Source of the DNA: Escherichia phage slur07
Strand: one strand, 5' to 3'
DNA length: 64,000 nucleotides
Sequence record: NC_028780.1
Below, one piece after another: positions 1-64,000 of this stretch. The notes below the pieces were generated by a model. It did not search any database. It had not been told where the DNA came from and worked only from the letters and a program-made list of their open reading frames with translations. The position numbers and the translations under genes are program-made. Within the stretch, counting starts at the first letter, position 1. Each line of letters opens with the position of its first letter.

Positions 1-14
1 TAGACGAAGAATAA

Positions 15-44
15 GTTTACAATCTATTAAAAACGTGATATTAT
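15..44 (+). promoter_or_regulatory. T4-type early promoter (-35 GTTTAC, -10 TATTAT)
   Basis: GTTTAC 15-20, 18-nt spacer, TATTAT 39-44, upstream of ATG at 72. Confidence 0.5.
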
Positions 45-71
45 CTAATTGTATCAACCTAAGGAAATACT

Positions 72-665
72 ATGAACACACTGAAGAAAATTGTTGAGTT
101 TATTCGCACTAAACTTGGTTCTGCTATGGCTAAAAATTTATCTGTCGAAGAACAGTATACTGCTGCAGCAGCAAAACTACTTGATAAAATTAAAGATCTA
201 AAAACTGCTTCTGTTAAATCTATTAATGAAGAAAAACGTATTCGTGAACTTATTGTCGAAAAGAATCGACAAGCCGAATCAAAAGAGCGTGAAATTCGTA
301 AACTTCTTTCCGAAGGTCAAGATGTAACAATGCATGCTAAACTCGGTTTACTATATCGTCGAACGGCTGAGCAGTTGACTACTAAAGCTGACGGTTATGC
401 TGAAATGCGAATTGAAATCGCCAAGAAAGTAGTTGAGTTAGATGATGCTCGTCAAGAACTTGCAGTTAAATTGGAATATATCCGTGAAACTCGTGCAGCA
501 AATGCCCTTGGAATTAGTACTGCAGATGATGTAGTTGAAATTGCAGCGCTGACTAAGGTTGATATTGAAGATACCCTTGCTCGAGTTGAAACCTTTAACG
601 GTAATATTTCCGGGGTTGAAACTACCTCTGCCGATGTTCAGGAATACATTAATTCTCTGAAATAA
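72..665 (+). CDS. hypothetical coiled-coil protein (e.x region)
   Basis: 197-aa ORF, heptad-rich; promoter upstream, UUCG hairpin downstream. Confidence 0.6.
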
Positions 666-671
666 TGATAA

Positions 672-685
672 GGGGCTTCGGCCCC
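672..685 (+). terminator. GC stem-loop GGGGC-TTCG-GCCCC (mRNA 3' stabiliser/terminator-like, no U-run)
   Basis: perfect 5-bp stem with UUCG tetraloop right after stop at 665. Confidence 0.45.
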
Positions 686-706
686 TATTACTTGGAGTAA
701 ATAGGA

Positions 707-1312
707 ATGAAAATGCAAAGTGATTTCAATTCAATGTTTGAAGAGTTCCAAAGACAAGTTGATGTTCCAGACCAATTACTAAATGCTCTTAAACGCATGG
801 CAGAAGGACGTAATTACTATTGGAGCTCTTCATATGAAACTGATGAAAGTCTTTCTGGATTTTATAAAGGTAAAAAGTCTTTAATACGTCCTGGAATACT
901 CATTAAAAGTATTGAATCAATTCATTCATTGACATGTGATTTTGATGTTGAATTTACTGATTTCATTTCTCCTGAATGGACAGTTTGTTATTTAAATGAC
1001 GATTATGATTATCTTGGCGTTTATAGTTTAAGTGACGCATGGTTTAAACGTAATTTACAAAAGTCAAATTTGTTCTATATTGATACTACGGTAAAATTTC
1101 AGGGAAAGAAATATTTCTTTACTCTTATAGTTGATTCTGAAACAAAACATGAAAATAAACGTATTCTTAGTAAAAAGAATATCTTGACTATTGTTGATGA
1201 TCTTTTTGATAAATTCGTGGAAAATCCCAATTTTGAAAGCGATTTATTATTAGAAAAATTTGTTAAGGAATGTAGAGAATATGTTAAAGCCATCACTATA
1301 CCTTCCAAGTAA
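707..1312 (+). CDS. hypothetical protein, member of tandem paralogue set with conserved C-terminal tail
   Basis: 201-aa ORF; C-terminus KFVKECREY resembles tails of next three ORFs. Confidence 0.6.
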   Translation: MKMQSDFNSMFEEFQRQVDVPDQLLNALKRMAEGRNYYWSSSYETDESLSGFYKGKKSLIRPGILIKSIESIHSLTCDFDVEFTDFISPEWTVCYLNDDYDYLGVYSLSDAWFKRNLQKSNLFYIDTTVKFQGKKYFFTLIVDSETKHENKRILSKKNILTIVDDLFDKFVENPNFESDLLLEKFVKECREYVKAITIPSK

Positions 1313-1673
1313 ACCTGTGAAGTATGAATTAAAGCGCCAGCTAATTCCTACTGATGTATTAATAGGTCCTGTGACAGCTATATCATTTGTAATTCTATTG
1401 ATTGTTGGAATGGTTATAGACTTTATGACTGATATTGAATCTGGCGTAATATTTTTGTTAGTATTAATTCTTCCATTAGTAGTTCCATTTTTATTGGTAC
1501 CTGTAAATTGGGTAGGATATTGGTATCAAGGAAGGCATTATCGTAAACGTGTACGTGAATGGAAAGCTCAGTGTAAAAAGATCAAAAAGGAACACCAGCT
1601 TAAACTAAATATGTATGAATTTAATGAAATTATGAAATTTGTTAAGGAATCACGATGCAAAAGCCAAAACTAA
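1281..1673 (+). CDS. small membrane protein (paralogue set)
   Basis: ATG at 1281 after AAGGAA; hydrophobic segments; tail FVKESRCK; track ORF starts at TTG 1260. Confidence 0.55.
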   Translation: MLKPSLYLPSKPVKYELKRQLIPTDVLIGPVTAISFVILLIVGMVIDFMTDIESGVIFLLVLILPLVVPFLLVPVNWVGYWYQGRHYRKRVREWKAQCKKIKKEHQLKLNMYEFNEIMKFVKESRCKSQN

Positions 1674-2029
1674 ATAAAGTCAAATATTCTTTTTCTGAGT
1701 CATTTTTAATTTTTGCTGTGGCGTTGGCTGCAGCTCTTGCTGGTAGTCTTATTGGATTAACGATTGACTGTATTATTTTAAACATCCGCAGTAACGTCAG
1801 CGGTATAGTAGATATAATAGAAGTTTGGAGTGAACTTCATTATACTATAGCAATTTCATTATTTTCATTCTTTGGTATTATTTTATATTTTCATTATGAT
1901 AATTTTAAAATAAATTGGCAAAGAAAAAAGGATTACAAAATACAATTAAAAGAATATAATAACTACATATCTTATATTGAAAATGAATCAATGAAAGAGT
2001 TTGTGAGTGATTGCAGGAAAATCAAATGA
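1655..2029 (+). CDS. small membrane protein (paralogue set)
   Basis: 124-aa ORF, AAGGAA RBS, TM helices, tail EFVSDCRKIK. Confidence 0.6.
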   Translation: MQKPKLNKVKYSFSESFLIFAVALAAALAGSLIGLTIDCIILNIRSNVSGIVDIIEVWSELHYTIAISLFSFFGIILYFHYDNFKINWQRKKDYKIQLKEYNNYISYIENESMKEFVSDCRKIK

Positions 2030-2510
2030 TTTTAAAAACTCGCTGGTATGATTTAGATGATGGGGACGATGGCATTTCAGTCGATAGAGTTGACTGGAGC
2101 GGCTGTTCTGAAGATACAAAGAAACGATTAATTAGGGAGTTTAGAATGGGATATCAAGCAGTTAAGCCATCTACTGTAACAGATGATAAATTCGTGTGTA
2201 TTCAAAATGGTCGTGCTAAGTTAACGAACGCTGATTGGTTCACAGATAAGAAGGTTATTCTGTGGTATATTATTAGTTTTCCTGTGACATCATTTGTATT
2301 TTGCTTCTTTGGAGAAAGTCCAGTAGGCAGAACGGAAGATTGGATTCTTTTAATTATACTTGTTAATATTTTTACAGCAGCAGTACTATCAGGAATATGG
2401 TGCGTGTTCATTGAAATGCCATGGCGTTTACGCAGACAGCAAAAGATTTATGATGAAAAGAAATATGCTCAAAATTTAAATAGCTTTATCACTGAATGCA
2501 GGAAATTAAA

Positions 2511-2514
<4 letters not shown>
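2026..2514 (+). CDS. membrane protein (paralogue set)
   Basis: ATG 2026 overlaps upstream stop (ATGA); TM segments; tail SFITECRKLK. Confidence 0.6.
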
Positions 2515-3755
<1,241 letters not shown>

Positions 3756-3756
3756 T

Positions 3757-3786
3757 GTTTACTTCCTCCAAGGACTTTGATACTAT
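3757..3786 (+). promoter_or_regulatory. T4-type early promoter
   Basis: GTTTAC 3757-3762, 18-nt spacer, TACTAT 3781-3786. Confidence 0.5.
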
Positions 3787-3813
3787 ACATTCATCAACTA
3801 CTTGGAGGAAATT

Positions 3814-4230
3814 ATGACTCGTATCAATTTAACACTTGTTTCTGAACTGACCGACCAACATCTTATGGCTGAGTATCGTGAATTGCCGCGTGTTTTTGGT
3901 ATAGTTCGTAAACATGCGGCAAATGGTAAGCGGGTTAAAGATTTTAAAATATCTTCCGAGTTTATTTTAGGCTCTGGTCATGTTACGTTCTTTTACGATA
4001 AGTTAGAATTTTTGCGAAAGCGTCAATCAGACATTATAACGGAATGCTTAAAACGTGGGTTTAGTATAAAAGATACTGAAGTTCCTGACATCAGCGATAT
4101 TCCAGCAGAATGGAAAAATGATTATAATCCATGCAAATCAGCTATTAAATTGAGTCAACAACGACTCGATGAAAAAATTTTAATGAAGCCACACTGGTAC
4201 AAGTATTACGGCAAAAATATTTACATTTAA
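3814..4230 (+). CDS. denV: endonuclease V (pyrimidine-dimer DNA glycosylase)
   Basis: 138 aa starting [12 protein letters not shown]...; matches T4 DenV length and sequence as recalled. Confidence 0.9.
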
Positions 4231-4239
4231 AGGAAACAT

Positions 4240-4713
4240 ATGAAAACATATCAAGAATTTATTACTGAAGCAGCTATTAATTCTCAAATTATTGCTGAAT
4301 CTTTTACTGATCTTTTGAAATTTAAAAAAGGTCAAAAAATCACTGCTGTATTGGATGATGGTACAGAAGTTGAGATGGATGTACAGGGATATAATTATGC
4401 AGTAGATGGAAAACTGTATAATAAATCTCATGCTAAATTTGATTCATTTGACGACTTTGTTAATACAGTTGAAGATGAAAAAACTCGTAGATCCATTGCA
4501 ACTGGTGATGCTAAGGTTCTTATGGCACACGGCCATGAACGCATTCGCGCTAAGCAGAATAAAATGGGCGAAGATAATTTCGCATTAGTTGGTTATCAAT
4601 CTGGTAAACAAACTTATGGTTATCAGCGTACTGCTACCATGTATAACAAAAATGGTAAAATCGCTTTCGTGAATAGTAAAGGTTCTGTTCAGTACGTCAA
4701 ATCATTCAAATAA
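4240..4713 (+). CDS. internal protein with capsid-targeting sequence
   Basis: 157 aa, N-terminus MKTYQEFITEAAINSQ (T4 IP-type CTS, ITE cleavage motif). Confidence 0.75.
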   Translation: MKTYQEFITEAAINSQIIAESFTDLLKFKKGQKITAVLDDGTEVEMDVQGYNYAVDGKLYNKSHAKFDSFDDFVNTVEDEKTRRSIATGDAKVLMAHGHERIRAKQNKMGEDNFALVGYQSGKQTYGYQRTATMYNKNGKIAFVNSKGSVQYVKSFK

Positions 4714-4866
4714 GCAAATAAGAAATATGGGAACAAGCTGGACCTCATGATTCTATGAGGGATTCCCGCCAACCTGTAATAAGGTCGAGCCCAAGTGCGG
4801 TAATGGGTAAATACAGAAATGGAAAATTCATGCGCCATGGAATGGCCCAAATTTAGAGAGAATAAA

Positions 4867-5406
4867 ATGAGAACATTTTTAACTGGTCCTTATCTATCCC
4901 TGATGAATGCTTTTACACACCATTCTGATGCTAGAGTAGAAGAAATTTGTAAAAACGATTATATCCCACCATTTGAAGACTTACTCAAGCAGTATTGCAC
5001 ACTTCGATTAGATGGTGGCAGACAATCCGGTAAATCAACTGCTGTGACTAACTTTGCTGCTAATTGGCTGTATGATGGTGGAACAGTTATTGTTCTTTCT
5101 AATACTTCAGCTTACGCTAAAATTTCTGCGGGCCACATTAAAAAAGAATTTTCTCGTTATTCTAGCGATGATATTCGATTCCGCTTATTTACCGATTCTG
5201 TCCGTAGTTTTATCGGTAATAAAGGAAGCAAGTTCAGAGGTTTATCGCTTTCGCGGATTTTGTATATAATCGATGAGCCTGTTAAATCTCCTGATATGGA
5301 TAAAATTTACGATATTCATATTGAAACTGTGCACCACTGTTGCAATAGTAAATGCTGCATTGGTGGTATTACTCGTCCACAGTTTTTCATAATCGGAATA
5401 CAATGA
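4867..5406 (+). CDS. P-loop NTPase, function unknown
   Basis: Walker A GGRQSGKST and Walker B-like IIDEP; ATG 4867 (track ORF starts 4819). Confidence 0.55.
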   Translation: MRTFLTGPYLSLMNAFTHHSDARVEEICKNDYIPPFEDLLKQYCTLRLDGGRQSGKSTAVTNFAANWLYDGGTVIVLSNTSAYAKISAGHIKKEFSRYSSDDIRFRLFTDSVRSFIGNKGSKFRGLSLSRILYIIDEPVKSPDMDKIYDIHIETVHHCCNSKCCIGGITRPQFFIIGIQ

Positions 5407-5732
5407 TGACAGACACACAGCTTTTCGAATATCTTTATTTTTCGCCAAAAACTATTAAAAATAAATTGGTGAATCATTTTGAAATTTTGGCAAATAATAA
5501 CGTCTTGAGCGAATTTTATCCTAAGCAATACAAATTACAAAAAGGCGTATTCAAAGGATGCAGAGTTTTGTGCACTGCTCCTAATGCAAGATTAATGAAT
5601 AAAATTCCATATTTTACCATGGAATTTATTGATGGACCTTTTAAAGGACTAATCACCCAAAGTTTAATGGCATATGATTCTGAGCCATTTTTAATTAAAG
5701 AACAATCTTGGATAAATTTATTTTCTAATTGA
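5403..5732 (+). CDS. hypothetical protein
   Basis: 109-aa ORF, ATGA overlap with upstream gene. Confidence 0.5.
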   Translation: MMTDTQLFEYLYFSPKTIKNKLVNHFEILANNNVLSEFYPKQYKLQKGVFKGCRVLCTAPNARLMNKIPYFTMEFIDGPFKGLITQSLMAYDSEPFLIKEQSWINLFSN

Positions 5733-5738
5733 GGTTAT

Positions 5739-6101
5739 ATGAAAGCATATCAAATTCTTGAAGGCACACATAAAGGTACTATTTATTTTGAAGATGGTAT
5801 TCAAGCACGAATTATTGTTTCTAAAACCTTTAAAGAGGACTCTTTTGTAGACCCAGAAATTTTCTACGGTTTGCATGCCCGTGAAATTGAAATTGAGCCA
5901 CAACCTACAGTTAAAATTGAAGGTGGTCAACACCTGAACGTTAACGTTTTGCGTCGTGAAACTCTGGAAGATGCAGTTAAGCATCCGGAAAAATATCCGC
6001 AGCTGACCATCCGTGTATCCGGTTATGCAGTTCGCTTTAACTCTCTGACTCCGGAACAGCAGCGCGACGTTATCGCTCGTACCTTCACCGAGAGTTTGTA
6101 A
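5739..6101 (+). CDS. autonomous glycyl-radical cofactor (GrcA/YfiD-like; T4 Y06I-type)
   Basis: C-terminal 60 aa [60 protein letters not shown] matches E. coli GrcA as recalled; includes glycyl-radical motif RVSGY. Confidence 0.85.
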
Positions 6102-6322
6102 TGGCAAAGATAATTATTGAAGGTTCTAAAGATGTGCTAAATGCTTTCGCCGAGTGGTTTAGTAATTCAGGCGAACAGCAATTTAATGAAGCGTGGACCA
6201 TGGGTGATATTGATGGAATTTATCCTACGACAGAAATTTCTGTTCAAGGATATGGCATTCATGAACCCATTCGTTTAGTTGAATATGATTTATGTACTGG
6301 TGAGGAAGTCAAATATGATTGA
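6101..6322 (+). CDS. hypothetical small protein
   Basis: 73-aa ORF, TAATG overlap. Confidence 0.5.
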   Translation: MAKIIIEGSKDVLNAFAEWFSNSGEQQFNEAWTMGDIDGIYPTTEISVQGYGIHEPIRLVEYDLCTGEEVKYD

Positions 6323-6581
6323 AGATATTAAGGGTTATAAACCACATACTGAAGAGAAAATCGGTAAAGTGAATGCTATCAAAGACGCTGAAGTTCGTTT
6401 AGGACTTATCTTTGACGCTTTATACGATGAATTCTGGGAAGCATTTGATAGCTGTGAAGATGATGAACTCGCGAAGAATTATGCTGAAAGCCTCGATCAG
6501 TTAACTATTGCTAAAACGAAACTCAAAGAAGCCAGTATGTGGGCTTGCCGTGCTGTGTTCCAACCAGAGGAAAAATACTAA
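6315..6581 (+). CDS. hypothetical small protein
   Basis: 88 aa from ATG 6315 (GAGGAAG RBS). Confidence 0.5.
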
Positions 6582-6859
6582 TGGCTCAATTAAGTGCAGG
6601 GTTTGGTTATGAGTATTATACTGCCCCTCGTCGTGTATCTGCCGCTCCTAAGAAAATTCAAAGTCTTGATGACTTCCAGGAAGTAGTCCGTAAAGCTTTC
6701 CAGGACTATGCACGCTATCTTAAAGAAGATTCACAGGACTGTCTCGAAGAAGATGAAATTGCTTACTATGAACAGCGTCTTGAACAGCTTAAAAATCTAC
6801 ATGAGGTTCGTGCAGAAGTTTCAAAGTCTATGAATAAATTGATTAGATTTAAAGAATAA
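6581..6859 (+). CDS. hypothetical small protein
   Basis: 92 aa from ATG 6581, TAATG overlap. Confidence 0.5.
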
Positions 6860-6861
6860 CT

Positions 6862-6891
6862 GTTTACTTTTCCTCTTGACTGTGGTATAAT
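6862..6891 (+). promoter_or_regulatory. T4-type early promoter
   Basis: GTTTAC 6862-6867, 18-nt spacer, TATAAT 6886-6891 with TGTGG upstream. Confidence 0.6.
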
Positions 6892-6918
6892 TTTTCTATC
6901 AGTTAAGAGGAGAACAAC

Positions 6919-7380
6919 ATGACTATCAATACAGAAGTTTTTATCCGTCGAAATAAGCTTCGTCGTCACTTTGAGTCGGAGTTTCGTCAAATTAACAATG
7001 AGATTCGTGAGGCATCAAAAGCAGCAGGGGTCTCATCGTTTCATCTAAAATATTCTCAACATCTTCTTGATCGTGCAATTCAACGGGAGATTGATGAGAC
7101 ATATGTTTTTGAATTATTCCATAAAATAAAAGACCATGTTTTAGAAGTTAATGAATTCCTGAGTATGCCTCCGCGTCCTGACATTGACGAGGATTTTATT
7201 GATGGGGTTGAATATCGTCCTGGACGTTTAGAAATCACAGATGGAAATCTTTGGCTTGGATTTACAGTTTGTAAACCTAACGAGAAGTTCAAAGACCCGT
7301 CACTTCAATGTAGGATGGCAATTATCAACAGTCGTCGTTTACCAGGAAAGGCTTCTAAAGCAGTAATTAAAACTCAATGA
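6919..7380 (+). CDS. regB: sequence-specific endoribonuclease RegB
   Basis: 153 aa; start MTINTEVFIRRNKL... and size match T4 RegB as recalled; early promoter upstream. Confidence 0.85.
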   Translation: MTINTEVFIRRNKLRRHFESEFRQINNEIREASKAAGVSSFHLKYSQHLLDRAIQREIDETYVFELFHKIKDHVLEVNEFLSMPPRPDIDEDFIDGVEYRPGRLEITDGNLWLGFTVCKPNEKFKDPSLQCRMAIINSRRLPGKASKAVIKTQ

Positions 7381-7387
7381 GGTAAGC

Positions 7388-7933
7388 ATGAGAAAAGCAC
7401 TACTCGCTGGTCTATTGGCCATTTCAATGATGGCACATAGCTCCGAGCATACTTTCAGTAATGTCCAACTCGATAACATGCGTTACGCGTATCAATTCGG
7501 GGAACAATTTTCTAAGGATGGAAAATATAAAACACATAAAAATATCCACAAGAGCGGATTAGGTCATATAATGGCAGCCATTTTATGGCAAGAAAGCTCT
7601 GGCGGAGTTAATTTAAAATCTAAACCAAAGCATCACGCTTATGGAATGTTCCAAAATTATTTGCCTACTATGCGAGCGAGAGTTAAGGAACTTGGTTATA
7701 ATATGACCGATGCTGAAATAAAAAGAATGTTGAATAAACGGTCCAATTCAGCTTCCTGGGCGTACATTGAACTTTCTTATTGGTTAAATATACATAAGGG
7801 CGATATAAGAAAAGCAATATCCTCTTATAATTCGGGATGGAATGTTAAAGCAGGTTCTAGATATGCTTCTGAAGTCCTAGAAAAGGCTAATTACCTTAAA
7901 AATAATAAACTTTTGGAAATAGTAAATGACTAA
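7388..7933 (+). CDS. secreted lysozyme-like / lytic transglycosylase-like protein
   Basis: signal peptide; ESSGG and YGMFQ motifs typical of SLT/lysozyme-like fold. Confidence 0.55.
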   Translation: MRKALLAGLLAISMMAHSSEHTFSNVQLDNMRYAYQFGEQFSKDGKYKTHKNIHKSGLGHIMAAILWQESSGGVNLKSKPKHHAYGMFQNYLPTMRARVKELGYNMTDAEIKRMLNKRSNSASWAYIELSYWLNIHKGDIRKAISSYNSGWNVKAGSRYASEVLEKANYLKNNKLLEIVND

Positions 7934-8267
7934 AATTTTGGTTTTATGTATAGGATTAATTTCATTTTCTGCGTTAGCAGATACATCATATACTGAAATT
8001 AGAGAGTATGTAAACCGTACTGCAGCGGATTATTGCGGGAAAAATAAAGCATGTCAAGCTGAATTTGCACAGAAATTAATATATGCATATAAAGACGGAG
8101 AAAGAGATAAATCAAGTAGATACAAAAACGATACATTATTAAAACGATATGCTAAAAAGTGGAATACCTTAGAATGTTCAGTTGCGGAGGAGAAAGATAA
8201 AGCCGCTTGTCATTCAATGGTTGACCGTTTGGTAGATTCTTATAATCGAGGATTGAGTACTAGATGA
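7926..8267 (+). CDS. small secreted protein (position of T4 vs)
   Basis: 113 aa with N-terminal signal peptide ending ALA-DT. Confidence 0.45.
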   Translation: MTKILVLCIGLISFSALADTSYTEIREYVNRTAADYCGKNKACQAEFAQKLIYAYKDGERDKSSRYKNDTLLKRYAKKWNTLECSVAEEKDKAACHSMVDRLVDSYNRGLSTR

Positions 8268-8731
8268 TTGTAAAATATATCAAGGGCGATATTGTCGCCC
8301 TTTTCGCTGAAGGTAAAAATATTGCGCATGGATGCAATTGTTTTCATACTATGGGTTCAGGCGTAGCGGGTCAATTAACCAAAGCTTTCCCTAAAATTTT
8401 GGAAGCTGATAAATTACAGACTGAATGGGGTGATGTAACTAAACTCGGTTCTTACTCAGTCTATGAAAAATACTTTAGGACTCATAAAGCGTATTGCTTT
8501 AATCTTTATACTCAATTTCAACCAGGGCCAAATTTTGAGTATTCCGCTTTAATGAATTGTATGTTAGAATTAAATGAGTTTGGTGAAAATAAACTGATTA
8601 AACCTACAATCTATATGCCTAGGATTGGTGCAGGCATAGGTAAAGGGAACTGGGATATTATTGAGGGGATTTTAGATACATATTCCTCTAAATTAGAAAT
8701 TGTGATTGTTGATTGGGAACCGTTATTATGA
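8264..8731 (+). CDS. macro-domain protein (putative ADP-ribose binding/hydrolase)
   Basis: KGDIVALFAEG...IAHGCNCFHTMGSGVAGQL and PRIGAGIGKGNWD glycine loops resemble macro-domain phosphate-binding loops. Confidence 0.55.
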   Translation: MIVKYIKGDIVALFAEGKNIAHGCNCFHTMGSGVAGQLTKAFPKILEADKLQTEWGDVTKLGSYSVYEKYFRTHKAYCFNLYTQFQPGPNFEYSALMNCMLELNEFGENKLIKPTIYMPRIGAGIGKGNWDIIEGILDTYSSKLEIVIVDWEPLL

Positions 8732-8940
8732 ATATACATTATCCACATCCGTATGACCCAAAGAATAAGGCAGTAATTATTCGTCAATGGGAACGCATTT
8801 GTCGTACTAAATGTCCAATTAATAGTCCACATGATGTAGATAAAGACTACATTGGAACATTCGTTGAATATACCTTTATTGATAAGAAAGGTCGTAAACA
8901 GCATGTAGAAGAATACTGCTTAAAGGTGACATGGTTATGA
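8728..8940 (+). CDS. hypothetical small protein
   Basis: 70 aa, ATGA overlap. Confidence 0.45.
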   Translation: MNIHYPHPYDPKNKAVIIRQWERICRTKCPINSPHDVDKDYIGTFVEYTFIDKKGRKQHVEEYCLKVTWL

Positions 8941-9143
8941 GCCAAACTAGTATTCTTAAAAATGCCCACTGTGAAAAGTGTAAATGGCCGGTTGTTTTTG
9001 CTTTATGCAACGATGAAATGGCTTGTGATTTCGATTATTGGTGCTATTGTTCTAATAAAGGATGCATCAATCATAAAGGTGAAGGATTTTATTCGGGATT
9101 TTATCCTTATCCAGATTTCGTTAAAGAAGGTAAACCGAAATGA
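8937..9143 (+). CDS. cysteine-rich small protein (putative zinc binding)
   Basis: 68 aa with 9 Cys (CEKC...CNDEMAC...WCYC...C). Confidence 0.45.
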   Translation: MSQTSILKNAHCEKCKWPVVFALCNDEMACDFDYWCYCSNKGCINHKGEGFYSGFYPYPDFVKEGKPK

Positions 9144-9313
9144 ATAGTTCTGAGTTACAATATGAAGTGTTACGTGAACTTGATAATTTAATTGAACTCG
9201 CTGTTAATAAAGGTTTTGCCATTGGAATTGGTCAAAAAGATACTGATCATTTAACTGTGGAAATATTTAAGCAAAAGCGAATTATTTTAAAACTTTTGGA
9301 AATTAATATATGA
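9140..9313 (+). CDS. hypothetical small protein
   Basis: 57 codons, ATGA overlaps at both ends. Confidence 0.4.
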   Translation: MNSSELQYEVLRELDNLIELAVNKGFAIGIGQKDTDHLTVEIFKQKRIILKLLEINI

Positions 9314-9495
9314 GTTTAAGCAAAGAACAAAAAGACAAACTCTTTTCTCTTATCCACGAAGTTATGGATAAAAACAGTGAATTGGAAAAAGTTTGTGATG
9401 AATGCGGTCCTTTTAATGCAAATGAATACGAAGAACTTTCTAAAGAATTCGATAATAAAGAACAAGAACTTATTAATTATATAAATTCCTTATGA
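9310..9495 (+). CDS. small helical protein (EQK-family paralogue)
   Basis: 61 aa MSLSKEQKDKLFSL...; resembles 9492, 11491, 11697 ORFs. Confidence 0.45.
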   Translation: MSLSKEQKDKLFSLIHEVMDKNSELEKVCDECGPFNANEYEELSKEFDNKEQELINYINSL

Positions 9496-9680
9496 TTACT
9501 CGCGAACAAAAGAACGAAATATTATTTTTAGTTGGTGAAATTATTAGTTTAGAAAAGGATTTGTCTTTTGAAATATCTTCTGAATATGGAGATGCCGAAA
9601 CATATTACGAATTAGTAAAATCTATCGATAAAGTTGAAAATGATTTAGAAACATATTTAGAAAATTTAACTAAGGACTAA
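9492..9680 (+). CDS. small helical protein (EQK-family paralogue)
   Basis: 62 aa MITREQKNEILFLV... Confidence 0.45.
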   Translation: MITREQKNEILFLVGEIISLEKDLSFEISSEYGDAETYYELVKSIDKVENDLETYLENLTKD

Positions 9681-9681
9681 G

Positions 9682-10263
9682 ATGGCGAGTTTAATTTTTA
9701 CTTATGCAGCAATGAATGCTGGAAAATCTGCTTCTCTTTTGACTGCTGCACATAATTATAAAGAACGTGGAATGAGTGTATTAGTTCTTAAGCCTGCTAT
9801 TGATACTCGCGATTCTGTCTGTGAAGTCGTTTCTCGCATTGGAATTAAGCAGGAAGCGAATATTATTACAGATGATATGGATATTTTCGAGTTCTATAAA
9901 TGGGCTGAAGCACAAAAAGATATTCATTGCGTATTTGTAGATGAAGCTCAGTTTTTAAAAACTGAACAGGCGCATCAATTGAGCCGAATTGTTGATACAT
10001 ATAATGTTCCTGTTATGGCTTATGGGCTAAGGACTGATTTCGCTGGAAAATTATTTGAAGGTTCTAAAGAACTTTTAGCGATTGCAGATAAACTTATTGA
10101 ACTAAAGGCAGTTTGTCATTGTGGTAAAAAAGCGATTATGACAGCTCGATTAATGGAAGATGGATCACCAGTTAAAGAAGGTAATCAAATCTGTATTGGT
10201 GATGAAATTTATGTTTCTTTGTGTAGAAAACATTGGAATGAATTAACTAAAAAGCTCGGTTAG
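9682..10263 (+). CDS. tk: thymidine kinase
   Basis: 193 aa; P-loop AMNAGKSASL, zinc ribbon CHCGKKA...C; matches T4 Tk. Confidence 0.93.
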   Translation: MASLIFTYAAMNAGKSASLLTAAHNYKERGMSVLVLKPAIDTRDSVCEVVSRIGIKQEANIITDDMDIFEFYKWAEAQKDIHCVFVDEAQFLKTEQAHQLSRIVDTYNVPVMAYGLRTDFAGKLFEGSKELLAIADKLIELKAVCHCGKKAIMTARLMEDGSPVKEGNQICIGDEIYVSLCRKHWNELTKKLG

Positions 10264-10272
10264 TGCAAAAGT

Positions 10273-10280
10273 TATAAATA
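10273..10280 (+). promoter_or_regulatory. T4 late promoter box TATAAATA
   Basis: perfect TATAAATA 25 nt upstream of ATG 10306. Confidence 0.5.
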
Positions 10281-10305
10281 GGTTTATCTAACTAAAGGGG
10301 TATAT

Positions 10306-10518
10306 ATGCTACAATTAACTGAAAAGCAACTTCGCAATCTTACTGTTCTTCAATTAGATGAAATTCGTAGGGAAGTTGGAAATATCATTTCAGCTTTGCG
10401 TCGAGAAGTATCACTCAACCAATCTCCGGCAGACTATACTAGATTGCGAAATTTTGAAAAATACCTTGATAAAGTTAAGGCCGTGCATCGGCATAAAGTA
10501 AATACAGGACAAAAATGA
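10306..10518 (+). CDS. hypothetical small protein
   Basis: 70-aa ORF after late promoter. Confidence 0.5.
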
Positions 10519-10530
10519 TAGGAGGCCTTT

Positions 10531-10824
10531 ATGGCCTTAAAAGCAACGGCACTTTTTGCCATGCTAGGATTGTCATTTGTTTTATCTCCATCGATTGAAG
10601 CGAATGTCGATCCTCATTTTGATAAATTTATGGAATCTGGTATTAGGCACGTTTATATGCTTTTTGAAAATAAAAGCGTAGAATCGTCTGAACAATTCTA
10701 TAGTTTTATGAGAACGACCTATAAAAATGACCCGTGCTCTTCTGATTTTGAATGTATAGAACGAGGCGCGGAGATGGCACAATCATACGCTAGAATTATG
10801 AACATTAAATTGGAGACTGAATGA
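10531..10824 (+). CDS. rI: lysis-inhibition regulator RI
   Basis: 97 aa with signal-anchor MALKATALFAMLGLSFVL...; matches T4 RI length and N-terminus as recalled. Confidence 0.85.
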   Translation: MALKATALFAMLGLSFVLSPSIEANVDPHFDKFMESGIRHVYMLFENKSVESSEQFYSFMRTTYKNDPCSSDFECIERGAEMAQSYARIMNIKLETE

Positions 10825-11207
10825 AATTCAGCGACTTTTCACAAAGTGGAAAACCTTCAAAGGCAGATGAATACTTAGGTTTATTAATGGCTGCACAAGC
10901 TTATTTTCATTCTGCACATTTTGAAACTAAAAGTTATGCTAGACACAAAGCATACGATTTTATTTTCTCCGAGTTGCCAGATTTGATTGATAAATTTGGT
11001 GAGCAATATTTGGGGTATTCTGGTAGAAAATACACACCTTCAATTCCAGATGCCAGTAAACTTCCTACCGACACAATTAAAATGATTGATCACATACTAG
11101 ACCAATCTAACAGCATTTATAAAGAAATGCCTCCAGCCATCCAAAGCACGATAGATGATATTACTGGAATGTTTTACCAGAGTAAGTATCTTCTTTCCCT
11201 CGAATAA
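10821..11207 (+). CDS. hypothetical protein (rI.1 position)
   Basis: 128-aa ORF overlapping rI stop. Confidence 0.55.
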
Positions 11208-11211
11208 CATT

Positions 11212-11236
11212 AGTCTCCTTCGGGAGACTTTTTTCA
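11212..11236 (+). terminator. rho-independent terminator-like hairpin
   Basis: AGTCTCC-TTCG-GGAGACT followed by TTTTTT. Confidence 0.55.
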
Positions 11237-11244
11237 TTTTACCG

Positions 11245-11275
11245 GTTTACTTTCCGTTTGAGCTGTGGTACTATA
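11245..11275 (+). promoter_or_regulatory. T4-type early promoter
   Basis: GTTTAC 11245-11250, TACTAT near 11270. Confidence 0.55.
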
Positions 11276-11302
11276 CAACTATCGGATAAAGAGGAGAACA
11301 TC

Positions 11303-11491
11303 ATGAAAATTGAAGCACTTAATCAAGAAGGAAATATCTACGTCATCATTAATGGTGATTTTTTCGTCGACATGGATGAAGTTACTAGTGAAGAACTTGT
11401 AGAATTTCTTAAGAAACGTTATAATATGTGTGATGAAGTTGCAACTCACATGGCGTGTGCAATATTCTCTCTTTCATATGTGGTGGAATAA
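11303..11491 (+). CDS. hypothetical small protein
   Basis: 62 aa, GAGGAG RBS. Confidence 0.45.
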
Positions 11492-11694
11492 TGATTAGTA
11501 TCGAACAAGCGGATAAAATTAAGGAATTGGTAGCTTTAATTCGTAAAGCAGATGAGGAACTTAGTGACTTTGCTTGGTTTTCGTCAGGCATTGCAAATAA
11601 AAGTATTGAAGAACTTGAAGATAAAGTTAATAATGCTGTAGAAGCGTTAGATATGTTTCTTGATGAAATTATCGATCATAATACGAGAGTTTAA
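11491..11694 (+). CDS. small helical protein (EQK-family paralogue)
   Basis: 67 aa [14 protein letters not shown]... Confidence 0.45.
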   Translation: MISIEQADKIKELVALIRKADEELSDFAWFSSGIANKSIEELEDKVNNAVEALDMFLDEIIDHNTRV

Positions 11695-11696
11695 GT

Positions 11697-11891
11697 ATGC
11701 TAACACGCGAACAGTTTGAAAAAATCATTAAATTAGCACGTGATATTGAAATAGATTCATATCAATTAGCAGTTGAGCATTGTGAAGGATATTCATACGA
11801 CGGTATAGAAGCAGCTAAAAAGGATTTGGATAAATCCAAAGCTAAGTTAGTTCAATATCTTGAAATGATTAGGTGGAATAATGAAAACTGA
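11697..11891 (+). CDS. small helical protein (EQK-family paralogue)
   Basis: 64 aa MLTREQFEKIIKLA... Confidence 0.45.
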   Translation: MLTREQFEKIIKLARDIEIDSYQLAVEHCEGYSYDGIEAAKKDLDKSKAKLVQYLEMIRWNNEN

Positions 11892-12054
11892 AAAGCAGAT
11901 GTTTTTAATGAAGCTAATTGAAGAATATGCTAATGCAGTTTCTGACTATGAATGTTCTTCTCGTGAAAGAGGTACAGCTTTCGCAAAGGAAGAAATGAAA
12001 ATCATGGTTGATGCTCATACAAAGCTTCAGAATTTTATCGAAAACGTCATTTAA
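11881..12054 (+). CDS. small helical protein (possible EQK-family member)
   Basis: 57 codons MKTEKQMFLMKLIEE... Confidence 0.4.
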   Translation: MKTEKQMFLMKLIEEYANAVSDYECSSRERGTAFAKEEMKIMVDAHTKLQNFIENVI

Positions 12055-12056
12055 TG

Positions 12057-12086
12057 GTTTACAAGTTGGCAAGGTTATGGTATAGT
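12057..12086 (+). promoter_or_regulatory. T4-type early promoter
   Basis: GTTTAC 12057-12062, TATAGT 12081-12086. Confidence 0.5.
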
Positions 12087-12218
12087 AATCTTGTCAACTG
12101 CCAAGGAGAAGAGAATGAAAGTTTTGTTTGTTGTGTATGTGGTGATTCAATATAATTACCCAATGTTTACTTATAATCTGGTGAACAACATTATTGATAT
12201 GATTCAGAGGAGTATGTA

Positions 12219-12764
12219 ATGACGGTAGCGGCGAAACGATTAGTATTAGAAGTTAGTTCACTTTTTGGTGAATTGGCTATAGAAAAAGTAAATAATATGT
12301 ATCGTTTGACACAAGAAGACGATATGCTATATTTTACGCCTAGTGAAATCATTCATTTAACCCAAATTGAAAATCCTTATACTGATAAAATTGTAAGCAT
12401 TAATGATGAGCATAAAATTCATTTTTATTCTTCATGCCCAGGATTTAATATTGAAAGCGAGTCAATATGCTTATCAGTTATCCATTGGGATAGTTTTATA
12501 GATAAGATTAAATATTTTTATTATTCTAATGAAAGAAAACACAGTTTAAAATGGTTTAAAAATTGCAATGCTATTATTACTAACGCTTGCAATCAGAATG
12601 ATGAAACTGTTTTAAACGTATCAAAATGTTATGAAGATGGAGATGTCTTAACTATTCGTCAAATTGATGATTTTCGAGCACATATTGTCACATTTACCAA
12701 AGACGAAGCTATTGCACTAAAGACTTATCTTGATTCTGTTATTCCAACTATGATTTCAAAGTGA
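12219..12764 (+). CDS. hypothetical protein (paralogue pair with 12771)
   Basis: 181 aa; C-terminus KTYLDSVIPTMISK vs IKYLTTITPSMKG of next ORF. Confidence 0.55.
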   Translation: MTVAAKRLVLEVSSLFGELAIEKVNNMYRLTQEDDMLYFTPSEIIHLTQIENPYTDKIVSINDEHKIHFYSSCPGFNIESESICLSVIHWDSFIDKIKYFYYSNERKHSLKWFKNCNAIITNACNQNDETVLNVSKCYEDGDVLTIRQIDDFRAHIVTFTKDEAIALKTYLDSVIPTMISK

Positions 12765-12770
12765 GGAAAT

Positions 12771-13292
12771 ATGTTTATTTCAAGTGAAAGTGGTTTAATT
12801 CGTGTTGAATTTAAAAATGACATCTTCCTTAGTCAAGGAGATGATATTATTAAAATGAGTTATGACGAAATCAAGAAAATTTGTCATACTCTTGAAAGCC
12901 GTGGAAAAGTAAATGCTGTTATTGACATCGGTGATTTATGGGTAACGCTTTATGAAGTATCCGAAGGATTTAACATTGAAGATGAAAATAACATTTTAGC
13001 TATTGATAAAAGAACTGATTTGTTTGATGTATTAAAAGCCTATGAACAGTCAAATGGTGGAAGAAAAGCTGCATTGATTTATCAAAAACCACATTCATGT
13101 GGAACTGCTTCAATCATTTCAAATATTGAAGGTGAAGTTGATACTTATATGTGTGTTTTAAAAGCTGGTGGTGACCGTCATCCGGATTTTATTTCTATTC
13201 GTCAAAACAATGGAGAAATTTCATTATCAAAATCAGAAGCTGAAGCTATGATTAAGTATTTAACAACCATTACGCCTTCAATGAAAGGATAA
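12771..13292 (+). CDS. hypothetical protein (paralogue pair with 12219)
   Basis: 173-aa ORF. Confidence 0.55.
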   Translation: MFISSESGLIRVEFKNDIFLSQGDDIIKMSYDEIKKICHTLESRGKVNAVIDIGDLWVTLYEVSEGFNIEDENNILAIDKRTDLFDVLKAYEQSNGGRKAALIYQKPHSCGTASIISNIEGEVDTYMCVLKAGGDRHPDFISIRQNNGEISLSKSEAEAMIKYLTTITPSMKG

Positions 13293-13294
13293 TT

Positions 13295-13756
13295 ATGATT
13301 ATTAATGAAAACTCTTGGCACTATAAATTATTCAAATTGTTTAACGATGAATGGCAACGACCTAAGACATTATGCGCATATTTTTGGTCTATTGCCATTC
13401 CTACATTTTTCGTTTCTATTTTTGGGTGTGCTATACTCGTAGGGTTAACAATTATTTGTGCAGAAAGCCTACAACGTTGGCTTATTTTCGGTAGTTTATG
13501 GACTCTTCTTCCATCGGCATTTATACTTGCACTTTTGGTTGTTTTACTTATTATCGGTTCATTTGTTATTCCTGCACATTTGCGTGAAAAATATAAAGAT
13601 TATAAATGGAAAAAGGATTATGCTTTACACGTAGAAAATATTGATAGAGCGTATAAAGGTTTACCTCCTATTCAACCCAAGAAATCGATTATCGTCGAAT
13701 TTTTAAAAGCTCGTAAAGCTAAAGTATGTCCTGTTATTGAATATAAGGCTGAATGA
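13295..13756 (+). CDS. membrane protein
   Basis: 153 aa, two to three hydrophobic helices. Confidence 0.55.
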   Translation: MIINENSWHYKLFKLFNDEWQRPKTLCAYFWSIAIPTFFVSIFGCAILVGLTIICAESLQRWLIFGSLWTLLPSAFILALLVVLLIIGSFVIPAHLREKYKDYKWKKDYALHVENIDRAYKGLPPIQPKKSIIVEFLKARKAKVCPVIEYKAE

Positions 13757-14765
13757 TGAAAACAGTAATGAAAAGCTATTTTGGTAGTCATCTTTATGGA
13801 ACTTCTACCCCAGAATCTGATGTAGATTTTAAAGAAATTTTTGTTCCTCCTGCTCGCGATATTCTTATCGGAAATGTCAAAGAGCACATGAGTAAAAACA
13901 CTAACAACACATCATCTAAAACACTAAAGATGATATTGACCATGAACTATACAGTCTTAAATATTTCTTTAAATTAGCAGCAGATGGTGAAACTGTAGCA
14001 TTGGATATGCTTCACACTCCACCTGAACTAGTGGTTAAATCTGATTTGCCTGATGTGTGGAAGTTTATTCAAGACAACCGTTCTCGTTTTTATACGACTA
14101 ACATGAAATCCTATTTAGGATATGTCCGCAAGCAAGCTTCTAAATACGGCGTCAAGGGTTCTCGTTTGGCTGCATTACGTGATGTATTGAAAGTAGTTAA
14201 TCAAATCCCTGAGCAATGGGTTGATTACCAAGAAGACGGTTCCATTAAGCAGCGTCGTACTAAAGTTGAAGATATTAAGCATCGTCTTCCAGAAAACGAA
14301 TTCTGTGAATGGGTGTTCCATAATCATGAGAAAACAGGTCCACAAACGTTCTATACAGTGCTGGGTCGTAAATATCAGACAACGCTTTCTCTTATTGAGC
14401 TTAAGCAGTCACTGAACAAATTAGATGCTGAATATGGTGAACGTGCTCGTAAGGCCGAAGCTAATGAAGGTATTGATTGGAAAGCACTAAGTCATGCTTG
14501 TCGTGGTGGACTTCAACTATTGGAAATTTACAAAACTGGCGACTTGATTTATCCACTCCAAGATGCTCCATTTATTCTCGACGTGAAGTTGGGTAAACAT
14601 CCATTTAAAACAGTTCAAGAGTTTTTGGAAGATGTGGTCGATCAAGTAGAAGCAGCATCTACTGAAGCTTCTAAGAATGGTATGCCTAAAACAGTAGACA
14701 TGAGTTTCTGGGATGACTTCCTTGAGAAGGTCTATCTTGAAAACCACCGAAGTTATTATAAATGA
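13753..14765 (+). pseudogene. nucleotidyltransferase-fold gene split by a frameshift (two ORFs 13753-13977 and 13920/14001-14765)
   Basis: N-terminal ORF carries GS...SDVD NTase motif (FGSHLYGTSTPESDVDF); second frame opens at 13920 and overlaps end of first. Confidence 0.5.
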
Positions 14766-14767
14766 TA

Positions 14768-14792
14768 GGGAGCCTTCGGGCTCCCTTTTTTA
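14768..14792 (+). terminator. rho-independent terminator
   Basis: GGGAGCC-TTCG-GGCTCCC followed by TTTTTT. Confidence 0.6.
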
Positions 14793-14815
14793 TTTCAAAA
14801 ATTTTTCACAAAACT

Positions 14816-14845
14816 GTTTACAAGCATAAAGCTTTATGGTACTAT
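14816..14845 (+). promoter_or_regulatory. T4-type early promoter with A/T UP element
   Basis: GTTTAC 14816-14821, TACTAT 14840-14845; upstream AAAAATTTTTCACAAAACT. Confidence 0.6.
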
Positions 14846-14889
14846 ACAACTATCAACTGATACGGATTTGGAGAATAAAATGAAAACTG
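14837..14889 (+). repeat. promoter-leader-start cassette, near-identical copy at 42058-42110
   Basis: 53 nt identical except 2 positions, runs from -10 through RBS into first 3 codons. Confidence 0.8.
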
Positions 14890-15848
14890 TAACTATCAAT
14901 AAGGGTATCTACTTCGGTAAAGAAATCTCTGGAACTTTTGAGCTCTTAGGTGAATGGTTCCCAGATAATGCTCCGGTAGATGCGCAAGGAGATGGTAAAG
15001 TTTTTGTTGAAATTGACGGTAAACGTCGCGGTGTTTGGGTTTACAAATCAGACATTTCATATGATGGTGTAAAAGTTGAAGAAGTTAAAGAATCGTATGA
15101 AGATATGAAAACCCGCATTAATAAAAGATTTAATGTTATGGGAATGATGACGAATGGTATTATTAATGGAAATATTCGTTCATTAATTATCTCTGGTGCG
15201 GCGGGTATTGGTAAAACGTATTCTTTAGATAAAGCTTTAAATAAAGCAAATGATATTGGATACATTGAATATAAAAGCATTAACGGTAAAATCTCCGGTA
15301 TCGGTCTTTATGAACAGCTTTGGAATAATCGTGAAGAGAATTCTGTCCTTTTGATTGATGATGTGGATGTTTTCTCTGATATGGACATTCTTAATCTTCT
15401 GAAAGCTGCTCTGGACACTGGAGAGACCCGTAAAGTCTGCTGGAGCACCGCATCTTCTTACTTAGAAGAAAAAGGCATTGAGCGTGAGTTTGAATTTAAA
15501 GGAACGATTGTTTTTATCACAAACGTTGACATTGACCGCGAATTAGACCGTGGTACTAAACTTGCTCCACATTTACAAGCATTAGTGTCCCGCTCAGTTT
15601 ATTTGGATTTGGGTGTTCACACTAATGAAGAAATTATGGTCAGGGTTGAAGATGTTATTCTTTCAACTGACATGATGCAAAAGCGCGGTCTTTCTGATGA
15701 AGAAACTTATAAAGCATTATCATGGATGAAAGTCAATGTTAATCGTTTACGCAATGTTTCACTGCGTACTGCTCTTTATCTTGCTGACTTTATTATGACC
15801 GACAAAAATGGTTGGGAAGAAATTGCTGAGGTTACTCTTCTGAAATAA
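14880..15848 (+). CDS. AAA+/P-loop ATPase, function unknown
   Basis: Walker A GAAGIGKT, Walker B LLIDDVD; 322 aa. Confidence 0.65.
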   Translation: MKTVTINKGIYFGKEISGTFELLGEWFPDNAPVDAQGDGKVFVEIDGKRRGVWVYKSDISYDGVKVEEVKESYEDMKTRINKRFNVMGMMTNGIINGNIRSLIISGAAGIGKTYSLDKALNKANDIGYIEYKSINGKISGIGLYEQLWNNREENSVLLIDDVDVFSDMDILNLLKAALDTGETRKVCWSTASSYLEEKGIEREFEFKGTIVFITNVDIDRELDRGTKLAPHLQALVSRSVYLDLGVHTNEEIMVRVEDVILSTDMMQKRGLSDEETYKALSWMKVNVNRLRNVSLRTALYLADFIMTDKNGWEEIAEVTLLK

Positions 15849-15946
15849 TTCATAAGAGGCCTTCTATGACAAAAAGGCAGTTCAGAAATAGATTATATGG
15901 ACTGCCATCAAAAAGATGACTAGAATTAAACTGGTAAATGGAGGTA

Positions 15947-16252
15947 ATGATGTTATACTCAAAGGCTCGTGAAATTTATGAAACTAAAATTAAAGAAGCA
16001 GTATTTCAGTTCGCAACAACGATGCGATGGACAAATGATTGGGAGTATTCAAAAAATCATAAGAAGTCCTTGGTGACAAGAAAGGCTCATATGTTAGTGT
16101 TAATAGACCGTGAGCAGATTAAAGCCCGAGAAGCCCTCCAGAATCATAAAAAGGCTGCCTTTGAATGGTTTATGGATAACACTGCTCCTGAGACTAAGAA
16201 AGCAGTGAGCGCGTGGTTCAGTGGAAAAAATTGTGAAAGAAGTTTCTTTTAG
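15947..16252 (+). CDS. hypothetical protein
   Basis: about 100 aa; GGAGG RBS; start could be ATG 15950. Confidence 0.5.
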   Translation: MMLYSKAREIYETKIKEAVFQFATTMRWTNDWEYSKNHKKSLVTRKAHMLVLIDREQIKAREALQNHKKAAFEWFMDNTAPETKKAVSAWFSGKNCERSFF

Positions 16253-16254
16253 TT

Positions 16255-16298
16255 GTTTACAAGACCGTTCCTCTGTGGTACTATACAACTATCAACTA
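16255..16298 (+). repeat. early-promoter core cassette, 43/44 identical to 42037-42080
   Basis: GTTTACAAGAC(C/T)GTTCCTCTGTGGTACTATACAACTATCAACTA; includes -35 and -10. Confidence 0.8.
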
Positions 16299-16312
16299 CG
16301 GAGGAACAGAAA

Positions 16313-16840
16313 ATGAATGCTAAAGATATTTTCAACTTGGTAAACTACAATGATGGTAAATTTAAATCTGAAGCTCAAAGCAAGTTCTTTAATGACATCT
16401 CAATTGGAGGTGAAATCACTGTTGATGGAGGACAAATTTACAAATCACGTTGGAATTGGATCGTTATTATTGATGAGATTGGTATTGTAGAAATTTACAA
16501 AAATACGAATAAAAATCGTACATTACACTGGTCTCGTGATACTAACGAACAGTACAAAAAGGATAAAGCATCTAAATTATCTCGTGTAACTCAAGAAGAT
16601 ATTGAGTTCATCAAGAAAGATATTTTGATGTATGATAACTTAATTGCTGAAGAGCAAGCTGTTATTGATAAATTTGATGAGATTAAAGCTTCTCGTGAAA
16701 TTCCTGATTTTATGAAAGAATCAGTAAATGAACGATACACTCTCATTTCAGAGCGTATTGAAACTTACAAAAAGCAAAGAGCTGAACGCCAGAATACTCT
16801 TCGGAAGTTTGAAGAACGGTTAAAGACGGTACTCGCATAA
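16313..16840 (+). CDS. hypothetical protein
   Basis: 176 aa from ATG 16313 (GGAGGAA RBS). Confidence 0.55.
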   Translation: MNAKDIFNLVNYNDGKFKSEAQSKFFNDISIGGEITVDGGQIYKSRWNWIVIIDEIGIVEIYKNTNKNRTLHWSRDTNEQYKKDKASKLSRVTQEDIEFIKKDILMYDNLIAEEQAVIDKFDEIKASREIPDFMKESVNERYTLISERIETYKKQRAERQNTLRKFEERLKTVLA

Positions 16841-16841
16841 C

Positions 16842-16866
16842 CGCTTTATACCAAGGATGGTATAAT
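16842..16866 (+). promoter_or_regulatory. MotA-dependent middle promoter-like element
   Basis: MotA-box-like CGCTTTA 16842-16848, 12-nt spacer, TATAAT 16861-16866. Confidence 0.4.
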
Positions 16867-16895
16867 GGTTCTAAGCCCTTTTAATTGAGATTATT

Positions 16896-17303
16896 ATGAA
16901 ACAGTTGATAATTAAAAGATTGAATTTATTGATATGTTGTTTATGTATAGTAATTGCATATGGTTATTACGCAATTAATGATTATATGCATTATAAAGAT
17001 TATGATGTTACTGTAGTTAATACCTTTACAGGAACTCAAGGAAAGGGGTCTAGTTTATCGTTTATTGCCGTATATGAACTAAATGACGGTTATAGATTTA
17101 GCGAATATATTTCACTGGAGATGTATTCTTCAATAGAAAAAGGTGATAATATTACTGTAAGTTTACGTCCTTTCGACGTAAAACAGACATTGTTTGATAA
17201 TATTGTTTGGTTCTTTGGAATGGTATTAGTTCAATCTGTGTGTGGTGCTTATATAGTCTGTTCCATCTTATTCTGTATATTTAGTAAAATTGAAATTGAG
17301 TGA
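16896..17303 (+). CDS. membrane protein
   Basis: 135 aa, N- and C-terminal TM helices. Confidence 0.55.
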   Translation: MKQLIIKRLNLLICCLCIVIAYGYYAINDYMHYKDYDVTVVNTFTGTQGKGSSLSFIAVYELNDGYRFSEYISLEMYSSIEKGDNITVSLRPFDVKQTLFDNIVWFFGMVLVQSVCGAYIVCSILFCIFSKIEIE

Positions 17304-17310
17304 GGAAAAT

Positions 17311-18198
17311 ATGTCAGTAGTAATTAATAATGTCAATGCAGTAATTAAATCTTTAGTTAATAAAAAATTGAATGAATGGACTGTACTTCGTCGTGGAGAG
17401 CCAGATAAATTTTTTCATAGATTTAACCCAACTTTGGATTTGAATGTTATTGACAGAGATGTTCATGCTGAAATATTAGATAAGTTTAAAGTTGATATTG
17501 GGTTTGGATTAGATAAACATTTACAACGAACAAACGGGTCTGGAATGGGTTTATCTAATCGCATCATGAAAGCCCTTAATAAAATTGGAGCGTTGTCTCG
17601 TATTAATGCGAGTGAAATCCTTCGCAATTATAATAAAGGATATGACCTTTATGGTCGACTAATGCCGAAATTATCATTCGATCAAATGATTGCGGATTTG
17701 TGGGAAAATCAACGACGATTATTAGCATTAGGCGCTCGATTAGCTAAAGGTCTAGATAAACAAATGATTTTTAAGACCAATAATACAGAAGACCTTAAAT
17801 GCTTTAAATTTAGTATTCGCGGCGATGATTATTATATCAGAGCTCGCTCTACAGATTATGTTAATATGGGGCATCATCTCTGTTTAGCTTTTGAAGTTTT
17901 AAAAGAAGCTGGAACGTTAGAATATTCATCTGGTGCTAAATGCCCGATTGGTTCAAATTGCATTTTAATTTATCGCCCGGATGAATCCAGTTTAACTAAA
18001 TTTCCTACAAAACCTGTACCAGTTCGTAGTAATGAAAAACATTCTGAGCAAATTGATTATTTTAATAAGCAAATTGAAGAGCTGAATATTTCTATTCAAC
18101 AATATGACGATGAAATTTTCAGACTATCTGGACTGAGTAGTAAAGCTAAATCTGAACGTGAAAAATTAATTAAAATTGTTGATTTACTTAAATCTTAA
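17311..18198 (+). CDS. hypothetical protein with C-terminal coiled coil (array member A)
   Basis: 295 aa from ATG 17311 (GAGGAAA RBS); C-terminal heptads. Confidence 0.55.
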   Translation: MSVVINNVNAVIKSLVNKKLNEWTVLRRGEPDKFFHRFNPTLDLNVIDRDVHAEILDKFKVDIGFGLDKHLQRTNGSGMGLSNRIMKALNKIGALSRINASEILRNYNKGYDLYGRLMPKLSFDQMIADLWENQRRLLALGARLAKGLDKQMIFKTNNTEDLKCFKFSIRGDDYYIRARSTDYVNMGHHLCLAFEVLKEAGTLEYSSGAKCPIGSNCILIYRPDESSLTKFPTKPVPVRSNEKHSEQIDYFNKQIEELNISIQQYDDEIFRLSGLSSKAKSEREKLIKIVDLLKS

Positions 18199-18206
18199 GG
18201 AACACC

Positions 18207-19226
18207 ATGAAAACTCGTTCTCAAATTGAAGATATGGTTCGTAATGCCAGCTATACTCGTGATGTTATGACATTTTTGTGCCAAAATAATTTAGACCCTG
18301 ATAAAGTTAATCGTGATATTCACTTTAAATATATGAATAGCAGTGAATGGTTACGTCATTTTAGTAAAGCGGGGTATATTACACAAATGACTGCTCGTGA
18401 GCAGCTCACCGATTTCTGTAAAACTATTGATTATAAAAATCCTCTATTTGTTCAAGGTGTTGGTCAGAGTAAGGTCGATTTATCATCTGGATTTTTCAAT
18501 CCAAATCATTATCGTATTGAATGGAGATTTATTGCTCTATTCCGTAAACAATTAAAGCAAATTTTGTCGACGGCTAGTCGATTAAAAGGTTCTGATATTA
18601 ACTTAAAGAATCTGAAATTTGATGGTTATACTCTTCAGATGGAAGTAAGACCATTAAAAGAAAATAATAGAACTGCACGAATTAGCTTTAAACCTAATAC
18701 AAAAAATTCTCTTTCAATTTGTGAATGCCTTAAATCACAGTTGACAGAAGCATTTAAGTATATGGATGTTGTTGCTGCTGTTCAATCTAAGATTTTACCT
18801 CGTTTTGAACGATTTAAGTTAGATACAACATCATATGAACTTGATATGATCGTTTCATTTAAATACGATTTTTTGAGAAAGGACGAAGTCCCGCAAGAGA
18901 AAAAGCAGGAAGTGCAAGATAACTTAAATTTATCCAATTACTTATCAAACGATCCTAAATTTTGGATGTATAGTTCAGGTAATAATGATGCATGGAAATT
19001 CAATAAAGTGAATTTTCTTCCTGTTGAAAATCCGAGTCTTAAACCTGTTGAAAAATGGCACGCGGATGCGATTGAGAAGTCTATCAAGGCAGTAGATGAT
19101 GAACTCGTTAAAGCGACCAATGAAGTGCTAGAAGCTGAAAAGGCGTTAGAACAAGCTCAAGAAAAAGTAAAAAATCTCACGAAGCAACGTTCTAAACTGA
19201 ACAATGCACTAAATGCACTGAACTAG
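18207..19226 (+). CDS. hypothetical protein with C-terminal coiled coil (array member B)
   Basis: 339 aa, starts MKTR like member D. Confidence 0.6.
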   Translation: MKTRSQIEDMVRNASYTRDVMTFLCQNNLDPDKVNRDIHFKYMNSSEWLRHFSKAGYITQMTAREQLTDFCKTIDYKNPLFVQGVGQSKVDLSSGFFNPNHYRIEWRFIALFRKQLKQILSTASRLKGSDINLKNLKFDGYTLQMEVRPLKENNRTARISFKPNTKNSLSICECLKSQLTEAFKYMDVVAAVQSKILPRFERFKLDTTSYELDMIVSFKYDFLRKDEVPQEKKQEVQDNLNLSNYLSNDPKFWMYSSGNNDAWKFNKVNFLPVENPSLKPVEKWHADAIEKSIKAVDDELVKATNEVLEAEKALEQAQEKVKNLTKQRSKLNNALNALN

Positions 19227-19255
19227 TTTACTTTGCCACAAGGATGTGGTATAAT
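19226..19255 (+). promoter_or_regulatory. T4-type early promoter
   Basis: GTTTAC 19226-19231, TATAAT 19250-19255. Confidence 0.55.
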
Positions 19256-19283
19256 GTTCTTACTTTCTACTGAGGAGATTATT

Positions 19284-20285
19284 ATGACTCGTAACGAATA
19301 TATCAAATCATTCAATAGCGTTATTGATGATAAAGCTATACCGATGTTTGGTCAAAATATCGTTCTTTCTATTATCAATCAATGGCTCAATAGTGTTGAT
19401 GCAAGTATTGTTTCTTCTACTAAATTTATTCATGAAATTCGTAAAATTTCTAGCCGTGTAGATAAAGATGTTATCAAGAAAACTTTTAAAGAGTCTCGTC
19501 TTCTTTCATATTTGGTTAATCGGGATATTCTTGGTAATTTTGGGAAAGAAATTAAACGAACCAAAGATGTAGTAGGATATAATTGGTTCGGTGATGTTAA
19601 TTCTTATCATCTTAATAATAAAGAAGACCCTGAGAATATTTTTACTCGTCGTTGGATTAGTAATTTCAGACTTTTCAAAGGACAAATTCTAAAATCAGCT
19701 TCTAAATTATGTTATGGCGATTATCGTCAAATTCATCCTTTGGCTTCTGATATGATTATCGTAAAAGAATATGAGCTTGATGAAAATAAAGTAGCTATTT
19801 TTGTGAATTATGGATTTTTTACACCAAACGCTAACCAAAAGAATATTAATAAATTTTTCTCAATTGCTAGCACTATAACTCGTCAGTTAGAGACTGCATT
19901 ACTTTGTATGGAAACAGTAGAAAATATTCATACATATCCTTTTAAGAATATATGCGGATGGGAAGGATATAAAATTGTAATTAGTCTTCGTGAAGTGAAA
20001 TGTGCTTATTCACCGACTGATAAAGAAATTTACCAACAAAAATGTGAAGAAATTGTGAATACTCCTAAAGAAGAAACTACACTTGAGGAACTAATGGATA
20101 ATCTTGATGATTCGCCTGAATCGGTAGAAATTCGTCCAGAAGTTATTGCATTAGAAAAAGCTTATAAAGAAGCTCTAGAAATTTCTAATAAAGCGCAGAA
20201 AGAATATGAGCAGGCTAAAAAGATTTGGGAAGAATCCGTTAATCGTCTTGATCGTCTTGAACAAGCTTTACAGTTAATTAAGTAA
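19284..20285 (+). CDS. hypothetical protein with C-terminal coiled coil (array member C)
   Basis: 333 aa from ATG 19284. Confidence 0.6.
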   Translation: MTRNEYIKSFNSVIDDKAIPMFGQNIVLSIINQWLNSVDASIVSSTKFIHEIRKISSRVDKDVIKKTFKESRLLSYLVNRDILGNFGKEIKRTKDVVGYNWFGDVNSYHLNNKEDPENIFTRRWISNFRLFKGQILKSASKLCYGDYRQIHPLASDMIIVKEYELDENKVAIFVNYGFFTPNANQKNINKFFSIASTITRQLETALLCMETVENIHTYPFKNICGWEGYKIVISLREVKCAYSPTDKEIYQQKCEEIVNTPKEETTLEELMDNLDDSPESVEIRPEVIALEKAYKEALEISNKAQKEYEQAKKIWEESVNRLDRLEQALQLIK

Positions 20286-20337
20286 TTTAAAGCCAAGGAT
20301 GGCTCGGAGTATAAACCATTAACCAAGTGAGAAGAAT

Positions 20338-21267
20338 ATGAAAACTCGTAAACATTATATTGATTATTTTGACAGTCTTATTACTAAACATCGTAATTAT
20401 CAGATAGGACACAGAGCAGTAATCAATAATATTCTTCGTGATTTCCTTCAATATGTTGGTCAGGAAAATCATATCTGTAAAGATACTCAAACCGCTTATT
20501 CTCATTCGTTAGGCAATTTGCTTGAATGGTTTAAACGTTCTCGTATGTTATCTTCTACTGTAGCTCATGAGAACATTAAAAACTTTATGAAGCCGAGCTT
20601 CATTAAATCTGAGACATCTATAACCGATTTGGTTGAATTTACTATTGTTAATGATGTTAAAAAGACTCATTTGGCTGATTGGTTTTCTACCATTCCTGAA
20701 ACTAAATTTGCTGATAAATTTGCTTGTCAATTCAATGACCAAGTGAATATGCTTTTTAAGCATGCTCGCAAACTATTTACCGCGGGCGATGACCGTACAA
20801 ATACAGTTCATGTTAAGGACTGGGTTATTGCTGATGAAGTAACACACAAGCCAGGTGGTTCATCAGTATTAATTAATATCCAGGTTCCTTATTATTACTC
20901 ACGTAATCTTGGCACCATGACAGCTAAAGAAATTAATAAGCACAACAAAACTATTCGTTCGTTGTCTTATAAACTCCGCATGATGTTAAAAATTATGGAC
21001 GTAGTGGAAATGTATGACGAAACCGAAGATAATGGTTCAATGTTATACAGTTCACGCATTCTAATTAAACTGAAGAACCCTAATACATATAAGACAGTTG
21101 TAAAAGAGCCTAAAGTAGAAAAGGTTGATAATCTGAGTGAAGAACGTGAATATCTCAATGCCCGTTTGATTGAAGTTGAAGCCCAAATTACAGAACACGC
21201 CAAATTGTTAAAAGCTCTTAATGCAAAAGCAAATGGTTTACGTAATGCTATTGAGGTATTGAAATGA
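20338..21267 (+). CDS. hypothetical protein with C-terminal coiled coil (array member D)
   Basis: 309-aa ORF. Confidence 0.6.
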   Translation: MKTRKHYIDYFDSLITKHRNYQIGHRAVINNILRDFLQYVGQENHICKDTQTAYSHSLGNLLEWFKRSRMLSSTVAHENIKNFMKPSFIKSETSITDLVEFTIVNDVKKTHLADWFSTIPETKFADKFACQFNDQVNMLFKHARKLFTAGDDRTNTVHVKDWVIADEVTHKPGGSSVLINIQVPYYYSRNLGTMTAKEINKHNKTIRSLSYKLRMMLKIMDVVEMYDETEDNGSMLYSSRILIKLKNPNTYKTVVKEPKVEKVDNLSEEREYLNARLIEVEAQITEHAKLLKALNAKANGLRNAIEVLK

Positions 21268-21653
21268 AAAAGCGTTTATTAGAAGACATTGCAGCTTCAA
21301 GTAATTCCAGTTTAATTAAAATTATTATGGCTGGTGAGGAAGATGATATGGAAATGCGTGGAAAGATTCATGGCTGCGACGATTTAGATTTTAAACCTCC
21401 AGCATGGGATGCTATTATGGCTATGGTTGAACGACGTGAAAGAGCTTCTAAAAACGTTCCTAATTGCCCTGAATGCGGTACTGAACAAGTTCAATTGATT
21501 AACTGGCGTAAACCAGAGCTTGAATATAAATGCCGTCAATGTAAACATAAATTCAGTAAGCATGCTCCGGAAATGGTTAAATTGCCTGACTCTACTGAGT
21601 TCTTTAAAGAACTTGTGAGTGTTCAACCAATGCCTAATAATATTTTGGATTAA
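21264..21653 (+). CDS. zinc-ribbon protein
   Basis: CPECG...CRQC motif; 129 aa. Confidence 0.55.
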
Positions 21654-21655
21654 AA

Positions 21656-21898
21656 ATGACCAAGCGTAAAGAATATATGGAGGCTGCTGAAAAGGCAGTC
21701 CGTGAATTAGCAATAGCTTATTATAATGAACATGGTAAATTTCCTGATAGATACAGCGTGCTTAAATCTGCTTTAACTCGTTCATATAAAAATATGCTAT
21801 CAGAAGTAAGTGATATTATATACAAACATAAAGAACAAACGGGCCAAAGTCTTGATTACGACGAGACTTTTAAACAAGTACTAGGAATTAAGGAATAA
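21656..21898 (+). CDS. hypothetical protein
   Basis: 80-aa ORF. Confidence 0.5.
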
Positions 21899-21900
21899 AT

Positions 21901-22164
21901 ATGTTTAAAGTATATGGTTATGATAGCAACATTCATAAATGTGTGTATTGCGATAATGCAAAACGTCTTTTGACCGTGAAGAAACAGCCGTTTGAATTTA
22001 TCAACATTATGCCGGAAAAAGGTGTTTTTGATGATGAGAAAATCGCTGAGCTTCTGACTAAACTAGGTCGTGATACTCAAATCGGCTTGACAATGCCCCA
22101 GGTATTTGCTCCCGATGGAAGTCATATTGGTGGATTTGACCAACTGCGAGAATATTTTAAATGA
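21901..22164 (+). CDS. nrdC: thioredoxin/glutaredoxin (T4 NrdC)
   Basis: 87 aa, active site CVYC; matches T4 thioredoxin as recalled. Confidence 0.9.
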   Translation: MFKVYGYDSNIHKCVYCDNAKRLLTVKKQPFEFINIMPEKGVFDDEKIAELLTKLGRDTQIGLTMPQVFAPDGSHIGGFDQLREYFK

Positions 22165-22376
22165 TGCTCGAAGGAACTGACTATATTCATGATTACCGCG
22201 GAAGCGCGGTATATGTAGGTGATGAAGTTGCAGTTTATTATGGGTATGGAACTTTGATGACAGCCAAGGTTATTCAAATTAAAAATAATCGTGCTAAACT
22301 CGAAGTTTATTATTCTAATGGTGAAAAGTCTATTTCTAAGTGGAAATACGGCGATTGTATGGTTAAATTGGGGTAA
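22161..22376 (+). CDS. hypothetical small protein
   Basis: 71-aa ORF, ATGA overlap. Confidence 0.5.
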   Translation: MMLEGTDYIHDYRGSAVYVGDEVAVYYGYGTLMTAKVIQIKNNRAKLEVYYSNGEKSISKWKYGDCMVKLG

Positions 22377-22378
22377 AT

Positions 22379-22549
22379 ATGATTTACGATATTAATGTAT
22401 CACGAGCTCCGTCAATGGTTACTATTCCAGCCGAAGAACTAGATCGTCTTCAGAAAATTGAAGAACTTCTTTGGGAAATTGAATGTGACCTGCCATCAGG
22501 ACTAGAATCCTGGATTGATGATGAAGAACTTAATAAATTGCGAAATTAA
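22379..22549 (+). CDS. hypothetical small protein
   Basis: 56 codons directly after upstream stop. Confidence 0.35.
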   Translation: MIYDINVSRAPSMVTIPAEELDRLQKIEELLWEIECDLPSGLESWIDDEELNKLRN

Positions 22550-22559
22550 TTGGTGAAAA

Positions 22560-22880
22560 ATGACTATTGAAAATAAATTAGATGTTGATGCAGTTCTGAG
22601 CGAAATCATTGAAGACCATGATGCATTTTCGGAAAACTATGATTTCGATTTTTCCGATTATCTTAAACCTGTCGAAATAGAAGACTGGGTGCAAGATGGT
22701 AAATGTCAATATCGTCAGTGTGTTTACTTTAGTCCAAAACATAATGTACATGTGGCTGTAAATGAATCTCGGTCAGGTTCTTATCATTCTGACTGGTATT
22801 ATGCAGTTCCGACTGTTGAACTAGTCGAGCCCCATGAACGTGTAGTAACTCAGACAGTACGAGAATGGATTACGCTATAA
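22560..22880 (+). CDS. hypothetical protein
   Basis: 106-aa ORF. Confidence 0.5.
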   Translation: MTIENKLDVDAVLSEIIEDHDAFSENYDFDFSDYLKPVEIEDWVQDGKCQYRQCVYFSPKHNVHVAVNESRSGSYHSDWYYAVPTVELVEPHERVVTQTVREWITL

Positions 22881-23003
22881 AACCTTGGTGGGCGGCTAGA
22901 TGGGAAACTGTAGAGCCAGAGCCGGAAGAACCGGTTTACACTGATGAAGAAACGGTGTATAATGAACCTACAATAAATGACATAATTGATATGGAGATGG
23001 GAC

Positions 23004-23423
23004 ATGATTACAGTAGATAAGTGGTTTAGAATTAATCGTGCTGATACAGGGCTGTGTAATTACTGGCCGGAACTTAGTGCAGGTAATGTCTTTAAAGTTC
23101 GTGAACTTGCAAAAGAATGTGAAGATGATATAGAGCCTGATACTGGAATTATTGAAATTGAACTTTCTGATGGAAAGATTATTAACATCTACGATAAGCC
23201 AATTACGTATTGGTGCTTGTGGAATACTGAATCAGTAGAAAATGGCGAAATTGAAGAAGTTGTAGAGCGAACTAATCAAGTTGTTCAGAAGCCTAAAGCC
23301 GATTTTCAAGGTGAACGTATTTCATATGCATTAGCTAAATTAGCTGCACAAGAAAATAACGATGGCTATGAAGGAAATTTGATGCAAGCTGCGGCAGAAT
23401 ATATTGAATGGCTTGAAACCTAA
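23004..23423 (+). CDS. hypothetical protein (49-nrdC interval)
   Basis: 139 aa from ATG 23004; track ORF starts at TTG 22986. Confidence 0.45.
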   Translation: MITVDKWFRINRADTGLCNYWPELSAGNVFKVRELAKECEDDIEPDTGIIEIELSDGKIINIYDKPITYWCLWNTESVENGEIEEVVERTNQVVQKPKADFQGERISYALAKLAAQENNDGYEGNLMQAAAEYIEWLET

Positions 23424-23500
23424 ATTTCTTTTTCTGACCAAAAGATTCGGCAATATAAGCGATTGAATCAAATGTTTTACAATACTTGAAAATAATAAAT

Positions 23501-23525
23501 ACCCTTATCTATTTAAGGTAAGGGT
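23501..23525 (+). promoter_or_regulatory. stem-loop sequestering the gene 49 ribosome-binding region
   Basis: ACCCTTA...TAAGGGT inverted repeat, 5 nt before ATG 23531. Confidence 0.5.
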
Positions 23526-23530
23526 TTATT

Positions 23531-24004
23531 ATGTTATTGACTGGCAAATTATACAAAGAAGAAAAACAGAAATTTTATGATGCACAAAACGGTAAATGCT
23601 TAATTTGCCAACGAGAACTAAATCCTGATGTTCAAGCTAATCATCTTGATCATGACCATGAATTAAATGGACCAAAAGCAGGAAAGGTACGTGGATTGCT
23701 TTGTAATCTCTGCAATGCCGCAGAAGGTCAAATGAAACATAAATTTAATCGCTCTGGTTTAAAGGGACAAGGCGTTGATTATCTTGAATGGTTAGAAAAT
23801 TTACTTACTTATTTAAAATCCGATTACACCCAAAATAATATTCACCCTAACTTTGTTGGAGATAAATCAAAGGAATTTTCTCGTTTAGGAAAAGAGGAAA
23901 TGATGGCCGAGATGCTTCAAAGAGGATTTGAATATAATGAATCTGACACCAAAACACAGTTAATAGCTTCATTTAAGAAGCAGCTTAGAAAGAGTTTAAA
24001 ATGA
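23531..24004 (+). CDS. 49: recombination endonuclease VII (Holliday junction resolvase)
   Basis: 157 aa, zinc-binding CLIC...CNLC, histidine motif DHDHE; matches T4 gp49. Confidence 0.9.
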   Translation: MLLTGKLYKEEKQKFYDAQNGKCLICQRELNPDVQANHLDHDHELNGPKAGKVRGLLCNLCNAAEGQMKHKFNRSGLKGQGVDYLEWLENLLTYLKSDYTQNNIHPNFVGDKSKEFSRLGKEEMMAEMLQRGFEYNESDTKTQLIASFKKQLRKSLK

Positions 24005-25818
24005 CAATTGAAAAAGAAATTGAAGGATTGATTCATAAAACTAATAAAGACCTTTTAAACGAGAATGCTAATAAAGATTCTCGTGTTTTTCCAACTCAAC
24101 GGGACCTTATGGCTGGTATTGTGTCTAAACACATTGCCAAAAATATGGTCCCGTCTTTTATTATGAAAGCGCATGAAAGCGGAATTATCCATTTCCACGA
24201 TATTGATTATTCCCCTGCTCTTCCATTTACTAATTGCTGTTTAGTAGATTTAAAAGGAATGCTTGAAAACGGATTTAAGCTAGGTAATGCACAGATTGAA
24301 ACTCCTAAATCAATTGGCGTTGCTACTGCAATTATGGCACAAATTACTGCACAGGTTGCTTCTCACCAATACGGCGGAACGACTTTTGCGAATGTAGATA
24401 AAGTACTTTCTCCTTATGTTAAACGCACCTATGCAAAACATATTGAGGATGCAGAAAAATGGCAAATCGCCGATGCGTTGAATTATGCTCAATCTAAAAC
24501 AGAAAAAGACGTATACGATGCATTCCAAGCTTATGAATATGAAGTAAATACTCTCTTTAGTTCAAACGGACAGACTCCTTTTGTAACAATTACATTTGGT
24601 ACGGGAACTGACTGGACTGAACGAATGATTCAGAAAGCAATTCTGAAAAATCGTATTAAAGGTCTTGGTCGTGATGGGATAACTCCTATTTTCCCTAAGC
24701 TTGTTATGTTCGTTGAAGAAGGTGTTAATCTTTATAAAGACGATCCGAACTATGATATTAAGCAGCTTGCTCTAGAGTGCGCAAGCAAAAGGATGTATCC
24801 TGATATTATTTCAGCTAAGAACAATAAAGCTATCACTGGTTCATCTGTTCCTGTTTCTCCAATGGGTTGCCGTAGTTTCTTGAGCGTATGGAAAGATTCG
24901 ACTGGTAATGAAATTCTTGATGGACGTAATAATCTTGGTGTTGTAACATTGAATCTTCCTCGCATCGCGTTAGATTCTTATATTGGAACACAGTTCAATG
25001 AACAGAAATTTGTTGAATTGTTCAATGAACGAATGGATTTGTGTTTTGAAGCTTTGATGTGTAGAATTAGTTCCTTAAAAGGAGTTAAAGCGACTGTTGC
25101 TCCTATTCTTTACCAAGAAGGTGCATTCGGGGTTCGTCTTAAACCTGATGACGACATAATTGAGTTATTTAAAAACGGTAGAAGTTCAGTGTCTTTAGGA
25201 TACATTGGTATTCACGAATTGAATATTCTTGTCGGTCGTGATATTGGACGAGAAATTTTAACTAAAATGAATGCTCATCTTAAACAGTGGACTGAAAGAA
25301 CCGGATTTGCTTTTAGTTTATATTCGACTCCTGCTGAAAACCTTTGTTATCGCTTCTGTAAACTCGATACAGAAAAATATGGAAGCGTAAAAGATGTTAC
25401 CGATAAAGGTTGGTACACTAACAGTTTCCATGTTTCAGTAGAAGAAAATATTACTCCGTTTGAAAAGATTTCCCGTGAAGCGCCATATCATTTCATTGCG
25501 ACAGGTGGTCACATTTCTTATGTTGAACTTCCTGATATGAAAAATAACTTAAAAGGTCTTGAGGCCGTGTGGGATTATGCTGCACAACATTTAGATTATT
25601 TTGGTGTTAATATGCCAGTAGATAAATGTTTTACATGCGGAAGTACCCATGAAATGACTCCTACTGAAAACGGATTTGTTTGTTCTATTTGTGGAGAAAC
25701 TGATCCTAAAAAGATGAATACCATAAGAAGAACATGTGGTTATTTGGGAAATCCGAACGAACGCGGATTTAATCTCGGTAAAAATAAAGAAATCATGCAT
25801 AGGGTTAAACACCAATGA
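24001..25818 (+). CDS. nrdD: anaerobic ribonucleoside-triphosphate reductase, uninterrupted
   Basis: 605 aa; C-terminal zinc ribbon CFTCGS...CSICG and glycyl-radical region RTCGYLG. Confidence 0.95.
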   Translation: MTIEKEIEGLIHKTNKDLLNENANKDSRVFPTQRDLMAGIVSKHIAKNMVPSFIMKAHESGIIHFHDIDYSPALPFTNCCLVDLKGMLENGFKLGNAQIETPKSIGVATAIMAQITAQVASHQYGGTTFANVDKVLSPYVKRTYAKHIEDAEKWQIADALNYAQSKTEKDVYDAFQAYEYEVNTLFSSNGQTPFVTITFGTGTDWTERMIQKAILKNRIKGLGRDGITPIFPKLVMFVEEGVNLYKDDPNYDIKQLALECASKRMYPDIISAKNNKAITGSSVPVSPMGCRSFLSVWKDSTGNEILDGRNNLGVVTLNLPRIALDSYIGTQFNEQKFVELFNERMDLCFEALMCRISSLKGVKATVAPILYQEGAFGVRLKPDDDIIELFKNGRSSVSLGYIGIHELNILVGRDIGREILTKMNAHLKQWTERTGFAFSLYSTPAENLCYRFCKLDTEKYGSVKDVTDKGWYTNSFHVSVEENITPFEKISREAPYHFIATGGHISYVELPDMKNNLKGLEAVWDYAAQHLDYFGVNMPVDKCFTCGSTHEMTPTENGFVCSICGETDPKKMNTIRRTCGYLGNPNERGFNLGKNKEIMHRVKHQ

Positions 25819-26285
25819 ATTATGATAGATTTTATCCTTGCGATTTTGTTAATGGCCCTGGTTGCAGGGTTGTTCTTTTCGTTACAGGTTGTTTGCATAA
25901 ATGCGAAGGGTGTTATAATAAATCAACATGGAATGCTAGAAATGGTATTCCATTTACTGGTGAAACACTAGAACAATTGATTGAATGTTTGAATAATGAT
26001 TATATAGAAGGATTAACTATAACCGGAGGTGACCCTCTTTATCCTGATAACAGAGACGTGATTCACTCTGTGGTTCAAACAGTAAAAAATCTTTATCCCA
26101 ATAAAAGCATTTGGTTGTGGACAGGATATAAGTTTGAAGATATTAAACAACTAGAAATGCTTAAATATGTTGATGTTATTATTGATGGGAAGTATGAGAA
26201 AAATCTTCCGACTAAAAAGCTGTGGCGAGGATCAGATAATCAGCGACTTTGGTCAAATACCGATGGGGTGTGGAAACATGATTAA
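25815..26285 (+). CDS. nrdG: anaerobic RNR activating enzyme (radical SAM)
   Basis: CLHKCEGC radical-SAM CxxxCxxC motif; 156 aa. Confidence 0.9.
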   Translation: MNYDRFYPCDFVNGPGCRVVLFVTGCLHKCEGCYNKSTWNARNGIPFTGETLEQLIECLNNDYIEGLTITGGDPLYPDNRDVIHSVVQTVKNLYPNKSIWLWTGYKFEDIKQLEMLKYVDVIIDGKYEKNLPTKKLWRGSDNQRLWSNTDGVWKHD

Positions 26286-26400
26286 ATTGAATTATATTAT
26301 GGACACTATAAATGATATGATTTTTCATTTTGGTCCAGAATTTTATTCGCAATATAGTTTAGTGCTTATCAATGCTTGGTTAATCAATTAAGGGTAAAAT

Positions 26401-26613
26401 ATGTATAAATTTCGTAAAGGTTTAGCTGATTTTCTTACAACTGTAACGTTCTTTCTGTTTATGGCAGTTGGAGCTATTTTTCTTATTCCTTTTATTGTTG
26501 TATTTTTCGTGATTAGTTTAATTTCTCCAGAAAAGGGCTTATCTTCTAGTGAGTTCAATGAGCGTCTGGATAAAATTACTAACAAGCTGAATGCTGCTCT
26601 TAGTAAGGAATAG
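26401..26613 (+). CDS. small membrane protein
   Basis: 70 aa with long hydrophobic core. Confidence 0.5.
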   Translation: MYKFRKGLADFLTTVTFFLFMAVGAIFLIPFIVVFFVISLISPEKGLSSSEFNERLDKITNKLNAALSKE

Positions 26614-26615
26614 TT

Positions 26616-26924
26616 GTGAAACAAAATAAGATTGAAGTCTATGGAATTCCAGATGAAGTAGGTCGTTGTCCTGGATGTCAATCAGTTACAAAACTTCTAA
26701 AGGAGCTCAATGCTCCTTTTACTTTCTATAAAGTTCTTACAAATAATGGTAAGATTGAGTATGATCGTCCACTGATTGTATCTCTTGCTAAACGCGCTGG
26801 ATTCACATCTCTTAACATTCGTTATCCAGTCATTTTCATTAATGATTCTAGACAAAAGAACATTAAACACTTCAAAGAAACTCTCATTTCACTTGGATAT
26901 GATAGAGATATCATAGAAGATTAA
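26616..26924 (+). CDS. nrdH: glutaredoxin/thioredoxin-fold protein (NrdH-like)
   Basis: CPGC active site; GTG start with AAGGAA RBS. Confidence 0.6.
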   Translation: MKQNKIEVYGIPDEVGRCPGCQSVTKLLKELNAPFTFYKVLTNNGKIEYDRPLIVSLAKRAGFTSLNIRYPVIFINDSRQKNIKHFKETLISLGYDRDIIED

Positions 26925-26928
26925 GACG

Positions 26929-26950
26929 GGCCCTCTGGGCCTTTCTTTCT
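26929..26950 (+). terminator. GC hairpin followed by T-rich tract
   Basis: GGCCC-TCT-GGGCC then TTTCTTTCT. Confidence 0.4.
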
Positions 26951-27022
26951 CACATTCTGTATATTACCATTCTAAGCTATCGTTCCTTTCTTATCATTCC
27001 CTAAAATATTTTTCACAAAGTT

Positions 27023-27052
27023 GTTTACAACAAGTTCAAACCGTGGTATTAT
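27023..27052 (+). promoter_or_regulatory. T4-type early promoter
   Basis: GTTTAC 27023-27028, TATTAT 27047-27052, upstream TTTTTCACAAAG UP-like element. Confidence 0.55.
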
Positions 27053-27082
27053 TAACATATGAATTGCCTTTGAGGAATTGAT

Positions 27083-27265
27083 ATGGTTATGATTGATAAA
27101 GAAATTAAAAGGGGACAGTATTATCTTATTAATGGTAATGCTGTTCGCGTTACTCATGTAAATAGTTTTGAAGTTTGCTATATTATACTCAAGTTACATA
27201 AACGCATGATTTGCGATCGTGCTGCATTTAGTTCAGTTGCTAAGGAAATTAAACTCCATGGGTAA
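27083..27265 (+). CDS. hypothetical small protein
   Basis: 60-aa ORF after GAGGAA. Confidence 0.4.
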   Translation: MVMIDKEIKRGQYYLINGNAVRVTHVNSFEVCYIILKLHKRMICDRAAFSSVAKEIKLHG

Positions 27266-27551
27266 AACGTATCGTCGTAAAGACTTGAAAGTGCGTGATT
27301 ATGACTATTTCGGAAAGCGTAAAGCTCCTGACGGTGTAAGTCATAAAGATATGGTTGAAAACATTTTTCGCTCAGATAAATGGCGTAGAATGAAAGGTAT
27401 TGATTCAGAAGTTAAAGATGAGTTAAATCGTCAATTACGCGGTGAAGTAAGAAAGTTGAAAAAATCAGTTTACATTGACGATGATTTTGATTATAATACT
27501 TCTCAACGAGTTGCTAAACGTAAATCAAACGAGTGTTATCGTTACAGCTGA
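27258..27551 (+). CDS. basic small protein
   Basis: 97 aa, Lys/Arg-rich. Confidence 0.45.
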   Translation: MGKTYRRKDLKVRDYDYFGKRKAPDGVSHKDMVENIFRSDKWRRMKGIDSEVKDELNRQLRGEVRKLKKSVYIDDDFDYNTSQRVAKRKSNECYRYS

Positions 27552-27558
27552 GGAAAAT

Positions 27559-27690
27559 ATGAATATCAAACGCATGCTTTTTAAGCAAGGGCTATACACT
27601 TTAAATGTTACTCCAAAGGGTGATACAACTAAGTGGTCAGTAAATGACTGGATTAAATTTATTGATGAAAACGGTAATTGGGAAATTTAA
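27559..27690 (+). CDS. hypothetical small protein
   Basis: 43 codons, AGGAAAA RBS. Confidence 0.35.
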   Translation: MNIKRMLFKQGLYTLNVTPKGDTTKWSVNDWIKFIDENGNWEI

Positions 27691-27891
27691 ATGAATCCTG
27701 AATCTAAATTATCGCAGCGAATTGCCGAAGCTCGTCGTCAGTTCTTTGAAAATATGATAGCACAAGGTATTGATGACGAAGTTTTTCTAAACTGGTTTTG
27801 GAATCACAAATATTCAAGTTGCTCAGGAGCAATATTAATATCAGCCGCAATGATGTATGAAGGCTGGAAGGGTGCCAAAAAGTTTAGCTAA
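27691..27891 (+). CDS. hypothetical small protein
   Basis: 66-aa ORF. Confidence 0.45.
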   Translation: MNPESKLSQRIAEARRQFFENMIAQGIDDEVFLNWFWNHKYSSCSGAILISAAMMYEGWKGAKKFS

Positions 27892-27909
27892 GGGCTTCGG
27901 CCCTTTTTG
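27891..27909 (+). terminator. rho-independent terminator
   Basis: AGGGC-TTCG-GCCCT followed by TTTTT. Confidence 0.55.
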
Positions 27910-27943
27910 GATAATAAAATTTTAACGTAATTGAGGATAATGT

Positions 27944-28270
27944 ATGACTATTCAAATTAAAAACGTCATTAATTCTTACGCATATGATAAAGTAGTTTCT
28001 TTGCTAGAAAAAGGCGATATTGTAACTCCTCAAATTTTGGATAAATGGGAAAAAGAGCTTCATCAGACGATGAAACAGAATGATCAGAAGATTGGACGCA
28101 ATACTGTCCGTGAATTGTTGGTTCAATATATCTTGTCAGAATTTGATGTTAAAGCTTTTGGTGTAGAATCTAAAGCTTATCAAAAGCATGAAATTTCCGA
28201 TAAAACTATTCGTCGCATGAAAAATCAACGCAAGAAAAAATTTGCAGACCTGAAAATTACTAAGGTATAA
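27944..28270 (+). CDS. hypothetical protein
   Basis: 108-aa ORF. Confidence 0.5.
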   Translation: MTIQIKNVINSYAYDKVVSLLEKGDIVTPQILDKWEKELHQTMKQNDQKIGRNTVRELLVQYILSEFDVKAFGVESKAYQKHEISDKTIRRMKNQRKKKFADLKITKV

Positions 28271-28272
28271 TT

Positions 28273-28488
28273 ATGAACGAAGCTCTTATTAACGATTTGC
28301 GTCTTGCCGGATATGAAGTAAATACAAACGGCAATGGTTTAACTCAAATTGAAGGAAATGGATTCATCCTTGAGTATGAATTTAGCCAATGGTGGTTATA
28401 TGGCAATTATGGCGAATTGATTGAATATGTTGACCAATTTGATTCACTAGATGCAGCTCTTGAAGCGGCTAAGTTGATGAATGTATGA
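28273..28488 (+). CDS. hypothetical small protein
   Basis: 71-aa ORF. Confidence 0.45.
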   Translation: MNEALINDLRLAGYEVNTNGNGLTQIEGNGFILEYEFSQWWLYGNYGELIEYVDQFDSLDAALEAAKLMNV

Positions 28489-28754
28489 AATTTATTAATA
28501 TTTCTATTACTATTGAAAATTATGGCATTTTCTATGTTGACCAATACATGAAAATTTCATTTTTCCCAAATAAAACTGGTGTTGGATATTGGGAAAGTCA
28601 TGTTTCTGAATTAAATGAAAGTGAATATGTTAGTACACATGAAAAGTTTTTAGACTTTTTATATCATGCTGATTTAACTAGTCATTATATAGATATTCAT
28701 GAATTTAAAAAGATGATGGAAAAAGTATTCCAAGCATACTGTTTACTTAGATAA
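28485..28754 (+). CDS. hypothetical small protein
   Basis: 89-aa ORF. Confidence 0.45.
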   Translation: MKFINISITIENYGIFYVDQYMKISFFPNKTGVGYWESHVSELNESEYVSTHEKFLDFLYHADLTSHYIDIHEFKKMMEKVFQAYCLLR

Positions 28755-28832
28755 CTGATATCCTCTATGCTTTAAGATAGATCTTCAAATATTATGATAT
28801 AATAGATCTATGAATTGAGCTAAGAGGTGAAA

Positions 28833-29390
28833 ATGTCAGAAACTAAGCCTAAATATAATTACGTAAACAATAAAGAGCTTTTACAAGCTATTATTGATTG
28901 GAAAACAGAATTAGCAAATAATAAAGACCCAAATAAAGTAGTTCGTCAGAATGATACTATCGGATTAGCCATTATGCTTATTGCAGAAGGCTTATCTAAA
29001 CGTTTCAACTTTTCAGGATACACCCAGTCTTGGAAACAAGAAATGATTGCAGATGGTATAGAAGCTTCTATTAAGGGGCTTCACAATTTTGATGAAACGA
29101 AATATAAAAACCCGCATGCGTATATAACTCAAGCTTGTTTTAATGCATTCGTCCAACGTATTAAAAAAGAACGTAAGGAAGTTGCAAAGAAATATAGTTA
29201 CTTCGTTCACAATGTCTATGACAGTCGTGACGACGATATGGTTGCGTTAGTAGATGAAACTTTTATTCAAGACATCTACGATAAAATGACGCATTACGAA
29301 GAATCAACCTATAGAACACCGGGGGCTGAAAAGAAAAGTGTTGTAGACGATTCTCCTAGTTTGGATTTTTTATATGAGGCTAACGATTAA
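28833..29390 (+). CDS. 55: late-transcription sigma factor gp55
   Basis: 185 aa starting [17 protein letters not shown]...; size and sequence match T4 gp55 as recalled. Confidence 0.9.
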
Positions 29391-29592
29391 CCTCTCCGGA
29401 TTCTTGGAAGAAATACCTGAAGTTGAAGCTATTCCCTATTTACTTAAAATGTATCTCAGGGAAGTTTTAGCTCTTGACATTGATATTGATCCAGAAAATC
29501 CGTATGATACCGCTTTTAAATCTAATGGTGTAGAATTAAATTACAGGTATCATTTAACAGATGATGATTTTTATTTTATATTAGAGAAATAA
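29374..29592 (+). CDS. hypothetical small protein
   Basis: 72-aa ORF. Confidence 0.45.
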
Positions 29593-29593
29593 T

Positions 29594-29911
29594 ATGACTG
29601 ATAAACCCGAAATTAATGATGAAGTGGAAAAGCTTATTTCTTCTATTGAAGAAAAGAACCGTCTTGAAGCAGAAAGAAAAGCAAATAAGTTATTGTCTAA
29701 AAACAAACGCGAACTGAATCGTCTTTATAAGCACGCTCAGACTGCAGCTGAAAACAATAATTTTGCTCAATACGAATATGCTATCAAGAAAAGTCGGGAT
29801 ATTCTAAAACAGCCATATAACGATGAACTCATCAGTATTCTTTGGAAGACTACTAGATCGCAAATTGAGGATATGATTGATGCTTACACACGTAAAATTC
29901 AAGCGTCTTAA
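29594..29911 (+). CDS. hypothetical protein
   Basis: 105-aa ORF. Confidence 0.5.
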   Translation: MTDKPEINDEVEKLISSIEEKNRLEAERKANKLLSKNKRELNRLYKHAQTAAENNNFAQYEYAIKKSRDILKQPYNDELISILWKTTRSQIEDMIDAYTRKIQAS

Positions 29912-30083
29912 AATTAATGCAGGATTTACTGAATCTTTGAATGGTCATCTTTGTGTGAAAATTTCTGAAAAAGAATACCATGATAGTTCAATTAAAGAAG
30001 TTAATCCTCCTATTGTAAGAGCAGACCCTAATATGAAAGTGTGGGTTGATTCTTATCAAGTCAAAAAATGGTGGCAGTTATGA
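29880..30083 (+). CDS. hypothetical small protein
   Basis: 67 aa from ATG 29880 (GAGGA RBS). Confidence 0.4.
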   Translation: MLTHVKFKRLKINAGFTESLNGHLCVKISEKEYHDSSIKEVNPPIVRADPNMKVWVDSYQVKKWWQL

Positions 30084-30259
30084 AAGATGAACACCCAGAC
30101 TTCTGAAATAGATTATAATAAAATTCGTTCCTCTAAAGAGGAAATGATGAGACTCTTTAAAGCGTCTCATGATAAAGCTAAAGCAGAAGGAACTATAAAA
30201 TATAAGCGCATAAAATTTAAAAGTTCTAACGAGCCTCTGTATGGCGTATTATGTGGATA

Positions 30260-30302
30260 GGAGCTTCGGCTCCTATATTGCTTTATAAATTTTTGGTAAA
30301 AT
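30260..30302 (+). promoter_or_regulatory. UUCG hairpin followed by MotA-box middle promoter
   Basis: GGAGC-TTCG-GCTCC 30260-30273; TGCTTTA 30279-30285; 11-nt spacer; TAAAAT 30297-30302. Confidence 0.45.
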
Positions 30303-30326
30303 AAACCAAAACAAAGAGGATATTAA

Positions 30327-31529
30327 ATGAAAGTATGTATTTTTATGGCTCGAGGTCTTGAAGGTTGTGGTGTAACTAAATTTTCTCTTGAGCAACGTGA
30401 TTGGTTTATTAAGAATGGTCATGAAGTAACTTTGGTTTATGCTAAAGATAAATCATTTACTCGTAATTGCGCGCATGATTATAAATCATTTTCAATTCCG
30501 GTTTTATTGGCAAAAGAATATGATAAAACACTTAAGCTGGTAAATGATTGTGATATTCTAATTATCAATTCAGTTCCTGCTACTTCGGTTGAAGAAGACA
30601 CTATTAATAACTATAAAAAAATTATTGATAACATTAAACCTTCTGTTCGTGTTGTAGTTTATCAACATGACCATTCTTCTCTTTCTTTGCGCCGAAATTT
30701 GGGATTAGAAGAAACTGTTCGTCGAGCTGATGTTATTTTTAGCCATTCTGATAATGGTGATTTTAATAAAGTTCTGATGAAAGAATGGTATCCTGAAACA
30801 GTTTCTCTGTTTGATGATATTGAAGAAGCACCGACAGTATATAACTTTCAGCCTCCTATGGATATTGCGAAGGTTCGGTCAACCTACTGGAAAGATGTTT
30901 CTGAAATTAACATGAATATCAACCGTTGGATTGGTCGTACGACTACATGGAAAGGTTTTTATCAGATGTTTGATTTTCATGAAAAACATCTTAAACCTGC
31001 AGGACTAAGTACTATTATGGAAGGTCTGGAACGTTCTCCAGCGTTCATTCCTATTAAAGAAAAAGGAATTCCATACGAGTATTATCGTCTTCATCAAGTA
31101 GACCAAATTAAAATTGCTCCTAATTTGCCAACGCAAATTCTTGACCGTTATGTAAATAGCGAAATGCTTGAACGTATGAGTAAATCCGGTTTTGGTTATC
31201 AGTTGAGTAAGTTGGATAAAAAATATCTACAACGTTCTTTAGAATATACTCATCTCGAGCTTGGTGCATGTGGAACAATTCCGGTATTTTGGAAATCTAC
31301 TGGCGAAAATTTAAAATTCCGTGTTGATAATACTCCTTTGACCTCGCATGATAGCGGTATCATTTGGTTTGATGAAAATGACATGGAATCAACATTTGAA
31401 CGTATTAAAGAACTGTCATCTGACCGAACTCTTTATGACCGCGAACGCGAAAAAGCTTATGAATTTTTGTATCAGCATCAAGATTCAAGCTTCTGCTTTA
31501 AAGAACAGTTTGACATTATTACAAAATAA
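30327..31529 (+). CDS. a-gt: DNA alpha-glucosyltransferase
   Basis: 400 aa; size and order (between 55 and 47) match T4 alpha-gt. Confidence 0.85.
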   Translation: MKVCIFMARGLEGCGVTKFSLEQRDWFIKNGHEVTLVYAKDKSFTRNCAHDYKSFSIPVLLAKEYDKTLKLVNDCDILIINSVPATSVEEDTINNYKKIIDNIKPSVRVVVYQHDHSSLSLRRNLGLEETVRRADVIFSHSDNGDFNKVLMKEWYPETVSLFDDIEEAPTVYNFQPPMDIAKVRSTYWKDVSEINMNINRWIGRTTTWKGFYQMFDFHEKHLKPAGLSTIMEGLERSPAFIPIKEKGIPYEYYRLHQVDQIKIAPNLPTQILDRYVNSEMLERMSKSGFGYQLSKLDKKYLQRSLEYTHLELGACGTIPVFWKSTGENLKFRVDNTPLTSHDSGIIWFDENDMESTFERIKELSSDRTLYDREREKAYEFLYQHQDSSFCFKEQFDIITK

Positions 31530-31570
31530 AGGGCTTCGGCCCTTTAGCTTTATACGGAGTTTGATATAAT
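31529..31570 (+). promoter_or_regulatory. UUCG hairpin plus MotA-box-like middle promoter
   Basis: AGGGC-TTCG-GCCCT 31529-31544; AGCTTTA 31546-31552; 12-nt spacer; TATAAT 31565-31570. Confidence 0.45.
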
Positions 31571-31709
31571 GATATTTCTTGGATATGTGATACTTTTTCT
31601 TGCATTTTATCTATTCACTAGAGCATGTTGGATTGGGTTCTTTAGCACGCCAGATGGGTTTATTTCAATAATTTTATTTTGCATTTCAATGACGGTTCTT
31701 GATATATGA
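31569..31709 (+). CDS. small membrane protein
   Basis: 46 codons, hydrophobic; ATGA overlap with gene 47. Confidence 0.35.
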   Translation: MIFLGYVILFLAFYLFTRACWIGFFSTPDGFISIILFCISMTVLDI

Positions 31710-32725
31710 AAATTTTAAATTTAGGTGATTGGCATTTAGGCGTTAAAGCCGATGATGAGTGGGTTCAATCCATTCAGTTGGATGGAATTAAACAAGCAAT
31801 AGAATATTCTAAGAAAAATGGAATTACTACATGGATTCAATACGGCGATATTTTTGATGTGCGAAAAGCAATCACGCATAAAACTATGGAGTTCGCTCGT
31901 GAAATAGTTCAAATGCTTGATGATGCTGGTATTACCCTACATACTGTTGTAGGAAACCATGATATGCACTTTAAAAATACTTTAACTCCAAATGCCTCTA
32001 CTGAGCTTTTGGCTAAATATCCTAATGTTAAAGTATATGATAAGCCTACTACAGTAGATTTTGACGGATGTTTAATTGATTTAATTCCTTGGATGTGTGA
32101 AGAAAATACTGGTGAAATTCTTGAGCACATCAAAACTTCATCTGCTTCTTTTTGTGTTGGTCACTGGGAACTGAATGGATTTTATTTTTATAAAGGAATG
32201 AAATCTCACGGTCTTGAACCTGATTTCCTTAAGACTTATAAAGAAGTGTGGTCTGGTCACTTCCATACTATCTCTGAGGCTGCTAACGTCAGATATATTG
32301 GGACACCATGGACACTAACTGCAGGTGACGAGAATGACCCTCGCGGGTTCTGGATGTTTGATACAGAAACAGAACGAATGGAATTTATTCCAAACAATAC
32401 TACCTGGCATCGTAGAATTCATTATCCATTTAAAGGAAAAATTGACTATAAAGATTTTACAAATCTATCAGTACGTGTTATAGTAACTGAAGTAGACAAA
32501 AATCTAACGAAGTTCGAATCTGAACTAGAAAAAGTTGTGCATTCATTACGAGTTGTGTCAAAAATTGATAACTCTGTCGAGTCAGATGAAAGTGAAGAAG
32601 TTGAAGTTCAATCTCTTCAGACGTTGATGGAAGAATACATTAATGCAATTCCAGACATCACTGATTCTGACCGTGAAGCACTTATTCAATATGCGAATCA
32701 GCTATATGTAGAGGCAACACAATGA
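31706..32725 (+). CDS. 47: recombination nuclease subunit (Mre11-like)
   Basis: 339 aa; phosphoesterase motifs DWHLG, GDIFD, GNHD, GHWE. Confidence 0.9.
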   Translation: MKILNLGDWHLGVKADDEWVQSIQLDGIKQAIEYSKKNGITTWIQYGDIFDVRKAITHKTMEFAREIVQMLDDAGITLHTVVGNHDMHFKNTLTPNASTELLAKYPNVKVYDKPTTVDFDGCLIDLIPWMCEENTGEILEHIKTSSASFCVGHWELNGFYFYKGMKSHGLEPDFLKTYKEVWSGHFHTISEAANVRYIGTPWTLTAGDENDPRGFWMFDTETERMEFIPNNTTWHRRIHYPFKGKIDYKDFTNLSVRVIVTEVDKNLTKFESELEKVVHSLRVVSKIDNSVESDESEEVEVQSLQTLMEEYINAIPDITDSDREALIQYANQLYVEATQ

Positions 32726-32985
32726 CTTTTGATGAATTTAAAAATGTTATGATGAGTCAGCATTTTGAATGCGAAGTAAAAGATGATATTGGGCATAAAG
32801 AAATTATTGAATATTGGTTTGAACCGTTAGAGGTTGAAGATAATTGTATTAAAAAGGTTACAGTCTGCACTGACTGGGCTGTATCTTTTAACTTCAACAT
32901 TTTAGATAATGACACACCTAAATCATTACAAGATATGGCTGTATCTTGTATTAAGGATGCATACTGTGAAGTTTTCGACATTTGA
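32722..32985 (+). CDS. hypothetical small protein
   Basis: 87-aa ORF. Confidence 0.45.
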   Translation: MTFDEFKNVMMSQHFECEVKDDIGHKEIIEYWFEPLEVEDNCIKKVTVCTDWAVSFNFNILDNDTPKSLQDMAVSCIKDAYCEVFDI

Positions 32986-33172
32986 CATTAATGATGAATT
33001 CATAGCAAACATTGATTATACCGAAGAAGATTCTAGATATGTTGGAATAATTTACATTACATCAAAAACAGCACAAGGCGTTGTTTGCATGGCTGAATTT
33101 GACGAATACTTTTTAGATTATGATGATATGATAGAATGGTCTAAAAGATACATTAAAAGGAATCTTTTGTGA
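32966..33172 (+). CDS. hypothetical small protein
   Basis: GTG start after AAGGA. Confidence 0.4.
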   Translation: MKFSTFDINDEFIANIDYTEEDSRYVGIIYITSKTAQGVVCMAEFDEYFLDYDDMIEWSKRYIKRNLL

Positions 33173-34857
33173 AGAATTTTAAACTAAATCGAGTTAGGTA
33201 TCAAAATATAATGTCAGTAGGTGGAAATCCTATTGACATTCAATTAGATAAGGTTCAAAAAACTCTTATTACTGGACGAAATGGCGGTGGTAAGTCTACT
33301 ATGCTAGAAGCCATCACATTTGGGCTTTTTGGCAAGCCATTTCGTGATGTAAAGAAAGGTCAATTAATAAACAGCACAAATAAGAAAGAACTTTTAGTTG
33401 AACTGTGGATGGAATATGATGAGAAAAAGTACTATATCAAAAGAGGACAAAAACCGAACGTTTTCGAAATCACCGTTAACGGTACACGTCTTAATGAATC
33501 TGCCAGCAGTAAAGATTTCCAAGCAGAATTTGAACAGCTTATCGGAATGTCATATGCCAGTTTCAAGCAGATTGTTGTCCTTGGTACAGCAGGGTATACC
33601 CCTTTCATGGGTTTGTCGACCCCTGCACGAAGAAAGCTTGTGGAAGACCTGCTTGAGGTAGGAACATTAGCTGAAATGGATAAGCTTAATAAAGCACTAA
33701 TACGTGAATTAAATTCACAAAACCAAGTGCTTGATGTTAAAAAAGATAGTATTATCCAACAAATTAAAATATATAATGATAACGTTGAACGCCAGAAAAA
33801 ATTAACGGGTGACAACCTTACTCGTCTGCAAAATATGTACGATGATTTGGCAAAAGAAGCTAGAACGCTAAAATCGGAAATAGAAGAAGCTAATGAAAGA
33901 TTAGTTAATATTGTTTTGGATGAAGACCCGACTGATGCATTTAATAAAATCGGTCAAGAAGCAGTTTTAATTAAATCAAAAATTGACTCATATAATAAAG
34001 TCATTAATATGTATCACGAAGGTGGATTATGTCCAACCTGTTTGTCGCAATTAAGTTCCGGTGATAAAGTTGTTTCTAAAATTAAAGATAAAGTTTCTGA
34101 ATGCACGCATTCGTTTGAACAGCTTTCAACACATCGTGATAATTTAAAAGTTCTTGTTGATGAATACCGAGATAATATTAAAACCCAACAGTCGTTGGCA
34201 AATGATATTCGCAATAAAAAGCAATCTCTAATCACGACGGTAGATAAAGCTAAAAAAGTTAAAGCGGCTATAGAAAAAGCATCTTCTGAGTTTATTGACC
34301 ATGCTGATGAAATAGCACTGCTTCAAGAAGAACTTGATAAAATTGTTAAGACAAAAACTAATTTAGTAATGGAAAAATACCACCGAGGAATTTTGACTGA
34401 TATGCTCAAAGATTCTGGTATTAAAGGTGCTATTATTAAAAAGTACATTCCATTATTTAATAAGCAGATTAACCATTATCTTAAAATAATGGAAGCGGAT
34501 TATGTGTTTACATTAGATGAAGAATTTAATGAGACAATTAAATCCCGTGGTCGTGAAGATTTTAGTTATGCTTCATTCAGTCAAGGTGAAAAAGCACGAA
34601 TTGATATTGCTCTTTTATTTACTTGGCGTGATATTGCTGAAAAAGTTTCAGGTGTTAAAATAAGTTGTTTATTTCTTGATGAAGTGTATGACGGTGCATT
34701 TGATGCTGAAGGTATTAAAAATGTAGCTAAAATTTTAGATGGTTTGAAGGATACCAACTTCTTCATAATTTCGCATAAAGACCATGACCCACAAGAATAT
34801 GGTCAGCATATTCAGATGGAAAAAGTTGGTAGATTTAGTTTAGCTAAGATTAGCTAA
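33169..34857 (+). CDS. 46: recombination ATPase subunit (Rad50/SbcC-like)
   Basis: 562 aa, GTG start; Walker A GRNGGGKST, central coiled coil with CPTC zinc hook, signature SQGE, Walker B LFLDE. Confidence 0.92.
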   Translation: MKNFKLNRVRYQNIMSVGGNPIDIQLDKVQKTLITGRNGGGKSTMLEAITFGLFGKPFRDVKKGQLINSTNKKELLVELWMEYDEKKYYIKRGQKPNVFEITVNGTRLNESASSKDFQAEFEQLIGMSYASFKQIVVLGTAGYTPFMGLSTPARRKLVEDLLEVGTLAEMDKLNKALIRELNSQNQVLDVKKDSIIQQIKIYNDNVERQKKLTGDNLTRLQNMYDDLAKEARTLKSEIEEANERLVNIVLDEDPTDAFNKIGQEAVLIKSKIDSYNKVINMYHEGGLCPTCLSQLSSGDKVVSKIKDKVSECTHSFEQLSTHRDNLKVLVDEYRDNIKTQQSLANDIRNKKQSLITTVDKAKKVKAAIEKASSEFIDHADEIALLQEELDKIVKTKTNLVMEKYHRGILTDMLKDSGIKGAIIKKYIPLFNKQINHYLKIMEADYVFTLDEEFNETIKSRGREDFSYASFSQGEKARIDIALLFTWRDIAEKVSGVKISCLFLDEVYDGAFDAEGIKNVAKILDGLKDTNFFIISHKDHDPQEYGQHIQMEKVGRFSLAKIS

Positions 34858-35566
34858 GTTTATATTTACAGTTATCATTATGCCACCTTGATAAATTTCC
34901 GAAAGTGGTAACTTTACCGCAATGGACGCAAGTACCAGTCTTTTCAGTTTTCTTGCGTCCATTTGGATTTTTCTTGCAGAAATTTCTATGCGCTGCGATA
35001 ACGCATTTCTTGCCTATCATTCCGCAGAATTCGCAGGATGTTTCTTCAAGAACGATTGCTTTAAGCCCGTTTGAGATATTATTTCTGTGTTCTTTAGACA
35101 TTGGTGGTCTAACTTTAGGATTGGGGTGATTTGGGCAGTTATCAAAATGCCAACGATTCATATTCCCGCTTAATCCAGACTTACCGCAATGAGGACAAGT
35201 TAGTCTTGCTTTATTAGCTACTGCATCAGACATTTTCTTTCGTGTCTCCTGGGAGAATTCTTTATTCTTTTCTATTTCCCAGAGTTTACGACGAATCCAA
35301 CCGAAAGTTTTATTGTTGCGTTTAGCGTATTTTGTGGAAACTGTCATCATGTTAGCAGCATAGACTAATTTTGGTTCAGAAGGATAAATTTTTACTAAAA
35401 GTTGATGAGCTACATAGTGCTCTTCTGGTGTTAAATCTACTAAGTTTGAGGCATCATCGCTGCCATTTAAACAGCGTGGTATAATGTGATGAGATTCAGT
35501 ATAGCAATCAAGTTTTCGAGATTTAGCATTAGAGATTAACTTTTCATAAATTAGTTTATAATTCAT
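34850..35566 (-). CDS. free-standing HNH homing endonuclease with three C-terminal zinc-finger repeats
   Basis: HNH motif ESHHIIPR...NLVDLTPEEHYVAH; repeats CPHCG..WHFDNC, CEFCG..HRNFC, CVHCG..WHNDNC; AAGGA RBS. Confidence 0.8.
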   Translation of the reverse strand: MNYKLIYEKLISNAKSRKLDCYTESHHIIPRCLNGSDDASNLVDLTPEEHYVAHQLLVKIYPSEPKLVYAANMMTVSTKYAKRNNKTFGWIRRKLWEIEKNKEFSQETRKKMSDAVANKARLTCPHCGKSGLSGNMNRWHFDNCPNHPNPKVRPPMSKEHRNNISNGLKAIVLEETSCEFCGMIGKKCVIAAHRNFCKKNPNGRKKTEKTGTCVHCGKVTTFGNLSRWHNDNCKYKLS

Positions 35567-35599
35567 AACATATCCTTTTGATACAGCGAGTGATAAACA

Positions 35600-35607
35600 T
35601 ATTTATA
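35600..35607 (-). promoter_or_regulatory. late promoter box TATAAATA on minus strand
   Basis: forward TATTTATA is the reverse complement; about 33 nt upstream of minus-strand ATG at 35566. Confidence 0.5.
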
Positions 35608-35617
35608 CGGAGGAACT

Positions 35618-35809
35618 GTGGCAGAATATTCAACTGGACAGCATCTATTAACTATTCCTGAAATAAAACGATATATTCTGAGAAATAATTTTTCTAATGA
35701 AGAGCATATAGTTACTGAATCTATGCTTAGGAATGCATTTAAATCAGAATATACAAAAATAATGTCCAATAGAAATGAAGCTTGGACTGTTACTGATTAT
35801 TATGACTAA
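35618..35809 (+). CDS. hypothetical small protein
   Basis: 63 aa, GTG start after GGAGG. Confidence 0.45.
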   Translation: MAEYSTGQHLLTIPEIKRYILRNNFSNEEHIVTESMLRNAFKSEYTKIMSNRNEAWTVTDYYD

Positions 35810-35818
35810 AGGTGTATT

Positions 35819-36208
35819 ATGACTAAAATTACTGTGAATTATACTGTTGACGTAAAAGATATTCAGCCAAAACACGTGCGTTCTGAATCAAATCCACAAA
35901 ACCAAAATAAAATTCGTCGAGCATGGGTTTTGTCTCTTTCTGATAACGCAATGGAAGTTATTCAGAACAAAATTAAATCTGCACCTGCTCGTCATGCGTA
36001 TTATGAAGCTATCGATCGTGAAGTAAGTAATAAATGGATTGAACTAATGCGCAAACATACTACAGAATCCCTAAACGCCGGTGCTAAATTTATTATGACT
36101 TCATGTGGTGAACGCCTTGAAGATGATTATTGTGGTAATGCAGATGAACGTCTAATTGTTGCTGCTCAAATTGTTGCGGAAACAATTGCGGCTGATTTTA
36201 ATCGTTAA
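35819..36208 (+). CDS. rpbA: RNA polymerase-binding protein RpbA
   Basis: 129 aa; size and position upstream of gene 45 as in T4. Confidence 0.75.
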
Positions 36209-36263
36209 TTGCTTTATTAAATTAGTTATAAAATTAAATCTCATTTGAATTGAAGGAAATTAC

Positions 36264-36950
36264 ATGAAACTGTCTAAAGATACTACTGCTCTGCTTAAAA
36301 ATTTCGCTACTATTAACTCCGGTATTATGCTTAAATCCGGTCAATTTATTATGACTCGCGCAGTTAATGGTACAACTTATGCGGAAGCAAATATTTCTGA
36401 CGTTATTGATTTTGATGTAGCAATTTACGATTTGAACGGTTTTCTCGGTATTCTGTCTCTAGTTAATGATGATGCAGAAATTTCCCAGTCAGAAGATGGA
36501 AATATTAAAATTGCTGATGCTCGTTCAACAATTTTTTGGCCAGCAGCCGATCCGAGTACAGTAGTTGCTCCTAATAAACCAATTCCATTCCCGGTAGCAT
36601 CTGTTGTTACTGAAATTAAAGCTGAAGACCTTCAACAACTGTTGCGTGTATCTCGTGGTCTGCAAATTGATACAATTGCTATCACGGTAAAAGAAGGTAA
36701 AATCGTAATTAACGGTTTTAATAAAGTAGAAGATTCTGCTCTGACCCGTGTTAAATATTCTTTGACTCTTGGTGATTATGATGGTGAAAATACATTTAAT
36801 TTCATTATCAATATGGCAAATATGAAAATGCAACCAGGAAATTATAAACTTCTGCTCTGGGCAAAAGGTAAACAAGGTGCTGCTAAATTTGAAGGTGAAC
36901 ATGCGAATTATGTAGTAGCTCTTGAAGCTGATTCCACCCACGATTTTTAA
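36264..36950 (+). CDS. 45: sliding clamp
   Basis: 228 aa; matches T4 gp45 size and position. Confidence 0.95.
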   Translation: MKLSKDTTALLKNFATINSGIMLKSGQFIMTRAVNGTTYAEANISDVIDFDVAIYDLNGFLGILSLVNDDAEISQSEDGNIKIADARSTIFWPAADPSTVVAPNKPIPFPVASVVTEIKAEDLQQLLRVSRGLQIDTIAITVKEGKIVINGFNKVEDSALTRVKYSLTLGDYDGENTFNFIINMANMKMQPGNYKLLLWAKGKQGAAKFEGEHANYVVALEADSTHDF

Positions 36951-36954
36951 TAGA

Positions 36955-36966
36955 GGGCTTCGGCCC
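36955..36966 (+). terminator. UUCG hairpin GGGC-TTCG-GCCC
   Basis: immediately after gene 45 stop. Confidence 0.45.
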
Positions 36967-37001
36967 TTTATAATTTACACTAAAACTTGAATGAGGAAAT
37001 T

Positions 37002-37961
37002 ATGATTACCGTAAATGAAAAAGAACACATTCTTGAACAGAAATATCGTCCATCTACTATCGATGAATGTATTCTTCCCGCCTTTGATAAAGAAACCTTT
37101 AAATCTATTACAAGTAAAGGTAAGATTCCACATATTATTCTTCATTCTCCTTCTCCAGGAACAGGTAAAACAACTGTAGCAAAAGCATTGTGTCATGATG
37201 TAAATGCTGATATGATGTTTGTGAATGGGTCAGATTGTAAAATTGATTTCGTTCGTGGTCCTTTAACTAATTTTGCCAGCGCCGCTTCATTTGATGGTCG
37301 TCAAAAAGTAATCGTTATTGATGAATTTGACCGCTCAGGTTTAGCAGAATCTCAGCGACATCTTCGTTCCTTTATGGAAGCTTACAGCTCAAACTGTAGT
37401 ATTATTATTACTGCTAACAATATTGATGGTATTATTAAACCGCTTCAGTCACGCTGCCGAGTTATCACATTCGGTCAACCGACCGATGAAGATAAAATTG
37501 AAATGATGAAGCAGATGATTCGTCGGTTGACCGAAATCTGTAAACATGAAGGTATTGCTATAGCTGATATGAAAGTTGTAGCAGCTTTGGTTAAAAAGAA
37601 TTTTCCTGATTTTCGTAAAACTATTGGCGAGCTCGATAGTTATTCATCTAAAGGTGTTTTGGATGCTGGTATTTTATCACTGGTTACTAACGATCGTGGT
37701 GCTATTGATGATGTTCTTGAGTCTCTCAAAAATAAAAATGTTAAACAACTCAGAGCTTTAGCACCAAAATATGCAGCCGATTATTCGTGGTTCGTGGGTA
37801 AACTTGCCGAAGAAATCTATTCACGTGTAACTCCACAAAGTATTATTCGTATGTACGAAATTGTCGGCGAAAATAATCAGTATCATGGTATTGCAGCTAA
37901 TACTGAATTGCATTTAGCTTATCTTTTCATTCAATTAGCATGCGAAATGCAGTGGAAGTGA
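37002..37961 (+). CDS. 44: clamp-loader large subunit (AAA+)
   Basis: 319 aa starting [17 protein letters not shown]; Walker A SPGTGKTT. Confidence 0.95.
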
Positions 37962-37962
37962 T

Positions 37963-38526
37963 ATGAGCTTATTTGAAGATGATATTCAATTAAACGAGCA
38001 TCAAATTGCTTGGTATTCAAAAGATTGGACAGCTGTCCAATCCGCTGCTGATTCTTTTAAAGAAAAAGCTGAAAATGAATTTTTTGAAATAATTGGAGCT
38101 ATCAATAATAAAACTAAATGCTCAATTGCTCAAAAAGATTATTCAAAATTCATGGTCGAAAATGCATTATCACAATTTCCAGAGTGCATGCCAGCTGTAT
38201 ATGCTATGAATTTAATTGGATCAGGCTTAAGTGATGAAGCTCATTTTAATTATCTAATGGCTGCAGTTCCTCGTGGTAAAAGATATGGTAAATGGGCAAA
38301 ACTGGTTGAAGATTCCACCGAAGTATTGATTATTAAGTTACTTGCTAAGCGGTATCAAGTTAATACAAATGATGCAATTAACTATAAATCAATTCTTACT
38401 AAAAATGGAAAACTACCTTTAGTATTAAAAGAACTTAAAGGATTAGTCACGGATGATTTTTTGAAAGAAGTGACTAAGAACGTAAAAGAACAGAAACAAC
38501 TCAAAAAACTAGCATTGGAATGGTAA
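37963..38526 (+). CDS. 62: clamp-loader small subunit
   Basis: 187 aa, position between 44 and regA. Confidence 0.9.
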
Positions 38527-38527
38527 A

Positions 38528-38896
38528 ATGATTGAAATTACTCTTAAAAAACCTGAAGATTTTCTGAAAGTAAAAGAAACTTTGACTCGTATGGGAATTG
38601 CTAATAATAAAGATAAAGTTCTGTATCAGTCCTGTCATATTCTTCAGAAAAAAGGACTATACTATATCGTTCATTTTAAAGAAATGCTTCGTATGGATGG
38701 CCGTCAAGTTGAAATGACAGAAGAAGATGAAGTTCGTCGTGATTCGATTGCATGGCTATTAGAAGATTGGGGACTGATTGAAATCGTTCCTGGTCAAAGA
38801 ACTTTTATGAAAGATTTAACTAATAACTTCCGAGTTATTTCTTTTAAACAAAAACATGAATGGAAACTCGTTCCTAAATATACGATTGGTAATTAA
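38528..38896 (+). CDS. regA: translational repressor RegA
   Basis: 122 aa; size and position match T4 RegA. Confidence 0.9.
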   Translation: MIEITLKKPEDFLKVKETLTRMGIANNKDKVLYQSCHILQKKGLYYIVHFKEMLRMDGRQVEMTEEDEVRRDSIAWLLEDWGLIEIVPGQRTFMKDLTNNFRVISFKQKHEWKLVPKYTIGN

Positions 38897-38906
38897 GGTA
38901 AATTAT

Positions 38907-39143
38907 ATGACACAATCAGAGATTCAGTTTACCGAAGCTTTTCTAATATTCGAAAATCTAAAACAAACATATGGTCTGTCTTCTACCCAACTGGTTTTTG
39001 ACCTCCCGGAAGATAAACAAATAGAATTCCAAAAAGAATTCCAACGATTAGTTTACCCACGCCAACGCGCATTTCATGCGATTATCAAAACCACAAATAC
39101 AGATGGCAAGTCCGTTATATCGCGTCGTACAATAGAAATTTAA
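38907..39143 (+). CDS. hypothetical small protein
   Basis: 78 aa from ATG 38907. Confidence 0.45.
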   Translation: MTQSEIQFTEAFLIFENLKQTYGLSSTQLVFDLPEDKQIEFQKEFQRLVYPRQRAFHAIIKTTNTDGKSVISRRTIEI

Positions 39144-39149
39144 AGCAAA

Positions 39150-39163
39150 GGGGCTTCGGCCCC
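39150..39163 (+). terminator. UUCG hairpin GGGGC-TTCG-GCCCC
   Basis: same motif as 672-685. Confidence 0.45.
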
Positions 39164-39187
39164 TTATTTGGAGTATAATATATCAAG

Positions 39188-39226
39188 AGCCTAATAACTC
39201 GGGCTATAAACTAAGGAATATCTATG
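39188..39226 (+). promoter_or_regulatory. gp43 translational operator hairpin with SD and start codon
   Basis: AGCCT-AATAACTC-GGGCT 39188-39205 (5-bp stem, 8-nt loop) followed by AAGGAA and ATG 39224. Confidence 0.7.
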
Positions 39227-41920
39227 AAAGAATTTTATATCTCTATTGAAACAGTCGGAAATAATATTGTTGAACGTTATATTGATGAAAATGGAAAGGA
39301 ACGTACTCGTGAAGTAGAATATCTTCCAACTATGTTTAGGCATTGTAAGGAAGAGTCAAAGTACAAAGACATCTATGGTAAAAACTGCGCTCCTCAAAAA
39401 TTTCCATCAATGAAAGATGCTCGAGATTGGATGAAACGAATGGAAGACATCGGTCTCGAAGCTCTCGGTATGAACGATTTTAAACTCGCTTATATCAGTG
39501 ATACATACGGTTCAGAAATTGTTTATGACCGAAAATTTGTTCGTGTAGCTAACTGTGACATTGAGGTTACTGGTGATAAATTTCCTGACCCAATGAAAGC
39601 TGAATATGAAATTGATGCTATCACTCATTACGATTCAATTGATGATCGTTTTTATGTTTTCGACCTTTTGAATTCAATGTATGGTTCAGTATCAAAATGG
39701 GATGCAAAGTTAGCTGCTAAGCTTGACTGTGAAGGTGGTGATGAAGTTCCTCAAGAAATTCTTGACCGAGTAATTTATATGCCATTCGATAATGAGCGTG
39801 ATATGCTCATGGAATATATCAATCTCTGGGAACAGAAACGACCTGCTATTTTTACTGGTTGGAATATTGAGGGATTTGACGTTCCGTATATCATGAATCG
39901 CGTTAAAATGGTTCTCGGTGAACGTAGTATGAAACGCTTCTCTCCAATCGGTCGAGTAAAATCTAAACTTATCCAAAATATGTACGGTAGCAAAGAAATT
40001 TATTCTATTGATGGCGTATCTATTCTTGATTATTTAGATTTGTATAAGAAATTCGCATTTACTAATTTGCCGTCATTCTCTTTGGAATCAGTTGCTCAGC
40101 ATGAAACCAAAAAAGGTAAATTACCATACGACGGTCCTATTAATAAACTTCGTGAGACTAATCATCAACGATACATTAGTTATAACATCATTGACGTAGA
40201 ATCAGTTCAAGCAATTGATAAAATTCGCGGGTTTATCGATCTAGTTTTAAGTATGTCTTATTACGCTAAAATGCCTTTTTCCGGTGTAATGAGTCCTATT
40301 AAAACTTGGGATGCTATTATTTTTAACTCATTGAAAGGTGAACATAAGGTTATTCCTCAACAAGGTTCGCACGTTAAACAAAGTTTTCCGGGTGCATTTG
40401 TATTTGAACCTAAACCAATTGCTCGTCGATATATTATGAGTTTTGACTTGACGTCTCTGTATCCGAGCATTATTCGTCAGGTTAACATTAGTCCTGAGAC
40501 TATTCGCGGACAGTTTAAAGTTCATCCAATTCATGAATATATCGCAGGAACAGCTCCTAAACCGAGCGATGAATATTCTTGTTCTCCGAATGGATGGATG
40601 TATGATAAGCATCAAGAAGGTATCATTCCAAAGGAAATCGCTAAAGTATTTTTCCAGCGTAAAGATTGGAAAAAGAAAATGTTCGCTGAAGAAATGAATG
40701 CCGAAGCTATTAAAAAGATTATTATGAAAGGCGCAGGGTCCTGTTCAACTAAACCAGAAGTTGAACGATATGTTAAGTTCAGTGATGATTTCTTAAATGA
40801 ACTATCGAATTATACTGAATCTGTTCTCAATAGTTTGATTGAGGAATGTGAAAAAGCAGCTACACTTGCTAATACAAATCAGCTGAACCGTAAAATTCTT
40901 ATTAACAGTCTTTATGGTGCTCTTGGTAATATTCATTTCCGTTACTATGATTTGCGAAATGCTACTGCTATCACAATTTTCGGCCAAGTTGGTATTCAGT
41001 GGATTGCTCGTAAAATTAATGAATATCTGAATAAAGTATGCGGAACTAATGGTGAAGATTTCATTGCAGCAGGTGATACTGATTCGGTATATGTTTGTGT
41101 AGATAAAGTTATTGAAAAAGTTGGTCTTGACCGATTCAAAGAGCAGAACGATTTGGTTGAATTCATGAATCAGTTCGGTAAGAAAAAGATGGAACCTATG
41201 ATTGATGTTGCATATCGTGAGTTATGTGATTATATGAATAACCGCGAGCATCTGATGCATATGGACCGTGAAGCTATTTCTTGCCCTCCACTTGGTTCAA
41301 AGGGCATTGGCGGATTTTGGAAAGCGAAAAAGCGTTATGCTCTGAACGTTTATGATATGGAAGATAAGCGATTTGCTGAACCACATCTAAAAATCATGGG
41401 TATGGAAACTCAGCAGAGTTCAACACCAAAGGCAGTGCAAGAAGCTCTCGAAGAAAGTATTCGTCGTATTCTTCAGGAAGGTGAAGAGTCTGTCCAAGAA
41501 TATTACAAAAACTTCGAGAAAGAATATCGTCAACTTGACTATAAAGTTATTGCTGAAGTAAAAACTGCGAACGATATAGCGAAATATGATGATAAAGGTT
41601 GGCCAGGATTTAAATGTCCGTTCCATATTCGTGGTGTGCTAACTTATCGTCGAGCTGTTAGTGGTCTGGGTGTAGCTCCAATTTTGGATGGAAATAAAGT
41701 AATGGTTCTTCCATTGCGTGAAGGAAATCCATTTGGTGACAAGTGCATTGCTTGGCCGTCGGGCACAGAACTTCCAAAAGAAATTCGTTCTGATGTACTA
41801 TCTTGGATTGACTACTCAACTTTGTTCCAAAAATCGTTTGTTAAACCGCTTGCGGGTATGTGTGAATCGGCAGGTATGGACTATGAGGAAAAAGCTTCGT
41901 TAGACTTCCTGTTTGGCTGA
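39224..41920 (+). CDS. 43: DNA polymerase (family B)
   Basis: 898 aa; exonuclease and polymerase motifs (SLYPS, YGALG, DTDS); matches T4 gp43. Confidence 0.97.
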   Translation: MKEFYISIETVGNNIVERYIDENGKERTREVEYLPTMFRHCKEESKYKDIYGKNCAPQKFPSMKDARDWMKRMEDIGLEALGMNDFKLAYISDTYGSEIVYDRKFVRVANCDIEVTGDKFPDPMKAEYEIDAITHYDSIDDRFYVFDLLNSMYGSVSKWDAKLAAKLDCEGGDEVPQEILDRVIYMPFDNERDMLMEYINLWEQKRPAIFTGWNIEGFDVPYIMNRVKMVLGERSMKRFSPIGRVKSKLIQNMYGSKEIYSIDGVSILDYLDLYKKFAFTNLPSFSLESVAQHETKKGKLPYDGPINKLRETNHQRYISYNIIDVESVQAIDKIRGFIDLVLSMSYYAKMPFSGVMSPIKTWDAIIFNSLKGEHKVIPQQGSHVKQSFPGAFVFEPKPIARRYIMSFDLTSLYPSIIRQVNISPETIRGQFKVHPIHEYIAGTAPKPSDEYSCSPNGWMYDKHQEGIIPKEIAKVFFQRKDWKKKMFAEEMNAEAIKKIIMKGAGSCSTKPEVERYVKFSDDFLNELSNYTESVLNSLIEECEKAATLANTNQLNRKILINSLYGALGNIHFRYYDLRNATAITIFGQVGIQWIARKINEYLNKVCGTNGEDFIAAGDTDSVYVCVDKVIEKVGLDRFKEQNDLVEFMNQFGKKKMEPMIDVAYRELCDYMNNREHLMHMDREAISCPPLGSKGIGGFWKAKKRYALNVYDMEDKRFAEPHLKIMGMETQQSSTPKAVQEALEESIRRILQEGEESVQEYYKNFEKEYRQLDYKVIAEVKTANDIAKYDDKGWPGFKCPFHIRGVLTYRRAVSGLGVAPILDGNKVMVLPLREGNPFGDKCIAWPSGTELPKEIRSDVLSWIDYSTLFQKSFVKPLAGMCESAGMDYEEKASLDFLFG

Positions 41921-41932
41921 TAGAATAAATCT

Positions 41933-41955
41933 AGGGACCTCCGGGTCCCTTTTTC
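41933..41955 (+). terminator. rho-independent terminator
   Basis: AGGGACC-TCCG-GGTCCCT followed by TTTTT. Confidence 0.55.
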
Positions 41956-42036
41956 ATACAAGTAATATAAATCTATACTTATGAAAAACAGATGATTCTG
42001 GACCTTTAGAATTCCCTAAAAAATTTTCACAAAACT

Positions 42037-42066
42037 GTTTACAAGACTGTTCCTCTGTGGTACTAT
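42037..42066 (+). promoter_or_regulatory. T4-type early promoter (cassette shared with 14816 and 16255)
   Basis: GTTTAC 42037-42042, TACTAT 42061-42066. Confidence 0.6.
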
Positions 42067-42110
42067 ACAACTATCAACTAATACGGATTTGGAGAATAAA
42101 ATGAAAATTG
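42058..42110 (+). repeat. promoter-leader-start cassette, copy of 14837-14889
   Basis: 51/53 identical. Confidence 0.8.
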
Positions 42111-42337
42111 TTTATGGTTGCTTAGCAGTGTGTTTAGTTGCATTAGCCGCTGTTCCATTTATTGATATTGAAAATGATACTCAGAATGTGATTGAATCTA
42201 ATACTGTTATTCACATGAATGGTAAAGTATCAACAAAAATTGATGATAATCTTCATATGAATACTAATGGAACGCTGGGTGTTCAATTAGGTAATACCTG
42301 TGTAAGCACTACTGGAGTAATTACTACTTGTATTTGA
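42101..42337 (+). CDS. small secreted/membrane protein
   Basis: 78 aa with signal peptide. Confidence 0.5.
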   Translation: MKIVYGCLAVCLVALAAVPFIDIENDTQNVIESNTVIHMNGKVSTKIDDNLHMNTNGTLGVQLGNTCVSTTGVITTCI

Positions 42338-42347
42338 GGAAATTATT

Positions 42348-42728
42348 ATGAAAATCGCTATTTTGATTATTGCATTAGGTCTTACTGGCTGTGTAGCTCA
42401 AGGACCAGTAGTAAATCAGTCTGATGCAGGAAAAATTGTAAACTGTTCAAGCAAGTTTTATAATCCTAATGTCAAGTGTTATAAAGAAGCTCCAAAACAG
42501 ACAGTAGAACAAATGCAGGCGAATTTTGACGAAGCTATTCGTCCAGATGAATCTGCTCAAGCATATCGTAATTCGGATGTAATTACACGCGAAGAAAAAA
42601 TTGAAAACTACTGCGCCGAAATTTGGGCTAATTGGGCTAATAATTACCAATGGCGTACTGGTAAAAATGCTCCGATGGAGTATGTAGTGAATTCTTATAA
42701 TTCATGCGTAAAAAATTTGACTAAGTGA
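42348..42728 (+). CDS. lipoprotein
   Basis: signal peptide with lipobox LTGC. Confidence 0.55.
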   Translation: MKIAILIIALGLTGCVAQGPVVNQSDAGKIVNCSSKFYNPNVKCYKEAPKQTVEQMQANFDEAIRPDESAQAYRNSDVITREEKIENYCAEIWANWANNYQWRTGKNAPMEYVVNSYNSCVKNLTK

Positions 42729-42735
42729 GGAAAAG

Positions 42736-42987
42736 ATGGAAACTTTAGTAGCAGGTTCAATTTTTATGGTTTTAGTTTCAGGCGTGTTGGCTATTATTAT
42801 ATACATGCTTCCATGGTTCATTGCCTTGATGCGTGGGTCAAAATCAACAGTAGGAATCTTTTTCACGTCTTTACTGTTTAACTGGTCAATTATTGGTTGG
42901 TTTATTACATTTATTTGGTCAATTGCGGGTGAAACCAAAAAGTCTGCACAGCCAAATCAGGTAATTATCATCAGAGAGAAGGAATGA
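42736..42987 (+). CDS. imm: superinfection-immunity membrane protein (Imm-like)
   Basis: 83 aa, two TM helices, location between 43 and 42 as in T4. Confidence 0.6.
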   Translation: METLVAGSIFMVLVSGVLAIIIYMLPWFIALMRGSKSTVGIFFTSLLFNWSIIGWFITFIWSIAGETKKSAQPNQVIIIREKE

Positions 42988-43133
42988 AAAGCAAAATTAT
43001 AGCAGCATTGCTTTTAATCTTGATGGTTATAATAAGTATATACTATAGTGTAACGGTTCCTCTTATGATTCCAACTATTATTTTAGGTTGGGGTTTATTA
43101 CTGTTACAAGTTAAATATGAATGTATCAATTGA
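42984..43133 (+). CDS. small membrane protein
   Basis: 49 codons, hydrophobic, ATGA overlap. Confidence 0.4.
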   Translation: MKSKIIAALLLILMVIISIYYSVTVPLMIPTIILGWGLLLLQVKYECIN

Positions 43134-43140
43134 GGTTTAA

Positions 43141-43881
43141 ATGATTAGTGACTCTATGACAGTTGAAGAAATCCGTCTTCATTTGGGGCTTGCATTAAAG
43201 GAAAAAGATTTCGTAGTTGATAAAACTGGCGTTAAAACTATTGAAATTATTGGCGCATCATTTGTAGCAGATGAACCGTTTATTTTTGGCGCTCTTAATG
43301 ATGAATACATTCAGCGTGAACTTGAATGGTATAAATCTAAGAGCTTGTTCGTTAAAGATATTCCGGGTGAAACACCGAAGATTTGGCAACAAGTAGCATC
43401 TTCTAAAGGTGAAATTAACTCGAATTATGGTTGGGCTATCTGGTCAGAAGATAACTATGCCCAGTATGATATGTGTTTAGCTGAACTTGGTCAAAATCCT
43501 GATTCTCGGCGCGGTATCATGATTTATACTCGTCCATCTATGCAGTTTGACTACAATAAAGATGGTATGTCAGATTTCATGTGTACGAATACAGTACAAT
43601 ACCTGATTCGTGATAAGAAAGTCAATGCAGTAGTAAGCATGCGCTCAAATGACGTGGTCTTCGGATTCCGTAATGATTATGCATGGCAAAAATACGTATT
43701 AGATAAATTAGTATCTGATTTGAATGCAGGCGATTCAACTCGTCAATATAAAGCAGGTTTTATTATATGGAATGTTGGAAGTCTTCATGTATATTCTCGT
43801 CATTTTTATTTGGTTGATCATTGGTGGAATACTGGCGAAACTCATATTGTGAAAAAAGACTATAAAGGTGAGTGGAAATGA
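43141..43881 (+). CDS. 42: dCMP hydroxymethylase
   Basis: 246 aa; thymidylate-synthase-like; size and position match T4 gp42. Confidence 0.93.
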   Translation: MISDSMTVEEIRLHLGLALKEKDFVVDKTGVKTIEIIGASFVADEPFIFGALNDEYIQRELEWYKSKSLFVKDIPGETPKIWQQVASSKGEINSNYGWAIWSEDNYAQYDMCLAELGQNPDSRRGIMIYTRPSMQFDYNKDGMSDFMCTNTVQYLIRDKKVNAVVSMRSNDVVFGFRNDYAWQKYVLDKLVSDLNAGDSTRQYKAGFIIWNVGSLHVYSRHFYLVDHWWNTGETHIVKKDYKGEWK

Positions 43882-44720
43882 TTCAATTCGTAATTCCAAG
43901 TTATCAGCGTGTAGGGGCAGTTTCTGCCCTTGATATGTTTCCGACTGATTATGAACCGCATATTGTAGTGCGTGAACACGAAGAAAAAGCTTATTATGAT
44001 GCCTATGGGTCTAGAGCTAAAATTATAACTATTCCTGATGATGTAAACGGAATTGCCGGTACTCGTAAAGCAATTACTGATATGTATGCAGGTCAACGAA
44101 TCTGGATGATTGACGATGATACTACTATTCGTATGAGTTCAATGCGAAAAAGAGATGACCGTCGTTGTGTAGATAAAGTCAATCAATTAACCCGTGAACA
44201 GTTCTATGAATTGATTCAATACGTCGAAGATGCCATGGATTGTGGGTATTATCATGGTCATGCTCGTCTACCTATTTTTAAAATTACTTCATCTTGGGGT
44301 AATTATCGTGAAAATTCATATGGATTCACGAATACATGGTATGACCTTGGAAAACTTACAACAGAACAAATTGGGTATGGAAAAATTGATTTATGCGAAG
44401 ATATGTATGCATTTCTCAATTTAATTAATCAAGGTTATCCGCATTTGGCCTTGTTCAAATATCTGGTTGTATCTGGAAAAGCACAAGCTCCTGGCGGATG
44501 TAGTTCAATTCGTAGTAATTCTAAACATAATAGAGCGCTTGAACAAATCAATAGAGAGTTTCCAGAGCAAGCTCGTTGGAAAACTTCTAATATTGAAAAA
44601 CGAAAATCGTTGGGTGAAGAAGACGAGCCATTAAAGGTTCTTCGCATGTGTGTTTCTCGTAAAGAAAAATCAGAAGCATTTCATAAGTTTAATGCTATTC
44701 ATCCAATAGCAGTTGATTAA
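43878..44720 (+). CDS. GT-A type glycosyltransferase in the T4 beta-gt position
   Basis: DxD motif IWMIDDDTTI; 280 aa; not the T4 beta-glucosyltransferase sequence as recalled. Confidence 0.65.
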   Translation: MIQFVIPSYQRVGAVSALDMFPTDYEPHIVVREHEEKAYYDAYGSRAKIITIPDDVNGIAGTRKAITDMYAGQRIWMIDDDTTIRMSSMRKRDDRRCVDKVNQLTREQFYELIQYVEDAMDCGYYHGHARLPIFKITSSWGNYRENSYGFTNTWYDLGKLTTEQIGYGKIDLCEDMYAFLNLINQGYPHLALFKYLVVSGKAQAPGGCSSIRSNSKHNRALEQINREFPEQARWKTSNIEKRKSLGEEDEPLKVLRMCVSRKEKSEAFHKFNAIHPIAVD

Positions 44721-44797
44721 TGCCTAAATTTATTGTGTTATAATTACTCTATCTTTAACCAGTGAGGAAAATATAATGATGCCTATGGAAAAAATGA

Positions 44798-45979
44798 ATG
44801 TCTATTGCAGATTTAAAATCCCGTTTGATTAAAGCTTCCACTTCTAAAATGACTGCTGAACTGACTACATCTAAATTCTTTAATGAAAAGGATGTAATCC
44901 GTACAAAAATCCCAATGCTTAATATTGCTATTTCTGGTGCGATTGATGGCGGTATGCAGTCTGGTTTAACTATTTTCGCAGGGCCTTCTAAACACTTTAA
45001 ATCAAATATGTCTTTGACTATGGTTGCGGCATATTTGAACAAATATCCTGACGCGGTTTGTCTATTCTATGATAGCGAATTTGGTATTACTCCAGCTTAT
45101 TTGCGATCCATGGGAGTTGACCCGGAACGAGTAATTCATACGCCAATTCAGTCAGTTGAACAGCTGAAAATTGATATGGTGAACCAGCTTGAAGCTATTG
45201 AGCGTGGTGAAAAGGTTATTGTATTCATCGACTCAATCGGTAATATGGCTTCTAAGAAAGAAACTGAAGATGCCTTGAATGAAAAATCTGTGGCAGATAT
45301 GACTCGTGCTAAATCACTGAAGTCATTATTCCGTATTGTTACTCCTTATTTTAGCATTAAAAATATTCCGTGCGTTGCGGTTAACCATACAATTGAAACC
45401 ATTGAAATGTTTAGTAAAACCGTGATGACAGGTGGTACAGGCGTAATGTATTCGGCTGATACTGTATTCATTATCGGTAAGCGTCAGATTAAAGATGGTT
45501 CTGATCTTCAGGGGTATCAATTTGTTCTAAATGTAGAAAAATCTCGTACCGTTAAAGAAAAAAGTAAATTCTTTATTGATGTTAAATTTGACGGTGGTAT
45601 CGATCCTTATTCTGGATTGTTAGATATGGCTCTAGAATTAGGATTTGTAGTAAAACCTAAAAATGGCTGGTATGCTCGTGAATTTCTTGACGAAGAAACC
45701 GGCGAGATGATTCGCGAAGAAAAATCTTGGCGTGCAAAAGATACCAACTGCACTACATTCTGGGGTCCTTTATTTAAGCATCAACCATTCCGAGATGCTA
45801 TTAAACGTGCTTATCAGTTAGGTGCTATTGATAGTAATGAAATTGTTGAAGCTGAAGTTGATGAATTGATTAACTCAAAGGTTGAAAAATTTAAATCTCC
45901 AGAAAGTAAAAGTAAATCAGCAGCTGATTTAGAAACTGACCTCGAACAGTTAAGTGATATGGAAGAATTTAATGAATAA
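44798..45979 (+). CDS. uvsX: RecA-like recombinase UvsX
   Basis: 393 aa; matches T4 UvsX throughout. Confidence 0.95.
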   Translation: MSIADLKSRLIKASTSKMTAELTTSKFFNEKDVIRTKIPMLNIAISGAIDGGMQSGLTIFAGPSKHFKSNMSLTMVAAYLNKYPDAVCLFYDSEFGITPAYLRSMGVDPERVIHTPIQSVEQLKIDMVNQLEAIERGEKVIVFIDSIGNMASKKETEDALNEKSVADMTRAKSLKSLFRIVTPYFSIKNIPCVAVNHTIETIEMFSKTVMTGGTGVMYSADTVFIIGKRQIKDGSDLQGYQFVLNVEKSRTVKEKSKFFIDVKFDGGIDPYSGLLDMALELGFVVKPKNGWYAREFLDEETGEMIREEKSWRAKDTNCTTFWGPLFKHQPFRDAIKRAYQLGAIDSNEIVEAEVDELINSKVEKFKSPESKSKSAADLETDLEQLSDMEEFNE

Positions 45980-46316
45980 AGATGATTTAGATTTAGATCT
46001 AGAAATTATCGATGAATCCCCCTCTTCGGAGGGGGAAGAAGAAAGAAAAGAACGTCTTTTTAATGAATCTCTTAAGATAATTAAATCTGCCATGGAAAAT
46101 GTTATCCAGGAGATTGTCATTAAACTAGAAGATGGTTCTACACATATAGTGTATGTAACTAAACTGGATTGGGTTGATGGAAAGGTTGTAATGGACTTTG
46201 CTGTTCTTGACCAAGAAAGAAAAGCTGAGTTAGCTCCTCATGTAGAAAAATGTATTACAATGCAACTGCAAGATGCATTTAATAAAAGGTCAAAGAAAAA
46301 ATTTAAATTCTTTTAA
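45972..46316 (+). CDS. 40: head vertex assembly chaperone gp40
   Basis: 114 aa from ATG 45972; position between uvsX and 41. Confidence 0.7.
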   Translation: MNKDDLDLDLEIIDESPSSEGEEERKERLFNESLKIIKSAMENVIQEIVIKLEDGSTHIVYVTKLDWVDGKVVMDFAVLDQERKAELAPHVEKCITMQLQDAFNKRSKKKFKFF

Positions 46317-46325
46317 GGAGTAAGT

Positions 46326-47753
46326 GTGGTAGAAATTATTCTTTCTCATCTCATATTTGATCAAGCTTATTTTTCAAAAGTTTGGCCATATATGGATTCA
46401 GAATATTTTGAAAGTGGTCCAGCTAAAAATACATTCAAATTAATTAAATCTCATGTTAATGAGTACCATAGCGTTCCATCTATTAATGCGTTAAATGTTG
46501 CATTAGAAAATAGTTCATTTACTGAAACAGAATATTCTGGTGTAAAAACACTTATTTCAAAACTGGCTGATTCTCCGGAAGACCACAGCTGGTTAGTAAA
46601 AGAAACAGAAAAATATGTTCAGCAAAGGGCGATGTTTAATGCTACGTCTAAAATAATCGAAATTCAAACTAATGCTGAGCTTCCTCCGGAAAAACGAAAT
46701 AAGAAAATGCCGGACGTTGGTGCTATTCCTGACATTATGCGACAAGCATTATCAATTTCATTTGATAGTTACGTTGGTCATGATTGGATGGATGACTACG
46801 AAGCACGTTGGCTATCTTATATGAATAAAGCTCGTAAGGTTCCATTTAAACTCAGAATTCTAAACAAAATTACTAAAGGCGGAGCTGAGACTGGAACACT
46901 GAACGTTTTAATGGCTGGAGTTAACGTTGGTAAGTCATTAGGATTGTGTTCATTGGCAGCAGATTATTTGCAGCTCGGACATAATGTTCTTTACATTTCC
47001 ATGGAAATGGCAGAAGAAGTCTGTGCTAAGCGTATTGATGCTAATATGCTTGATGTTTCTCTTGATGATATTGATGATGGGCATATTTCTTACGCTGAAT
47101 ATAAAGGAAAAATGGAAAAATGGCGTGAGAAATCTACCCTTGGTCGTTTAATCGTTAAGCAATATCCTACTGGTGGAGCAGACGCTAATACATTTCGATC
47201 ACTTTTAAATGAATTAAAGCTCAAGAAGAATTTTGTTCCAACAATCATTATTGTCGACTATCTAGGTATTTGTAAATCTTGCCGCATCAGAGTTTACTCA
47301 GAAAATAGTTACACAACTGTTAAAGCTATCGCAGAGGAATTGCGTGCTCTGGCTGTTGAAACCGAAACTGTTCTTTGGACTGCAGCACAGGTCGGTAAAC
47401 AAGCTTGGGACTCTTCCGATGTTAACATGAGCGATATTGCAGAATCTGCTGGTCTTCCAGCAACAGCTGATTTTATGCTTGCGGTCATTGAAACCGAGGA
47501 GCTAGCAGCTGCTGAACAACAACTCATTAAGCAAATCAAATCACGATATGGCGATAAGAATAAGTGGAATAAGTTTTTAATGGGTGTTCAAAAGGGAAAT
47601 CAGAAATGGGTAGAAATTGAACAAGATTCTACTCCAACTGAAGTGAGTGAAGTAGCAGGTTCACAACAGATTCAGGCTGAACAGAATCGCTATCAAAGAA
47701 ACGAATCAGCTCGAGCTCAGTTAGATGCTTTGGCAAATGAATTAAAATTTTAG
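46326..47753 (+). CDS. 41: replicative DNA helicase
   Basis: 475 aa, GTG start; Walker A GVNVGKS; matches T4 gp41. Confidence 0.95.
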   Translation: MVEIILSHLIFDQAYFSKVWPYMDSEYFESGPAKNTFKLIKSHVNEYHSVPSINALNVALENSSFTETEYSGVKTLISKLADSPEDHSWLVKETEKYVQQRAMFNATSKIIEIQTNAELPPEKRNKKMPDVGAIPDIMRQALSISFDSYVGHDWMDDYEARWLSYMNKARKVPFKLRILNKITKGGAETGTLNVLMAGVNVGKSLGLCSLAADYLQLGHNVLYISMEMAEEVCAKRIDANMLDVSLDDIDDGHISYAEYKGKMEKWREKSTLGRLIVKQYPTGGADANTFRSLLNELKLKKNFVPTIIIVDYLGICKSCRIRVYSENSYTTVKAIAEELRALAVETETVLWTAAQVGKQAWDSSDVNMSDIAESAGLPATADFMLAVIETEELAAAEQQLIKQIKSRYGDKNKWNKFLMGVQKGNQKWVEIEQDSTPTEVSEVAGSQQIQAEQNRYQRNESARAQLDALANELKF

Positions 47754-47782
47754 TTTACAAGCTGACAAGACTATGGTATAGT
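47753..47782 (+). promoter_or_regulatory. T4-type early promoter
   Basis: GTTTAC 47753-47758 overlapping gene 41 stop, TATAGT 47777-47782. Confidence 0.55.
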
Positions 47783-47811
47783 AGTCTTGTTGGTTAAATG
47801 AGGAGATTGTT

Positions 47812-47994
47812 ATGGAATTGGTAAAGGTAGTTTTTATGGGGTGGTTTAAGAATGAAAGCATGTTTACTAAAGAAATCACAATGATGAAAGATGACGTTCA
47901 ATGGGCTACTACTCAATATGCTGAAGTTAATAAAGCATTAGTTGAAGCTTTCATTGATGACAAGAAAGTATGTGAAGTGGATTGCCGAGGATAA
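47812..47994 (+). CDS. dmd: Dmd antitoxin (inhibitor of RnlA/LsoA)
   Basis: 60 aa; size and position next to 41 match T4 Dmd. Confidence 0.8.
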   Translation: MELVKVVFMGWFKNESMFTKEITMMKDDVQWATTQYAEVNKALVEAFIDDKKVCEVDCRG

Positions 47995-47995
47995 T

Positions 47996-48253
47996 ATGCA
48001 TATTGTTTTATTTAAACCTACTCCGTATAACGTCAGGAAAAATACACAATTTAAAGCACTTATTGCAGATACGTGGGAATTGGTGTTAGATATTCCAGCA
48101 GAAGAAAGTCCTCCATTTGGTCGAGTGGAATTTATTAAGTTTGCTGTACGTCCTACGAAGCGACAGATTCGTCAGTGTAAAAGGTATTTTCGTAAGATCG
48201 TTAAGCTAGAGAAACAGTTTGTAACATGTGATTACGCAGAAGTTTTAAAATAA
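47996..48253 (+). CDS. hypothetical small protein (T4 61.4 position)
   Basis: 85 aa from ATG 47996. Confidence 0.5.
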   Translation: MHIVLFKPTPYNVRKNTQFKALIADTWELVLDIPAEESPPFGRVEFIKFAVRPTKRQIRQCKRYFRKIVKLEKQFVTCDYAEVLK

Positions 48254-48255
48254 CT

Positions 48256-48285
48256 GTTTACTTTTGTTGGAAATTGAGATACTAT
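48256..48285 (+). promoter_or_regulatory. T4-type early promoter
   Basis: GTTTAC 48256-48261, TACTAT 48280-48285. Confidence 0.55.
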
Positions 48286-48313
48286 ATAAACATAAACTAC
48301 TGAGGAGATTATC

Positions 48314-48607
48314 ATGAAAAAATTTATCTTTGCCACAATTTTTGCTTTAGCTTCTTGTGCTGCTCAGCCTGCTATGGCAGGTTATGATAAAGATTTGTGC
48401 GAATGGTCTATGACTGCTGATCAGACTGAGGTTGAAACTCAAATTGAAGCAGATATTATGAATATCGTTGAGCGCGATCGCCCTGAAATGAAAGCTGAAG
48501 TGCAAAAACAGCTTAAGTCTGGTGGTGTAATGCAGTATAATTATGTTCTGTATTGCGATAAAAACTTTAATAATAAAAATATCATCGCTGAAGTGGTAGG
48601 TGAGTAA
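48314..48607 (+). CDS. sp: spackle periplasmic protein
   Basis: 97 aa with signal peptide; size and position match T4 Sp. Confidence 0.75.
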   Translation: MKKFIFATIFALASCAAQPAMAGYDKDLCEWSMTADQTEVETQIEADIMNIVERDRPEMKAEVQKQLKSGGVMQYNYVLYCDKNFNNKNIIAEVVGE

Positions 48608-48619
48608 TTAGAGGTTAAT

Positions 48620-48976
48620 ATGTATAGTTCTGAATTTTCATATTTAAAAATGGAAAAAATTTCATACGATTTTATAGATGAAAAGGTTTATTACAGTTTC
48701 CATGAACCACGTTTTAATAGTGAGGTTGGGTTTATTGTAGTAAAAGATAATTTTATTTTAAAAATATATTCAGCATTAAAGGATTTTCATTACGAAAATA
48801 TTAACCTAAAATTTAATAAAGAAAACGTTCGTAATTGCGCAGTAACAATTACAGGAAATAAAGGTACATGTGTTATGCTATCTGATGAAATTAATGATTT
48901 GCTAAATGATGCAGAAAATATTACTGCACCATCTATTGATGACCAAATTTTTAATGCTTTTATGAATAGAGGTTAA
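48620..48976 (+). CDS. hypothetical protein (T4 61.2 position)
   Basis: 118-aa ORF. Confidence 0.5.
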   Translation: MYSSEFSYLKMEKISYDFIDEKVYYSFHEPRFNSEVGFIVVKDNFILKIYSALKDFHYENINLKFNKENVRNCAVTITGNKGTCVMLSDEINDLLNDAENITAPSIDDQIFNAFMNRG

Positions 48977-48977
48977 T

Positions 48978-49142
48978 ATGAAAACATATAAAGAATTTAT
49001 CAAAGAAGATATGGTAGCTGGAGATTCAGGTGGTAATCCTGAAAATATCTCTACTGGAACAACGTCAGGCGCTGTAGTAAATAAAGGTCCTGAACAGATT
49101 CCTAAAAAGAAAAAAGAGGAATCTAAAGAAAAAGAAGAGTAA
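48978..49142 (+). CDS. small protein with internal-protein-type capsid-targeting sequence
   Basis: MKTYKEFIKE N-terminus (IKE cleavage motif), Gly/Ser-rich middle, Lys/Glu-rich tail. Confidence 0.45.
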   Translation: MKTYKEFIKEDMVAGDSGGNPENISTGTTSGAVVNKGPEQIPKKKKEESKEKEE

Positions 49143-49144
49143 AA

Positions 49145-50173
49145 ATGTCATCAATACCTTGGATTGATAATGAGTTTGCATACCGTGCATTAGCTCATTT
49201 ACCTAAATTCACACAAGTAAATAATAGTTCAACTTTTAAATTACGGTTTAGATGTCCTGTTTGTGGAGATTCAAAAACCGACCAGAATAAAGCTCGTGGA
49301 TGGTATTATGGTGATAATAATGAAGGAAATATTCATTGTTATAACTGTAACTATCATGCACCAATCGGAATATATTTAAAGGAGTTTGAACCTGATTTAT
49401 ATCGTGAGTATATCTTTGAAATAAGAAAAGAAAAAGGTAAAAGTCGTCCAGTAGAAAAACCTAAAGAACTTCCTAAACAACCTGAGAAGAAAATAATTAA
49501 ATCTCTTCCGTCATGTGTTAGATTAGATAAACTGGCGGAAGACCATCCAATTATAAAATATGTAAAAGCTCGTTGTATTCCAAAGGATAAATGGAAATAT
49601 CTTTGGTTTACAACCGAATGGCCTAAATTAGTTAATAGTATAGCACCCGGAACATATAAAAAGGAAATACCTGAGCCTCGTCTTGTTATTCCAATTTATA
49701 ATGCTAATGGAAAAGCTGAGTCTTTTCAAGGACGTGCATTAAAGAAAGATGCTCCTCAAAAATATATAACCATCAAAGCTTATCCTGAGGCAACAAAAAT
49801 CTATGGAGTCGAACGAGTTAAAGATGGTGATGTATATGTTCTAGAAGGACCTATAGATTCACTTTTTATTGAAAATGGTATAGCTATTACGGGTGGTCAA
49901 TTAGACCTAGAAGTTGTTCCATTTAAAGATAGACGTGTGTGGGTTTTAGATAATGAACCTCGTCATCCTGACACTATTAAGCGAATGACTAAATTAGTTG
50001 ATGCAGGAGAAAGGGTTATGTTTTGGGATAAATCTCCCTGGAAATCAAAAGATGTTAATGATATGATTAGAAAGGAAGGTGCAACCCCTGAACAAATTAT
50101 GGAATATATGAAAAATAATATTGCCCAGGGGTTGATGGCTAAAATGCGGTTATCTAAATATGCTAAGATTTAA
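49145..50173 (+). CDS. 61: DNA primase
   Basis: 342 aa; zinc ribbon CPVCGDS...CYNCNYH; matches T4 gp61. Confidence 0.93.
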   Translation: MSSIPWIDNEFAYRALAHLPKFTQVNNSSTFKLRFRCPVCGDSKTDQNKARGWYYGDNNEGNIHCYNCNYHAPIGIYLKEFEPDLYREYIFEIRKEKGKSRPVEKPKELPKQPEKKIIKSLPSCVRLDKLAEDHPIIKYVKARCIPKDKWKYLWFTTEWPKLVNSIAPGTYKKEIPEPRLVIPIYNANGKAESFQGRALKKDAPQKYITIKAYPEATKIYGVERVKDGDVYVLEGPIDSLFIENGIAITGGQLDLEVVPFKDRRVWVLDNEPRHPDTIKRMTKLVDAGERVMFWDKSPWKSKDVNDMIRKEGATPEQIMEYMKNNIAQGLMAKMRLSKYAKI

Positions 50174-50370
50174 ATTAACCCAACTAAAGCAAATGCTAAA
50201 TCTACGAATGTATCAAGAGTAACTACTGGAATATTAATACCATGTGCAATTGCAACAGGTGATAAAATAAAGTTCCAGAGTAAAATTCCTACCATAGCAG
50301 AAATAGTAAAAGCTATACGTTTCTTATTACCTTTTATGGCATTAACAAGTGCCATTAATTTTTGTACCAT
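50170..50370 (-). CDS. antisense small membrane protein
   Basis: 66 aa, two hydrophobic helices; AGGAGG SD 4 nt before minus-strand ATG; stop overlaps gene 61 stop. Confidence 0.45.
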   Translation of the reverse strand: MVQKLMALVNAIKGNKKRIAFTISAMVGILLWNFILSPVAIAHGINIPVVTLDTFVDLAFALVGLI

Positions 50371-50383
50371 ATGTCCTCCTTAT

Positions 50384-50407
50384 TGCTTTATATATTTATT
50401 GTATAAT
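50384..50407 (+). promoter_or_regulatory. MotA-box middle promoter
   Basis: TGCTTTA 50384-50390, 11-nt spacer, TATAAT 50402-50407. Confidence 0.5.
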
Positions 50408-50441
50408 TAATCTACTAACCCATGAATTGAAAGGAAAAATA

Positions 50442-50960
50442 ATGGCTCACTTTAATGAATGTGCTCATTTGATCGAAGGTGTTGATAAAGCAAATCGTGC
50501 ATATGCTGAGTATATTATGCACAGTATTGACCCATTGCAGGTTATGCTTGACATGCAGCGGCATTTACAGATTCGTTTGGCTAATGATAAACCAGAAACA
50601 AATCGTCATCCTGATTCACTTGAAACTGCAGGAGAAGTTCTTGCTTGGCTGCGAAACCAAGACGATTATATCGCAGATGAAACTCGCGAGCTATATACTT
50701 CTCTTGGTGGTATGAGTAATGGTGAAAAAGAAGCTTCTGCCGTATGGAAACCTTGGAAGAAACGTTATTCTGAAATGCAATCCAAGAAAATTCAAGACTT
50801 ATCTCCTGAAGATCAACTTGAAATTAAATTTGAACTGATTGATCAATTTCACTTTTTCATGAATAAATTCATTGCTCTTGGAATGTCAGCTGAAGAAATA
50901 TTTAAACTTTATTATCTGAAAAATGCTGAAAACTTCGCTCGTCAAGACAGAGGCTATTAA
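50442..50960 (+). CDS. 56: dCTPase/dUTPase (dCTP pyrophosphatase)
   Basis: 172 aa starting MAHFNECAHLIEG; size and position match T4 gp56. Confidence 0.8.
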   Translation: MAHFNECAHLIEGVDKANRAYAEYIMHSIDPLQVMLDMQRHLQIRLANDKPETNRHPDSLETAGEVLAWLRNQDDYIADETRELYTSLGGMSNGEKEASAVWKPWKKRYSEMQSKKIQDLSPEDQLEIKFELIDQFHFFMNKFIALGMSAEEIFKLYYLKNAENFARQDRGY

Positions 50961-51163
50961 TGGCTCGTTTAAATAAACGTCAGCTTAAGAAAGCCCGCAA
51001 GAAACGTATTGACCAGCTATTTAAAGATTATGACAAGGAGCTCGTATGTGAGTTCTTATCTAATCAGCTTCGCAAAGCTTACACAATTAAAACTGGGCAT
51101 ATACCATTAGGCAAGTGGGTACATGAAGAAGCCTTAAAATTAATTATAGAGCATTCAAAATGA
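50960..51163 (+). CDS. basic small protein
   Basis: 67 aa, Lys/Arg-rich N-terminus. Confidence 0.45.
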   Translation: MARLNKRQLKKARKKRIDQLFKDYDKELVCEFLSNQLRKAYTIKTGHIPLGKWVHEEALKLIIEHSK

Positions 51164-51369
51164 AATTTAATTTTTATGCATGGCAAAAAGCCGGGAGACC
51201 GGCTAGTCGAGCATTTGGTTCTGATGGATATAATATTAGAGCCCATTGGAAATTTAATGCTCCAGACGATTATTCTCCGGTAATTATTAACGGCGATGTT
51301 GTTATATTAACTAAAATTGGATATTTTACCGTTCCGCGAGAATTTATTATAAATAATCATGTAATTTAA
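51160..51369 (+). CDS. hypothetical small protein
   Basis: 69-aa ORF. Confidence 0.45.
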   Translation: MKFNFYAWQKAGRPASRAFGSDGYNIRAHWKFNAPDDYSPVIINGDVVILTKIGYFTVPREFIINNHVI

Positions 51370-51385
51370 ATAAAAGGAGAATTAC

Positions 51386-51631
51386 ATGGCTAGTACTCGC
51401 GGTTATGTTAATATCAAAACATTTGAGCAGAAATTAGATGGAAATAAGAAAATTGAAGGAAAGGAAATTTCCGTAGCTTTCCCTCTTTATTCTGACGTTC
51501 ACAAAATTTCTGGCGCTCATTACCAGACATTCCCTTCAGAAAAAGCAGCATATTCTACAGTATATGAAGAAAATCAACGTACTGAATGGATTGCTGCAAA
51601 TGAAGATTTGTGGAAAGTAACTGGTGAATAA
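51386..51631 (+). CDS. soc: small outer capsid protein
   Basis: 81 codons starting MASTRGYVNIKTFEQKLDGNKK; matches T4 Soc. Confidence 0.85.
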   Translation: MASTRGYVNIKTFEQKLDGNKKIEGKEISVAFPLYSDVHKISGAHYQTFPSEKAAYSTVYEENQRTEWIAANEDLWKVTGE

Positions 51632-51635
51632 ATTC

Positions 51636-51662
51636 AAGGACTCCTTCGGGAGTCCTTTTTTC
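51636..51662 (+). terminator. rho-independent terminator
   Basis: AAGGACTCC-TTCG-GGAGTCCTT followed by TTTTTT. Confidence 0.6.
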
Positions 51663-51671
51663 ATTTAAACG

Positions 51672-51701
51672 GTTTACTTTCCAAAATGAGTATGGTATAA
51701 T
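51672..51701 (+). promoter_or_regulatory. T4-type early promoter
   Basis: GTTTAC 51672-51677, TATAAT 51696-51701. Confidence 0.6.
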
Positions 51702-51727
51702 AGAATTATCTTATAGAGGAGAGCACT

Positions 51728-51934
51728 ATGTTAAATCGTTGGATTAAACCAAATGAAGATTTAGATATTATCATTTCACGGCATGTAATGAAGAAATATG
51801 AACTGCAACCATGGTCTACAGAAGTTGTTGTTCATTCATTTATGATGTACGCAGATGGTTCTGTCGAATTTAATGCAGAAATTCGATATGATTATGGCGA
51901 AAAGCAAGTCGAATTCAAGAGAGGCTTTTTGTAA
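51728..51934 (+). CDS. hypothetical small protein
   Basis: 68-aa ORF. Confidence 0.45.
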   Translation: MLNRWIKPNEDLDIIISRHVMKKYELQPWSTEVVVHSFMMYADGSVEFNAEIRYDYGEKQVEFKRGFL

Positions 51935-52275
51935 TGTTTATCTTTAATTGGTTTAAAAGTTTCTTTACAGATTTTTTCTCTACAACTCCGGGAGAAGGTG
52001 TAGTTCCTATTTCAAATGACTATCTTCCTTTAACTGTAGTTGAATATGTTTATATGGGAGATGGAACAGTAGAAGCAGTTACTATGACTTATGAAGAAGC
52101 CCAAGAATATTATAAAAATCCTTGGCGCTGGTCAGTACCTACTACATCATCTAATGCACAGAATACACAGTCTAGTTCTGATTCATATGACACCAATGTT
52201 CCTGTTCATGTATGGGCAGGTGATTCATGTGGAAGTTCTTGTGATTCTAGTTGTTCATCTACATCTTGTGATTGA
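51934..52275 (+). CDS. hypothetical protein with Cys/Ser-rich C-terminal tail
   Basis: 113 aa ending [18 protein letters not shown]. Confidence 0.45.
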
Positions 52276-52283
52276 GGAAAATT

Positions 52284-52769
52284 ATGGAAGCGATTTTGTT
52301 TGAAATGTATATTAGCAGTAATAGCATGTCGTTTGCTAAAGATGTTCCAATTACTGTAGCCGTAGTGATTGATAAGGGTTATTGTAACCCTATGTATCTC
52401 GTAGAAAATTTCGTTTCAATGCCAGTTCCAGAAGATGTTGAAATAAAACTTAAAAAGATCGGAATTATTGAAACTGTGCCAAATAGTCCGTTTAGAGCAA
52501 TTGAAGCATTTACTAAATCCGAATACATTAATGTTAGCGCAGAACAATATAATGGTAATCCTTTATCTTTTTATTCGTACGATTCAGTATATGACTGGAA
52601 AATAAATGAAGGAAATAAATTTATAATTGCGAGTGAAGATGCTTTATCATACTTTATTTATTATGTATGGAATAATTTAAATCCAAAATTGCTAAAAATT
52701 CATGAATTTGACGATGCTCCTACTATTGTTTTAGGTAAAACAAATGAAAGTTCTGAAGAAAATGCTTGA
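52284..52769 (+). CDS. hypothetical protein
   Basis: 161 aa from ATG 52284 (GAGGAAA RBS). Confidence 0.5.
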
Positions 52770-52947
52770 ATGGTTCAATAGACCAAACTCAATGTATATT
52801 GACGATGGTTGGGTTGAACAGGCAAATAAAGAAATGCAGAACGAATCGGAAGAATGGATGAAATCTATGATTAAAGCTGAGCAAGAAAAGAAATTAGAAC
52901 GCTCAGCGCTTAAATTGATGAGAGATATCTATGGGGATAAATCATGA
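52744..52947 (+). CDS. hypothetical small protein
   Basis: 67-aa ORF. Confidence 0.4.
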
Positions 52948-53088
52948 ACAGAGATATGACGCTAGAAGAGGCCAAGGCTAAAGCAAATGAAGCACTGGAT
53001 TTGCTTCTTAAAATGATGGAAGAAAATGAGAAATATATCCAGGAAAACAAAATTCCTGACGGCCCATTAGTAGGCAAGAGGAAATCAC

Positions 53089-53559
53089 ATGATTGAAGTA
53101 GCAAAACATTATTCAATAGAATTTATGTCTAAAGAAGGTAAATCAGTAAATACACTTGATAAAAAGTGCTCATTAATTATTCCTTTAGCAGAAAATCCGG
53201 ATATTTTAATTAAAGATATAAAAGAAAGAAAATATCCAGAAAATGTTATTCTAATTATAAAGCATACTGAAGATATTTTGCAGAATACTGATTCACCTTT
53301 TTCTTCTTCTGAAGCTTTAACTATTAAAGGCTATAAAAGAGCCCATGAATATGGTCTTTTTGACCTGTTTGAAGACGATAAAGTTAAATTAGCGAGTCAA
53401 CCTTCTAAAAGTAAATCATTCATTATTGAAGATATTAAAGATATAAATGCATTTGTTAAGATGGTCTGGGCTCATTTTGATGTTGGACTACGCTGGAGAA
53501 TGTCCGAAGAAGAAAGAAAGATTATTGAAGCTAATCGTCAATTTGGTTTTTATCGCTAG
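53089..53559 (+). CDS. hypothetical protein
   Basis: 156-aa ORF. Confidence 0.5.
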
Positions 53560-53567
53560 GAATTAAT

Positions 53568-53750
53568 ATGGATTTATTTGAGATGTTAGAAGATAATCAT
53601 TTTACGAATAACCAGAATGATTCCAGTGATTATAAGAAAGAGTACCGTATAGTATTACAGAATTATGGAATTGAAGCCCCAGATGCTCTTCTAGAAGAAC
53701 TAGCTTCATACCATCTTGACCCTCCGCCCTGGGCTCCCTGGGCAAAATAA
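53568..53750 (+). CDS. hypothetical small protein
   Basis: 60-aa ORF. Confidence 0.4.
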   Translation: MDLFEMLEDNHFTNNQNDSSDYKKEYRIVLQNYGIEAPDALLEELASYHLDPPPWAPWAK

Positions 53751-53761
53751 TTCAAAAAGTT

Positions 53762-53791
53762 GTTTACTTTCCTTTCTAACGATGATATGAT
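53762..53791 (+). promoter_or_regulatory. T4-type early promoter
   Basis: GTTTAC 53762-53767, TATGAT 53786-53791. Confidence 0.5.
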
Positions 53792-53817
53792 AGCTTCTGA
53801 AGTATACGGAGGCTATC

Positions 53818-54441
53818 ATGATTATTAATCTTGCAGATGTTGAACAGTTATCTATAAAAGCTGAAAGCGTTGATTTTCAATATGATATGTATAAAAAGGT
53901 CTGTGAAAAATTTACTGACTTTGAACAATCCGTTCTTTGGCAATGTATGGAAGCCAAAAAGAATGAAGCTCTTCATAGGCAGTTGAATAAAATCATTAAA
54001 AAGCATTTAACTAAATCACCTTATCAGTTATATCGTGGTATATCAAAATCAACAGAAGAACTCATTAAAGATTTACAAGTTGGAGAAGTGTTTTCAACGA
54101 ACAGAGTAGATTCATTTACTACTAGTTTGCACACAGCATGTGGTTTTTCTTATGTTGAGTATTTCACTGAAATAATATTTCGCTTAAAAACTGATAAAGC
54201 TTTTAATTATTCTGACCATATCAGCGATATTATACTTTCTTCTCCTAATACTGAGTTTAAGTACACGTATGAAGATACTGATGGGCTAGATTCAGAGCGT
54301 ACTGATAACTTAATGATGATTGTGCGTGAACAAGAATGGATGATTCCAATTGGAAAGTATAGAATAACTTCTATTTCAAAAGAAAAATTACACAATTCAT
54401 TTGGAACATTTAAAGTTTATGATATTGAGGTAGTTGAATGA
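53818..54441 (+). CDS. modB: ADP-ribosyltransferase (ModB-like)
   Basis: 207 aa; R-S-E motifs (YRGIS, SxTTS, EQEWMIP); paralogue of next ORF. Confidence 0.7.
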   Translation: MIINLADVEQLSIKAESVDFQYDMYKKVCEKFTDFEQSVLWQCMEAKKNEALHRQLNKIIKKHLTKSPYQLYRGISKSTEELIKDLQVGEVFSTNRVDSFTTSLHTACGFSYVEYFTEIIFRLKTDKAFNYSDHISDIILSSPNTEFKYTYEDTDGLDSERTDNLMMIVREQEWMIPIGKYRITSISKEKLHNSFGTFKVYDIEVVE

Positions 54442-55040
54442 AATACTCAGTAATGCAACTAAAAGATTTTAAAATAAAATCAATGGATGCATCGGTGCGT
54501 GCTTCTATTCGTGAAGAATTACTTTCTGAAGGGTTTAATTTATCTGAAATTGAACTTTTAATTCATTGTATTACTAATAAACCAGATGACCATACTTGGT
54601 TAAATGAAATAATCAAATCTCGTTTGGTTCCAAACGATAAACCTCTTTGGAGAGGTGTTCCAGCTGAGACTAAACAAGTATTAAATCAAGGAATTGATAT
54701 TATTACATTTGATAAAGTCGTATCAGCTTCATATGATAAAAATGTAGCTCTACATTTTGCTTCCGGTTTAGAGTATAACACACAAGTTATTTTTGAATTC
54801 AAAGCTCCTATGGTATTCAATTTCCAGGAGTATGCTATAAAAGCTCTACGCTGTAAAGAATACAATCCAAACTTTAAGTTTCCGGATAGTCATCGTTATC
54901 GTAATATGGAATTAGTTTCAGATGAACAAGAAGTAATGATACCAGCTGGAAGTGTATTTAGAATTGCAGATAGATATGAGTATAAAAAGTATTCAACATA
55001 CACTATCTATACTCTTGATTTTGAAGGATTTAATCTATAA
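54438..55040 (+). CDS. modA: ADP-ribosyltransferase (ModA-like)
   Basis: 200 aa; WRGVP, SASY, EQEVMIP. Confidence 0.7.
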   Translation: MKYSVMQLKDFKIKSMDASVRASIREELLSEGFNLSEIELLIHCITNKPDDHTWLNEIIKSRLVPNDKPLWRGVPAETKQVLNQGIDIITFDKVVSASYDKNVALHFASGLEYNTQVIFEFKAPMVFNFQEYAIKALRCKEYNPNFKFPDSHRYRNMELVSDEQEVMIPAGSVFRIADRYEYKKYSTYTIYTLDFEGFNL

Positions 55041-55096
55041 TGGAAGGACTTAGATTCATTATACCATGAAAGTTTTAAAGCATTTTTCATAAAATT

Positions 55097-55126
55097 GTTT
55101 ACAAGCCAAGGTAAAAATGTTATAGT
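55097..55126 (+). promoter_or_regulatory. T4-type early promoter
   Basis: GTTTAC 55097-55102, TATAGT 55121-55126. Confidence 0.55.
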
Positions 55127-55161
55127 ATAGTAGTCAACCGTCCGTAAGATGTGAGAAAAAT

Positions 55162-55908
55162 ATGAAACTGTCTAATAATCAAATTCGTAAAATTAAACGT
55201 CGTCTAGAGCATACCCAGGCATCTGCAAAAAGACGTTCTAAAGATTTTAACTTAGACTTCAATTACATTAAGAACATTTTAGATCAGAAAGTTTGTGCTT
55301 ACTCAGGAGAACCTTTTGATAATCGTGTTGAAGGAGAGAAATTATCATTAGAACGTTTTGATAATAACGTTGGATACATTAAAGGGAATGTTATTGCAGT
55401 AAAGAAAAAGTATAATACATTTCGTTCTGATTATACTTTAGAAGAGTTGATTGAAAAGCGTGATTTATTTGCTTTGCGAATTGGTCGTTCATCTGCGAAA
55501 AAAGTTCATAAACTAAATTTAGATGAAAAGAAATGGGCTAAAATCAAAAAGACTTATAATCAAATTAAAGCTATACAGAAAAAACGTGAAAACCGAATTG
55601 AACACATTTCTCAGCTTTCTAAATCAAAACAGACCTCTGACATTAAGCTAAGGATTATAGCACTTAAAGCACGTATTGATGGTTCTCGCATAGCAGAAGG
55701 CGCTGAAGTTGTTAAATTGAACGTTCTTCTTAAAGGCTCGGATTGGAAAATTGTGAAAAAGCTGTCAGAAGCAGAAATGCAATATGATATGTGTGATAAA
55801 ATTATTCAAGGTGTAGAGCGGTATCAAAATTTGTCTTTTATTGATAAACTTAAACTGAAAAGAGGATACCCGCTAAATTGTTCAATTTTTAAACTTATCC
55901 GAGGATAA
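55162..55908 (+). CDS. hypothetical protein (position and size of T4 srd)
   Basis: 248 aa, basic; between modA and dda region. Confidence 0.5.
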   Translation: MKLSNNQIRKIKRRLEHTQASAKRRSKDFNLDFNYIKNILDQKVCAYSGEPFDNRVEGEKLSLERFDNNVGYIKGNVIAVKKKYNTFRSDYTLEELIEKRDLFALRIGRSSAKKVHKLNLDEKKWAKIKKTYNQIKAIQKKRENRIEHISQLSKSKQTSDIKLRIIALKARIDGSRIAEGAEVVKLNVLLKGSDWKIVKKLSEAEMQYDMCDKIIQGVERYQNLSFIDKLKLKRGYPLNCSIFKLIRG

Positions 55909-55909
55909 T

Positions 55910-56221
55910 ATGGTTTATGTATATGCGATAGTTTACCGAGACAAAGACGGATTTACAGCGCCAGTTCCACTTGATGAACATCGTCCTGCTGTATTTTTTG
56001 AATGGAATATTGCTGATAAAGTATTTACTACTCTTAAAGAGCAGTATCGACTAGCTTTAGGTAAGGGAATTCCAAGATTAGTTGAGACTCCACGTAAATT
56101 TTGGTTTAATAAAATAGAAGTTAAACATGTTAAGCCTGATGTAGACACACAAAGATTATATCAGCGAATTTTAGATACTGGGCGTATTGTTAGTATACCA
56201 ATTGCAGGGAATTTACGATGA
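55910..56221 (+). CDS. hypothetical protein
   Basis: 103-aa ORF directly upstream of dda. Confidence 0.5.
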   Translation: MVYVYAIVYRDKDGFTAPVPLDEHRPAVFFEWNIADKVFTTLKEQYRLALGKGIPRLVETPRKFWFNKIEVKHVKPDVDTQRLYQRILDTGRIVSIPIAGNLR

Positions 56222-57537
56222 CATTTGATGATTTGACCGAAGGCCAGAAAAATGCCTTTAACACTGTTATGAAGGCTATTAAAGAAAAGAAACACCATGT
56301 AACTATTAATGGACCTGCCGGTACCGGTAAGACTACTCTTACTAAGTTCATCATTGAAGCTTTAATATCTACGGGTGAAACTGGTATTATTTTAGCAGCT
56401 CCTACTCATGCAGCTAAAAAGATTCTTTCAAAACTATCAGGGAAAGAAGCAAGTACTATTCATAGTATTCTTAAAATTAACCCAGTTACGTATGAAGAAA
56501 ACGTTCTTTTTGAACAAAAAGAAGTACCAGATTTAGCTAAATGCAGGGTATTAATCTGCGACGAAGTGTCAATGTATGATAGAAAGCTCTTCAAAATTTT
56601 GCTTTCAACTATCCCACCATGGTGTACTATAATTGGAATAGGCGATAATAAGCAAATTAGACCTGTTGACCCAGGAGAAAATACTGCTTATATCAGTCCA
56701 TTCTTTACACACAAAGATTTTTATCAGTGTGAACTTACTGAAGTTAAACGCAGTAATGCTCCTATTATTGATGTAGCTACTGACGTTCGTAACGGTAAGT
56801 GGATTTATGATAAAGTTGTTGACGGTCATGGAGTACGTGGATTTACCGGTGATACCGCTTTACGCGATTTTATGGTAAATTATTTTTCAATCGTCAAATC
56901 ACTAGATGATTTGTTTGAAAATCGCGTAATGGCATTTACGAATAAATCTGTTGATAAGTTAAATAGCATCATTCGTAAAAAGATTTTTGAAACTGATAAA
57001 GATTTTATTGTCGGTGAAATTATTGTAATGCAGGAACCATTAATTAAAACATATAAAATTGATGGAAAGCCTGTGTCAGAAATTATTTTTAATAACGGAC
57101 AATTAGTTCGTATTATAGAAGCAGAGTATACATCGACGTTTGTTAAAGCTCGTGGTGTTCCTGGAGAATATCTAATTCGTCATTGGGATTTAACAGTAGA
57201 AACTTACGGCGATGATGAATATTATCGTGAAAAGATTAAAATAATTTCATCCGATGAAGAATTGTATAAGTTTAACCTATTTTTAGGTAAAACGGCAGAA
57301 ACTTATAAAAATTGGAACAAAGGCGGAAAAGCTCCGTGGAGTGATTTTTGGGATGCTAAATCACAGTTCAGTAAAGTGAAAGCACTTCCTGCATCAACAT
57401 TCCATAAAGCGCAGGGTATGTCTGTAGACCGTGCTTTCATTTATACGCCTTGTATTCATTATGCAGATGCTGAATTAGCTCAGCAGCTTCTTTATGTTGG
57501 TGTCACTCGTGGTCGTTATGATGTGTTTTATGTGTGA
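56218..57537 (+). CDS. dda: SF1 DNA helicase Dda
   Basis: 439 aa; Walker A GPAGTGKTT, Walker B CDEVSM. Confidence 0.93.
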   Translation: MTFDDLTEGQKNAFNTVMKAIKEKKHHVTINGPAGTGKTTLTKFIIEALISTGETGIILAAPTHAAKKILSKLSGKEASTIHSILKINPVTYEENVLFEQKEVPDLAKCRVLICDEVSMYDRKLFKILLSTIPPWCTIIGIGDNKQIRPVDPGENTAYISPFFTHKDFYQCELTEVKRSNAPIIDVATDVRNGKWIYDKVVDGHGVRGFTGDTALRDFMVNYFSIVKSLDDLFENRVMAFTNKSVDKLNSIIRKKIFETDKDFIVGEIIVMQEPLIKTYKIDGKPVSEIIFNNGQLVRIIEAEYTSTFVKARGVPGEYLIRHWDLTVETYGDDEYYREKIKIISSDEELYKFNLFLGKTAETYKNWNKGGKAPWSDFWDAKSQFSKVKALPASTFHKAQGMSVDRAFIYTPCIHYADAELAQQLLYVGVTRGRYDVFYV

Positions 57538-57543
57538 GGATAT

Positions 57544-57804
57544 ATGATTAACATCAATTCAAAATATTTAAATCGTCTAATAGATGGTATAAGGAAGCAT
57601 ACTAATAAGCAAGATAATCTTAATGTTATGGTAACAGGAGCTGAGCTCCTTCATAAGCTTTATCTTATAAGTGATACTATATTAGCAATTAAACGAATTG
57701 AAAAACAATCATATCACAGTAATACAGATACGGTAATTACACTAGATGAAAGTGTCTGTAAATTACTAATTAAATTTGAGGAAGCTATTCGTGGAAATAA
57801 CTAA
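57544..57804 (+). CDS. small protein (tandem paralogue 1 of 3)
   Basis: 86-aa ORF. Confidence 0.45.
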   Translation: MININSKYLNRLIDGIRKHTNKQDNLNVMVTGAELLHKLYLISDTILAIKRIEKQSYHSNTDTVITLDESVCKLLIKFEEAIRGNN

Positions 57805-58036
57805 AGATCAGTTTTATCTTCTTCAGGATAAAGTTAGCGAAATTTATGAAATTGCTCATGGTAAAAATCGTGAAACTGTAAAAATTGAATCTAGTAAGTT
57901 GATGCTTCAATTAGAAGAAATTGAACGAGATTTAATTGCGTTAGAATTCTTTTGCGGTGAAGTGAAAACTGTTACAATTAATGATTATGTTTTAGGCGAA
58001 ATTAGCTATCTTTATGAGGCGATTATTAATGATTGA
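57791..58036 (+). CDS. small protein (tandem paralogue 2 of 3)
   Basis: GTG start after GAGGAAG; LEEIERDL...INDYVLGEI shared with next ORF. Confidence 0.45.
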   Translation: MEITKDQFYLLQDKVSEIYEIAHGKNRETVKIESSKLMLQLEEIERDLIALEFFCGEVKTVTINDYVLGEISYLYEAIIND

Positions 58037-58271
58037 ATTAAGTTGGTACCAATTTAAATCTCTTATGACAAATGTTAAAGCTGTCATTAAAGAAAATCAG
58101 GGTCCTGAAAATATTACTATTCGCGAAAAAGCTTTAAAGATAGTATACAGTCTTGAAGAAATACAAAAAGACATTGAATCTATGGCAAAATTTATTGATG
58201 AGCCTATCAATAAAGTTTATATTCAAGACTATACTGTAGGTCAAATTCGTGATTTAGCGAGGAAAATTTAA
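58029..58271 (+). CDS. small protein (tandem paralogue 3 of 3)
   Basis: 80 aa; LEEIQKDI...IQDYTVGQI. Confidence 0.45.
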   Translation: MIELSWYQFKSLMTNVKAVIKENQGPENITIREKALKIVYSLEEIQKDIESMAKFIDEPINKVYIQDYTVGQIRDLARKI

Positions 58272-58954
58272 TGTTTGATTTTATTATAGATTTTGAAACA
58301 ATGGGAAGTGGTGAAAAAGCAGCGGTTATTGATTTAGCTGTAATTGCTTTTGACCCTAATCCAGAAGTGGTTGAAACATTTGATGAATTAGTTTCACGTG
58401 GCATTAAAATCAAATTTGATTTAAAAAGCCAAAAAGGACATCGTCTTTTTACTAAAAGTACTATCGAATGGTGGAAGAATCAATCTCCTGAAGCTCGAAA
58501 AAATATTGCACCATCCGATGAAGATGTAAGCACTATCGATGGTATTGCAAAATTTAATGATTACATCAATGCACATAACATCGATCCTTGGAAATCTCAA
58601 GGTTGGTGCCGTGGAATGTCGTTTGATTTTCCAATTTTAGTCGATCTCATTCGCGATATTCAACGTCTTAACGGCGTTTCCGAGAATGAGCTTGATACAT
58701 TTAAGTTAGAACCTTGTAAATTCTGGAATCAGCGTGATATTCGTACCAGAATTGAAGCACTTCTGCTTGTTCGTGATATGACCACGTGTCCTCTTCCAAA
58801 AGGAACTTTAGATGGATTCGTTGCACATGATTCTATTCATGACTGTGCGAAAGACATTCTGATGATGAAGTATGCTTTGCGATACGCTATGGGTCTTGAA
58901 GATGCTCCGTCAGAGGAAGAATGCGATCCTCTATCTCTTCCAACTAAACGATAA
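58271..58954 (+). CDS. dexA: 3'-5' exonuclease A (DEDD family)
   Basis: 227 aa; exo motif IIDFETMG; matches T4 DexA size and position. Confidence 0.85.
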   Translation: MFDFIIDFETMGSGEKAAVIDLAVIAFDPNPEVVETFDELVSRGIKIKFDLKSQKGHRLFTKSTIEWWKNQSPEARKNIAPSDEDVSTIDGIAKFNDYINAHNIDPWKSQGWCRGMSFDFPILVDLIRDIQRLNGVSENELDTFKLEPCKFWNQRDIRTRIEALLLVRDMTTCPLPKGTLDGFVAHDSIHDCAKDILMMKYALRYAMGLEDAPSEEECDPLSLPTKR

Positions 58955-58960
58955 AAAGTT

Positions 58961-58990
58961 GTTTACTTCCTCGGTTAGTTATGGTATTAT
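58961..58990 (+). promoter_or_regulatory. T4-type early promoter
   Basis: GTTTAC 58961-58966, TATTAT 58985-58990. Confidence 0.55.
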
Positions 58991-59017
58991 AACACCATAG
59001 CTACTGAGGATAATAAA

Positions 59018-59521
59018 ATGAAAATTTATCGTGTTGAATCATCATTTAGTATTCTTAATTATGAAGATGCTATAACAATACGTCGAGATCTTTGTGTTCA
59101 AATAACTCCGTACAGGAGTATAATAGATTCATGGAGTGAAGAGTGGTTATTACGCGTAGGTTATGACAGACCCAATTTTATGCATCATAGTAATGATAAT
59201 AAAAGAATTCCTGTGCCGCATGAAGACAAATTATTAGTTAAAAATGCTAATATAGCAATTAATACTAATTTTGAGAAAGAAGAATATGTAGGCGTAGATC
59301 ACTATATTCCAGGATGGTTTATAGCTCTTTATCATTTTGCTTTCGCTAGCGAATATGATATGATGAGATGGTTCACACGAGAAGAGCGTGAAGAATTAGC
59401 TTCTAAAGGATTTTATCTTGCTGTATACGAAGTTCCTGAAGATGAAGTTATCATTGGTGGGCACCAAGTAATGTTCCGCAAATCCCATGCCGAATTAAAA
59501 GGCTTTATTACCTTAGATTAA
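59018..59521 (+). CDS. hypothetical protein (motB region)
   Basis: 167-aa ORF. Confidence 0.5.
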   Translation: MKIYRVESSFSILNYEDAITIRRDLCVQITPYRSIIDSWSEEWLLRVGYDRPNFMHHSNDNKRIPVPHEDKLLVKNANIAINTNFEKEEYVGVDHYIPGWFIALYHFAFASEYDMMRWFTREEREELASKGFYLAVYEVPEDEVIIGGHQVMFRKSHAELKGFITLD

Positions 59522-59531
59522 AGAGAAAATT

Positions 59532-59969
59532 ATGATTAAAAATAATGCTGTTTATCAATTGAAAAAATTTGATGAAATTAAGAATTTTTCGGTACTGTCT
59601 AATACAGCTCATAATAAGTTTTGTGAACTTCTTGGTTTAACTGGCGGATATCCTTTTACTGTTATTAGTGTTAATAGCGGAATTCTTATCGGTATGATGT
59701 ATATTGAAATTAGAAACTATTATGGAATGGTATCACCGCTTATTATTTATGAAAAAGATTTTAGTCTATTGACAGAAATTGAAAAACCTGAAGACCCGAC
59801 TGATTTGTTGTGTAAGGCAGTTTATATTCGTCGTCCATTCGCGAATCCGATTGGCGGTTGGGTAACTGACCAGTGGATTGAAGATGGCGTTGAACTTCTT
59901 AATGTAGTTCATGCTGGAGAGTACTCCGTAGTTCCTCGCAGCGCAGTGATTAATGTTCGTGTAAGCTAG
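59532..59969 (+). CDS. hypothetical protein (paralogue pair with 60043)
   Basis: 145 aa; C-terminal VTDQWIEDGVELLNVVHAGEYSVVP shared with next gene. Confidence 0.5.
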   Translation: MIKNNAVYQLKKFDEIKNFSVLSNTAHNKFCELLGLTGGYPFTVISVNSGILIGMMYIEIRNYYGMVSPLIIYEKDFSLLTEIEKPEDPTDLLCKAVYIRRPFANPIGGWVTDQWIEDGVELLNVVHAGEYSVVPRSAVINVRVS

Positions 59970-59998
59970 TTTACAAACTCTTGGGACCAGAGTATAAT
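59969..59998 (+). promoter_or_regulatory. T4-type early promoter
   Basis: GTTTAC 59969-59974, TATAAT 59993-59998. Confidence 0.55.
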
Positions 59999-60042
59999 GG
60001 TCCCGCGGAGTATAAAATCTTTTTAACAAGTGAGAAATAACT

Positions 60043-60531
60043 ATGATTATTAATATTGGTGAATTAGCTCGTGTATCTGATAAATCCCGCTCTAAAGCAG
60101 CAGGAAAATTGGTCGAAATTGTAAGCATTCAGCTTAAACATGGCGTTAAAGATGAAGATTCTGAAGTAAAAGTGCGTATCATTCCTAAAGATGGAAAGTC
60201 TAAACCCCAGTTTGGCTATGTTCGTGCGAAATTTCTTGAATCTGCGTTTTTGAAAGCTGTTCCTGCTAAAGTAATTGAAACGATTGATACTTCACATGTA
60301 GGCGTAGACTTTAAGTGGAAACTCGGTCAAGCTATTAAGTTCATTGCTCCTTGCGAATTTAAATTTATCAAAGATGATGGAAAGGCTGCTTATACTCGTG
60401 CTATGTGTGGATATATTACCGATCAATGGGTAGAAGATGGCGTTAAGTTATACAATGTGGTATTTTTAGGAACATACAAAGTCATTCCTGAAAGTTGGAT
60501 TAAACACTATAGCAATGCTCTCTATGCATAA
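60043..60531 (+). CDS. hypothetical protein (paralogue pair with 59532)
   Basis: 162 aa; ITDQWVEDGVKLYNVVFLGTYKVIP. Confidence 0.5.
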   Translation: MIINIGELARVSDKSRSKAAGKLVEIVSIQLKHGVKDEDSEVKVRIIPKDGKSKPQFGYVRAKFLESAFLKAVPAKVIETIDTSHVGVDFKWKLGQAIKFIAPCEFKFIKDDGKAAYTRAMCGYITDQWVEDGVKLYNVVFLGTYKVIPESWIKHYSNALYA

Positions 60532-60555
60532 AGTTTAAAATTTTTTCATAAAACT

Positions 60556-60585
60556 ATATACATCAGTAGTTGATTATGGTACTAT
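60556..60585 (+). promoter_or_regulatory. early promoter-like element with degenerate -35
   Basis: TACTAT 60580-60585 inside 11-bp inverted repeat; upstream TTTTTTCATAAAACT. Confidence 0.35.
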
Positions 60586-60628
60586 ATCAATATCAACTAC
60601 TGATACAGAAAACAACTTGGAGAATAAA

Positions 60629-60898
60629 ATGGAAAACTTAATTATCATCGAGCAATCTTTCAACGATTATGGTATGGCTTACGGTTATCGTGCGATAATG
60701 GAAGATTCTCGTGGATGTGTTATCGATATTGCTGAATGTAAAGATTTACTGCAGCTTTTGAAGATTGTTCGCAAAAATTGGGATTGTGAAAACATTAAAG
60801 CTCGTGTTGTAACGGAAGAAGAAACTGTTTTTCATGATGTAAAATTTGCCAAAGGTGCTGCTACTCTTCTGAAACGCATCGCTCCACTGTTCAATTAA
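60629..60898 (+). CDS. hypothetical small protein
   Basis: 89 aa from ATG 60629; leader TTGGAGAATAAAATG as at 14880 and 42101. Confidence 0.45.
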   Translation: MENLIIIEQSFNDYGMAYGYRAIMEDSRGCVIDIAECKDLLQLLKIVRKNWDCENIKARVVTEEETVFHDVKFAKGAATLLKRIAPLFN

Positions 60899-60911
60899 TG
60901 AGGAAATTGTA

Positions 60912-61127
60912 ATGAAACGTAAAATTGTTCAGAATTGCACTAATGACGAATTTGAAGATGTATTATTTGATCCAGATTTGGTAGTAGTTCAAAAGGAACA
61001 CACCATCAAGTTTACTCACTTGACTTCGGTTTATGTGTATGAAAAGGTTGGTGATAAACAACCGATTTATGGTGTATTCCGTGAAATCACTGAAGACGGT
61101 ACAACTTACTGGAAGGAAATTTATTAA
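60912..61127 (+). CDS. hypothetical small protein (size and position of T4 cef)
   Basis: 71-aa ORF. Confidence 0.4.
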
Positions 61128-61546
61128 TGGCTATTAGATTTGAAGTTAATAAATGGTATCAATTTAAAAATAAACAAGCTCAAGAAGCTTTTATTAAAGA
61201 CCATACTGATAACGGAATCTACGCACGACGTTTAGGTATGGAACCTTTTAAAATTTTAGATGTTGACCATCTCAGTCGTCCTACTAAAATTGTGACATCT
61301 ACTGGCACGGTTGGATACGCAACAGGCGGTGATATCCTTGATGAAAACTTTATCTGGCTCTCCACGAATGAAGCAGAGTTCTTTGACGAAGTTGGAAATC
61401 CATATCAAGCGTCCGAAGAGCAAAAGCAGGAAGAGCAAGAACAAATAGAAGATTTCACAGAATTCCCGGTCATGAAAGTTACTATTGAAAATAATGAACA
61501 GGCATGGTCCTTGTATCAGATGTTGAAAGCACACTTTAAGGAATAA
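61127..61546 (+). CDS. hypothetical acidic protein (position of T4 goF)
   Basis: 139 aa, acidic C-terminus. Confidence 0.4.
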
Positions 61547-61548
61547 TT

Positions 61549-61725
61549 ATGCCAATGTATGATTATAAATGCCAATCCGAAGATTGCGGGCATGAATATG
61601 AAAAAATTAAAAAGATTTCTGAACGAGAAAATGATGTTTGTCCTAAATGTCATCGTCTGTCTACTCGTCGGCCTTCTGCTCCTAAGCATGTGAATGGCGG
61701 TTTTTACGACTTACTTAAAGGGTAA
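61549..61725 (+). CDS. FmdB-type zinc-ribbon small protein
   Basis: MPMYDYKCQSEDCGH...CPKCH. Confidence 0.5.
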   Translation: MPMYDYKCQSEDCGHEYEKIKKISERENDVCPKCHRLSTRRPSAPKHVNGGFYDLLKG

Positions 61726-61727
61726 TT

Positions 61728-62099
61728 ATGTTTAAAATCGGTAAGAAGTATCGCATTCGTGAAGGTGAAGAACAGAAATATCTATTTTCTGCTAGTAATA
61801 GGAATAGTTCTATTAATGCTGTAATATTGACTAGTGAATTTATCGTTGAAGATATGAAAGGTCATAATGTTACAATGATTAGTACAGCATCTGGAAATGA
61901 TGGAAAAATTCTTCATAGTTGTCAGAGTAATGTTCTAATTTATGATGAAGAATTTGACTTCTTCAAAGAAGTTTCCGAAGATTTTGATTTTGAATGTACT
62001 ATTACTATGAAATCTGGTGACCCTCTTTCTTTTACAGTTAAAGATGAAAGAAGTCGCTTGAGAATTATTAGTCTTCTTCAAGCCATTAAATTTGAGTGA
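61728..62099 (+). CDS. hypothetical protein
   Basis: 123-aa ORF. Confidence 0.5.
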   Translation: MFKIGKKYRIREGEEQKYLFSASNRNSSINAVILTSEFIVEDMKGHNVTMISTASGNDGKILHSCQSNVLIYDEEFDFFKEVSEDFDFECTITMKSGDPLSFTVKDERSRLRIISLLQAIKFE

Positions 62100-62365
62100 A
62101 AATTATGAAATATATTAATCGTTCTATCGCTGCATTAGTATTAGCAGTGTCTTTAGCAGGATGTACTGATGCTGATAATGCAACCAAAGTTTTATCTTCA
62201 AGTGGTTTTACTAATATTGAAATCACTGGATATAATTGGTTTGGTTGTTCTGAAAATGATTTCCAACATACTGGATTTCGTGCTATTGGACCTACTGGGC
62301 AGAAAGTAGAAGGAACAGTATGTTCTGGTCTATTCTTCAAAGATTCGACTATCCGTTTTAAATAA
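62096..62365 (+). CDS. lipoprotein
   Basis: signal peptide with lipobox LAGC. Confidence 0.5.
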   Translation: MKIMKYINRSIAALVLAVSLAGCTDADNATKVLSSSGFTNIEITGYNWFGCSENDFQHTGFRAIGPTGQKVEGTVCSGLFFKDSTIRFK

Positions 62366-62407
62366 AAGGCCTTCGGGCCTTTAGCTTTATGATTACCGGA
62401 GTATAAT
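62365..62407 (+). promoter_or_regulatory. UUCG hairpin plus MotA-box-like middle promoter
   Basis: GGCC-TTCG-GGCC 62368-62379; AGCTTTA 62383-62389; 12-nt spacer; TATAAT 62402-62407. Confidence 0.45.
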
Positions 62408-62434
62408 ATTCCCGAAACCAAACGAGGATAAGTG

Positions 62435-64000
62435 ATGATTAAGAATGAAATTAAAATTCTGAGCGATATTGAACACATCAAAAAGCGTAGTGGCATGTAC
62501 ATTGGTTCTTCAGCTAATGAAATGCATGAGCGCTTTCTGTTTGGTAAATGGGAAAGTGTTCAGTATGTACCTGGTCTTGTTAAGCTTATTGATGAAATTA
62601 TCGATAACTCAGTAGATGAAGGTATTCGTACTAAGTTTAAATTCGCAAATAAAATTAATGTTACTATTAAAAATAATCAGGTAACAGTTGAAGATAACGG
62701 TCGTGGTATTCCACAGGCTATGGTTAAAACACCTACTGGTGAAGAAATTCCTGGTCCTGTTGCTGCATGGACTATTCCAAAAGCAGGTGGTAACTTTGGT
62801 GATGATAAAGAACGCGTCACTGGCGGTATGAATGGTGTTGGTTCTAGTTTGACAAACATTTTTTCTGTGATGTTTGTCGGTGAAACTGGTGATGGTCAAA
62901 ATAATATTGTAGTTCGTTGTTCAAACGGCATGGAAAATAAATCATGGGAAGATATTCCTGGAAAATGGAAAGGAACTCGTGTTACTTTCATTCCTGATTT
63001 TATGTCATTTGAAACTAATGAGCTGTCCCAAGTTTATCTTGACATTACACTAGATCGTCTCCAGACACTTGCAGTAGTTTATCCTGATATTCAATTTACC
63101 TTTAATGGTAAAAAGGTTCAGGGCAATTTTAAGAAATATGCACGACAGTATGATGAACATGCTATTGTTCAAGAACAAGAAAATTGTTCTATTGCGGTTG
63201 GTCGTTCACCGGATGGTTTTCGTCAATTAACATACGTCAATAACATTCATACTAAGAATGGTGGCCATCACATTGACTGTGTTATGGATGATATTTGTGA
63301 AGACCTTATTCCACAAATCAAACGTAAGTTCAAAATTGATGTAACTAAAGCACGCGTTAAAGAATGTTTGACTATCGTTATGTTTGTTCGTGATATGAAA
63401 AACATGCGATTTGATTCTCAAACTAAAGAGCGTTTGACTTCTCCATTTGGTGAAATCCGTAGTCATATTCAGCTTGATGCTAAAAAGATTTCACGTGCTA
63501 TTCTAAATAATGAAGCAATTCTAATGCCGATTATTGAAGCTGCCTTGGCTCGTAAATTGGCAGCAGAAAAAGCAGCTGAAACTAAAGCAGCTAAAAAGGC
63601 CTCTAAGGCAAAGGTTCATAAACATATTAAAGCGAATCTTTGCGGTAAAGATGCTGACACTACTCTTTTCTTGACTGAGGGTGATTCTGCTATCGGATAT
63701 CTTATTGATGTTCGTGATAAAGAACTTCACGGTGGTTATCCATTGCGTGGTAAAGTTCTTAATAGCTGGGGTATGTCATATGCCGATATGCTTAAAAACA
63801 AAGAACTATTTGATATTTGCGCAATCACTGGTCTAGTTCTTGGTGAAAAAGCTGAAAACTTGAATTATCATAATATTGCTATTATGACTGATGCTGACCA
63901 TGATGGTCTAGGAAGCATTTATCCTTCTCTGCTCGGGTTTTTTAGTAATTGGCCAGAATTGTTTGAGCAAGGAAGAATTCGCTTTGTCAAAACTCCTGTA
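62435..64000 (+). CDS. 39: DNA topoisomerase II large (ATPase/toprim) subunit, 3'-truncated by window end
   Basis: GHKL ATPase motifs (DNGRGIP, GGMNGVGSS), toprim EGDSA and DADHDG; open to position 64000. Confidence 0.9.
   Translation, partial: MIKNEIKILSDIEHIKKRSGMYIGSSANEMHERFLFGKWESVQYVPGLVKLIDEIIDNSVDEGIRTKFKFANKINVTIKNNQVTVEDNGRGIPQAMVKTPTGEEIPGPVAAWTIPKAGGNFGDDKERVTGGMNGVGSSLTNIFSVMFVGETGDGQNNIVVRCSNGMENKSWEDIPGKWKGTRVTFIPDFMSFETNELSQVYLDITLDRLQTLAVVYPDIQFTFNGKKVQGNFKKYARQYDEHAIVQEQENCSIAVGRSPDGFRQLTYVNNIHTKNGGHHIDCVMDDICEDLIPQIKRKFKIDVTKARVKECLTIVMFVRDMKNMRFDSQTKERLTSPFGEIRSHIQLDAKKISRAILNNEAILMPIIEAALARKLAAEKAAETKAAKKASKAKVHKHIKANLCGKDADTTLFLTEGDSAIGYLIDVRDKELHGGYPLRGKVLNSWGMSYADMLKNKELFDICAITGLVLGEKAENLNYHNIAIMTDADHDGLGSIYPSLLGFFSNWPELFEQGRIRFVKTPV

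Follow-up and report, generated by a model that had tools for sequence, protein, structure and literature searches.

The repeats analysed here belong to a family that has already been described for T4-type phages, in which copies have swapped segments and the cores mark exchange points for small genes. Morons (Hendrix et al. 2000) reportedly enter genomes by illegitimate recombination, in many cases with reversed orientation. For the PeSL (promoter-early stem-loop) cassettes, the promoter consensus in PST/T4 is TTTACW-N17-TAYWAT (PMC4122927). The earlier note on this DNA had read its repeats as PeSL-type promoter-leader cassettes. Our analyses support this reading, as the anatomy fits and ORFs are exchanged next to the cassettes in related genomes.

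Early promoters of a T4-like phage

The window (the whole stretch of 64,000 nucleotides that was analysed) is from a Tequatrovirus with 92-98% identity to T4 and a gene order collinear with it. The strand shown is the direction of early transcription. The repeats are real and form a dispersed family of strong early promoters with short mRNA leaders (Table 1). Three main sites are the early promoters of nrdC.10 (-35 at 14817) and nrdC.8 (16256) and the one after gene 43 (42038; the start codon of the ORF behind it is at 42101). They align base for base with the promoters upstream of T4 nrdC.10, nrdC.8 and imm.1, which lie at the conserved positions of 55.36, 53.92 and 27.06 kb. Both by position and by sequence, promoters of the window are orthologous to T4 sites at 55363, 53922, 27059, 58759 and 6609. 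The post-gene-43 site is annotated as 'predicted early promoter' in the GenBank record of fPS-2, and we infer promoter activity and start sites for the cassettes from their sequence.

Table 1 Promoter cassettes and neighbouring features in the window
Feature	Coordinates	Strand	Details
denV early promoter	3758..3816	+	Weaker member; 4 core mismatches; abuts replaced internal-protein locus
Early promoter TTTACT-N17-TATAAT	6863..6891	+	Consensus-only likeness; outside core subfamily
Terminator and mobD.5 early promoter	11212..11305	+	Complete terminator-promoter composite; terminator 11212-11229; -35 at 11246; -10 at 11269; 3 core mismatches; ATG 11303
Intrinsic terminator hairpin after nrdC.11	14767..14786	+	AGGGAGCC-UUCG-GGCUCCCU, then T-run; terminator scan
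nrdC.10 promoter, A/T-rich UP element and -35	14797..14822	+	UP element AAAAATTTTTCACAAAACTG; -35 TTTACA (14817-14822)
nrdC.10 promoter, spacer type a	14823..14836	+	AGCATAAAGCTTTA
nrdC.10 promoter, shared core	14837..14857	+	TGGTACTATACAACTATCAAC; TGn extended -10; -10 TACTAT (14840-14845); predicted start-site region
nrdC.10 leader type A	14858..14889	+	GGAG Shine-Dalgarno 14870-14873; ATG 14880; first three codons
nrdC.10	14880..15848	+	AAA-ATPase-like protein of unknown function; mapped to T4; phrog_1250
nrdC.9	15950..16252	+	Weak A/U hairpin 16234-16251 within 3' end
nrdC.8 early promoter cassette	16255..16316	+	-35 GTTTACA 16255-16261; spacer type b AGACCGTTCCTCTG 16262-16275; core 16276-16296; leader type B with GGAGG; ATG 16314
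gene 43 terminator hairpin	41933..41950	+	88 nt upstream of the -35 at 42038
Chimeric early promoter cassette after gene 43	42018..42111	+	Core 42058-42078; leader type A
ORF-A	42101..42337	+	78 aa; signal-peptide-like N-terminus; phrog_4189
imm.1 with own ribosome-binding site	42338..42728	+	Ribosome-binding site GAGGAAATTATT
Diverged member after motB	60537..60640	+	UP element; -35 TATACA 60557-60562; -10 TACTAT 60580-60585; 3 core mismatches; leader type C (type A with 6-9 nt indel); ATG 60629
89-aa ORF, intact in the window	60629..60898	+	phrog_3720

Similarity beyond the promoter consensus

Two identities had been claimed for these sites, and recounting returned exactly the same values: 51/53 between 14837-14889 and 42058-42110, and 43/44 between 16255-16298 and 42037-42080. 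A self-comparison of the window recovered the same family as 94-nt copies at 14797-14890, 16236-16329 and 42018-42111. The 42018 and 14797 copies are 88% identical over the 94 nt, with 25/26 matches between 14797-14822 and 42018-42043 and 30/32 between the type A leaders (14858-14889 and 42079-42110). The 21-nt core TGGTACTATACAACTATCAAC occurs exactly at 14837, 16276 and 42058 and with three mismatches in two further copies, all on the + strand, and was found in 0 of 100 shuffles. The 28-nt leader has two copies where none is expected.

Functional constraint on the UP element, -35, TGn, -10 and Shine-Dalgarno accounts for part of this similarity. All copies have GGAG or GGAGG 6-8 nt before the ATG. 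The promoters at 14817, 16256 and 42038 read TTTACA-N17-TACTAT and that at 11246 TTTACT-N17-TACTAT, whereas the -35 of the 60557 copy is TATACA. Pure functional convergence would extend this to the whole repeat: the copies would have been selected towards an optimal 'über' early promoter and an optimal translation-initiation leader and would not have recombined. The functional elements are indeed retained in all copies, and T4 early promoters carry 'additional regions of consensus' besides UP, -35, TGn and -10 (PMC2988021). We aligned the 17 + strand early promoters of the window on their -10 and compared the parts outside the consensus. Leader identity averaged 9.4 (sd 3.6) over all promoter pairs against 29/30 for the nrdC.10 and 42038 copies, so the repeats exceed the promoter consensus and run into the leader, as the earlier note held. 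The spacers are also alike. Between -35 and -10 no sequence requirement is known, yet the spacers of the nrdC.8 and 42038 copies match at 13/14 positions, unlike the other 15 promoters (mean of all pairs 4.65, sd 1.8). The core is absent from 12 of the 17 strong early promoters, the other five matching it with at most three mismatches, and identity ends sharply at codon 3. With the mosaic structure described below, these observations leave pure convergence with very little credence.

Claims about the smaller sites and the hairpins held in part. Among the shorter modules that had been listed, those at 11263 and 60575 are family members with three core mismatches each, whereas 6877 shares consensus positions only (CTGTGGTA...CTATCA). 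Each site had been placed downstream of a terminator hairpin, which is true for about half of them but not for the rest. Strong UUCG-loop terminators at 14767-14786 and 11212-11229 directly precede the promoters at 14817 and 11246, respectively. The former terminator is part of the nrdC.10 cassette and folds with -17.7 kcal/mol (z = -3.67). The 16256 promoter is preceded by no more than a weak A/U hairpin with the AGNA-loop-TCNT pattern (16234-16251), and terminator scan and RNA folding detected no hairpin upstream of the 60557 and 6863 promoters.

A structured RNA in the shared leader was considered and rejected, as the folding of four leaders was no more stable than that of shuffled sequences (z -0.5 to +0.65). 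The type A leader of nrdC.10 is unstructured, and the whole window has no Rfam match at gathering thresholds. The copies are not remnants of gene duplication either: the downstream proteins fall into different PHROG families, and the shared sequence does not continue past the third codon.

The family is larger than the window suggests. T4 has six exact core copies (e.8, nrdC.10, nrdC.8, imm.1, the ndd.6 region and motA) and five near ones (denV, mobD.5, after motB, ndd.4 and frd.3), which gives at least 11 dispersed copies per genome. The T4 frd.3 and nrdC.10 promoters differ by one mismatch in ~60 nt, from the T-run to ACTATC, and diverge beyond. The type a spacer of the nrdC.10 promoter is identical to that of T4 frd.3 and is stable in eight genomes. 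The T6 copy after gene 43 matches the T4 e.8 copy at 59/60 positions from UP element through core, and the T4 e.8 and imm.1 cassettes can be aligned over ~97 columns with indels. In 63 copies drawn from T4, T2, T6, IMG/VR and metagenomes, spacer types occur in free combination with leader types.

A mosaic promoter after gene 43

The cassette at 42018-42111 is a genuine mosaic, resembling nrdC.10 in its UP element and -35, nrdC.8 in its spacer (42044-42057) and nrdC.10 again in its leader. The ratio of nrdC.10-like to nrdC.8-like informative sites is 8:1 for the UP element, 1:8 for the spacer and 17:1 for the leader, and this switching from nrdC.10 to nrdC.8 and back is significant (Fisher P = 1.3e-5). 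The sites thus change parent at the module borders, which speaks against convergence. The gene 43-imm.1 promoter also has eight spacer alleles in ~15 genomes, compared with one or two at nrdC.10, nrdC.8 and motA, and its spacer patches match the spacers of other promoter copies. We rejected general, ongoing concerted evolution of leader A, as orthologues are more alike than paralogues within a genome, except at the gene 43 locus.

Module exchange among related genomes

The gene 43-imm.1 interval exists in three states. In ~320 records it holds ORF-A behind leader A, in 31 it holds ORF-B behind leader B, and T4, T6 and fPS-2 have neither ORF. ORF-B, which is unrelated to ORF-A, replaces it in T2-type phages. 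The leader type travels with the ORF, and the boundary between the two alleles sits in the shared core. Dhakavirus carries its homologue of ORF-B downstream of rI.-1, where a terminator, a promoter and a similar leader precede it.

Two different, independent ORF insertions were found at the nrdC.10 promoter of relatives. KAW1E185 has a 263-bp insert, and metagenome contig OBRH01000009 has a 460-bp two-ORF insert with flanking 21-nt leader repeats and a second promoter. The KAW1E185 module recurs at the e.x locus of Mosigvirus JK36 with ~96% identity over ~270 nt. Its flanks there are unrelated, and both junctions lie within promoter cores.

Overall, ORF insertion, deletion or replacement next to a cassette was seen at 42038, 14817 and 60557; at the last of these, the T4 version of the 60629 ORF has an internal deletion from codon 3 onward. 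The comparison of related genomes that the earlier note had proposed thus revealed ORF exchange at two of the three main cassettes (gene 43 and nrdC.10), but not at nrdC.8, where the cassette sequence is stable in 11 genomes and no ORF variation was seen among the related genomes compared. The term 'mobile cassettes' needs a similar qualification: leader-plus-ORF segments move, whereas the promoters are fixed and orthologous to T4 early promoters. The nrdC.10, nrdC.8 and motA copies are almost invariant across genomes, so that exchange outside the gene 43-imm.1 locus is either infrequent or ancient.

These data allow the promoters to be seen as passengers. They would be old orthologous elements marking intergenic sites that are permissive, without driving exchange themselves, while genes are gained and lost through microhomology-mediated deletion at starts and stops and through allelic recombination between co-infecting phages. 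Several junctions are of this kind. The T4 type has lost ORF-A with a clean junction at ATGAAAAT, the 8-nt repeat at the imm.1 start (42348-42355), and the T4 deletion after motB, which begins at codon 3, shows microhomology of the AAAAT type. Further indels of small ORFs (8941/9309, 38897/39143, 57537/57769 and 61730/62103) have their junctions at start or stop codons, where 4-8 nt of microhomology are shared and no promoter is close by. Among 20 structural differences that separate the window from T4, three touch a cassette, which is not a significant enrichment over the 1.08 of a random-position null (P = 0.09). Recombination between 14837 and 16276 would excise nrdC.10-nrdC.9; a chimeric query of nrdC.11, fused promoter and nrdC.8 found this product in none of 626 phage records at the required coverage of at least 80%. 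The passenger explanation does not predict that the shared module of KAW1E185 and JK36 should end inside promoter cores on both sides, at two unrelated loci in two genera. The core boundary between the ORF-A and ORF-B alleles and the borrowed spacer patches at the gene 43 locus also stand against it, and we consider it unlikely.

Probable recombination between promoter copies

We favour an explanation in which sigma-70 early promoters are fused to short unstructured leaders and the copies recombine, swapping leader-plus-ORF modules (probability roughly 0.78). The hairpin, where present, would stop transcription from upstream. The UP element, -35 GTTTACA, TGn and -10 TACTAT would recruit host RNA polymerase, with a predicted start ~7 nt past the -10 and a leader of ~27-37 nt whose GGAG Shine-Dalgarno would drive translation of the next early gene. 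The blocks of near-identity, from 21 to ~60-100 nt, may serve as substrates for the phage's own homologous recombination, with copies in the same genome or alleles of co-infecting phages as partners. A point against it is that the perfect homology tracts, of 21-60 nt, are close to the lower limit for efficient T4 recombination, according to the passage of PMC2839356 that cites Singer et al. 1982. Short-patch exchange would leave copies mosaic for UP element, spacer, core and leader, and a crossover in the core or at the RBS/ATGAAA end would swap or insert a leader-plus-ORF module. We infer this pathway, which should not require a dedicated recombinase.

A site-specific system would need one, the repeats being its att-like or integron-like sites. 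The T6 RefSeq record labels a 40-nt core-plus-leader repeat 'attL', and an integron analogy was drawn by Arbiol et al. (PMC2839356). This label appears to be an artefact produced by automated prophage detection, and no integrase or recombinase is known for T4-type phages (PMC2839356). Junctions also vary by event, occurring after CTATCAA, after ATCAACTA, at ATGAAAAT and at GGAGAATAAAATGAAAACT, i.e., at no fewer than four positions. Such variation fits homology or microhomology and not a fixed cleavage site, making a site-specific system extremely improbable.

A further idea, which we regard as rather doubtful, is that the core ACAACTATCAAC close to the start site and the A/C-type leader, both specific to the subfamily, are more than relics of recombination and are kept alike as the signal of a co-regulated immediate-early subset, maintained by short-patch ectopic conversion. 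The subset would comprise motA, imm.1, nrdC.10, e.8 and the ndd-region ORFs. Alt/ModA-modified polymerase might respond to the signal, or it could serve in RegB/S1 cleavage at GGAG or in 5'-end chemistry, and the gene 43-imm.1 promoter would be a conversion hotspot.

Comparison with known systems

The promoter-leader cassettes resemble PeSLs (Arbiol et al. 2010, PMC2839356; Comeau et al. 2014, PMC4122927) in being ~100 bp composites of an A/T-rich region, early promoter, Shine-Dalgarno and start codon. The main copies match the PST/T4 consensus, from which the 60557 copy deviates in its -35. Several copies follow a terminator stem-loop and lie next to variable small ORFs, and ORF modules are bounded by two such promoters in KAW1E185, OBRH01000009 and JK36. 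Unlike PeSLs, only about half of the copies examined here have a real stem-loop. The copies are positionally fixed orthologues with no excision product among the 626 records, and their association with indels between the window and T4 is weak (3/20).

The cassettes consist of the same elements as the T4 early promoters, Pe, with their 'über' UP/-35/TGn/-10 (Hinton 2010, PMC2988021; Nolan et al. 2006, PMC1524935), including -35 GTTTAC, TGn and the A/T-rich upstream element. The subfamily differs in adding a common core through ~+13 and the spacer and leader types, beyond the general Pe consensus. These promoters are not among the entries of PMC6024815. As far as Repoila et al. 1994 is discussed in PMC2839356, the T-even internal-protein (IP) loci similarly keep early promoter, RBS and first codons while the gene body is swapped. 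Their conserved first codons encode a capsid-targeting peptide according to that discussion, whereas the cassettes share only ATGAAA(A). As with morons and Botstein linker sequences, small accessory genes have their own promoter and terminator, and conserved linkers act as crossover points. Unlike in morons, the modules all share one orientation, and their junctions fall within homologous promoter sequence.

Little of this is new in kind, as it joins T4's own early promoters to the published idea that promoter-terminator cassettes are linkers for small-gene shuffling. The cassette model has its limits: most indels lie away from cassettes, some cassettes are invariant and the predicted excision product is absent. 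In practice, such repeats can be mis-annotated as att sites, for example in the T6 RefSeq record. What the present locus adds to the known systems are clean base-level examples within the T4 genus, namely a mosaic promoter with three parents and three alleles at the gene 43-imm.1 junction, together with one ORF module common to Tequatrovirus and Mosigvirus that has both junctions in promoter cores.

Organization of the early promoter cassettes

The window carries repeated early promoter cassettes that are orthologous to T4 promoters, that include a mosaic copy, and at which modules have been exchanged with junctions in the promoter core. Read 5' to 3', a cassette has an A/T-rich upstream element (AAAAATTTTTCACAAAAC), preceded in some copies by a terminator, then the -35 GTTTACA and a variable spacer of 14 nt, followed by a core, a leader and the ATG. 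The core contains TGn and the -10 TACTAT and extends ~12 nt beyond; the leader is ~17-32 nt long (22 nt in type A, one of three sequence classes, A to C) and carries GGAG. The leader RNAs showed no structure on folding and matched no Rfam family.

With a repeat finder, comparison of the window with itself grouped the copies at 14797, 16236 and 42018 into a single 94-nt family. The identities given in an earlier note were exact on recount: 51/53 between 14837-14889 and 42058-42110, and 43/44 between 16255-16298 and 42037-42080. As that note argued, the similarity extends past the promoter consensus. We aligned 17 convincing early promoters (+ strand, GTTTAC-type -35, 17-nt spacing) on the -10. 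Identity in the leader region is 29/30 between the nrdC.10 and gene 43 copies (mean of all promoter pairs 9.4, sd 3.6), and identity in the spacer is 13/14 between the nrdC.8 and gene 43 copies (all-pair mean 4.65, sd 1.8). In the window, three sites match the 21-nt core TGGTACTATACAACTATCAAC exactly and two match it with three mismatches, all on the + strand; 100 shuffles contained no copy. On these figures the repeats are real and exceed the promoter consensus. The site at 6877 was overstated as a shorter module, having only consensus positions in common. The claim that every copy lies downstream of a terminator hairpin was overstated too: it holds for the promoters with -35 elements at 14817 (nrdC.10) and 11246 (mobD.5), the only ones directly preceded by real terminators. 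The gene 43 terminator is 88 nt upstream of the -35 at 42038, the 16256 promoter has just a weak A/U hairpin within nrdC.9, and a hairpin scan upstream of the 60557 and 6863 promoters found no terminator.

Genes at the main cassette copies of the window
Feature	Position	Strand	Remark
nrdC.11, 3' end			within 14768-16298
nrdC.10	14880-15848	+	
nrdC.9	15950-16252	+	
nrdC.8, start	ATG at 16314	+	
Distant partner copy	42018-42111		just 3' of gene 43 (DNA polymerase gene)

Relationship to T4 and other genomes

A 3-kb query around the finding matched 710 phage records, mostly Tequatrovirus, with up to 98.9% identity. BLAST showed T4 (NC_000866) from 69,981 down to 3,911 to be collinear with the window at 92-98% identity, the T4 minus strand corresponding to the window + strand and to the direction of early transcription. 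In T4, nrdC.10, nrdC.8 and imm.1 have the same cassettes upstream, almost base for base; judged by sequence, the cassettes are T4's own early promoters. The GenBank record of fPS-2 labels the post-gene-43 site a predicted early promoter. In the T6 RefSeq record NC_054907 (gene 43-imm.1 region, 910-949 of the extract), TGGTACTATACAACTATCAACTGATACGGATTTGGAGAAT is annotated 'attL'; it is promoter core plus leader A, the repeat studied here. The label is most likely the product of an automated prophage tool; to our knowledge, T6 is virulent and has no att sites.

Exact core copies in T4 are located upstream of e.8, nrdC.10, nrdC.8, imm.1, the ndd.6 region and motA, and copies with up to four mismatches at denV, mobD.5, after motB, ndd.4 and frd.3. 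Starting at the terminator T-run and as far as ACTATC, the T4 frd.3 and nrdC.10 promoters differ by one mismatch in ~60 nt; beyond that they diverge. The T4 e.8 and imm.1 cassettes align over ~97 columns, from which leader types A and C are one leader differing by a 6-9 nt indel. Exact-core searches of IMG/VR and metagenome contigs yielded 63 usable copies. Among these, leader A accompanies nrdC.10, ORF-A/imm.1 and, at the ndd.6 locus, three different ORFs; leader B accompanies nrdC.8, ndd.4 and T2 ORF-B; and spacer and leader types are found recombined with each other. It is unlikely that a subfamily-specific core and leader mark a co-regulated immediate-early gene set maintained by gene conversion.

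In the T4 ndd.6 region (167065-166990), the sequence behind leader A is ATGAAAATCGCT, which equals the first 12 nt of imm.1, and the frame stops after eight codons (MKIAEIEL). Full ORFs stand here in other genomes (MKFKFYYAK..., MFTTAELK...). This sequence suggests that four codons of coding sequence can travel with cassette exchange.

Mosaic structure of the copy behind gene 43

The 42018 copy was scored at sites where the nrdC.10 and nrdC.8 copies of the window differ. Its upstream element is nrdC.10-like at 8 sites and nrdC.8-like at 1, its spacer 1 and 8, and its leader 17 and 1, respectively (spacer vs rest, P = 1.3e-5, Fisher's exact test, somewhat optimistic as segment borders were set at functional boundaries after inspection). 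Across genomes, the post-gene-43 spacer has eight alleles, patchworks of e.8-type TCCCTGTTCTTCCA and nrdC.8-type AGACTGTTCCTCTG; the nrdC.10, nrdC.8 and motA spacers are nearly invariant.

Exchange of genes at the cassettes

Comparison of related genomes, proposed in the earlier note as a check, revealed ORF exchange at both the gene 43-imm.1 and the nrdC.11/nrdC.10 cassettes. At the former, ORF-A follows leader A in ~320 of ~507 matching records, as in the window, and an unrelated 83-aa ORF-B replaces it in 31 (T2, RB27, RB51 and others). From GTTTAC to ATGAA inclusive, the ORF-B and nrdC.8 cassettes are 62/63 identical (counted manually from the sequences). T4, T6 and fPS-2 have neither ORF, and imm.1 is joined straight to leader A at the 8-nt repeat ATGAAAAT; in this T4-type state, ORF-A appears to have been lost by ordinary deletion at a short repeat. 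In Dhakavirus, the homologue of ORF-B has 54% amino-acid identity and is at a different locus, after rI.-1, where a terminator and a promoter precede it together with a similar leader.

At the nrdC.11/nrdC.10 junction, phage KAW1E185 has a 263-bp insert with a 66-aa ORF. The insert starts just past the -10 region in the nrdC.10 promoter, and a second promoter, its -10 within a palindrome, closes it. A different, 460-bp insert with two ORFs occurs there in the metagenome contig OBRH01000009, with 21-nt repeats of GGAGAATAAAATGAAAACT on both flanks and a second promoter at its end. In the Mosigvirus JK36, ~270 nt match the KAW1E185 module at ~96% identity. This copy is located upstream of nudE and e, in the e.x region, between unrelated flanks and with each of its two junctions within a promoter core. 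Behind the 60557 copy (after motB), an 89-aa ORF is intact in the window and deleted from codon 3 onward in T4.

A second promoter pair in the window, 12057-12094 and 47753-47790 (33/38 identical), is upstream of the mobD.2 and dmd positions, with the -10 TATAGT inside the palindrome ACAAGAC-TATGGTATAGTA-GTCTTGT; the promoter at 59970-60005 has GGGACC-AGAGTATAAT-GGTCCC. The arrangement resembles the PeSL (promoter-early stem-loop) subclass whose stem-loop overlaps the -10, a design that also closes the inserted modules of KAW1E185, OBRH01000009 and JK36. Closely similar terminator-plus-promoter composites, CCTTCGGGAG(A/T)C(C)TTTTTTCATTT(T/A)A(C/A)CGGTTTACTTTCC, are at 11212-11262, upstream of mobD.5, and 51636-51690, upstream of the mrh.2 position (after soc). 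At 53786-53820, a 14-bp stem that starts at the -10 of the 53763 early promoter takes the Shine-Dalgarno sequence and ATG of the following gene into its pairing (TATGATAGCTTCTGAAGTATACGGAGGCTATCATG). Mapping to T4 places this gene at the modB position, and the stem may block translation of a toxic ADP-ribosyltransferase.

Limits of cassette-associated exchange

For the deletion expected from recombination of 14837 with 16276, 0 of 626 records covered at least 80% of a representative query. The window differs structurally from T4 at 20 places, of which only 3 touch a cassette (random-position null 1.08, P = 0.09). Several other small-ORF indels have start/stop-codon junctions with 4-8 nt microhomology and no nearby promoter, and several further differences are due to homing-endonuclease genes. 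Promoter cores are thus one exchange route among several.

Compared with T4, the window has four promoter-free insertions of small ORFs (8941/9309, 38897/39143, 57537/57769, 61730/62103), 230-370 bp in size, with junctions exactly at start/stop codons and 4-6 nt microhomology (TATGAG, TAAG, TTATG). The dam methyltransferase gene is cleanly missing at 50381-50402 (T4 17725-16825), as are mobB, mobC and the I-TevII intron of nrdD, and other sequence replaces the mobD, segF and b-gt/segA regions of T4. An internal-protein (IP) capsid-targeting motif opens three ORFs (3474, 4240, 48978; one start is MKTYKEFIKED). The first two are IP genes flanking denV, in place of T4 ipIII/ipII; the third is the orthologue of T4 61.1 (MKTFKEFIKED in T4), outside the classical IP loci.

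Mechanism and comparison with PeSL cassettes

From T4 biology, host sigma-70 polymerase would transcribe the cassettes immediately after infection and the hairpins would insulate transcription units (PMC2988021, PMC2839356). Short-patch conversion, and likewise the insertion or replacement of leader-plus-ORF modules, would be the work of the phage's own recombination system acting on the homologies of 21-100 nt (PMC2988021, PMC2839356). All copies have the same orientation and essential genes lie between most pairs, so reciprocal crossovers of distant copies would be lethal, which fits the observation of only patches and local insertions.

The description of PeSLs for the PST/T4 pair fits these elements, with the stem-loop criterion and the lack of an excision product as weak points. 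The elements are T4 early promoters, and the PeSL-type interpretation of the earlier note is supported; the phenomenon is already published, and the published model predicts the arrangement of the KAW1E185/JK36 module.

Follow-up and report, generated by a model that had tools for sequence, protein, structure and literature searches.

In a T4-like phage, four adjacent genes, A to D below, are supported as a tandem array of diverged paralogues derived from one ancestral gene. All share an N-domain of about 220–245 amino acids that is probably alpha/beta throughout, a flexible linker of 15–50 amino acids and an amphipathic C-terminal helix of 45–58 residues. We propose, with a probability of roughly 0.6, that the array is a dispensable, early and modular family of counter-defence paralogues of T4-like phages.

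Gene array and shared architecture

The window, a stretch of 64,000 nucleotides, comes from a Tequatrovirus and its DNA is about 98% identical to known T4-like phages. Four adjacent ORFs are found where a preliminary description had placed them, all on the plus strand (Table 1). A, B, C and D are orthologues of T4 nrdC.6, nrdC.5, nrdC.4 and nrdC.3, respectively. The identity of A to T4 nrdC.6 is 97% across 259 amino acids, B is 95.6% identical to T4 NrdC.5 across 340 amino acids and also syntenic with it, and C is 95.5% identical to nrdC.4, its length being counted from the ATG used by T4. Gene D is a different allele from that of T4, with 60% identity to T4 nrdC.3 and 95% to the copy in phage Manna. 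B and D start with MKTR, the pair of such starts that had been noticed before, and C starts with MTR.

Table 1. Coordinates of the array genes, their C-terminal tails and the intergenic elements in the window.
Feature	Position	Strand	Description	Parts and basis
Gene A (nrdC.6 orthologue)	17311..18198	+	ORF, 295 aa	globular N-domain ~aa 1-226, linker 227-241, tail helices 242-271 and 277-294 (AF2)
A tail	18034..18195	+	aa 242-295, ends in EREKLIKIVDLLKS	AF2 helices
Gene B (nrdC.5 orthologue)	18207..19226	+	ORF, 339 aa	alpha/beta N-domain aa 1-228, disordered linker 229-279, single helix 281-338 (AF2)
B tail	19044..19223	+	aa 280-339, ends in KQRSKLNNALNALN	AF2 helix 281-338
Promoter-like element, B/C gap	19226..19256	+	GTTTAC, 17-nt spacer, TATAAT with TG; contains CAAGGATG	
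Gene C (nrdC.4 orthologue)	19284..20285	+	ORF, 333 aa	N-domain ~aa 1-245, acidic linker ~246-285, tail 286-333
C tail	20139..20282	+	aa 286-333, ends in NRLDRLEQALQLIK	periodicity
C/D intergenic element	20294..20323	+	CAAGGATGG...TATAAA	
Gene D (nrdC.3 orthologue)	20338..21267	+	ORF, 309 aa	
D tail	21124..21264	+	aa 263-309	a/d stripe

The element in the gap between B and C gave 10 of 12 matches in a promoter scan and may function as a promoter. The CAAGGATG that it contains occurs only three times in the 64 kb, each time upstream of an array unit. The element between C and D resembles those upstream of C and of nrdC.7, and is putatively functional.

Each gene had been described as ending in a heptad segment of about 40 residues, and a proline-free amphipathic heptad helix is indeed found at the end of all four; the tail sequences quoted at that time agree with the ORFs. 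We took as a coiled coil a proline-free helix with a hydrophobic heptad a/d stripe over at least four heptads. The tails of A, B, C and D are all of this kind, so that the coiled coil is not confined to a single gene. Proline is absent from the last 42 residues of all four proteins. The hydrophobic 3.5-residue periodicity of this stretch exceeds that of shuffled sequences, with p=0.018 for A, p=0.0005 for B and p<0.0005 for C. It is borderline in D (p=0.059), where the a/d stripe is clean (a = V,R,L,I,L,A,I; d = L,L,V,H,L,L,L). The corresponding stripe in A is I,I,I,I / F,L,Y,L,A,L,L, and the a/d positions in C are rich in alanine. The AlphaFold2 (AF2) helix of B has a block pLDDT of 67–91, and the B tail has weak profile matches to the coiled coils of Smc, EmrA and keratin.

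All four tails close with the motif L-x-x-A/I-[LIV]-x-x-L-K/N. A to D are the only window ORFs of at least 60 amino acids in which the pattern L..[AIVG][LIVM]..[LI][KN] lies two residues or fewer from the C-terminus, and none of the 152 others has it; the motif was derived from the four proteins themselves, so this count measures its specificity and is no independent test. The gene nrdC.8, considered as a possible fifth member, also encodes a helical tail, but against the array family it reaches 3.9% with hhalign and an E-value of 0.025 with hmmsearch.

The tail is the best-conserved portion between orthologues. Orthologue identity is 19–51% in the N-domain core and usually 61–79% in the tail: 61–69% in the tail against 33–45% in the core for A, 65–67% against 26–49% for C, and 74–79% in the tail for D.

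Homology beyond the tails

The four N-domains had been described as strongly diverged, and pairwise BLASTP bears this out: C and D alone give a significant match (24% over 226 amino acids, E 2.6e-6), and none of the remaining pairs does. Pairwise BLASTP and shallow hhalign profiles of 2–5 sequences lacked the power to connect A or B with the others, and deeper family alignments were needed. With hhalign, C matches D at 98% (98.1% without the tails) and B matches C at 70%. Against a combined C/D profile B reaches 95.5% (E 1.4e-8), or 90.5% with the tails removed, in an alignment that is co-linear across about 175 columns. Without tails the C/D profile matches proteins from Jiaodavirus and Moonvirus at 93.5%.

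The membership of A is the weakest link of the paralogy. A matches C/D alone at 27–37%, B at 6–8%, and any single family at 0.3–27% when the tails are removed. Against a merged B+C+D+M profile, built with MAFFT, it reaches 95.5% at full length and 88.3% without tails. The score of this match is 47.5, compared with 16.5 +/- 2.6 (maximum 23.5) for a block-shuffled null. When the B+C+D+M HMM was run on the 156 window ORFs, A was the top match outside its members. The preliminary description had named a lack of detectable homology among the four as the result that would speak against it; in the pairwise and profile comparisons homology is detectable for every gene.

Structural models were available for A and B. 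The A model has a pLDDT of 76.7, and both models contain the same order of elements: two helices, beta-beta-alpha-beta-beta, a linker and a long helix. In Foldseek searches of BFVD both matched a protein from phage Mineola (E 2.1e-4 for A, 7.6e-7 for B) and one from phage Merlin (E 3.4e-4 and 1.4e-4), with TM-scores of 0.2–0.43. The Foldseek hits on which the membership of A partly depends have high rmsd and TM-scores of 0.4–0.5. The N-domain is best explained as keeping a small number of core motifs while its surface otherwise diverges fast.

It could be argued that the genes are unrelated and that their likeness is due to convergent, low-complexity coiled-coil tails. The isolated BLASTP match is in keeping with this, as is the division of the genes among three separate families, without a function label, in Pfam and PHROGs. 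So is a HMMER search of 1.84 billion representative sequences with the C/D N-domain profile, which retrieved nine clusters, none with A or B members, and which indicates that the family is narrow and that the link lies past the range of HMMER. However, the profile signal survives removal of the tails, and the family profile pairs score 47–50 where reversed nulls, shuffled nulls and neighbouring genes score 10–24. Several co-linear motifs (K-x-[SG]-x-L-[ST]...L..F/Y, LL..A.RL..GD and QL..AL..MDVV) are also shared, and A and B have the secondary-structure order and Foldseek neighbours in common. Convergence is thus largely refuted and we consider it very improbable.

Variation among T4-like phages

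The dN/dS ratios of the array genes are 0.08–0.32, compared with 0.00–0.03 in nrdC, endoVII and nrdC.8–10. The array is under purifying selection, and ratios below 1 mean that there is no gene-wide positive selection. The dS of D against T4 is 0.98, that of neighbouring genes 0.1–0.17, and alleles of D with only 60% identity occur inside one genus.

A search for the family in other T4-like phages, which had been suggested together with a comparison of copy number, found zero to four copies depending on the genus. Tequatrovirus has four tailed copies, Mosigvirus three (A, B and D), Dhakavirus and Gaprivervirus three (A, B and C), phage Manna two, and Moonvirus, Jiaodavirus and Acinetobacter phage AB-Navy71 one each (profile match of AB-Navy71_117 to the family, 87–89%). 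No tailed copy adjoins nrdC in KP15 (Slopekvirus) or in Krischvirus. One of the two Manna copies is an in-frame chimera of an A N-domain with the linker and tail of C, the other being D, and a second natural in-frame chimera combines B and D. A search for related loci with the Jiaodavirus/Moonvirus pair found five loci and added nothing new in diversity, and tblastn with phiA85_57 recovered almost only phages of the Klebsiella group (Klebsiella, Raoultella) at 94% identity or more. The superfamily is so far confined to T4-like phages (Straboviridae). Several other candidate relatives near nrdC in these phages gave no significant profile match and were set aside, namely EC-F1 ORFs 26, 49 and 54, KP15_201, the 262-aa Merlin92/phiA85_56 genes, and AB-Navy71_124 and _127. 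Taken together, the dN/dS ratios, N-domain divergence, alleles, copy number and chimeras form a pattern typical of accessory counter-defence genes.

These data also bear on whether A to D are subunits of one hetero-oligomer, in which the homologous tails would form a mixed coiled-coil bundle with a single function. Such an assembly would suit the adjacent, co-oriented genes, the shared end motif on the most conserved part of the proteins, and the joint presence of A, B and one C/D-type copy in four coliphage genera. It sits poorly with copy numbers that vary from one to four and with phage Manna, which retains the A/C chimera and D only. In the T4 reference strain the nrdC.6 tail is frameshifted, and nrdC.5 alone on a plasmid rescues a T4 clone with large deletions (PMC9391042). 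We consider a single hetero-oligomer unlikely.

Proposed counter-defence function and known systems

T4 nrdC.5 counteracts Dsr1, a defence protein of the SIR2 type from E. coli strain ECOR17 (Srikant, Guegler and Laub, eLife 2022; PMC9391042). Its expression restores plaquing of the T4 deletion clone on MG1655 carrying ECOR17 dsr1, and the region deleted in that clone is dispensable on laboratory hosts (PMC9391042). By its orthology to this experimentally tested gene, B would be expected to have the same anti-Dsr1 role. Since nrdC.5 counters a bacterial immune protein, nrdC.6, nrdC.4 and nrdC.3 are good anti-immunity candidates. The preliminary description had likened the array to families that engage variable host targets: for B this is consistent with the action of T4 nrdC.5 on Dsr1, and for A, C and D a counter-defence role is what we infer.

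We suggest that the array genes are dispensable members of the pre-replicative region of the phage, and that they most likely act by stoichiometric inhibition of host immune proteins through protein–protein contact. The variable N-domain would recognise a particular defence protein, which for B would be Dsr1, an NADase of the SIR2 type. The tail, which is conserved, may oligomerise the inhibitor, providing avidity against defence proteins that are themselves oligomeric, or it may instead dock the inhibitor on a shared partner. The conservation of the tail could equally mean that its function is the main one and that the N-domains are secondary. As a more specific and tentative form of the counter-defence proposal, the tail may serve all paralogues as one module for oligomerisation or docking, with the N-domains as exchangeable specificity units. 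Each paralogue or D allele would then have an immune target of its own, and novelty would arise by tandem duplication and by in-frame recombination among the paralogues, of which the A/C and B/D chimeras are natural examples.

The searched literature contains no published mechanism for NrdC.5, and for nrdC.3–6, DUF7235 and anti-Dsr1 proteins it contains nothing later than Srikant et al. 2022. The effect of NrdC.5 on Dsr1 could be indirect, direct binding being our inference. The array genes might then be early host-takeover or phage–phage competition factors, such as modulators of transcription or metabolism or agents of superinfection exclusion, with the anti-Dsr1 effect arising, for example, by masking or removal of the phage trigger. 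We regard this as a minor possibility.

In T4, the best-studied virulent phage, only one of the four genes has been connected with a function, namely nrdC.5, whose link to Dsr1 dates from 2022 only. A family with one common tail and fast-diverging N-domains turns an isolated anti-defence gene into a group with clear predictions, for which the natural chimeras are ready-made domain-swap controls. Were the N-domains indeed exchangeable specificity units, the three uncharacterised T4 genes would encode new anti-defence proteins, and so would their relatives that occur as single copies in phages of Klebsiella, Citrobacter and Acinetobacter.

The product name of nrdC.x genes is 'thioredoxin' in many phage records of GenBank, and this label appears to have been carried over from the gene names. 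The array genes resemble the thioredoxin/glutaredoxin NrdC only in the nrdC.x prefix and in their place upstream of nrdC. No thioredoxin or glutaredoxin domain of Pfam or NCBIfam matches A to D, the NrdC fold differs from that predicted for A and B, and we reject a thioredoxin function. The labels 'thioredoxin' and 'nucleotide reductase' on nrdC.x genes are already believed in the literature, and this annotation error is corrected here. No enzyme signature was seen: searches of PDB sequences, NCBIfam and Pfam catalytic domains gave no significant match for any of the four.

B matches Pfam DUF7235 (PF23882) over profile positions 1–307 of 307 with 411.6 bits (E 3e-123), the gathering score being 30 bits; A, C and D have no match to it at E<=1. 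Their relation to T4 NrdC.5, the DUF7235 protein, is that of remote paralogues: they occupy the same genomic locus and are likewise built of three parts. C and D match phrog_1435 end to end (E 6e-169 and 6.2e-115), and phrog_2351 and phrog_2257 are the families of B and A, with full-length members. In precomputed annotation two newer Pfam entries are assigned, PF26899 to A-type proteins and PF26897 to a B/D chimera. All of these PHROG families and the latter two Pfam families are listed as of unknown function and held separate. The superfamily link and the common tail motif are absent from the libraries queried; the superfamily is proposed here.

DSAD1, the inhibitor of DSR2 from Bacillus phage SPbeta and one of the stoichiometric protein inhibitors of defence NADases, neutralises a SIR2-domain defence protein. 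DSAD1 is small and is not known to have a coiled-coil tail, and its target is DSR2, as against Dsr1 for NrdC.5. It is a likely analogy for the way in which NrdC.5 acts.

Locus and homology of the array genes

The phage is a Tequatrovirus. Window positions 17000-21700 match 655 phage records, with 98.1% DNA identity to phage vB_Eco_Solly, and the T4 NrdC thioredoxin and endonuclease VII are identical to ORFs downstream in the window. The four array genes, here called A, B, C and D and named in the table by the T4 reference annotation, are transcribed in the same direction as the remaining pre-replicative region. Protein identity to T4 is 95-97% for A, B and C and only 60% for D.

Features of the array, its surroundings and related loci
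Feature	Source	Positions	Strand
A (nrdC.6)	window	17311-18198	+
B (nrdC.5)	window	18207-19226	+
C (nrdC.4)	window	19284-20285	+
D (nrdC.3)	window	20338-21267	+
Mosaic segment, D and nrdC.2	window	20338-21653	
Site of the T4 nrdC.6 frameshift	window	18076-18092	
Hairpin terminator	window	14767-14786	
nrdC.10	window	14868-15848	
nrdC.8	window	16313-16840	
Early-promoter-like repeats	window	14816-14857; 16255-16296; 42037-42078	
Octamer CAAGGATG	window	16852; 19239; 20294	
262-aa gene, gp92	phage Merlin (L005)	3156-3944	
262-aa gene, phiA85_56	L006	5133-5921	
In-frame rearrangement, A/C	phage Manna (L002)	6215-7252	
In-frame rearrangements	proteins P0056 and P0058		

The preliminary description held these genes to be divergent paralogues, a claim which the profile comparisons bear out. 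BLASTP detects only the C-D pair (24% over 226 aa), PHROGs places C and D in one family with A and B each apart, and Pfam matches B alone, as DUF7235. Family profiles were therefore built from orthologues in a 5.8-billion-protein set and in annotated phage genomes from other genera, and compared pairwise. C and D score 98%, and C/D against the M family (the Jiaodavirus and Moonvirus proteins phiA85_57 and Merlin91) 91-93%. B against C/D scores 95.5% (E 1.4e-8) in a co-linear alignment of 172-179 columns, and 90.5% when the last 65 residues, the tail, are cut. The homology of B, C and D is thus assigned with high confidence.

A is the weakest link of the array. Its single-family profile reaches 27-37% against C/D and 6-8% against B. 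Against a merged B+C+D+M profile it reaches 95.5% at full length and 88.3% with N-domains only (E 2.9e-6, score 47.5), compared with control scores of 16.0 for the reversed profile, 16.5 +/- 2.6 (maximum 23.5) for 40 block-shuffled profiles and 10.7-22.9 for the neighbouring genes nrdC.2, nrdC.7, nrdC.8 and nrdC.10. Over 156 window ORFs, A is the top non-member match of the merged HMM. Co-linear motifs include (K)TR-x-E/H-Y-I-x-x-F at the N-terminus of B, C and D and, in the array alignments, K-x-[SG]-x-L-[ST]-x-x-x-A-x-x-x-L-x-x-F/Y, L-L-x-x-A-x-R/K-L-x-x-G-D and a helix motif Q-L-x-x-A-L-x-x-M-D-V-V. A is very probably homologous to B, C and D too; that the four are unrelated and their tails convergent is highly improbable with N-domain scores of this size. 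A full HMMER scan of 1.84 billion representatives with the C/D N-domain profile gave only nine clusters, none from A or B, so the family is restricted to T4-like phages of this kind and is fast-diverging.

Tails and predicted structures

The gene sizes, start peptides and tail sequences first reported are all correct for the window ORFs. Heptad tails had been described for all four genes; the hydrophobic periodicity at 3.5 residues in the final 42 residues exceeds that of shuffles in A (p 0.018), B (0.0005) and C (<0.0005), but is borderline in D (p 0.059). Proline is absent from this segment in each protein, and in the best registers, which span 6-8 heptads, most a and d positions hold I, L, V or A, those of C being alanine-rich. 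A C-terminal motif, L-x-x-A/I-[LIV]-x-x-L-K/N, is found in all four array ORFs and in none of the 152 other window ORFs of at least 60 aa, a measure of specificity since the motif was drawn from A-D themselves. It is retained by divergent orthologues and by Citrobacter phage Merlin gp91. Among orthologues the tail is nearly always the best-conserved region, typically 61-79% identical, compared with 19-51% for the core.

Two usable AlphaFold2 models, of A and B, were obtained, each using its family alignment. The B model (pLDDT 71.6) has an alpha/beta domain (1-228), disorder (229-279) and a single helix (281-338); the A model (pLDDT 76.7) is globular to about residue 226, followed by a linker (227-241) and two helices (242-271, 277-294). 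The secondary-structure elements come in the same order in both. In BFVD both find the same two proteins, uncharacterised and about 330 aa long, in the T4-like phages Mineola (B 7.6e-7, A 2.1e-4) and Merlin (B 1.4e-4, A 3.4e-4).

Distribution, rearrangement and flanking elements

The tblastn counts of phage records are 740 for A-type genes, 552 for C, 652 for D and 531 for B, the last an underestimate because B orthologues drop to 25% identity; about 750 records carry an NrdC at least 80% identical. Tailed copies are A, B, C and D in Tequatrovirus, A, B and D in Mosigvirus (AlbertHofmann), and A, B and C in Dhakavirus and Gaprivervirus. Moonvirus and Jiaodavirus have a single tailed member, and KP15 (Slopekvirus) and Krischvirus have none adjoining nrdC. 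Acinetobacter phage AB-Navy71 has one member immediately upstream of nrdC, which scores 87-89% against the B and merged profiles and has the tail ...ALEETIKILSK. With copy number varying in this way, it is quite unlikely that A-D form one hetero-oligomeric complex. In Moonvirus and Jiaodavirus a conserved 262-aa gene precedes the tailed member, at the position of A and B in coliphages; it lacks a tail, and no similarity to the array family was detected.

The paralogues are also connected by several natural rearrangements. Phage Manna fuses the A N-domain in frame to the C linker and tail at a D-E-I common to both, with B deleted; in the metagenomic protein P0056, B(145-271) continues into D(129-309); and Sf25 gp220 is an A with an 83-aa internal duplication. 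These are domain-swap variants supplied by nature. Of the family, ACG-C40 keeps no more than a D-type tail, and Pinarejo no more than an A-type tail.

Relative to T4, dN/dS is 0.08-0.32 for A-D and 0.00-0.03 for nrdC, endoVII and nrdC.8-10, so the array genes are functional, yet faster-evolving than their neighbours. For D and nrdC.2, dS is 0.92-0.98, compared with 0.07-0.17 for neighbours, and protein identity 60-80%, which marks a mosaic segment from recombination, an allelic replacement. Within D identity to T4 is 87% in the first 60 aa, 51% in the central domain and 74% in the tail. The T4 reference nrdC.6 (L001) is one A short in GAAGAGCTG[A]ATATTTC and is therefore frameshifted, annotated at 275 aa and without its coiled-coil tail. 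The DNA beyond is still about 97% identical to the window, which points to a sequencing error or else to a lesion that the laboratory strain acquired recently.

The 64 kb contain just three copies of the octamer CAAGGATG, in intergenic promoter-like regions upstream of nrdC.7/A, C and D, each a short way before a TATAAT-like hexamer; it could represent a promoter or operator element that was duplicated and carried along with gene copies. An early-promoter-like repeat, GTTTACAAG...GGTACTATACAACTATCAAC, precedes both nrdC.10 and nrdC.8 in near-identical form, with a third copy elsewhere in the window. A strong bidirectional hairpin terminator precedes nrdC.10, which encodes a conserved (dN/dS 0.03) 326-aa P-loop protein a short way upstream of the array; the matches of this protein to AAA_14, AAA_22 and novel STAND NTPase families fall below threshold. 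The 175-aa nrdC.8 protein, too, has a long, charged amphipathic helix at its C-terminus (...YKKQRAERQNTLRKFEERLKTVLA). Among non-members it ranks second against the superfamily HMM (E 0.025), and it reaches 3.9% in hhalign; it might be a truncated or very remote relative, or the likeness might be coiled-coil noise.

Possible function and relation to Dsr1

The genes nrdC.1 to nrdC.11 are widely named 'thioredoxin' in GenBank phage records, and a 2026 paper places T4 nrdC.8 among 'nucleotide reductases' (PMC13275509). A Pfam scan of A-D, nrdC.2, nrdC.7, nrdC.8 and nrdC.10 gave no thioredoxin or reductase domain match; for A-D the name is unsupported in Pfam and NCBIfam, and was apparently taken over from the nrdC.x gene names. 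Searches of Pfam, NCBIfam and PDB sequences gave no enzyme-like match for A-D; the only matches were of B to DUF7235 and, weakly, of the B tail to coiled coils.

Experimental information on these genes comes solely from Srikant, Guegler and Laub (eLife 2022, PMC9391042); literature searches found no later papers on nrdC.3-6, DUF7235 or anti-Dsr1 proteins. A T4 clone with compensatory deletions lost plating on E. coli ECOR17 and regained it when dsr1, encoding a SIR2 defence protein, was disrupted, and cloned dsr1 protected MG1655 against the deletion clone (PMC9391042). On MG1655 with dsr1, expressing T4 nrdC.5 let the deletion clone form plaques again (PMC9391042). That the genes have a different early role, which touches Dsr1 indirectly, seems rather unlikely. 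In the reading we favour, A-D are dispensable early proteins that would bind immune proteins of the host, with specificity coming from the variable N-domain and oligomerisation or docking from the conserved tail. Binding of immune proteins fits the lack of a catalytic fold, the modular conservation, the turnover of alleles and copy number, and the one phenotype. That the binding is direct, what the tail does and any target of A, C and D are what we infer.

B is already known, as a DUF7235 member and an orthologue of the published anti-Dsr1 gene. The A, C and D families are labelled 'unknown function', and the libraries and literature searched hold no record of their link to B or of the common tail motif. 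Alongside B, they are candidate anti-defence genes of the phage accessory counter-defence kind; the kind itself is unsurprising, and three such candidates in a model phage are a concrete, testable lead.

Follow-up and report, generated by a model that had tools for sequence, protein, structure and literature searches.

An uninterrupted nrdD gene with an empty intron insertion site in Escherichia phage slur07

The three introns of phage T4 are reportedly patchy in their distribution among the T-even phages, a pattern said to have been known since 1989-1991 from the work of Quirk et al. and the thesis of Eddy. A later survey of the distribution of the T4 introns among T-even phages is attributed to Sandegren and Sjoberg in 2004. 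In the T4 record, nrdD (sunY) is annotated as a two-piece join (43535..46385, 2851 bp) that encloses the gene for I-TevII, a GIY-YIG endonuclease of 258 aa, and RF00028 is detected in the intervening sequence with 105 bits (Rfam). The first-pass annotation of the DNA studied here had stated that T4 nrdD is split by a group I intron carrying I-TevII, and both the T4 annotation and the RF00028 match bear this out. Exon 1 of the T4 gene measures 538 nt and the intron 1033 nt. T4 has been described as an outlier in its homing-endonuclease content (PMC2988022), and the absence of I-TevII is routinely listed in genome papers (e.g., PMC5931544).

The corresponding locus of Escherichia phage slur07 was analyzed within a 64-kb window, by which we mean the whole stretch of DNA under study. 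It corresponds collinearly, but in the opposite orientation, to about 3.9-70 kb of T4, and its closest record is vB_Eco_NR1, which is 98.0% identical over 24 kb in one piece. The features discussed below are collected in Table 1.

Table 1. Features of the slur07 window discussed in the text; positions are those of the window.
Feature	Coordinates	Strand	Description
Gene 49	23531..24004	+	Endonuclease VII; Pfam Endonuclease_7, Endonuc-dimeris; stop overlaps nrdD start
nrdD	24001..25818	+	Anaerobic (class III) ribonucleoside-triphosphate reductase large subunit; one uninterrupted 605-codon ORF
Counterpart of the I-TevII recognition region (-10 to +20) of intron-deleted T4	24529..24558	+	30 bp; reported extent
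Exon 1 position -2	24537	+	A in slur07 (GAA Glu); G in 10/10 intron-bearing alleles examined
Homologue of the T4 nrdD intron insertion site	24538..24539	+	ORF nt 538|539, within codon Tyr-180 behind its first base; empty
nrdD stop/nrdG start overlap	25815..25818	+	TGA 25816-25818, ATG 25815-25817; letters CAATGA
nrdG	25815..26285	+	Radical-SAM activase of NrdD; Pfam Fer4_12 E = 7e-49, Radical_SAM; synteny with T4, T2
Free-standing HNH homing-endonuclease gene	34850..35566	-	Mob-like, 238 aa; between genes 46 and 45.2, strand opposite neighbors
TET-associated glycosyltransferase family ORF	43872..44720	+	282 aa; Pfam TAGT E = 1.2e-09; T4 has segA and beta-glucosyltransferase there

The ORF list gives slur07 nrdD an ATG start, a TGA stop and a product of 605 aa, and chance is ruled out for this frame because it comprises 605 open codons in DNA of 36% G+C. 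The Pfam domain NRDD (PF13597) covers residues 21-604 of the product and profile positions 1-562 of 562 (E = 2.1e-171), while Gly_radical (PF01228) matches residues 481-586 (E = 1.2e-25) and the glycyl-radical motif RRTCGYLG is found in the translation. The solved T4 NrdD chain (PDB 1H78/1HK8) matches residues 1-605 with 1407 bits. A full NRDD domain, a C-terminal glycyl-radical domain, an adjacent NrdG and near-identity to a characterized member thus coincide in a class III NrdD. Compared with spliced T4 nrdD, 36 of 1818 nt differ (98.0% nucleotide identity), and the sole residue change is F65 in slur07 versus V65 in T4. The reading of this gene as a single 605-codon nrdD was accordingly correct in coordinates, length and identity, as judged from the ORF list, Pfam, 1H78 and the T4 alignment. 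Needing no splicing, the gene would yield a full-length class III ribonucleotide reductase by direct translation, and the adjacent nrdG would supply the activase. The order 49-nrdD-nrdG is identical in slur07, T2 and a48, and in slur07 nrdG is followed by 55.8 and then nrdH (ORF list, Pfam). In T4 the HNH gene mobC (42906..43538) sits between nrdG and nrdD, whereas slur07 has no gene there; mobC is absent between its nrdD and nrdG, and T4 42917-43517 is unmatched anywhere in the 64-kb window.

Alignment of the slur07 ORF with the T4 gene yields two BLAST blocks that break at ORF nt 536/539. Only with a split between nt 538 and 539 does exon 1 end in U and the intron in G while the peptide AFQAYEYEVNTL is retained, and this insertion site is common to ten intron-bearing alleles. 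The comparison with T4 nrdD and the search for its insertion site that had been proposed as a check have been carried out, and they place the site between positions 24538 and 24539, where it is empty.

Is anything of the intron left, either at the site or elsewhere? At gathering thresholds Rfam reports zero families in the entire 64-kb window. As positive controls, RF00028 was reported in the T4 nrdD intron (105 bits, as above) and in an ORF-less variant intron of phage 215Ecol030PP (71 bits). At the same thresholds, however, Rfam missed the intron of phage JEP6, though it reported the ORF-less form with an identical 5' half. Since the JEP6 form was missed, Rfam by itself is incomplete as a negative test, and the absence of an intron rests mainly on gap-free alignment. 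Over its full length slur07 nrdD aligns without gaps to the single-ORF nrdD of T2 (98.2%) and a48 (98.8%), and a gap-free alignment is also obtained with the uninterrupted nrdD of Salmonella phage SG1. No group I ribozyme core is present between ORF nt 538 and 539, where the T2 alignment is continuous and RF00028 is unmatched. With T4 I-TevII or the intron endonuclease of JEP6 as query, tblastn gave no match in the 64-kb window at E <= 1e-3. An intron remnant or a displaced I-TevII gene elsewhere in the window was considered and rejected, tblastn and Rfam both being empty. Altogether, the view of this genome as a T-even relative without the mobile intron holds: slur07 is a Tequatrovirus, collinear with T4, and alignment, Rfam and tblastn agree on the lack of the intron.

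The intron is one of several T4 segments that are unmatched in the 64-kb window, the others being segF, dam, segA together with beta-gt, mobB, mobC and mobD; tblastn with segA, segF, Dam and beta-gt likewise found nothing in this window. Where T4 has mobD, slur07 has a y05I-like paralogue and a membrane-like ORF of 153 aa; mobB is missing cleanly, its flanks lying about 25 nt apart; and segF and gene 49.3 are each replaced by two small ORFs. The sites of these changes are 12771..13756, 30311..30336, 50960..51348 and 22161..22549. T4 dam (16846..17625) is without counterpart at about 50370..50402, between genes 61 and 56, where the homologous blocks on either side are only some 20 nt apart, and the slur07 gene 56 that adjoins this gap is only 73% identical to that of T4. 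The ORF that occupies the place of segA and the beta-glucosyltransferase gene suggests, by its family assignment, a T2/T6-like rather than T4-like glucosylation of hydroxymethylcytosine. The free-standing HNH gene of slur07 lies where T4 has nothing. Its product matches PHROG 655 'homing endonuclease' (E = 7.5e-69); it shares 37% identity with T4 MobC over its N-terminus and 57% with MobD over one stretch. The insertion appears to be present in vB_Eco_NR1 too, whose alignment is collinear across the gene.

The uninterrupted state of nrdD is common. Among 691 phage records with nrdD at >=90% identity to slur07, a T4-type intron at >=99% identity occurs in 25, mostly T4 isolates plus U5 and fPS-2, and a variant intron occurs in 45 at >=80% query coverage, an ORF-less derivative included. 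About 70 of ~690 Tequatrovirus-level records thus carry an intron at the nrdD site; the intronless gene is the majority state, in about 90% of close relatives, and T4 is the exception. As many as 218 phage records, including those of T2 and RB7, match a slur07 70-mer spanning the insertion site at >=99% identity, and no deposited record identical to slur07 nrdD as a whole was found. Almost certainly, then, this gene is the standard intronless nrdD allele of a T2-like Tequatrovirus that is poor in homing endonucleases. An uninterrupted nrdD is already known biology, and the observation is correct but unremarkable. Its discovery value is little and its use lies in annotation: nrdD can be entered as one intact gene with an empty site fixed to the base, slur07 can be characterized as carrying few homing-endonuclease genes, and the target-site differences described next become relevant if a natural recipient is sought for homing experiments.

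According to work ascribed to Bell-Pedersen et al. in 1990 and Loizos et al. in 1996, I-TevII reportedly recognizes about -10 to +20 around the insertion site and cuts at +15/+13. The counterpart in slur07 reads GCTTATGAAT before and ATGAAGTAAATACTCTCTTT after the insertion site, that of T4 GCTTATGAGT and ATGAAGTGAACACGTTATTC. Of these 30 positions, 23 match the site defined on intron-deleted T4 and seven differ, namely 24537, 24546, 24549, 24552, 24553, 24555 and 24558 (-2, +8, +11, +14, +15, +17 and +20 relative to the insertion site). All seven differences are synonymous and at wobble positions, and they include +14 and +15, which we take to be both overhang bases of the I-TevII cut. In this way 7 of the 36 differences between the two nrdD genes are packed into 22 nt, a clustering matched in 0 of 20,000 permutations. 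Because six outgroup genera mostly carry the slur07 states at the seven sites, we regard the T4 block as derived. The only places where a T4-type flank block occurs are next to the T4-type intron and in SG1, which has no intron. Among 50,697 records, a T4-type intron with slur07-type immediate flanks was found in none, nor was a contiguous T4-type junction in an intronless record, the best being SG1 at 95.7%. Two smaller clusters of differences from T4 lie elsewhere in the gene, with five positions at 24189..24198 (nt 189-198) and four at 25017..25023 (nt 1017-1023); since both are remote from the insertion site, nrdD contains short mosaic patches that arose independently of the intron.

The concentration of changes at the insertion and cleavage region, with both of the presumed overhang positions affected, and the confinement of the T4-type block to the neighbors of the T4-type intron and SG1 could mean that the slur07 allele is refractory to T4 I-TevII. 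The intron would then be gained at most by long co-conversion started by another endonuclease, for example MobC. Against this, all seven changes are at wobble positions, where I-TevI and other phage intron endonucleases accept many substitutions. The 2004 abstract of Sandegren and Sjoberg moreover reportedly describes homing into intronless relatives at an efficiency that varies. Non-T4 backgrounds have also acquired the T4-type intron on at least two occasions (U5 and fPS-2). In fPS-2, nrdD is 27-42% diverged from T4 over the first ~240 nt and the last ~90 nt and almost identical to it between about -300 and +180, while in U5, whose background is not that of T4, T4-like sequence extends from -68 to about +323. 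The role given to a neighboring enzyme has a precedent in the trans-homing demonstrated for mobE and the defunct I-TevIII (PMC2790892); for MobC itself, activity is listed as not determined (PMC2988022, Table 1). Weighing both sides, we hold a refractory allele to be possible but doubtful.

Two observations on these loci may be added. The locus of the Yersinia phage fPS-2 (1151..5636 of the extracted locus) is crowded with three homing-endonuclease genes: I-TevII in the intron and two free-standing ones, which occupy the 49-nrdD and nrdD-nrdG gaps and adjoin the 5' and 3' ends of its nrdD, both strongly diverged. U5 was at one point a candidate carrier of the variant intron and was rejected, its intron being T4-type and 99.7% identical; PD112, a partial match to the intron query, was rejected as well, as it carries the td intron rather than the nrdD intron.

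Position -2 deserves separate attention. It is A in T2 and a48 as in slur07, and the G found in the intron-bearing alleles pairs in helix P1 with a C of GCUCAU, the guide sequence of the intron. The predicted P1 hairpin has -7.1 kcal/mol with G at -2 and -1.8 with A, and an A at this position would, on this model, break the P1 helix of the intron unless it were co-converted. At a distance of only 2 nt from the intron, the position would normally receive the synonymous A-to-G change through co-conversion. During mixed infection with an intron-bearing phage, slur07 could gain the intron by double-strand-break repair, provided that the donor endonuclease cuts this haplotype; alternatively, a break made by a neighboring endonuclease might trigger co-conversion across the site. 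On either route the A at -2 would need to be co-converted to G for splicing. We infer from alleles in other phages that slur07 nrdD could act as a recipient. For the intron of T4 itself this role is no more than plausible: the seven target differences, the lack of records with slur07-type flanks beside a T4-type intron and the A at -2 all speak against easy uptake. Natural chimeric alleles, to which we now turn, favor the role indirectly, and the clearest case is that of the variant intron.

The variant nrdD intron measures 1045-1047 nt, is 66% identical to that of T4 and occupies the same insertion site; its endonuclease of 256 aa is 56% identical to I-TevII. In JEP6 it spans 2039..3083 of the extracted locus, and an ORF-less derivative of 479 nt is present in 215Ecol030PP (2496..2974 of the extracted locus). 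The hosts of the variant intron are Tequatrovirus and Mosigvirus phages of Escherichia, Shigella, Salmonella and Proteus, and no description of it was found in the literature searched. In two of these alleles one exon flank is of slur07 type. IME537 equals slur07 in the exon-1 flank from -49 to -1 except at -2, and JEP6 equals it in the exon-2 flank from +1 to +34; the opposite flank of each holds a donor-type block. These natural chimeras suggest that slur07-type alleles have received the variant intron. Their flanks could well reflect homing into slur07-type recipients with co-conversion tracts of varied length, and later ordinary recombination could also have produced them.

One may go further and speculate that two diverged lineages of intron and endonuclease use a single nrdD site, each matched to its own exon haplotype. 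The slur07/T2 site would then be a poor one for T4 I-TevII and the natural target of the variant enzyme, and the cluster of seven differences would record the coevolution of an endonuclease with its target, not neutral drift. We offer this scenario as speculation and consider it unlikely.

A different history would have the intron precisely lost from an ancestor that once carried it, for instance by recombination with a cDNA of the spliced transcript or with a relative that has no intron. On the accepted model, homing elements cycle through invasion, decay and loss (PMC2988022), and decayed ORF-less introns do exist, as the 479-nt form in 215Ecol030PP illustrates. Loss alleles also seem to exist, given the intronless SG1 with its intron-type flanks (GAGT and the T4-type exon-2 block); by these flanks SG1 nrdD is a candidate for precise intron loss. 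Yet slur07 is without such intron-linked flank marks, having A and not G at -2, and its exon-2 states are common to the outgroup genera and to 218 other intronless records, which makes a past loss in this lineage very improbable. That slur07 is a laboratory derivative of T4 or that its assembly dropped the intron can be dismissed: strains of T4 with deleted introns do exist and serve as recipients (PMC1865063), but divergence and gene content exclude this origin, with 2% of nrdD differing from T4, five other T4 endonuclease genes and dam missing, an HNH gene where T4 has none and vB_Eco_NR1 rather than T4 as best match, and hundreds of independent genomes have the same uninterrupted junction.

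When set beside the described systems, the standard intronless allele of slur07 compares as follows. T4 has the same gene, different in 1 aa and with the same upstream and downstream neighbors, and differs in the 1033-nt intron with I-TevII after nt 538, in mobC and in a distinct synonymous flank block (-2, +8 to +20). T2 (NC_054931) and most Tequatrovirus genomes (a48, EH2, NR1, RB7 and Sf22 among others) have a single 1818-nt nrdD ORF in the order 49-nrdD-nrdG and, like slur07, overlapping stop and start codons and no mobC. The T2-type junction is identical to that of slur07 from -36 to +34, and only scattered substitutions separate the nrdD of T2 and a48 from it. The variant alleles (JEP6, F2, IME537, G2285, SHSML-52-1 and FL44, as well as the ORF-less 215Ecol030PP) often have one exon flank equal to the slur07 haplotype, and all of them carry G at -2, unlike the A of slur07. 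SG1, finally, shares with slur07 the gene order and an uninterrupted nrdD of 1818 nt (1998..3815 of the extracted locus); it combines GAGT at the end of exon 1 with a T4-type exon-2 block and a JEP6-like exon-1 block, whereas slur07 has neither GAGT nor the T4-type exon-2 block.

Follow-up and report, generated by a model that had tools for sequence, protein, structure and literature searches.

The 238-aa reading frame that lies antisense between genes 46 and 45.2, in the 64-kb stretch analysed here (the window), is very probably a free-standing homing endonuclease gene of the Mob HNH family, borne on a cassette and the same gene as RB32ORF054w. An earlier note had proposed, from the DNA letters, an antisense free-standing HNH homing endonuclease with its own late promoter, and this is supported computationally: none of the traits by which such a gene can be recognised in sequence data is missing, namely a Mob-type HNH domain with zinc fingers, an empty site, a linked gene 46 flank, a patchy distribution, purifying selection and a conserved promoter box. 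The gene is already known, being annotated in RB32, RB33, RB51 and dozens more genomes. The GenBank entry for RB32 describes RB32ORF054w as 'similar to mobB, putative site-specific intron-like DNA endonuclease'; it and its RB51 counterpart, RB51ORF057, occupy the same site and encode proteins 99.2% (RB32) and 98.7% (RB51) identical to that of the window. The protein also matches PHROG 655 'homing endonuclease' (E = 7.5e-69), and in 58 phage records proteins 99–100% identical to it are labelled homing endonuclease. RB32 and RB51 appear in Table 5 of a 2010 review among carriers of mob-like HNH genes (PMC2993671). Neither the locus tags nor a characterised 46/45.2 endonuclease turned up in literature searches, and the papers that could be searched contained no experimental account of cleavage, of late transcription or of super-Mendelian inheritance for this gene. 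The gene carries little weight for a genome scan, being an ordinary and correctly recognised selfish element of the class that has been studied most in phages; added here are an exact map of the cassette and its junctions, and the cross-genus conservation of its late promoter and 5' UTR.

The coding sequence is the only long minus-strand ORF in the window (Table 1). Gene 46 (33169..34857, plus strand) converges on it, the two sharing the 8 nt at 34850–34857; in RB51-type copies the C-terminus ends a little differently (…CKHKH) and the overlap with gene 46 is 4 nt. At the same place T4 has no gene, only a 55-bp 46/45.2 spacer. The earlier note is confirmed in its description of a minus-strand ORF with a good ribosome-binding site, a perfect late-promoter box upstream and an overlap with gene 46, as in its remark that T4 is not known to have a mob or seg gene there. 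Its placement of the gene between gene 46 and the rpbA/45 cluster stands on the gene 46 side, but the immediate right neighbour is 45.2 (35618..35809), not rpbA.

Table 1. Features of the endonuclease cassette and its surroundings, in window coordinates.
Feature	Position	Strand	Basis or remark
Divergent gene 46 3' end, ~285 bp, travelling with the endonuclease gene	34573..34857	plus	alignment to T4
Endonuclease CDS, 238 aa, ATG start	34850..35566 (stop codon included)	minus	ORF list and sequence
Zinc finger 3, C213 C216 H229 C233	34868..34930	minus	invariant in 72-sequence alignment
Zinc finger 2, variant, C178 C181 H193 C197, CX2CX11HX3C	34976..35035	minus	sequence
Candidate MotA-type middle promoter TGCTTTA-N13-TATTAT	35057..35082	plus	regex scan; within endonuclease CDS, towards 45.2/rpbA
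Zinc finger 1, C124 C127 H140 C144, CX2CX12HX3C	35135..35197	minus	sequence
Linker helix with NUMOD3-like motif EFSQETRKKMSDA, aa 103–115	35222..35260	minus	weak Pfam NUMOD3 match, E 0.13
HNH catalytic core, aa 24–54: E24, H26, H27, N41, H50, H54	35405..35497	minus	predicted beta-beta-alpha
5'-UTR hairpin GUAUC/GAUAU, Shine-Dalgarno in and beside the loop	35570..35584	minus	folding and orthologue comparison
Shine-Dalgarno AAGGA, 6 nt upstream of ATG	35573..35577	minus	read from sequence
T4-type late promoter box TATAAATA	35600..35607	minus	exact match, 33 nt upstream of ATG
Right cassette junction	35618..35623	plus	45.2 begins GTG-GCA (M-A-E-Y...) versus T4 ATG (M-E-Y...)

The N-terminal domain is of the kind found in the T4 Mob proteins. 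Searches with blastp matched MobB (E = 2e-29), MobE (1e-28), MobD (4e-23) and MobC (4e-22), and the first 110 residues are 42–53% identical to those of MobB, MobE and MobD. All six residues listed for the catalytic core are unchanged throughout a 72-sequence family alignment. In the AlphaFold model (overall pLDDT 94.7), the core folds into strands 24–27 and 42–45 and helix 47–60 with pLDDT of about 98, and the HNH core of EcoKMcrA was aligned by the family profile with an E-value of 2.5e-4. Foldseek comparison with BFVD recovered MobB (3e-11), MobC (7e-9) and many annotated HNH homing endonucleases, with E-values down to 4e-15, while whole-chain searches against solved structures gave no specific match. 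Because the Pfam HNH profile (PF01844) scored 16.9 bits, short of its gathering cut-off of 21.4, membership rests on the Mob homology, the invariant His-27, Asn-41 and His-50, and the model; on these the HNH nuclease domain named in the earlier note holds. The Mob-type domain is a divergent HNH without CxxC pairs.

Beyond this domain, the linker forms helix 106–117 in the AlphaFold model, and a precomputed PF07460 domain in most family members supports this region. Three zinc fingers follow with spacings of X12, X11 and X12, in that order, as a tandem module of the I-TevIII type, for which the motif definition CX2CX12-13HX3C was taken from PMC1865063. The zinc-binding residues of finger 1 are invariant in six orthologues, and this finger shares 50% identity with one in the T4 I-TevIII relic; the Cys and His residues of finger 2 are likewise invariant in orthologues. 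The C-terminal fingers, finger 3 included, match the T4 I-TevIII relic (E = 8e-8) and T4 nrdB.1. Three repeats of the form CxxCG...WH.DNC had been claimed beforehand; fingers 1 and 3 do read CxxCG...RWHxDNC, but finger 2 is a variant, CEFCG...AAHRNFC. We class the endonuclease as sharing the I-TevIII module, not as an I-TevIII orthologue, because its gene is free-standing and not intron-encoded.

The late promoter predicted for the gene is supported by comparison across genera. The box TATAAATA is depleted in the 64-kb window (5 observed versus 10.95 expected from shuffles), and the copy at 35607–35600 is the only one on the minus strand, so that its position directly ahead of the single long ORF of that strand is unlikely to be due to chance. 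A perfect box is kept upstream of the orthologues in RB51, Bp7, Roth19, FL31 and UFV01, the box is present in six of six Tevenvirinae representatives, and it is retained even among orthologues only about 60% identical; the Lw1 orthologue has the variant box CCTAAATA. Comparison of the orthologue upstream regions further showed that the 5'-UTR hairpin belongs to a conserved motif, TATCAnTCGCnGTATCA. Its stems vary yet still pair, as UAUCAAAU/AUUUGAUA in Bp7, UAUCAU/AUGAUA in Roth19 and UAUCAA/UUGAUA in UFV01; the folding energies of these hairpins are not significant alone (z of +0.14 to -1.18). Autorepression of the I-TevI kind was considered and rejected: alignment of the promoter and 5' UTR to the T4 empty site gave a best local score of 9, against 8.3 ± 1.3 for shuffles, with 181 of 500 shuffles scoring as well.

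Alignment to T4 gives sharp cassette junctions. On the right, the window returns to T4 sequence from 35624 onward, and in Mosigvirus, FL31 compared with RB69 has the extra Ala codon likewise, at the same junction. On the left, the first 1392 nt of gene 46 are 97.6% identical to T4, with zero mismatches from 34240 to 34560, after which identity drops to about 83%; the divergent tract codes for the ABC signature, Walker B and H-loop region of gp46. The gene 46 product is a Rad50-like nuclease subunit, which processes breaks of the kind that the endonuclease would make. The insertion also appears to have removed a MotA-type middle promoter found ahead of 45.2 where the site is empty: T4, RB69 and VR26 carry TGCTTTA/CGCTTTA-N11-12-TATAAT in the spacer, whereas the window has none there. 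The candidate embedded in the endonuclease CDS, one of the strict MotA-type motifs of the window (7 on the plus strand, 2 on the minus strand), may substitute for it. The embedded motif is not conserved in the orthologues of other genera, and no sigma-70-type promoter was detected on the plus strand between the endonuclease gene and 45.2.

The gene is distributed patchily. It is carried by 57–58 of about 500 Tequatrovirus records, or about one in nine T4-type phages, and T4 and about 89% of close relatives have no gene at the site, an absence that supports the homing endonuclease interpretation; the earlier note had taken presence at this site in all close relatives as the finding that would speak against it. 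Nor does the distribution track flank similarity, the closest relatives by the flank at 36000–38500 mostly lacking the gene. The gene 46 tract allele is bimodal in the database, with 58 records at a level of at least 96.6% and 444 T4-type records at no more than 84.3%. The divergent tract and the altered 45.2 start occur only alongside the endonuclease gene, with the single exception of KMB22, which has no endonuclease gene, a variant tract up to about 34813 and a T4-type junction, and is a recombinant between the two allele types. As a natural gene-less recombinant, KMB22 could separate the tract from the junction as the immunity determinant. Linkage of this kind between tract and gene is a co-conversion signature, the tract being the putative co-converted foreign flank; among the sampled genera, no donor was closer to it than T4 itself (83%).

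Diverged orthologues (44–65% identity) lie at the same site and in antisense orientation in Dhakavirus, Mosigvirus, Karamvirus, Klebsiella phages and Pseudotevenvirus, with catalytic and zinc-binding residues unchanged. Conserved across genera are the one site, the antisense orientation, the late promoter and the 5'-UTR element with its Shine-Dalgarno hairpin. Against the RB51 copy, the gene shows purifying selection (pN/pS 0.04; 12 synonymous versus 2 non-synonymous changes). A scan of IMG/VR returned one true orthologous locus (IME281), the other hits being distant proteins that mostly match in the N-terminal domain alone. A synonymous CGA-to-AGA change in the Arg codon of KVGRF was rejected as a universal immunity mark, as it occurs in Tequatrovirus, Roth19 and UFV01 and is absent from FL31, Bp7 and Lw1 (three of six gene-carrying lineages).

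These comparisons suggest a mechanism in which the cassette would have taken the place of the 55-bp spacer between 46 and 45.2 in a T4-type genome. Such a cassette would comprise, on the left, the last codons of gene 46, or in Tequatrovirus the entire foreign 3' tract of ~285 bp; in the middle, the antisense endonuclease gene, accompanied by a late promoter and 5' UTR of its own; and on the right, a new ribosome-binding site with the first two codons of 45.2. Late in infection, RNA polymerase with gp55, gp33 and gp45 would initiate at the box upstream of the gene, whose antisense orientation would keep it out of early and middle transcripts. The three I-TevIII-like zinc fingers would bind DNA and the N-terminal HNH domain would nick or cut it, the predicted target being the empty 46/45.2 junction in a co-infecting phage without the gene, followed by recombination-dependent repair from the gene-carrying genome, which would transfer a copy of the gene, flanks included, to the genome that was cut. 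The target most likely lies at or beside the spacer that the cassette replaced and the conserved last stretch of gene 46, AAAGTTGGNCGATTTACTGTAATG, which encodes KVGRFTVM. FL31, which carries the gene, and RB69, which lacks it, are near-identical up to both junctions and differ in gene 46 only in the last ~9 nt, which would place the immunity-conferring difference at the junction.

A distal target is possible but doubtful. It would lie ~285 bp upstream, inside the gene 46 ABC signature motif at around 34573–34600, with the whole tract co-converted in each homing event. Divergence from T4 does start abruptly at 34573, exactly at the FS(E/Q)GEK codons, in perfect linkage to the endonuclease gene, and remote cleavage sites are usual for the free-standing endonucleases of T4, such as SegG (gene 32) and MobE (nrdB) (PMC2790892, PMC2988022). 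The near-identity of FL31 and RB69, however, leaves no distal immunity polymorphism in Mosigvirus, and the FSQGEK of the window is the common form in other genera, with or without the gene, T4 being the odd one. Homing into the junction also has to be weighed against a gene that no longer moves, having entered Tequatrovirus once with a foreign gene 46 tract and persisting by linkage and ordinary recombination while it cuts nothing, or while its targets are resistant or occupied. All 57–58 Tequatrovirus copies share one left boundary in gene 46, with no partial or variable-length co-conversion tracts seen, so that the boundary does not tell ongoing homing apart from one ancient introgression followed by ordinary recombination; T4 itself has defunct relatives in the mobA fragment, the I-TevIII relic and mobE split from nrdB.1. 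We nevertheless consider immobility improbable in view of the strong purifying selection, the invariant catalytic and zinc-binding residues, the conserved promoter, a distribution that does not follow flank similarity, and the 444 records with susceptible-looking empty sites.

Benefit to the phage as the main selected function, through exclusion of competitors' markers or a late antisense transcript that shuts off gp46 synthesis, is very unlikely. At least six lineages keep both the antisense convergent layout and the late promoter. The first intrinsic terminator-like site downstream of the gene lies at about 34198–34185 (minus strand), so late transcripts are predicted to continue into gene 46 in antisense for about 650 nt; antisense transcripts are mentioned in a T4 review as something that endonuclease insertion might bring about (PMC2988022). 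Yet the gene is dispensable, given its absence from most close relatives, and marker exclusion would be the same molecular mechanism as homing. We give equally little credence to the proposal that the lineage, which spans at least six Straboviridae genera, has become a lasting, regulated resident that serves a second role, such as late antisense silencing of gene 46 or autoregulation through its UTR.

Among characterised endonucleases, MobE nicks T2 nrdB and drives co-conversion (PMC2790892). Like the window gene, T4 MobE, MobB, MobC and MobD are free-standing, intergenic and sporadic among T-even phages, and their homologous N-terminal HNH domains share with it the signature MNY..IY..LI...HHIIPRC.GGSDD..NLV.LT..EH..AH. 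The C-terminal DNA-binding domains of MobB, MobC and MobD are unlike that of the window protein; T4 nrdB.1 has one finger of the same type, so that MobE and nrdB.1 together look like the architecture of the window protein broken in two. MobE resides at nrdA/nrdB and not at 46/45.2, is co-oriented and co-transcribed with nrdA and has no promoter of its own (PMC2790892), whereas the window gene is antisense with its own predicted late promoter. The nick made by MobE has been mapped. As an uncharacterised Mob-type enzyme with I-TevIII-like fingers, the window protein comes with many natural target and non-target alleles for work on specificity and nickase activity.

I-TevIII, from the nrdB intron of phage RB3, has the same layout as the window protein, with an HNH domain followed by tandem fingers of the defined motif through which it binds DNA (PMC1865063), and the fingers of its T4 relic are 36–50% identical to those of the window protein. 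I-TevIII is expressed from a late promoter, as is predicted for the window gene. It is, however, intron-encoded, with two fingers in 269 aa, while the window gene is free-standing and encodes three fingers in 238 aa. I-TevIII dimerises to make a double-strand break with 2-nt 3' overhangs. T4 segD offers a parallel for the orientation, being a free-standing endonuclease gene antisense to both of its neighbours (genes 23 and 24), but it encodes a member of the GIY-YIG family and lacks a promoter that can be recognised as its own (PMC2988022), in contrast to the conserved late box of the window gene.

All sequence-level tests available supported reading the gene as an antisense, free-standing homing endonuclease of the HNH type that has a late promoter of its own and is missing from T4. 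Its ORF is by far the longest on the minus strand of the window, and the antisense layout, ribosome-binding site, perfect TATAAATA late promoter box and 8-nt overlap with gene 46 proposed in the earlier note were all recovered. The gene adjoins gene 46 as had been stated, but its immediate right-hand neighbour is 45.2 rather than rpbA. The TATAAATA box is depleted in the 64-kb window (5 copies observed, compared with 10.95 +/- 3.1 in shuffles), and its single minus-strand copy is the one 5' of the endonuclease ORF, making a chance occurrence at this position unlikely.

Features of the endonuclease locus (window coordinates unless a phage locus is named)
Feature	Position	Strand	Remarks
Endonuclease ORF	34850..35566	-	238 aa, ATG start
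Shine-Dalgarno AAGGA of endonuclease ORF	6 nt 5' of ATG	-	From sequence
Late promoter box TATAAATA, perfect	35607-35600	-	33 nt 5' of endonuclease ATG
5'-UTR element, TATCAnTCGCnGTATCA + hairpin	35570-35599	-	Orthologue comparison, folding
5'-UTR element, Bp7 (L008) and further orthologue loci	L008 3203-3238; L009 2932-2968; L010 2935-2985; L011 2933-2965; L097 1455-1500		
Gene 46	33169..34857	+	Convergent with endonuclease ORF; final 8 nt common to both
45.2	35618..35809	+	Right-hand neighbour of endonuclease ORF; then rpbA, gene 45
MotA-like motif, TGCTTTA-N13-TATTAT	35057-35082	+	Inside endonuclease coding region, towards 45.2/rpbA

PHROG 655 ('homing endonuclease') covered the protein end to end (E 7.5e-69), with the Pfam HNH match under its cut-off (16.9 vs 21.4 bits). 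The N-terminal ~110 residues aligned with T4 MobB (44%, E 2e-29), MobE (42.5%, 1e-28), MobC (37%) and MobD (53% over 75 aa). Residues 118-238 form three CX2CX11-12HX3C fingers, matching both the small T4 ORF nrdB.1 and, at E 8e-8, what is left of the I-TevIII C-terminus within the T4 nrdB intron; the three repeats claimed are there, with the exact RWHxDNC ending confined to two of them. In the family alignment of 72 sequences, E24, H26, H27, N41, H50, H54 and the Cys/His residues of the third finger are invariant. A confident AlphaFold model built on this alignment (pLDDT 94.7) placed strands 24-27 and 42-45 and helix 47-60 in the HNH beta-beta-alpha arrangement, after which come a helical linker and three fingers, each a small strand-strand-helix unit. 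The family profile aligned with the EcoKMcrA HNH core (E 2.5e-4), Cas8-HNH and a group II intron maturase. Predicted viral structures matching the model included T4 MobB, T4 MobC and numerous proteins with an HNH homing endonuclease annotation; whole-chain searches against solved structures gave nothing informative. The T4 Mob homology, invariant H-N-H residues and beta-beta-alpha model support the suggested HNH nuclease identity.

The protein should act in the manner of T4 MobE, which nicks the recipient genome and so prompts repair accompanied by co-conversion (PMC2790892); it would cut one or both strands, and would bind DNA via a module of the I-TevIII type (PMC1865063). T4 MobE has 141 aa and only the HNH domain, whereas the window protein carries HNH domain and fingers in one chain. 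Since T4 nrdB.1 is a single zinc finger of the finger 3 type (CPHCGK...GNALRWHYDKC), MobE and nrdB.1 (39719-40416 of the T4 locus L004) look from their sequences like a split version of this full-length architecture.

The window phage is a Tequatrovirus, 99.3% identical to vB_EcoM_G2540 from gene 46 to gene 45. In T4 the 46/45.2 interval is no more than a 55-bp spacer, in keeping with the earlier note, which named no mob/seg gene at this position. Proteins at least 95% identical to the endonuclease were counted in 58 phage records, a GenBank entry and its RefSeq duplicate scoring as two; RB32, RB33, RB51 and RB68 are among them. The RB51 copy, with RB51ORF057 as its locus tag, is named RB32ORF054w and described as 'similar to mobB, putative site-specific intron-like DNA endonuclease'. 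Two mob-like HNH genes have been listed for RB32 and one for RB51 (Petrov et al. 2010, Table 5; PMC2993671). The gene is not novel: its GenBank entries go back to RB32, and annotators routinely call it a homing endonuclease; a literature search found no paper characterising it. The 2.5 kb starting 400 bp right of the element was closest to the non-carriers ESh31, FelixPlatter, REP1, AV122, PhiZZ6 and phiD1, with only a few carriers among the top 60 matches, so that presence of the gene does not follow flank relatedness. The earlier note had held that its presence at this site in all close relatives would speak against its reading; this is clearly not the pattern, the nearest flank relatives mostly being without it. 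A tblastn search of the window with the HNH protein gave no second copy; T4 mobB, mobC and mobD thus have no homologues here, in a region where T4 carries all three, the window corresponding roughly to T4 5-68 kb. nrdD (24001-25818, 605 aa) is read without a break as a single ORF, so the I-TevII intron appears to be missing as well.

Comparison of gene 46 with T4 revealed 97.6% identity over the first 1392 nt, with zero mismatches in 34240-34560, then an abrupt fall at 34573, the rest of the gene being about 83% identical through its stop codon. At the right junction, T4 identity resumes exactly at 45.2 codon 2. The 45.2 RBS (GGAGGAA) and GTG-GCA start are both supplied by the cassette, so 45.2 opens M-A-E-Y, not M-E-Y. 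Database records fall strictly into two groups by their gene-46 3' allele (58 records at >=96.6% identity, 444 at <=84.3%), the high-identity group consisting of the endonuclease-gene carriers and one phage, vB-Eco-KMB22. KMB22 (OR539217.1; L006 1501-1840, equivalent to window 34570-34857) has a T4-type 55-bp spacer in place of the endonuclease gene, and its gene 46 follows the variant tract to about window 34813 and is T4-type from there on, the switch falling in a 32-nt block identical between alleles. KMB22 is either a natural recombinant of both allele types or the product of endonuclease gene loss, and would be useful for locating the target. No sampled genus was closer to the divergent tract than T4 itself; the most fitting reading of the long Tequatrovirus tract is a foreign flank brought along with the gene.

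Full-length relatives were found in 99 records at E <= 1e-60. Those of Dhakavirus Bp7, Mosigvirus FL31, Karamvirus UFV01 and Klebsiella phage Roth19 (57-65% identity) all lie directly 3' of gene 46, in convergent orientation, and 5' of 45.2 or rpbA; a 44.5% relative annotated mobE occupies the same place in Pseudotevenvirus Lw1. All orthologues keep the catalytic and zinc-binding residues unchanged. Together with the 12 synonymous and 2 non-synonymous differences from the RB51 gene in 233 codons (pN/pS 0.04), this argues against a decaying relic. In Bp7 (NC_019500.1; L008 803-2486), gene 46 is annotated as two pieces of 412 and 60 aa, its 3' third being readable only with a frame change, which reflects either a sequencing error or a genuine disruption beside the endonuclease gene.

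A perfect TATAAATA precedes the ATG in all six Tevenvirinae representatives, and Lw1 has CCTAAATA in its place. That the box has been retained although the proteins share only ~60% identity is the strongest support at hand for a functional late promoter, in line with the one proposed in the earlier note. The conserved TATCAnTCGCnGTATCA follows 3' of the box, then a short hairpin with the Shine-Dalgarno in or beside its loop. The hairpin stems vary between genera yet stay complementary; their 5'-UTR folding energies are not significant alone. The element may regulate translation or serve as an operator.

Within Mosigvirus, the carrier FL31 and the non-carrier RB69 share 98-99% identity on either side as far as the junctions; the left-hand difference is confined to the final ~9 nt of gene 46, and the right-hand one extends to 45.2 codon 2. 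The minimal cassette therefore extends from the last few gene-46 codons to the second codon of 45.2. Abutting the insertion point is AAAGTTGGNCGATTTACTGTAATG, which encodes KVGRFTVM. Five genera conserve it at their empty sites, and it is a plausible recognition sequence. Less probably, the target is a distal one where the tract begins on the left, on the pattern of SegG or MobE. The synonymous CGA->AGA change at the gene-46 end occurs in only three of six carrier lineages.

Empty-site spacers of T4, RB69 and VR26 contain a MotA-box middle-promoter-like motif, (T/C)GCTTTA-N11-12-TATAAT, which is lacking between the endonuclease gene and 45.2 in the window; the motif 5' of gene 45 is retained (36210). 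Free-standing endonucleases are generally remarked to displace or embed host promoters (PMC2988022). We infer that the lost spacer motif and the one embedded in the coding region agree with this.

The next longest minus-strand ORFs, 62086-62502 (138 aa) and 5718-6107 (129 aa), have no PHROG family and are probably not genes; in the former region relatives annotate the gene 39 start and small genes, 39.1 and 39.2 among them, and the latter overlaps a plus-strand ORF. Two plus-strand TATAAATA boxes 13 nt apart (2955-2962 and 2968-2975) resemble a tandem late promoter just 5' of a 162-aa ORF (2989-3477), which by position should be the lysozyme gene e.
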